Below, one piece after another: positions 1 to 13,745 of a DNA stretch of 13,745 nucleotides. This DNA is from Armatimonadota bacterium (GTDB lineage Bacteria > Armatimonadota > Zipacnadia > Zipacnadales > UBA5352), in assembly GCA_034722055.1 (NCBI GenBank), contig JAYENL010000115.1, positions 25,114-38,858 on the forward strand, given 5' to 3'. Position numbers and translations under genes: made by a program. Each line of letters opens with the position of its first letter. Position 1 is the stretch's first letter. The notes under the pieces are model-generated. The model was not told the DNA's origin and made no database searches. It saw nothing but the letters and a program-made list of their open reading frames with translations.

Positions 1-110
1 TCGTCCGCCCTGCCCGAACAGCAGTCGTTGCGTCTGTGCTGCCGTATGCCGCCATCTGCCGTTCTCTGCGCTTGTGTCATAGAGGCAGCAGCAAGCTCAG
101 GACCGTTCCC

Positions 111-275
111 GCCGTTATCTGATGTTATCTGCCGTTACTGCCGTTATCTGCCGTTGCTGATGTTCCCTGCCGTTATCTGCCGTTGCCTGCCGTTATCTGC
201 CGTTATCTGCCGTTATCTGATGTTATCTGCCGTTCTCTGCCGTTCTCTGGTGTTATCTGCCGTGCTCTGCCGTCC
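111..275. repeat. Tandem 10-bp repeat array (consensus GCCGTTATCT, variant GATGTTATCT), about 16 units plus a partial unit, abutting the 3' CCA of tRNA-Ser(GGA)
   Basis: Units read directly at 111, 121, 131 (9 nt), 140, 150 (9 nt), 159, 169 ... 259, then partial GCCGTCC 269-275 running into TGG (CCA) at 276. A degenerate remnant lies at about 41-69. Confidence 0.95.
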
Positions 276-365
276 TGGCGGAGAGGGTGGGATTCGAACC
301 CACGAGACCCGCAAGGGTCTACCCGCTCTCCAGGCGAGCACCTTCGGCCACTCGGTCACCTCTCC
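276..365 (-). tRNA. tRNA-Ser(GGA)
   Basis: Reverse complement folds as GGAGAGG/CCTCTCC acceptor stem, G73, encoded CCA, anticodon arm CTCGC-CT GGA GA-GCGGG, long variable arm, T arm GTGGG-TTCGAAT-CCCAC. Confidence 0.96.
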
Positions 366-410
366 GCCTGATACTGTGCCCTCGCAAGCTGCAGTGTCCG
401 AGCGTCGTCC

Positions 411-527
411 GTCGTTATCTGCCGTTATCTGCCGTTATCTGCCGTTCTCTGCCGTTCTCTGATGTTACCTGCCGTTATCTGATGTTATCTGCCGTTATCT
501 GATGTTATCTGCCGTGCTCTGCCGTCC
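411..527. repeat. Tandem 10-bp repeat array (GCCGTTATCT family), 11 units plus a partial unit, abutting the 3' CCA of tRNA-Ser(CGA)
   Basis: Exact 10-bp period from 411 to 520, then GCCGTCC 521-527 joined to TGG at 528. Confidence 0.95.
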
Positions 528-619
528 TGGCGGTGAGGGTGGGATTCGAACCCACGAGACCCGCAAGGGCCTACTCGCTTTCGAGGCGAGCGCAATCAGC
601 CAGGCTCTGCCACCTCACC
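528..619 (-). tRNA. tRNA-Ser(CGA)
   Basis: GGTGAGG/CCTCACC acceptor stem, G73, CCA, anticodon arm CTCGC-CT CGA AA-GCGAG, long variable arm, T arm GTGGG-TTCGAAT-CCCAC. Confidence 0.96.
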
Positions 620-649
620 GCCGGTTCGCGATCAACTGTCCGCGGTCGA

Positions 650-1282
650 TCACCAGCCGCCCACGCGTCGGTCCCACAGGCCGCCGAGGCGGTCAAGCTG
701 GGCTGTCTTCATCCACTTGACGTGGCCATCCACGAAGCAGCAGTTGGTGCCCTCATTGTGCTTCTGGAAGTCGAGTTGCTGCACGTTTGCGCCGTCCCAG
801 TGGCCTACCCACTTGGTGCCATCAGAGTCGCAGATGGCGATGGTCTCGGCCGGATACATGAGCTTAGCCAGGTTGGCGTAGTCGCACCCGACCTGCGTCA
901 GACCGCTACCGAGGTCGAGGCGGCTGAGGTTGTACCCGTAGCCGCCGCACAATGCGGTCTTGTTGTGCCAGTCGTCGCTCGGGCAGACGTAGAGCTGCTC
1001 GTTCTTGACGTACGGGAAGATCTGCGTGTTCCAGCCGGTGTAGTTCCGATTCGGATCACTTACCGGTGTAGTTCGGCAGTGCCAGGGAAGCCGTTCGTCG
1101 TAGTCCTGTGCGTACATGTTCAGCGCGATGCCAAGCTGCTTGAGATTCGACTGGCAGGAAGCCTGACGGGCCTTCTCCCGCGCCCGGGCAAAGACCGGGA
1201 AGAGGATGGCTGCAAGGATCGCGATGATCGCGATAACCACCAGCAGCTCAATCAACGTGAACCCGTTACGGGCCTTGCACAC
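650..1282 (-). CDS. Prepilin-type N-terminal cleavage/methylation protein, DUF1559 / H-X9-DG family (about 210 aa)
   Basis: [46 protein letters not shown]-terminus and C-terminal [15 protein letters not shown] (H-X9-DG). Start moved to GTG at 1282, 5 nt after RBS GGAGGTGA (1288-1295); the longer ORF to 1381 overlaps tRNA-Arg(CCT). Confidence 0.92.
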
Positions 1283-1344
1283 GTCGGTCACCTCCGATGA
1301 CCTCACGCGGCGATAGTATGGTGCGACCCTCCTGTTGAAGGATC

Positions 1345-1421
1345 TGGCGCCCCCGGCCCGAGTCGAACGGGCGACCTTCAACTTAGGAGGTTGCTGCTCT
1401 ATCCACCTGAGCTACGGGGGC
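1345..1421 (-). tRNA. tRNA-Arg(CCT)
   Basis: GCCCCCG/CGGGGGC acceptor stem, D-loop with A20, anticodon arm GCAAC-CT CCT AA-GTTGA (G27-A43 mismatch), T arm GCCCG-TTCGACT-CGGGC, GCCA end. Confidence 0.94.
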
Positions 1422-1463
1422 GCCTGGCATCGGGTCGTCGCCGCCCGACGCATCTGTGTGGCA

Positions 1464-1497
1464 GCAACGGCTCCGCGTGACCGGGCGGAGCCGTTGC
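1464..1497. other. Perfect 13-bp inverted repeat in the tRNA spacer
   Basis: GCAACGGCTCCGC (1464-1476), 8-nt loop, GCGGAGCCGTTGC (1485-1497). No U-tract, function unknown. Confidence 0.6.
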
Positions 1498-1507
1498 CGG
1501 AATACGC

Positions 1508-1583
1508 TGGCACGCCGGCCGCGATTTGAACGCGGGACCTCCGCCTCCGCAGGGCGGCGCTCTATCCCCTGAGCTACCGGCGC
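1508..1583 (-). tRNA. tRNA-Arg(GCG)
   Basis: GCGCCGG/CCGGCGT acceptor stem, D arm GCTC-AGGGGATA-GAGC (A20), anticodon arm CCGCC-CT GCG GA-GGCGG, T arm CCGCG-TTCAAAT-CGCGG, GCCA end. Confidence 0.94.
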
Positions 1584-1671
1584 GCGTTTCGCTCACCCGG
1601 CGCCAAGCGATCCCTTGACGGCGCCTTCGCGGCATGTCAAACCGCCGGCGATGCGGCGGTGCGGATCGAAA

Positions 1672-1747
1672 TGGTACGCCCGGCGCGATTCGAACGCGCG
1701 ACCCCTGGCTCCGGAGGCCAGTGCTCTCTCCACTGAGCTACGGGCGC
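1672..1747 (-). tRNA. tRNA-Arg(CCG)
   Basis: GCGCCCG/CGGGCGT acceptor stem, anticodon arm CTGGC-CT CCG GA-GCCAG, T arm GCGCG-TTCGAAT-CGCGC, ACCA end. Confidence 0.95.
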
Positions 1748-1807
1748 GTATGGGAACGACAGCTACAAGCTACAAGCGACGAGCCTACGCCCCCCAATGT
1801 CGTGAGT

Positions 1808-1893
1808 GTCGTTGTCTGCCGTGATCTGACGTTATCTGCCGTTATCTGATGTTCTCTGCCGTTGCCTGATGTTCTCTGCCGTTGCCCGCCGTC
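1808..1893. repeat. Tandem 10-bp repeat array (GCCGTTATCT family, more degenerate), 8 units plus a partial unit, abutting the 3' CCA of tRNA-Ser(GCT)
   Basis: 10-bp period 1808-1887 (e.g. GACGTTATCT, GCCGTTATCT, GATGTTCTCT), then GCCGTC joined to TGG at 1894. Confidence 0.92.
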
Positions 1894-1988
1894 TGGCGGA
1901 GAGGGAGGGATTCGAACCCTCGAAGGAGGCTTGAAACCCCCTTAATCGCTTAGCAGGCGACTGCCTTCAGCCACTCGGCCACCTCTCC
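1894..1988 (-). tRNA. tRNA-Ser(GCT)
   Basis: GGAGAGG/CCTCTCC acceptor stem, G73, CCA, anticodon arm GTCGC-CT GCT AA-GCGAT, long variable arm, T arm GAGGG-TTCGAAT-CCCTC. Confidence 0.96.
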
Positions 1989-2005
1989 GCCTTCGTTGGA
2001 CCTTC

Positions 2006-2034
2006 ATGTTACCACACATTGCGGACGCGGGCAA
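2006..2034 (-). promoter_or_regulatory. Putative sigma70 promoter of the tRNA cluster
   Basis: Minus strand TTGCCC-N17-TAACAT with an extended -10 TG; the -10 ends 17 nt upstream of tRNA-Ser(GCT). Confidence 0.65.
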
Positions 2035-2050
2035 GCGCGTCTCGGCGCCT

Positions 2051-2257
2051 GCAGCATCCAGATTCGTGCGCCCAGCGCGAGGGCCGCGGAGCAGACTGTC
2101 GGAATGCCGGTAGTAGGGGAGGGGCCGCCTGAGGCTCCAGCGTGGTTTGCTGGAGCCGAAGCCGGCCCGGCCGTTCGCGCCTCGCGACGCTGTCTCGTGG
2201 GGTCGCGGGCATCGGCGGCGTCAGTGCAGAGGACAGGGACATGAATCCGCATGCTGC
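2051..2257. mobile_element. MITE-like / structured repeat element, copy 1 (internally deleted, 207 bp)
   Basis: Near-identical to 5891-6166 apart from 3-, 13- and 53-bp indels and a few substitutions. Imperfect terminal inverted repeats GCAGCATCCAGATTCGTG / CATGAATCCGCATGCTGC. No transposase and no evident target-site duplication. Confidence 0.65.
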
Positions 2258-2281
2258 CGCGGCGCACGTCCCGGTTGTCGC

Positions 2282-3274
2282 TCACGGGCCCTCCAGCGCC
2301 CAGAATGCGTCCCTGATCTGCTCGTACTCGTGGTCGGAGAGGTCGATGGACATGGCTCCTGCGTTCTCGGTGGCCTGCGTGGCGTCGCGGGAGCCGGCCA
2401 GCGCGCAGGTTATGCCCGGCGCCGCGATGGTCCAGGCCAGGGTGATCTGCGCCACGGTCGCCTCGTGACGCTCGGCGATGGGCCGCATCACATCATCGAT
2501 GACGGCGTTCACGCGCGTGATGTTCTCCTCGGTGAACCACGGCTTGTCGCGGCGCTGGTCGCCCTCCCGGAACTCCCGATCCGGGGTGACCTTGCCAGTC
2601 AGCAGCCCCTGCTCCAGCGGGCTGTAGACCACGCTGGCGATGTCGTGGTCAGCGCACCAGGCGATGACGTCGTCGTAGCTCTGGCGCGAGAGCAGGCTGA
2701 ACTTGGGCTGGGACGAGTGCACCGGGCCGTAGGCCAGACACTCCTCGATCATCTCGGAGGTGAAGTTGCTCACGCCGATGGCGCGGATCATCCCCTGATC
2801 CAGCAGCTCCACCAGCGCCCCCATGGTCTCCTCCAGCGGCGTGGTCTGGTCGGGCCAGTGGCACTGGTAGAGGTCGATGTGGTCCACGCCGAGCCGCTCC
2901 AGGCTCTGCTCGCACTCCCACAGGATGCTGTCGCGGGTGAGGTCGCGGTAGATCTCGACCGGCTCCCCATCCGGCTTCTCGCTGTCGAAGTGATGCTGGC
3001 CTTCATCGTGATTCCAGCGCAGACCGCACTTGGTGAAGACCAGCACCTCGTCGCGGCGCCCGCGGATGCCCTCCCCGACCACGCGCTCGGAGTGGCCGAA
3101 GCCGTAGACCGGCGCAGTGTCGATGGCGTTGATCCCGGCGTCAATGGCGGCGTTGATCCCCTCTACGGCCTTCTCGTCATCGGTCCCGCCCCACAGCCAG
3201 CCGCCGATGGCCCAGGCGCCGAACACGATCGGCGTGGCCTCCAGGTCCGATGTCCCGATCTGCCGAAGCTGCAT
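2282..3274 (-). CDS. Aldo/keto reductase (about 330 aa)
   Basis: Motifs FGAWAIGG, GINAIDTAPVYGFGHSE, FTKCG, SLERLGVDHIDLYQCHWPD, IGVSNF, YSPLEQGLLTGK. Start set at ATG 3274 (MQLRQIG), 6 nt after RBS GGAGGAGG. Confidence 0.95.
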   Translation of the reverse strand: MQLRQIGTSDLEATPIVFGAWAIGGWLWGGTDDEKAVEGINAAIDAGINAIDTAPVYGFGHSERVVGEGIRGRRDEVLVFTKCGLRWNHDEGQHHFDSEKPDGEPVEIYRDLTRDSILWECEQSLERLGVDHIDLYQCHWPDQTTPLEETMGALVELLDQGMIRAIGVSNFTSEMIEECLAYGPVHSSQPKFSLLSRQSYDDVIAWCADHDIASVVYSPLEQGLLTGKVTPDREFREGDQRRDKPWFTEENITRVNAVIDDVMRPIAERHEATVAQITLAWTIAAPGITCALAGSRDATQATENAGAMSIDLSDHEYEQIRDAFWALEGP

Positions 3275-3390
3275 GCGAACCCTCCTCCGTATCGCTTTCA
3301 GTGGTCCGCGATTCGGCGGCGGAAGGCTCGAGTCCTTCCCTGAGGCAGCACCAGCGCGATGCTCACCGCGATGGCCATAGCCGTAGCACC

Positions 3391-4641
3391 TCACCGCGTG
3401 CAGGTGAATACGAGGTCGTAGTCCTCATCCCCCCGCTGCGCGCGGCTGACCTGGTGGCGCGAGACCCCGCCGTCATCGTCGAGGTCCGGCCCCAGGCTCC
3501 AGAGCACGAAGCCGTCGCCGTCGCGGCGGTAGCGCAGCCGCTCGCCGCTGAAGGGATCGACGGCGTAGTCGGAATCGCCCCCGCGCGGCAGCGCCTCCAG
3601 GCCCTCGGGATAGACCCCGTGCGCGTGCTTGTGCGCCTTCAGGTCCAGCGCCATCGCCGAGAGCTCGATGTCAGCCACGGCATGGTCGCGCTTCTTGTTG
3701 GCGCGGGCGAACACCGGGCCGAGGATCTCCGCGAGCGCCACGAACGGATTGTGAACGCTCTCAGGGGACGCAGGCTCATCCGCGGTCTCGCGATACGGCC
3801 GGTCCGCATTCTCGATGAGATCGTTCATCATCTCCACGTAGCGCGCTCGGTTCGTCCCCACGAACAGCCGCATCACCGAGTTGCCACGCCCGCCTCGGCC
3901 TCCGGCCCGTCCCATGGCCTCGAGCTGCCGCAGGCCCAACAGCTCCTCGAAGCGCAGGGACCGGACGTAGGTGTCCACCGGCTCCAGCTCCCGCAGCGCC
4001 TCCCGCAGAGCCGCAGACCGCTCCGCGCTCACGTCCGCGTCGCAGAGAACCTCCTCAAGCGCGTTGCCCGACATGCTCGTGACCGCGACCGCGGAGAGGT
4101 AGCAGATCAGGCTCTCCGAGGACTGGAAGAGGTGATCCGCGATGCGTACGGCCTCACGGACGTGCGCCAAGGCGGCCTCGGCATTGCCTCGAACGGTCTC
4201 CAGCCGGGCGGCGGCCAGCACCAGTCTGGTCAGACGCCGCATATGCTTGAGATGCTCCCAGTCCGGCATGCCGGCGGTGAAGCTGGTGGGCTCGAACCGG
4301 CACTTGTCCATCGCGGCGGCCTGCGCCACGAGCCGCAGCGCCTGGCGGTTCTTGTCGATGACAGGGGCAAGCGTCCCGGGGCTGCTGGACTTGGAGGTGG
4401 CGGTCTCGTCGGCCTCACTGAGCTGCAGAGCCTGCCAGGCCTGCCGGTAGACCTCGGCCGCGTTCTGCTCGGGCGGGATCTCGGGCCCGCGCAGCTCCTC
4501 GGGCGACGGCAGGGCATCGGCGATGGCGTTGAGGCGCTTGATCTCCGCCAGCGACCGATGCACCCGCCAGCCCCCGTAGATCGCCGCGCCCAGCAGGATA
4601 GCGCCGATCACAATCAGGACCATCACGAATCTGCGCTTCAT
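3391..4641 (-). CDS. Membrane-anchored hypothetical protein with a C-terminal GspG/pseudopilin-like segment (about 416 aa)
   Basis: N-terminal KRR plus hydrophobic helix; C-terminal HGVYPEGLEAL...DPFSGERLRY...LWSLGPDLDDDGG resembles the T2SS GspG C-terminal signature. RBS AGGAGG 6 nt before ATG 4641 (alternative GTG 4644). Confidence 0.75.
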   Translation of the reverse strand: MKRRFVMVLIVIGAILLGAAIYGGWRVHRSLAEIKRLNAIADALPSPEELRGPEIPPEQNAAEVYRQAWQALQLSEADETATSKSSSPGTLAPVIDKNRQALRLVAQAAAMDKCRFEPTSFTAGMPDWEHLKHMRRLTRLVLAAARLETVRGNAEAALAHVREAVRIADHLFQSSESLICYLSAVAVTSMSGNALEEVLCDADVSAERSAALREALRELEPVDTYVRSLRFEELLGLRQLEAMGRAGGRGGRGNSVMRLFVGTNRARYVEMMNDLIENADRPYRETADEPASPESVHNPFVALAEILGPVFARANKKRDHAVADIELSAMALDLKAHKHAHGVYPEGLEALPRGGDSDYAVDPFSGERLRYRRDGDGFVLWSLGPDLDDDGGVSRHQVSRAQRGDEDYDLVFTCTR

Positions 4642-4730
4642 CACCGCCCTCCTTTCGGCCCGATCACGCCATGGATGCCAGGGCGGAAGTCGATTCCGTG
4701 GTGCTCGCGGTCAGGGCCCCGACAAACGCC

Positions 4731-4752
4731 ATGCAGGCGAGGGCGCCTGCAT
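4731..4752. repeat. REP-like hairpin ATGCAGGCG-AGGG-CGCCTGCAT
   Basis: Perfect 9-bp stem 18 nt past the Gfo/Idh/MocA stop codon; a sibling copy lies at 13722-13743. Confidence 0.6.
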
Positions 4753-4770
4753 TAGTCACTGTAACGGGAG

Positions 4771-5763
4771 TCAGACTCGCACGGTCCCGCCGGTCTCGCT
4801 GGAGCGGTAGCAGCCCTCCATGATGCGCGAGGCCTGCATGCCGTCGCGGCCGGTGAACTCCGGCTGGCGTCCCTCCACGACGGCGCGCGCGAAGTCGTCG
4901 ATGAGTGGAAAGTGCCAGTTGTCGGCGGCGGCCAGCTCCAGGCTCTCGGTCTCGCCGCCGCGGTGAACCAGCAGCGGCGCCCGGTCATAGGGACGCGCCT
5001 CGATGGTCCCCTCGGTGCCGCGGATGATCAGGTCGTCGGCCCGCTCGGAGATAGCCCACGAGGCGGTGCAGTGCACCTGCGCGCCGCTCTCCATGCGGCA
5101 GAGGAGGCTCTCGGCGTCGGGCACCTGCATGTCATCGCGGTCCAACCGGTCGGCGAAGCCACAGACCTCCACGGGGTCGCCGAGGAAGTAGCAGGCCAGG
5201 TCGAGGCGGTGACTCCCCACGTCCATCAGCGCCCCGCCTCCGCCCTTCTCGGGCAGCAGGCGCCAGTACTTGCGGTTCTCCGGGCCGATATGCGGGCGAG
5301 AGCAGATGGTGATCTCGCAGGCGATGGGGGTGCCCACCGCGCCCTCGTCGATGAGCCGCCGGATCTCGCGTGACTTGGGGAAGAAGCGGCGGTAGTAGGC
5401 GCAGGTCAGCAGCACCCCGGCCTGCTGCGCCGTCGCGATCATCTTCTCGCAGTCGGCCACGTTCAGCGCCATGGGCTTCTCGCAGATCACGTGCTTGCCG
5501 GCCTGCAGCGCCGCGATGCTCTCCGGGGCATGGCGATGCACCGGCGAGGCCACGTAGACGGCATCGATGTCGCCGGCCTCCAACAGCGCCGACAGGTCCG
5601 AGGTGGCGCGGGCGGCGCCGTGGTCGTCGCGCATCTGCTCCGCCCGCTCGGGGGTGTTGGAGAAGAATGCGACCAGCTCGGAGTCGGCCTGCTCGTTGAT
5701 GGCCGGGGCGACGGACTTGTTGGCGATGTCGCCGCACCCGACAACGGCCCAGCGCACGGGCAT
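4771..5763 (-). CDS. Gfo/Idh/MocA family oxidoreductase (330 aa)
   Basis: Rossmann start VRWAVVGCGDIA, DAVYVASP, GKHVICEKPMA, GGGALMDVGSHRLD; RBS GGAGG at 5771-5775. Confidence 0.95.
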   Translation of the reverse strand: MPVRWAVVGCGDIANKSVAPAINEQADSELVAFFSNTPERAEQMRDDHGAARATSDLSALLEAGDIDAVYVASPVHRHAPESIAALQAGKHVICEKPMALNVADCEKMIATAQQAGVLLTCAYYRRFFPKSREIRRLIDEGAVGTPIACEITICSRPHIGPENRKYWRLLPEKGGGGALMDVGSHRLDLACYFLGDPVEVCGFADRLDRDDMQVPDAESLLCRMESGAQVHCTASWAISERADDLIIRGTEGTIEARPYDRAPLLVHRGGETESLELAAADNWHFPLIDDFARAVVEGRQPEFTGRDGMQASRIMEGCYRSSETGGTVRV

Positions 5764-5889
5764 GATGGGACCTCCCCGACGATCGTGGTGTTGCGGTCCT
5801 TCCCCGCCCAGGAGGCCGATTCCTTCTCCCTGGAGGCGCGCGACGAGGCGGTGTGTTCCACCATCTCCGCTGGCCCGGCAGCGAGACGT

Positions 5890-6167
5890 GGCAGCATACA
5901 GATTCGTGTGCCCAGTGCGAGGGCCGCGGAGCGGACTGTCGGAATGCCGGTGGTAGTAGGGGAGGGGCCGCCTGAGGCTCCAGCGTGGTTTGCTGGAGCC
6001 GAAGCCGGCCCGGCCGTTCGCCGTTCGAAGCAGCGCCTCGCGACGCTGTCTCGTGGGGCCGCGGGCCGGCTTCGTCGCGCATAAAGGGCATGCGCTCCTC
6101 AGGCGGCCCCTCCGCGGGCATCGGCGGCGTCAGTACAGAGGACAGGCACATGAATCGGGATGCTGCC
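5890..6167. mobile_element. MITE-like / structured repeat element, copy 2 (longer copy, about 278 bp)
   Basis: 23-bp terminal inverted repeat GGCAGCATACAGATTCGTGTGCC / GGCACATGAATCGGGATGCTGCC (3 mismatches). Nested perfect internal inverted repeats at 5961-5977/6097-6113, 6000-6012/6062-6074 and 5976-5984/5992-6000. Confidence 0.7.
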
Positions 6168-6199
6168 GGGAGATGTGGCGCGGCAGGTTAGCGGCGCGG

Positions 6200-6228
6200 T
6201 TGACTTCTCGAGCGCATCGGGATAACAT
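6200..6228 (+). promoter_or_regulatory. Putative sigma70 promoter of the SLH-porin gene
   Basis: TTGACT-N17-TAACAT, ending 49 nt upstream of the GTG start at 6278. Confidence 0.65.
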
Positions 6229-6277
6229 CTTGCGCTGCATCTGAACCCCTATCCGATGACGAGAATGGGTGTAAGCC

Positions 6278-8176
6278 GTGCGGATTGCAGCGCGCGCTAC
6301 CGCAGTGATCGCGATTGGGTGCCTGGTGGCGGGGTCAGCGTTAGCTCAGGCGGGAGCCCCGGACGCATCGGAGACCCCCGCGGCTCCGGCTGCCGCACAC
6401 ACCGCCGCCCGCGACCTGCAGGTCGCAAAGCCCCCCACCACTCCCGGCCCGGTACCCCCCGGCGAGGAGGAGGTGCCCACCGAGGACGCAGAGCGAGCCC
6501 TCGGGCTGGTGCCCTTCAATCACTGGGCGTATGACGCCGTCCAGATGCTGATGGACCGGGGCATCGTCATCGGCTACCCCAAGTCGGGCTTCCACGGAGA
6601 CCGGCCGCTGACCCGCTACGAGTTCGCCATGGCCATCTCGCGGCTGCTGCAGGTGCTGCGTGAGATGGAGCGGCCCGCCGTCCCCGGTGAGCAGGGGGCG
6701 CCCGGCGCCCGCGGCCCTCAGGGACCTCCCGGGCCTCAGGGCGAGCCCGGCGCGACCGGCCCACAGGGCCCCCAGGGCCCGCCGGGGCCGGAAGGGCAGC
6801 CAGGCCCCCCGCCTCCCGACGAGGAGGTGGCGGAGATCGTCGAGGACCTGGTGCGGGAGTTCCGCAAGGAGCTGGAGCTGGTCGCGGAGGGGGCCGGTCA
6901 GCTTCAGGGGGACGTCCTCAACCTCGACGAGCGGCTGCGCATCATTGAGAGCCGGCCGCGCTTCCCCGTCCCCATCGGCCTCATCGACTATCGCATTGGG
7001 ACGGTCTGCGGGGACATGGACCTCGACCACGAGTTCGACGCTCTCACTGTCAACCTGGGCCTGGAGGGCTACCTGAGCGAGCGTGAGGACCTCTACGGCC
7101 GCATCGCGCTGCAGATGGCGGACAATCGCCAGCCCCTGGCTGCCCTGGGCGTGGAGATCGGCGAGGCCGAGCGGCCCTATGCCCCGCCCGGCGACCGCCC
7201 CCATCCCGAGCTGGGGTACCTGGGCAATGACATCTACCTCGACGAGGCCTGGGTGCGCTTCCCGACCTCATGGCTTACGGACGCCACGTGGACCGTGGGG
7301 CGCCAGTTCCAGGCCTACGGTCTGGGGCTGGTCGTCAACAACGAGCGGCTCTCCCAGCAGGGGGTCCACTGCAAGATCGATCGCTTCCTGCTCGATGACC
7401 TCAACTTCCAGGGCTTCTTCGGCGGCGCCAACACGGGCTTCCTGTCAGAGCCGTGGTCCACGAACAATGATGGCTACGGGTCGCTCTACCTGGAGTACGT
7501 TCAGCCCCGCTGGTCAGTCGGCTTCCCGTGGCTGATCAACGGCTACTCCACGGATACCGCCGATGGCCGCCACTTCGATGAGGAGGCCCTGGGCTTCGAT
7601 ATCTGGTGGAACTGGTCCGGCGACCGCGATCTGTACTTCGAGTACGCCTACCAGAAGGGGCACTCCAACGGGGCCATCTACCGGCGCAACAACACCACCA
7701 ATCCCGAGGCCTACATACTCATCGCCGAGCTGTTCGACAGCGACGATCTGCTGCTTACCGGAGTCATCAGCGACGTAGAGGCGGAGTACGACATCATCTA
7801 CTCGTCGCTGCACCCCTACTACGAGCTGCTGTGCGATCCGGAGCACACCGGGCGCACCTTCCCCTACGAGCGCTGGCTGCGGCGGCCCCTCACCATCCCC
7901 AACCTTGAGGTGGTGGGCGGCCACGGCACGCTGCGCGCCATCGACAGCCGCTATCCCCTCGACTTCTTCTACTACGCGGTCTCGGCCAACAGCAACTGGT
8001 GGCAGGCCTCACCTCTGGAGGGCCTCTACTACAACAGGCTTTACGGGCTTCGGCTGCGCCACGAGCTGGCCGAGGACGTGGAGTGCAGCCTCACCTGGGG
8101 CCACCAGGAGCCGGTGAATGGACAGACCGACGATGACAGCAACCTGCTGCAGTTCCGCACACAGATAAGCTTCTGA
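6278..8176 (+). CDS. OmpM/SlpA-like outer-membrane tether: signal peptide, SLH domain, collagen-like (GXY)14, coiled coil, probable beta-barrel (632 aa)
   Basis: Signal peptide ending ALA-Q; SLH motif [24 protein letters not shown]...[15 protein letters not shown]; 14 GXY triplets at 6686-6811; heptad segment [10 protein letters not shown]...LDERLRIIE; aromatic-rich strands and C-terminal FRTQISF (beta-signal-like terminal Phe). Confidence 0.85.
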
Positions 8177-8196
8177 GCGATTCCCACACGGGCCCT

Positions 8197-8225
8197 GATG
8201 AAGCCCCGGTCATCGGGGCTCCATC
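8197..8225 (+). terminator. Hairpin after the SLH-porin gene (possible terminator or stabiliser)
   Basis: GATG-A-AGCCCCG-gtcat-CGGGGCT-C-CATC, 20 nt after the stop codon; lacks a U-tract. Confidence 0.4.
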
Positions 8226-8339
8226 CGTGTACCCACCTCAAGCATCCCCCTGCTCGTGCCGATGCCGCTGATGGCGGGGAGGGTTCAGGGCCCCGCCCGG
8301 CGGCAGTCGCCGTCCGCCGCCTCCCGGACTCCCCTGTCA

Positions 8340-8355
8340 TGGCACAGCGATTGCA
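8340..8355 (+). promoter_or_regulatory. sigma54 (-24/-12) promoter upstream of fliG
   Basis: TGGCAC-AGCGA-TTGCA matches the TGGCAC-N5-TTGC consensus with exact spacing. Confidence 0.85.
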
Positions 8356-8432
8356 TCACTGCTCGCGGGGAGGACTGTGCGCGGCGGCGCCCACGGCAGT
8401 GGGTTGAGACCGCCCTTCGGAGGGACCCGACT

Positions 8433-9416
8433 GTGCTCCAGCAGGCAGATCTGCGCAAGGCCGCAATCGTGCTGGCCAGCCTCGACGTCGATGCAGCCAT
8501 CGACATCTGCCGGCACATGCCGGACGTGGAGGCCGAGCAGCTCATCAGGTACATGGCGGATCTCGGCGCCGTGGACCCCGACGAGCAGCGCCAGGCCCTG
8601 GAGGACTTCCACGATTACCTTGCCCGCCCCGGGGGACTCCGCCCCGCCGAGCACGCCGAGCGCCTCATGGCCGAGGTCCTGGGCCAGCAGAGCCTCTCGG
8701 ACGAGGATGAGCGGCGCAGGGCGGCGGTGCGGCGCCTGCGGGGGCTCAACAGCGCCGAGCCGGCCTCCATCCGCCGCATGCTCTCGGAGGAGATGCCTCA
8801 GACCGTGGCGGTGGTCATCAGCCAGCTCACCCCCGAGAAGGCGGCCCAGGTGCTCAACCAGTGGCCGGCGGAGATCCGCTCCGACCTGGCGCTGCGGGTG
8901 GCGAAGATGGAGCGGCTGGCCCCCGGCGCTATCGAGGCCATCGGCGAGGTGCTGGGCCGGCAGGCCTATCGCGCCGAGGAGGCGGGACGCGGCGACCGCG
9001 GCCTGGAGTTCGTGGTTCGCCTCCTGGAGGACATGGACCGCAGCGCCAGCAAGCGCCTGCTCACGGAGCTGCGGGAGCGTGACGCCCAGCTTGCCGACGA
9101 GGTCGAGGACCGGCTGTTCACCTTCGAGAACGTGGTGCAGCTCGCCGATGCGGACCTGCAGGTGCTGCTGCGGGGCCTCGAGCACAAGACCATCGCTCGC
9201 GCTCTCAAGGGCGTGGACGAGTCCGTCAGGGAGCGCATCTTCGCCAACCTCTCCGAGCGCGGGCGCGAGATCCTGACGCAGGAGATCGAGTTCCTCGGCC
9301 CGGTGCTGGTCCGCGAGGTGGAAGCGGCCCAGAAGGCCTTCGTGCATCTGGCGCTGGAGCTGGAGCAGGCCGGCGAGATCACGCTGACCACCGACGAGGC
9401 GCAGTACATCGAGTAG
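8433..9416 (+). CDS. fliG: Flagellar motor switch protein FliG (about 327 aa)
   Basis: RKAAIVLASL N-terminus, EMPQTVAVVISQL (EHPQ-like), LFTFENV (MFxF-like), ALKG, IFANLSER, GPV..EVEAAQ. Start set at GTG 8433 after GGAGG (8419-8423), downstream of the sigma54 site. Confidence 0.92.
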   Translation: MLQQADLRKAAIVLASLDVDAAIDICRHMPDVEAEQLIRYMADLGAVDPDEQRQALEDFHDYLARPGGLRPAEHAERLMAEVLGQQSLSDEDERRRAAVRRLRGLNSAEPASIRRMLSEEMPQTVAVVISQLTPEKAAQVLNQWPAEIRSDLALRVAKMERLAPGAIEAIGEVLGRQAYRAEEAGRGDRGLEFVVRLLEDMDRSASKRLLTELRERDAQLADEVEDRLFTFENVVQLADADLQVLLRGLEHKTIARALKGVDESVRERIFANLSERGREILTQEIEFLGPVLVREVEAAQKAFVHLALELEQAGEITLTTDEAQYIE

Positions 9417-9434
9417 CCAGTCACGGGTGAGCGG

Positions 9435-10349
9435 ATGGTACAGGCAGCACGGACGATGGAGCCGGACGACGGTCGGGACGGTCGCCATGCCGCGCCGCGG
9501 GCCTATGACTTCCGCACCGGCAGCGAGCTGTCCCGGGAGGCGCTGTCACAGCTTCGCATCAACTGCGAGCGGCTGGCCGCGGTGCTCAACCGCATCATCA
9601 CCGCCTACCTCGACGCCCCCTCGCGGTTTGAGGTGGCCGGAACCGAGGGCCAGAGCCTTGAGCAGTTCCTGGCCGAGATGGGACAGAACCACGTGGTGGG
9701 CCTGGTGCAGTTTGCCCCCGCCCTCCCGCCGATGCTGTGGCAGATCGACGGGGAGCTCATCGGGCCGATCGTCGCCAGGATGCTCGGGGGGGACGCCGAG
9801 CGCATCGATCGGCCGGCCACTGCCCTGGAGGCGGCCCTGCTGCGGCGATTCACGCAGGAGATGCTGGACATCTGGGCCACCACCTGGGATCTGCTGGCCC
9901 GCCGCCGACCCCGGGTCACCGAGATGCTCACCGCCACCGCCCAGCTTCAGGGCAAGGTCGGCGAGGGTGAGACGGTGCGCATCAGGCTCGACGCGGAGAT
10001 CGCCGCCACCGCCGGCACCATGAACATCTGTCTGCCGGTGGGCGCCGCCCAGCGCCTGCTCGGGGAGCGGGAGCCGGCGGAGGAGCAGCGGGAGGTGGAC
10101 GGTCAGCGACTGCGCTCCGCCGGCCATCGCATCGTGGTGCCCGTCTCCGTCATCATGCACGAGACGAAGATCCCGCTCAGCGAGATCGTGCAGCTCACGG
10201 AGGGTGATGTCATCCCTCTGGGCAAGCCCGTGGATGAGCCCATGACGGTGGCGATCCGCGGCCAGCCCAAGTTCTACGCCCAGACCGGCATTCTCGGCGG
10301 TCGCCTGGCCGCTCGCCTCGTGGGGCCTGTCCCGGGGGGATCGAAGTGA
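9435..10349 (+). CDS. fliM: Flagellar motor switch protein FliM (lacks the N-terminal LSQxEIDALL motif)
   Basis: YDFR motif, CheC-like middle region (RMLGG...RPATALE), C-terminal SpoA/FliN-like domain (LSEIVQLTEGDVIPL...G.LGGRLAARL). Start could alternatively be ATG 9456. Confidence 0.88.
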   Translation: MVQAARTMEPDDGRDGRHAAPRAYDFRTGSELSREALSQLRINCERLAAVLNRIITAYLDAPSRFEVAGTEGQSLEQFLAEMGQNHVVGLVQFAPALPPMLWQIDGELIGPIVARMLGGDAERIDRPATALEAALLRRFTQEMLDIWATTWDLLARRRPRVTEMLTATAQLQGKVGEGETVRIRLDAEIAATAGTMNICLPVGAAQRLLGEREPAEEQREVDGQRLRSAGHRIVVPVSVIMHETKIPLSEIVQLTEGDVIPLGKPVDEPMTVAIRGQPKFYAQTGILGGRLAARLVGPVPGGSK

Positions 10350-10609
10350 CTCCGCGCAGGCCGCTCGAGCAGCTTGCCGAGGCGGTGCAATGCGGTGCCG
10401 GGCGTGTGCTGGTCGTGGCCGCCGATCCGGTCGTCCGCCGTGCACTGATCGAGCACCTGGAGGGCCTGGGGTACCAGGTCCGCACGGCCGCGACCCTCCG
10501 CGACGCCGCCGCGGGGCTCGCCGAGCGCTGGCCCGAGATCGTCGTGCTGGCCGACCCCGCCGACCAGCGCAACGGGCAATCCCAGGGACCGAACCCCGAC
10601 ACCGCCTGA
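10346..10609 (+). CDS. Small truncated receiver-like (CheY-fold fragment) protein, 87 aa
   Basis: GTGA start/stop overlap with fliM. RVLVVAADPVVRRALIEHLEGLGYQVRTAATLRDAAAGLAERWPEIVVLAD follows the beta1-alpha1-beta2-alpha2-beta3 pattern of receiver domains; the second half is missing. Could be a pseudogene. Confidence 0.6.
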   Translation: MTPRRPLEQLAEAVQCGAGRVLVVAADPVVRRALIEHLEGLGYQVRTAATLRDAAAGLAERWPEIVVLADPADQRNGQSQGPNPDTA

Positions 10610-10735
10610 CGGGCCCTCACATCGCCCTCCCCTGACCGGCGCCTCACATCCCGCACCGGGGACTCAAGTTCCGCGCGCGGATGCCGAGGTACTGACGAAC
10701 GTCAACCCCTGCATCCGCGAAAGGAAGTCCCGCAA

Positions 10736-12082
10736 GTGCTGCAACTCCGCAGTGAGGTGGTGGCGGCGGTCGATCAGGTCCCCAGCGTCAACTGCCAGCT
10801 CATCATGCGAAGCGAGCTGCTGGAGCTGCCCTATCTGGACCTTCTCGCGCGCGTGCGCGAGGAGGCGGAGGAGAACCCCGCCGTGGAGCTGGAGTACGAT
10901 CCGCCCTGCGAGATCCCCACGTTCTCGACCGGCCAGTACGTGCCTCCCCACGGCTGCGGAAACCGCCCGGCCGACCCCACGGCCCGGGCCCCGGCCGATC
11001 GCACCCTCCGCGAGGAGCTGCACCGGCGCATCGGCTGGGCGGCCGACGGCCGGCTCCGGGAGATCGCGCTGTATCTCATCGAGAACATCGACGATGGCGG
11101 CTACCTGACCACCACTCTCCTCGACGCGGCCTTCGAGCTTGATGCCGAGCCTGCGGAGGTGGAGGAGGCGCTGGGCGCGCTGCAATCGGTGGCGCCGCCC
11201 GGCGTGGGAGCGCGCGACCTGCAGGAGTGTCTGCTACTGCAGCTCGACGCCCTCTCCCACGTGCCGGACCACGTGCGGGCCGTTGTCGAGCACTGCGAGC
11301 AGGTGCTCGACGGCGATGGCGGGGCCAGCCTGCGCCGGTCGCTGGGGCTCACGCAAGCACAGTTCCGGGAGGCGCTGGAGCTGATACGCACGCGGCTCAC
11401 GCCGTACCCCGGCGAGCAGTTCCGGCCCCGCTGGCATCACCTGCTGCCCAACAACCGCCACGCCACGCACCCCGACGTGCTGCTGGTGTCGGCGGGAGAT
11501 CGCATCGAGGTGGAGCTGGCCACATCCCGGCGCATACACGTGCGCGTGGCGGAGGCCTACCGGCGGCTCGACGACCGCATGCGGGCGCTGAGCCTGCGGG
11601 CCGATGACGAGGCCACCAGTGCGGCCCGCGCACACGTCCGCGCCGCCAGGCAGCTCATCTGGTCGCTGCAGCAGCGGGAGCGGAGTCTTTACGCGATCAC
11701 CCGCGCCATCGTCGATCACCAGCGCGAGTTCATCCTTGAGGGCCCGCTGGCGCACCGGCCGCTGACGCACAAACGCATCGCCCAGGTCACCGGCTTGCAC
11801 GAGTCCACCGTCTCGCGGGCCACCATGGACAAGCTGGTCATGCTGCCCTCCGGCGACAGCGTGGCCTTCAGCGTCTTCTTCGACGACGCCCTCCCCGCCA
11901 AGACCGTGCTGCGCAGCCTCGTGGCCGGCGAGCCCGCCAGCTCCCCCTGGACTGATGAGGAGCTCCAGGAGCTGATGGCGGAGCGGGGCTTCGACATCGC
12001 TCGCCGGACGGTCAACAAGTACCGGCGGGCCCTGGGGATCCCCTCCTCGGGGCAGCGCCGGCGGATGTACCGCGCCGCGTGA
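10736..12082 (+). CDS. rpoN: RNA polymerase sigma-54 factor (448 aa)
   Basis: EEAEENPAVE, IENIDDGGYL, PPGVGARDLQECLLLQL, HTH region IAQVTGLHESTVSRA, RpoN box ARRTVNKYR; RBS AAGGA at 10721-10725. Confidence 0.95.
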   Translation: MLQLRSEVVAAVDQVPSVNCQLIMRSELLELPYLDLLARVREEAEENPAVELEYDPPCEIPTFSTGQYVPPHGCGNRPADPTARAPADRTLREELHRRIGWAADGRLREIALYLIENIDDGGYLTTTLLDAAFELDAEPAEVEEALGALQSVAPPGVGARDLQECLLLQLDALSHVPDHVRAVVEHCEQVLDGDGGASLRRSLGLTQAQFREALELIRTRLTPYPGEQFRPRWHHLLPNNRHATHPDVLLVSAGDRIEVELATSRRIHVRVAEAYRRLDDRMRALSLRADDEATSAARAHVRAARQLIWSLQQRERSLYAITRAIVDHQREFILEGPLAHRPLTHKRIAQVTGLHESTVSRATMDKLVMLPSGDSVAFSVFFDDALPAKTVLRSLVAGEPASSPWTDEELQELMAERGFDIARRTVNKYRRALGIPSSGQRRRMYRAA

Positions 12083-12089
12083 TCCACGC

Positions 12090-12105
12090 TGGCACGGCAA
12101 TTGCA
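12090..12105 (+). promoter_or_regulatory. sigma54 (-24/-12) promoter upstream of flgB
   Basis: TGGCAC-GGCAA-TTGCA, consensus match, 7 nt after the rpoN stop codon. Confidence 0.88.
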
Positions 12106-12147
12106 GATGCGCGGTGGAGGCGGACACGACCCGCCTGGAGGGGAAGC

Positions 12148-12534
12148 ATGGCTGACGGAGTATCCCTGGACCTCACCACCAGGCTGCTGCACGCGGCACT
12201 GAGCTGCACCGCCGCGCAGCAGCGCCTGGCCGCCAACAACCTCGCCAACGTTGAGACGCCCGGCTACGTGGCACATCGAGCCAGCTTCCAGGACCGCCTG
12301 CAGGCGGCGCTGGACGCGGAGCGCCGGGGGCGCTCGGAGGGCGCCCTCCAGGGCGTTCGGCCGGACGTGACCCCGGCCCCCGAGCCGCCCGGCCCCGACG
12401 GCAACAACGTCAACCTGGAGGCCGAGATGGTGGGGCTGGCGGAGGCCACCACCCGCTACGAGGTCCTCAGCCGCATGCTCGACCGCAAGCTGGAGATGAT
12501 CGGAGTCGCCATCGGCGACGGGAGGCAGGGCTGA
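12148..12534 (+). CDS. flgB: Flagellar basal-body rod protein FlgB (about 128 aa)
   Basis: ANNLANVETPGY and DGNNVNLEAEM motifs. Start set at ATG 12148 after GGAGG (12137-12141). Confidence 0.93.
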   Translation: MADGVSLDLTTRLLHAALSCTAAQQRLAANNLANVETPGYVAHRASFQDRLQAALDAERRGRSEGALQGVRPDVTPAPEPPGPDGNNVNLEAEMVGLAEATTRYEVLSRMLDRKLEMIGVAIGDGRQG

Positions 12535-12536
12535 CC

Positions 12537-12953
12537 ATGGGAGTATTCGGCGCGCTGCGACTGAGCGGATCGGCGCTGCAGGCCGAGCGCACTCGCATGG
12601 ACGTGATCGCCGAGAACATCGCCAACGTGGAGACCACGCGGGCCGGCGACGGTGAGCCGTATCGCCGGCGACAGGTGGTTCTGCGCACCTTCCAGGTGGG
12701 CCGCGCGCCCGGCGGGGAGAGCCTGGCAGGCGTGCGCGTGGCGGACCTCGAGCCCGACCTCTCGCCGCTGCCGCGGCTCCACAACCCCAGCCACCCGGAC
12801 GCCGACCCCGACGGCTACGTGCTCATGCCCAACGTGGACCTGCCGACGGAGATGGCGGACATGGTCCTCGCCGCGCGAGCCTACGAGGCCAACGCCGCGG
12901 CCTTCAAGTCCGGGCGCGAGATCATCCGCCAGGCCCTCAGCATCCTGGCGTAG
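12537..12953 (+). CDS. flgC: Flagellar basal-body rod protein FlgC (138 aa)
   Basis: RMDVIAENIANVETT, PYRRRQV, PSHPDADPDGYVLMPNVD, EMADMVLAARAYEAN. Confidence 0.95.
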   Translation: MGVFGALRLSGSALQAERTRMDVIAENIANVETTRAGDGEPYRRRQVVLRTFQVGRAPGGESLAGVRVADLEPDLSPLPRLHNPSHPDADPDGYVLMPNVDLPTEMADMVLAARAYEANAAAFKSGREIIRQALSILA

Positions 12954-12965
12954 GAGGTTCCGCCC

Positions 12966-13310
12966 ATGCGCATCGACACCGGCTCCGTGCCGCTTCCCAT
13001 CCGCCAGCCCCACGGCGACGCGGCCATGCCTCTGTCCGGCCCCCGTCCGCTGGCCCAACCCGCCCGGCCGGTCGAGACCGACGCGGTCGGCGGAGGCTTC
13101 GCCACGCTGCTGCGAGAGGCGCTCCATCGCGTGAACGAGAGCCAGCAGGCGGCGGACCTGGCCGTCGAGCGAGTGGCCACCGGCAGGGCCGAGGACCTCC
13201 ACGAGGCGGTCATCGCCCTCGAGAAGGCCGACCTCACGCTGCGGCTCACCGCCCAGGTGACCCAGCGTGCCGTGGAGGCCTACAAGGAGATCTCACGGAT
13301 GCAACTGTGA
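12966..13310 (+). CDS. fliE: Flagellar hook-basal body protein FliE (114 aa)
   Basis: FATLLREALHRVNESQ, DLHEAVIALEKADLTL, AVEAYKEISRMQL; RBS AGGAGG; follows flgC. Confidence 0.93.
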   Translation: MRIDTGSVPLPIRQPHGDAAMPLSGPRPLAQPARPVETDAVGGGFATLLREALHRVNESQQAADLAVERVATGRAEDLHEAVIALEKADLTLRLTAQVTQRAVEAYKEISRMQL

Positions 13311-13323
13311 CGCGCCGGCCATA

Positions 13324-13520
13324 GCCCGTTTCACAACGTCGCGTAGGGCCCGCTTCACAACTCGCGTAGGTCGGGCATCCTTGTCCGACGCCCGCGTAGG
13401 TCGGGCATCCTTGCCCGACAGCACCCCGTGAGACCGGCTCCCAGCCGGCCACGCCCTCCATCGCAGGCTGGAAGCCTGCGCCACGGAGTTAGGGTCGCAG
13501 GCCGGGAGCCTGCGCCACGG
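13324..13520. repeat. Cluster of REP-like palindromes (BIME/REPIN-like)
   Basis: Two GTAG-GTCGGGCA-TCCT-TG(T/C)CCGAC units on + (13366-13389, 13396-13419); two GTGG-CGCAGGCT-(T/C)CC-(A/G)GCCTGCG units on - (13462-13484, 13496-13518); tandem GCCCG(T/C)TTCACAAC(G)TCGCGTAGG x2 (13324-13370); CCGGCT-CCC-AGCCGG hairpin at about 13434-13448. Confidence 0.8.
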
Positions 13521-13721
13521 GAGAGAGGCCAGTGGTGACTTGCGCAATTCCGCGTATGTTGACGACGAGCACACTCGGCGCTTGGTTGCGTTGGAGATGA
13601 GGGGCGTGCCTGATGGAGGGGCCGCCAGGCGCGCAGCGCCCGGCGAGCCCTGTGAGCGTCGTGAACGGGCCGAAGGTTCCACCCCGGCCCGGCACGTAGC
13701 TCTACCCAAGGCCTAAACGGC

Positions 13722-13743
13722 GCGCAGGCGGGGGCGCCTGCGC
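13722..13743. repeat. REP-like hairpin GCGCAGGCG-GGGG-CGCCTGCGC
   Basis: Perfect 9-bp stem; same family as 4731-4752. Confidence 0.6.
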
Positions 13744-13745
13744 TG

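What the first reader, a model, noticed from the sequence alone, without database searches (positions are those of the whole stretch)
111..1988. Decamer tandem arrays fused to the CCA end of every tRNA-Ser and no tRNA-Arg
Seen: three separate arrays (111-275, about 16 units; 411-527, 11 units; 1808-1893, 8 units) of one 10-bp family. On the transcribed strand each reads CCA-(G)GACGGC-[AGATAACGGC/AGATAACATC variants]n, starting with no gap and in essentially the same register at Ser(GGA), Ser(CGA) and Ser(GCT). The three Arg tRNAs in the same cluster have none, and the repeat is absent from the other 11.7 kb. There are no spacers, so this is not CRISPR. Inference: this looks like a tRNA-Ser-specific 3' module. 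Options are (a) repeats laid down by a tRNA-Ser-targeted or tRNA-primed, telomerase-like/reverse-transcriptase process; (b) an unstructured purine-rich trailer that binds a protein or controls processing of long-variable-arm tRNAs, or is released as a small RNA; (c) a helically phased (10-bp) DNA-binding array; (d) an ancestral trailer co-duplicated with the tRNA and expanded by slippage. I know of no described system of this kind, but I cannot search the literature here.
Basis: partly seen in the sequence, partly recalled or inferred. Interest (0 to 1): 0.85.

Follow-up and report, generated by a model that had tools for sequence, protein, structure and literature searches.

The report
Gene-end decamer repeats, not serine-specific
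The three 10-base repeat arrays behind the serine tRNA genes are real, but they belong to a genome-wide family of short tandem repeats that start flush against the ends of many genes, a known but still unexplained kind of bacterial repeat seen here in a new form.

Summary
Three arrays of the unit AGATAACGGC (tRNA strand) start 7-16 nt after the CCA of tRNA-Ser(GGA), (CGA) and (GCT). The three tRNA-Arg genes have none.

The "tRNA-Ser-specific module" reading does not hold.
- tRNA-Ser(TGA) has no array, in this genome and in 12 of 13 family genomes.
- tRNA-His has one.
- 22 arrays lie across this uncultured Armatimonadota genome.
- 12 of the 22 start -6 to +32 nt from the stop codon of a co-directional protein gene, some inside conserved operons.
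- The 5' end of the purine-rich strand always faces the abutted gene, also at the 5' ends of SRP RNA and tRNA-Leu.

Relatives keep purine-rich repeats behind the same three Ser tRNAs, but with other units and periods of 7, 9, 10 or 12. Near-identical decamers abut stop codons in Gemmatimonadota.

This matches the long simple-sequence repeats described by Mrazek 2007 and Rehm 2015, PMC4692102. This scan found the same class before on other DNA. No reverse transcriptase link, RNA structure or Rfam family was found. Function is unknown; I favour a co-transcribed, structure-free trailer or spacer.

The parts
111..275 (-). Decamer array 1, about 16 units of AGAnAACGGC / AGAnAACATC on the minus strand. 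It forms the 3' trailer of tRNA-Ser(GGA).
276..365 (-). tRNA-Ser(GGA) with encoded CCA. The array starts 7 nt after it, and those 7 nt are a partial unit (GGACGGC).
411..527 (-). Decamer array 2, 11 units. It forms the 3' trailer of tRNA-Ser(CGA).
528..619 (-). tRNA-Ser(CGA). Its 3' half and the first 24 trailer bases are identical to those of tRNA-Ser(GGA).
1808..1893 (-). Decamer array 3, 7-8 units with a 20-nt higher-order period. It forms the 3' trailer of tRNA-Ser(GCT).
   Evidence: Bridged without a difference by a public-run contig.
1894..1988 (-). tRNA-Ser(GCT).
48..73 (-). Decayed units of the same family, distal to array 1.
   Evidence: two matches with 2-3 mismatches; downstream flank
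1761..1777 (+). Short run of the genome's second repeat family (heptamer AGCTACA). It lies between array 3 and tRNA-Arg(CCG).
1345..1747 (-). Three tRNA-Arg genes (CCT, GCG, CCG) without arrays. The trailers of Arg(GCG) and Arg(CCG) hold inverted repeats; the former (ACGGCTCCGCG...CGCGGAGCCGT) recurs in relatives.

Best explanation
The three arrays are local members of a dispersed, fast-evolving family of long simple-sequence repeats. This is the 5-11-nt class known from Xanthomonas, cyanobacteria and others. Here the unit is AGAnAACGRC, with the core AACGRCAG.

Shown:
- Each array is polar. The 5' end of its purine-rich strand lies flush against the end of a neighbouring gene.
- That gene end is most often the 3' end of a co-directional gene: a stop codon, which the first unit may overlap or even supply, or a tRNA CCA end.
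- The arrays have no RNA structure, no start codons on the sense strand and no coding role.
- They sit inside conserved operons and tRNA clusters.

Inferred:
- The arrays arise and change length by slipped-strand mispairing.
- They are kept alike within a genome by copying between arrays.
- They are co-transcribed with the gene they abut, as a structure-free 3' trailer or intercistronic spacer.
- The three cluster Ser tRNAs are simply the oldest and most persistent sites. I think they persist because an unpaired, inert trailer next to CCA is tolerated or mildly useful for 3'-end trimming, whereas the Arg trailers are occupied by other elements (inverted repeats or a following gene).
For: Genome-wide family:
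- A scan found 35 candidate clusters, 24 of them with 4 or more units.
- After dropping one coding false positive (C91) and one duplicate contig end (C186 = C117), 22 arrays remain.

Flushness and polarity among the 22:
- 12 arrays start -6, -4, -2, 4, 4, 5, 6, 6, 7, 7, 14 or 32 nt after the stop codon of a co-directional ORF. The next gene is co-directional in 9 cases and convergent in 3.
- 4 arrays follow tRNA 3' ends: Ser x3 and His.
- 2 arrays abut, with the same purine-strand 5' end, the 5' end of an opposite-strand stable RNA: tRNA-Leu(taa), 7 nt away, and SRP RNA, 13 nt away.

Operon context (Pfam):
- NfeD-[array]-SPFH.
- ABC_tran ATPase-[array]-LptF/G.
- PfkB-[array]-rpsB.
- At the NfeD gene the array replaces the last four codons, and its first TAA is the stop codon.

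Other properties:
- Array RNA is unstructured on both strands.
- The sense strand has 0 ATG/GTG/TTG in all three window arrays.
- Rfam finds only the tRNAs.

Persistence with turnover:
- The cluster's Ser trailers carry purine-rich repeats in family f1 (27 of 37) and in family f4 (7 of 10). Units differ, with periods 7, 9, 10 and 12.
- The PfkB site has decayed remnants in G005, G010 and G013.
- The NfeD site is genus-specific.

Second phylum:
- In Gemmatimonadota-titled loci, 17 of 31 arrays have a long ORF whose stop lies -6 to +7 nt from the array start. On the opposite strand at the far end the figure is 3 of 31.

Same rule in print:
- For GGGNATC heptamers, Rehm et al. 2015 (PMC4692102, sections 13 and 16 read) report repeats closest to the 5' neighbouring ORF whatever its orientation, 0-50 bp from the stop on the coding strand, and including overlaps of the stop codon.
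Against: - Nothing here shows that the trailers are transcribed. The one RNA run laid covered only tRNA parts of other organisms.
- Pure slippage does not explain three things. Arrays abut gene ends, yet duplication inside an array does not remove a spacer. Every array of a genome shares one unit variant while genomes differ: AGAGAACGAC, AGAGAACGGC and AGAGAACAAC in three Gemmatimonadota genomes. And one 8-nt core occurs in two phyla but in only 9 of 251 Armatimonadota genomes sampled.
- These points favour a sequence-specific partner or an active copying process.
- Persistence behind the same Ser tRNAs across at least eight genera, with a conserved first motif ACGGC(A/G)G, argues for selection, which an 'inert filler' reading underrates.
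- In Armatimonadota-titled loci from the public scan, only 2 of 12 arrays showed a stop-abutting ORF. In the unplaced MAG it was 0 of 5. The flanks there were only 400 nt.
Confidence: 0.5

Rival explanations
1. The arrays are binding platforms for a sequence-specific single-strand RNA- or DNA-binding factor, or repeated cleavage sites for an endoribonuclease, that marks gene 3' ends. The unit co-evolves with the factor, and the factor has moved between Gemmatimonadota and one Armatimonadota order.
For: - The core AACGRCAG is kept while spacer and period vary between 10 and 12.
- There is one unit variant per genome across 15-80 pattern matches.
- The distribution is patchy across phyla.
- The first motif ACGGC(A/G)G right after CCA is conserved in 27 of 37 family Ser trailers.
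- MacGregor 2015 (PMC4679880, abstract) argued likewise for TAACTGA repeats, naming S1, Csp and CsrA as candidates.
Against: - No candidate factor was identified.
- A second, unrelated heptamer family (AGCnnnn) in the same genome obeys the same stop-abutting rule: 25 sense against 5 antisense among unflagged hits. This points to a property of tandem arrays in general.
- ACGGCAG is not generally enriched after stop codons once arrays are set aside: 21 of 2678 genes against 11 in a control window, and 7 of the 21 are arrays.
Confidence: 0.2
2. The arrays are one-way Rho loading sites. Read in the antisense direction they give C>G, YC-rich, unstructured RNA, so Rho would stop transcription that runs towards the abutted gene (antisense or convergent read-through). 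The sense transcript would be invisible to Rho.
For: - Antisense RNA of the three window arrays has C/G 1.18-1.36 and about 2 YC dinucleotides per 10 nt. Sense RNA has C/G 0.74-0.85 and 0.24-0.47 YC per 10 nt.
- Antisense RNA is markedly unstructured, z +3.5.
- Rho is encoded in the genome.
- Convergent gene pairs in a Gemmatimonadota genome carry face-to-face arrays (G273 contigs C29 and C35).
- That YC-rich, C>G, unstructured RNA loads Rho is recalled knowledge, not tested here.
Against: - Two arrays lie in the pyrimidine orientation directly upstream of tRNA-Leu(taa) and SRP RNA, with 7-13 nt to spare. Termination there would block those genes unless a promoter lies inside the array, and the scan of window 1-2400, which holds three arrays, found no promoter-like site.
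- The heptamer family with the same placement is not G>C on its sense strand.
Confidence: 0.12
3. The arrays are selectively neutral or selfish satellites with no role at all. Placement and orientation reflect only where such DNA does no harm.
For: - The genes in front of the arrays have unrelated functions.
- Sites are gained and lost between close relatives.
- The same-genus genome has 0 matches to the pattern against 80 here.
- Rehm 2015 found no regulatory role either.
Against: - The repeats have persisted behind the same three tRNAs across two families.
- Arrays lie flush to gene ends.
- The core is shared across phyla.
Confidence: 0.15
4. The repeats are laid down by a tRNA-primed or RNA-3'-end-primed reverse-transcriptase (telomerase-like) process and fixed in DNA.
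For: - Arrays begin at mature RNA ends (CCA) and are alike across loci within a genome.
- Two RT genes exist in the genome.
Against: - No unit or template-like copy lies within about 1.5 kb of either RT gene.
- No RT gene lies in the window.
- Arrays also abut stop codons, which are not RNA ends, and 5' ends of opposite-strand genes.
Confidence: 0.03
5. The arrays are helically phased double-strand DNA binding arrays.
For: - The period is 10 bp in this genome and in Gemmatimonadota.
- The polarity holds whatever the strand of the abutted gene, which suggests a DNA-level property.
Against: Periods of 7, 9 and 12 occur at the same tRNA sites in relatives, so helical phase is not conserved.
Confidence: 0.05

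Closest known systems
GGGAATC / GGGGA(C/T)T heptamer simple-sequence repeats of Xanthomonas and Nostoc (Rehm et al. 2015, PMC4692102; abstract and sections 13 and 16 read)
   Same: - Many dispersed tandem arrays of one unit, over-represented outside genes.
- Preferred between aligned ORFs.
- Closest to the 5' neighbouring ORF whatever its orientation.
[quoted passage not shown]
- Neighbouring genes of unrelated function.
- No link to insertion sequences.
- Length and sequence differ between close relatives at the same site.
   Different: - The unit here is 10 nt.
- There are no G-tracts, so no quadruplex.
- There is no preference for four units; arrays here have 4-23 units.
- Arrays abut tRNA and SRP RNA genes.
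- The hosts are Armatimonadota and Gemmatimonadota.
- Transcription was shown there by RNA-seq and is not shown here.
Long simple-sequence repeats with 5-11-nt units (Mrazek, Guo and Shah 2007, PNAS; seen only as summarised in the introduction of PMC4679880)
   Same: - Tandem units of 5-11 nt, longer than chance.
- Sporadic across phyla.
- Slippage proposed as the source.
   Different: Heptamers dominate there. The original paper was not read, so I cannot say whether decamers at tRNA ends were noted.
TAACTGA heptamer direct repeats of marine Beggiatoaceae, Cyanobacteria and Bacteroidetes (MacGregor 2015, PMC4679880; abstract and passages read)
   Same: - One short unit is shared by distant phyla in a patchy way, with no transfer mechanism evident.
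- The repeats are intergenic.
- A single-strand binding regulator was proposed.
   Different: Those repeats lie a few bases upstream of start codons and have mostly 2-6 copies. The arrays here lie at gene 3' ends and have up to 23 copies.
REP/BIME elements with RAYT transposases (recalled; an earlier scan note, e1-1395112, reports a REP-like family in this genome)
   Same: Dispersed and intergenic, often just after stop codons and inside operons, and co-transcribed.
   Different: REPs are imperfect palindromes that form hairpins. These arrays have no self-complementarity.
E. coli tyrT distal repeats, 178 bp x 3.14 directly after tRNA-Tyr (recalled, not checked in any call)
   Same: Tandem repeats start right behind a tRNA gene and are part of its transcript.
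   Different: - The unit is 178 bp and contains a copy of the tRNA 3' end.
- It is a single locus.
- It is not a genome-wide family.

Membership tests
Dispersed long simple-sequence repeats (5-11-nt units; Xanthomonas/Nostoc type) | Head-to-tail units of 5-11 nt, longer than chance allows | tested here: met
   32 matches against 0.10 expected.
Dispersed long simple-sequence repeats (5-11-nt units; Xanthomonas/Nostoc type) | The same unit at many separate, mostly non-coding loci of one genome | tested here: met
   22 arrays on 17 contigs, with one coding false positive dropped. The reversed-pattern control gave 0 hits.
Dispersed long simple-sequence repeats (5-11-nt units; Xanthomonas/Nostoc type) | Placement next to the 5' neighbouring gene: within 50 bp of the stop on the coding strand, or near a start on the non-coding strand | tested here: met
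   18 of 22 arrays; 17 of 31 against 3 of 31 in Gemmatimonadota-titled loci.
Dispersed long simple-sequence repeats (5-11-nt units; Xanthomonas/Nostoc type) | Unit number and sequence vary between close relatives at the same site | tested here: met
Dispersed long simple-sequence repeats (5-11-nt units; Xanthomonas/Nostoc type) | Repeats are transcribed | not testable with these tools
   the RNA run covered only tRNA parts of other organisms.
Quadruplex-forming subclass (Rehm 2015) | Four or more G-tracts able to form a G-quadruplex | tested here: not met
   The unit AGAnAACGGC has no run of three G.
CRISPR array | Repeats separated by unique spacers of similar length | tested here: not met
   Units are contiguous.
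REP/BIME palindromic elements | Imperfect palindrome forming a stable hairpin | tested here: not met
   both strands fold worse than shuffles.
   Ser(TGA) lacks an array in 12 of 13 family genomes, while tRNA-His and 12 protein genes have one.
Known RNA families (Rfam 15) | Match at or above the family's gathering score | tested here: not met
   only tRNA. The sX4 hits (33-39 bits against a cut-off of 70) rest on the tRNA-Ser part.

The most novel reading that the evidence does not exclude
The arrays are the visible half of a gene-end marking system. A sequence-specific single-strand binding protein or ribonuclease, shared by horizontal transfer between Gemmatimonadota and one order of Armatimonadota, reads tandem AACGRCAG cores placed flush behind stop codons and tRNA CCA ends. 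It thereby sets RNA 3' ends (processing, decay or termination) in lineages of high G+C. The unit drifts together with its reader.
Probability: 0.15. Interest if true: 0.8.

Novelty: new variant of a known kind. Interest (0 to 1): 0.4.

Why it matters
Short tandem repeats flush behind stop codons have now been seen in Xanthomonas, cyanobacteria, Gemmatimonadota and, here, Armatimonadota. They still have no explanation.

This case adds four facts that any explanation must meet:
- The same rule holds for tRNA and SRP RNA gene ends, so it is not about translation.
- Sites can persist across families while unit and period turn over.
- All arrays of one genome share one variant.
- One 8-base core is shared by two phyla.

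If a reader protein or a copying mechanism exists, these decamers, with their long conserved core, are a better handle for finding it than the heptamers. For annotation, the plus-strand open frame 1-462 through the arrays is spurious. Arrays can also supply the stop codon of the gene in front of them.

Tried and rejected
- Expression: the one RNA run laid (X17) covered only tRNA parts, at altered spacing, so from other organisms. It says nothing about the trailers.
- Copy number: public-run contigs break inside arrays 1 and 2, so unit-number variation could not be read.
- GC skew around the 22 arrays: 15 positive and 7 at or below zero on the array strand. This is confounded with gene direction on short contigs and is not decisive.
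- Identity gradient along arrays: both ends decay within 1-3 units, with no clear polarity of growth.
- Reverse transcriptase: two RT genes found, no unit within their loci.
- Rfam at E up to 1: only tRNAs, SRP RNA and sub-threshold hits.
- Promoter and terminator scan of 1-2400: 0 promoter-like sites, and 1 terminator-like site at 944-958, not at an array.
- A general 'ACGGCAG after stop' signal: 21 of 2678 ORFs against 11 in a control window, with 7 of the 21 being arrays. No general signal.
- My first array-calling threshold for relatives was too strict; it failed G000's own Ser(cga). It was replaced by the measures.
- The 11 clusters with only 3 units were not examined.
- Literature searches that gave nothing relevant: 'short tandem repeats / intergenic / Armatimonadetes'; 'Gemmatimonas / tandem repeats / intergenic' (0 papers); 'tandem repeats / downstream of tRNA / bacterial' (3 unrelated papers). 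I found no report of these decamers, but subscription journals are not covered.
- A test of orientation against the replication arm was not possible, because the array-rich genomes are fragmented.
Full report
**1. The observation.**
The window carries six tRNA genes on the minus strand: Ser(gga), Ser(cga), Arg(cct), Arg(gcg), Arg(ccg) and Ser(gct).

Tandem Repeats Finder reports period-10 arrays at 111-273 (16.5 copies), 413-525 (11.3 copies) and 1810-1883 (7.4 copies). A 16-mer of the unit with up to three mismatches matches 32 times. All matches are on the plus strand and all lie in 48-73, 111-274, 411-526 or 1808-1883. Chance expects 0.10.

On the tRNA strand each array follows CCA after a partial unit:
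- Ser(gga) and Ser(cga): CCA-GGACGGC-AGAG...
- Ser(gct): CCA-GACGGCGGGCAACGGC-AGAG....

The Arg trailers hold no units. A public-run contig spans 1314-1921 without a difference, so array 3 is independently assembled.

**2. The arrays are not specific to tRNA-Ser.**
The window is G000:C115:25114-38858 of a 6.14-Mb, 330-contig, 68% G+C assembly. Earlier scan notes call it an uncultured Armatimonadota. This fits the titles of related records.

ARAGORN predicts 53 tRNAs, several of them long and doubtful.
- tRNA-Ser(tga) on C179 has no array.
- tRNA-His(gtg) on C117 has 12 units directly after it. C186 starts with the same array and continues into tRNA-Arg(tcg), so the two contig ends are one locus.
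- Directly after a tRNA 3' end, arrays stand at 3 of 4 Ser and 1 of 49 other predictions. Ser(gga) and Ser(cga) are neighbours that share their 3' halves, so they are not independent.

In relatives, tRNA-Ser(TGA) has a purine-rich repeat trailer in 1 of 13 family genomes (G008) and in 0 of 3 genomes of family f4.

**3. A genome-wide family with a placement rule.**
A degenerate-unit scan gave 35 clusters, 24 with four or more units. I dropped C91 (coding, not periodic) and C186 (duplicate of C117). The 11 three-unit clusters were not examined. The 22 remaining arrays divide as follows.
- 12 start -6 to +32 nt after the stop codon of a co-directional ORF with high third-position G+C.
- 4 follow tRNA 3' ends.
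- 2 abut the 5' end of an opposite-strand stable RNA: tRNA-Leu(taa) at 7 nt, and SRP RNA (RF01854, 180.9 bits) at 13 nt.
- 4 have other or unclear neighbours: C138, C135, and C284 second and third, which follow other repeats.

In every assignable case it is the 5' end of the purine-rich strand that touches the gene.

The genes in front are unrelated in function. Several arrays lie inside classic operons:
- NfeD-[array]-SPFH.
- ABC_tran ATPase-[array]-LptF/G.
- PfkB-[array]-rpsB.

At NfeD the array has replaced the last four codons, and its first TAA is now the stop. At PfkB the TAG overlaps the first unit, and the conserved rpsB promoter lies beyond the array.

**4. Properties of the sequence.**
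- As RNA, neither strand folds better than shuffles (z +1.44 sense, +3.50 antisense).
- The sense strand is about 69% purine, has no ATG, GTG or TTG, and carries TAA in most units.
- The antisense strand has C/G 1.18-1.36 and about two YC dinucleotides per 10 nt.
- Rfam finds only tRNAs. The sub-threshold sX4 hits rest on the tRNA-Ser part of that model.
- No sigma-70-like promoter is predicted in 1-2400.
- The window's other genes encode an aldo-keto reductase, a GFO/IDH oxidoreductase, an SLH-collagen-like protein, FliG, FliM/N, sigma-54 and FliE. There is no RT, integrase or nuclease gene.

**5. Relatives.**
The exact decamer pattern matches 80 times in G000 and 0 times in the same-genus genome. 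It matches 1-5 times in five other genomes of the 41 searched. The reversed control gave 0.

The Ser-Arg-Arg-Arg-Ser-Ser cluster is syntenic in 39 of 41 genomes. Excluding G000:

| Family | Ser trailers with ACGRCRG in first 20 nt | Mean purine, Ser | Arg trailers with ACGRCRG | Mean purine, Arg |
|---|---|---|---|---|
| f1 | 27 of 37 | 0.68 | 0 of 35 | 0.51 |
| f4 | 7 of 10 | 0.68 | 6 of 7 | 0.70 |
| f2, f5, f6 | 0 of 36 | 0.48-0.55 | 0 of 36 | 0.53-0.55 |

Units differ between genomes:
- AGCAACGAA and AACGAAGGC, period 9.
- GGCGAACGGC and GGAGAACGGC, period 10.
- GACAGGTACAAC, period 12.
- GGGACAG, period 7.

So the site is old and the unit is young. Across 251 Armatimonadota genomes, three tandem AACGRCAG cores occur in nine. 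These lie in families f1 and f4, plus one 9-mer hit.

**6. A second phylum.**
A scan of one genome per species found the decamer in many Gemmatimonadota MAGs, in Candidatus Zipacnadia and Armatimonadia MAGs, and in an unplaced MAG. Single hits elsewhere look like chance or coding repeats.

- In Gemmatimonadota-titled loci, 17 of 31 arrays have an ORF of 80 or more codons with high third-position G+C whose stop lies -6 to +7 nt from the array start. At the far end on the other strand the figure is 3 of 31.
- In Armatimonadota-titled loci the figures are 2 of 12 and 0 of 12. In the unplaced MAG they are 0 of 5 and 0 of 5.
- Often the stop codon shares its last bases with the first AGA.
- Three Gemmatimonadota genomes each use one variant: AGAGAACGAC (80 matches), AGAGAACGGC (20 matches) and AGAGAACAAC (15 matches).

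**7. What is known.**
Rehm et al. 2015 (PMC4692102; abstract and sections 13 and 16 read) describe GGGNATC heptamer arrays of Xanthomonas and Nostoc. These arrays:
- are dispersed and non-coding;
- are preferred between aligned ORFs;
- lie closer to the 5' neighbouring ORF whatever its orientation;
- lie 0-50 bp from the stop on the coding strand, including overlaps;
- are mostly transcribed;
- vary between close relatives;
- have no known function.

That is the same placement rule. Mrazek et al. 2007 defined long simple-sequence repeats with 5-11-nt units; I saw this only as summarised in PMC4679880. MacGregor 2015 describes a heptamer shared by distant phyla. This scan has 21 earlier notes of stop-abutting heptamer arrays, mostly in Gemmatimonadota. 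G000 itself has a heptamer family (AGCnnnn, 147 pattern hits) with the same bias: 25 sense against 5 antisense among hits not flagged as possibly coding.

**8. Reading.**
Shown:
- A dispersed, polar, unstructured decamer family lies flush to gene ends.
- Sites persist at three cluster Ser tRNAs, while units turn over.
- The core is shared with Gemmatimonadota.

Inferred:
- Origin and length change are by slippage.
- Arrays are copied between loci.
- They are co-transcribed as inert trailer or spacer.

Slippage alone does not account for the flushness, the single variant per genome or the shared core. This keeps a sequence-specific reader or an active copying process alive as the most novel reading.

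The reverse-transcriptase idea has no support. Helical phasing is weakened by the variable period. A one-way Rho-loading role fits the antisense composition, but it conflicts with the arrays directly upstream of tRNA-Leu and SRP RNA.

Noticed in passing
Genome-wide; window 1761-1777: A second, more abundant tandem-repeat family with 7-nt units (AGCTATC, AGCGGTC, AGCTACA, AGCTGCA). It gives 147 pattern hits. Many start -2 to +19 nt after stop codons, often behind the same ...ACGGC-AG junction as the decamers.
   Followed up: partly
G000:C115:23806-24070 (minus), about 1 kb left of the window: Large bacterial SRP RNA (RF01854, 180.9 bits). Its 5' end lies 13 nt from an opposite-strand decamer array at C115:24084-24178, leaving no room for a promoter outside the array.
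   Followed up: partly
Window 1785-1996, 463-632, 266-386 (minus): Sub-threshold matches (33-39 bits; cut-off 70) to Rfam sX4, a Xanthomonas sRNA model that is in effect a tRNA-Ser plus trailer. At Ser(gct) the trailer end CAUUGGGGGG aligns to the model's closing stem opposite the tRNA's CCCUCC.
   Followed up: partly
Window 13324-13419: Tandem 24/30-nt copies containing CGCGTAGGTCGGGC...GCCCGAC. The same motif flanks the arrays on C284 and resembles the REP-like family tied to a RAYT transposase in an earlier scan note.
   Followed up: no
Window 6275-8173 (+): A 633-residue ORF with an SLH domain and a collagen triple-helix repeat (Pfam). The repeat is encoded by the 9/45-nt DNA repeats at 6692-6780.
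   Followed up: no
Window 1430-1507 and relatives (loci L015-L026): The trailer of tRNA-Arg(gcg) holds an inverted repeat (ACGGCTCCGCG...CGCGGAGCCGT) that recurs across the family. The trailer of tRNA-Arg(ccg) holds an inverted repeat followed by TTGACAT in many relatives. They look like a terminator and the next promoter.
   Followed up: no
G000:C135:10990-11330: About 14 tandem copies of a 12-nt unit (CAGACCTTCGGT), about 75 nt from a decamer array. This is a third short-period family.
   Followed up: no
Window 1-462 (+): The antisense strand of the arrays is open in all frames. This gives a spurious 153-codon frame through arrays 1 and 2 that gene callers could mistake for a gene.
   Followed up: partly
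Window 653-1290 (minus): A short prepilin-type gene (N_methyl motif plus only the first 66 of 268 positions of DUF1559) sits between tRNA-Arg(cct) and tRNA-Ser(cga). G014 has a similar gene at the same place.
   Followed up: partly
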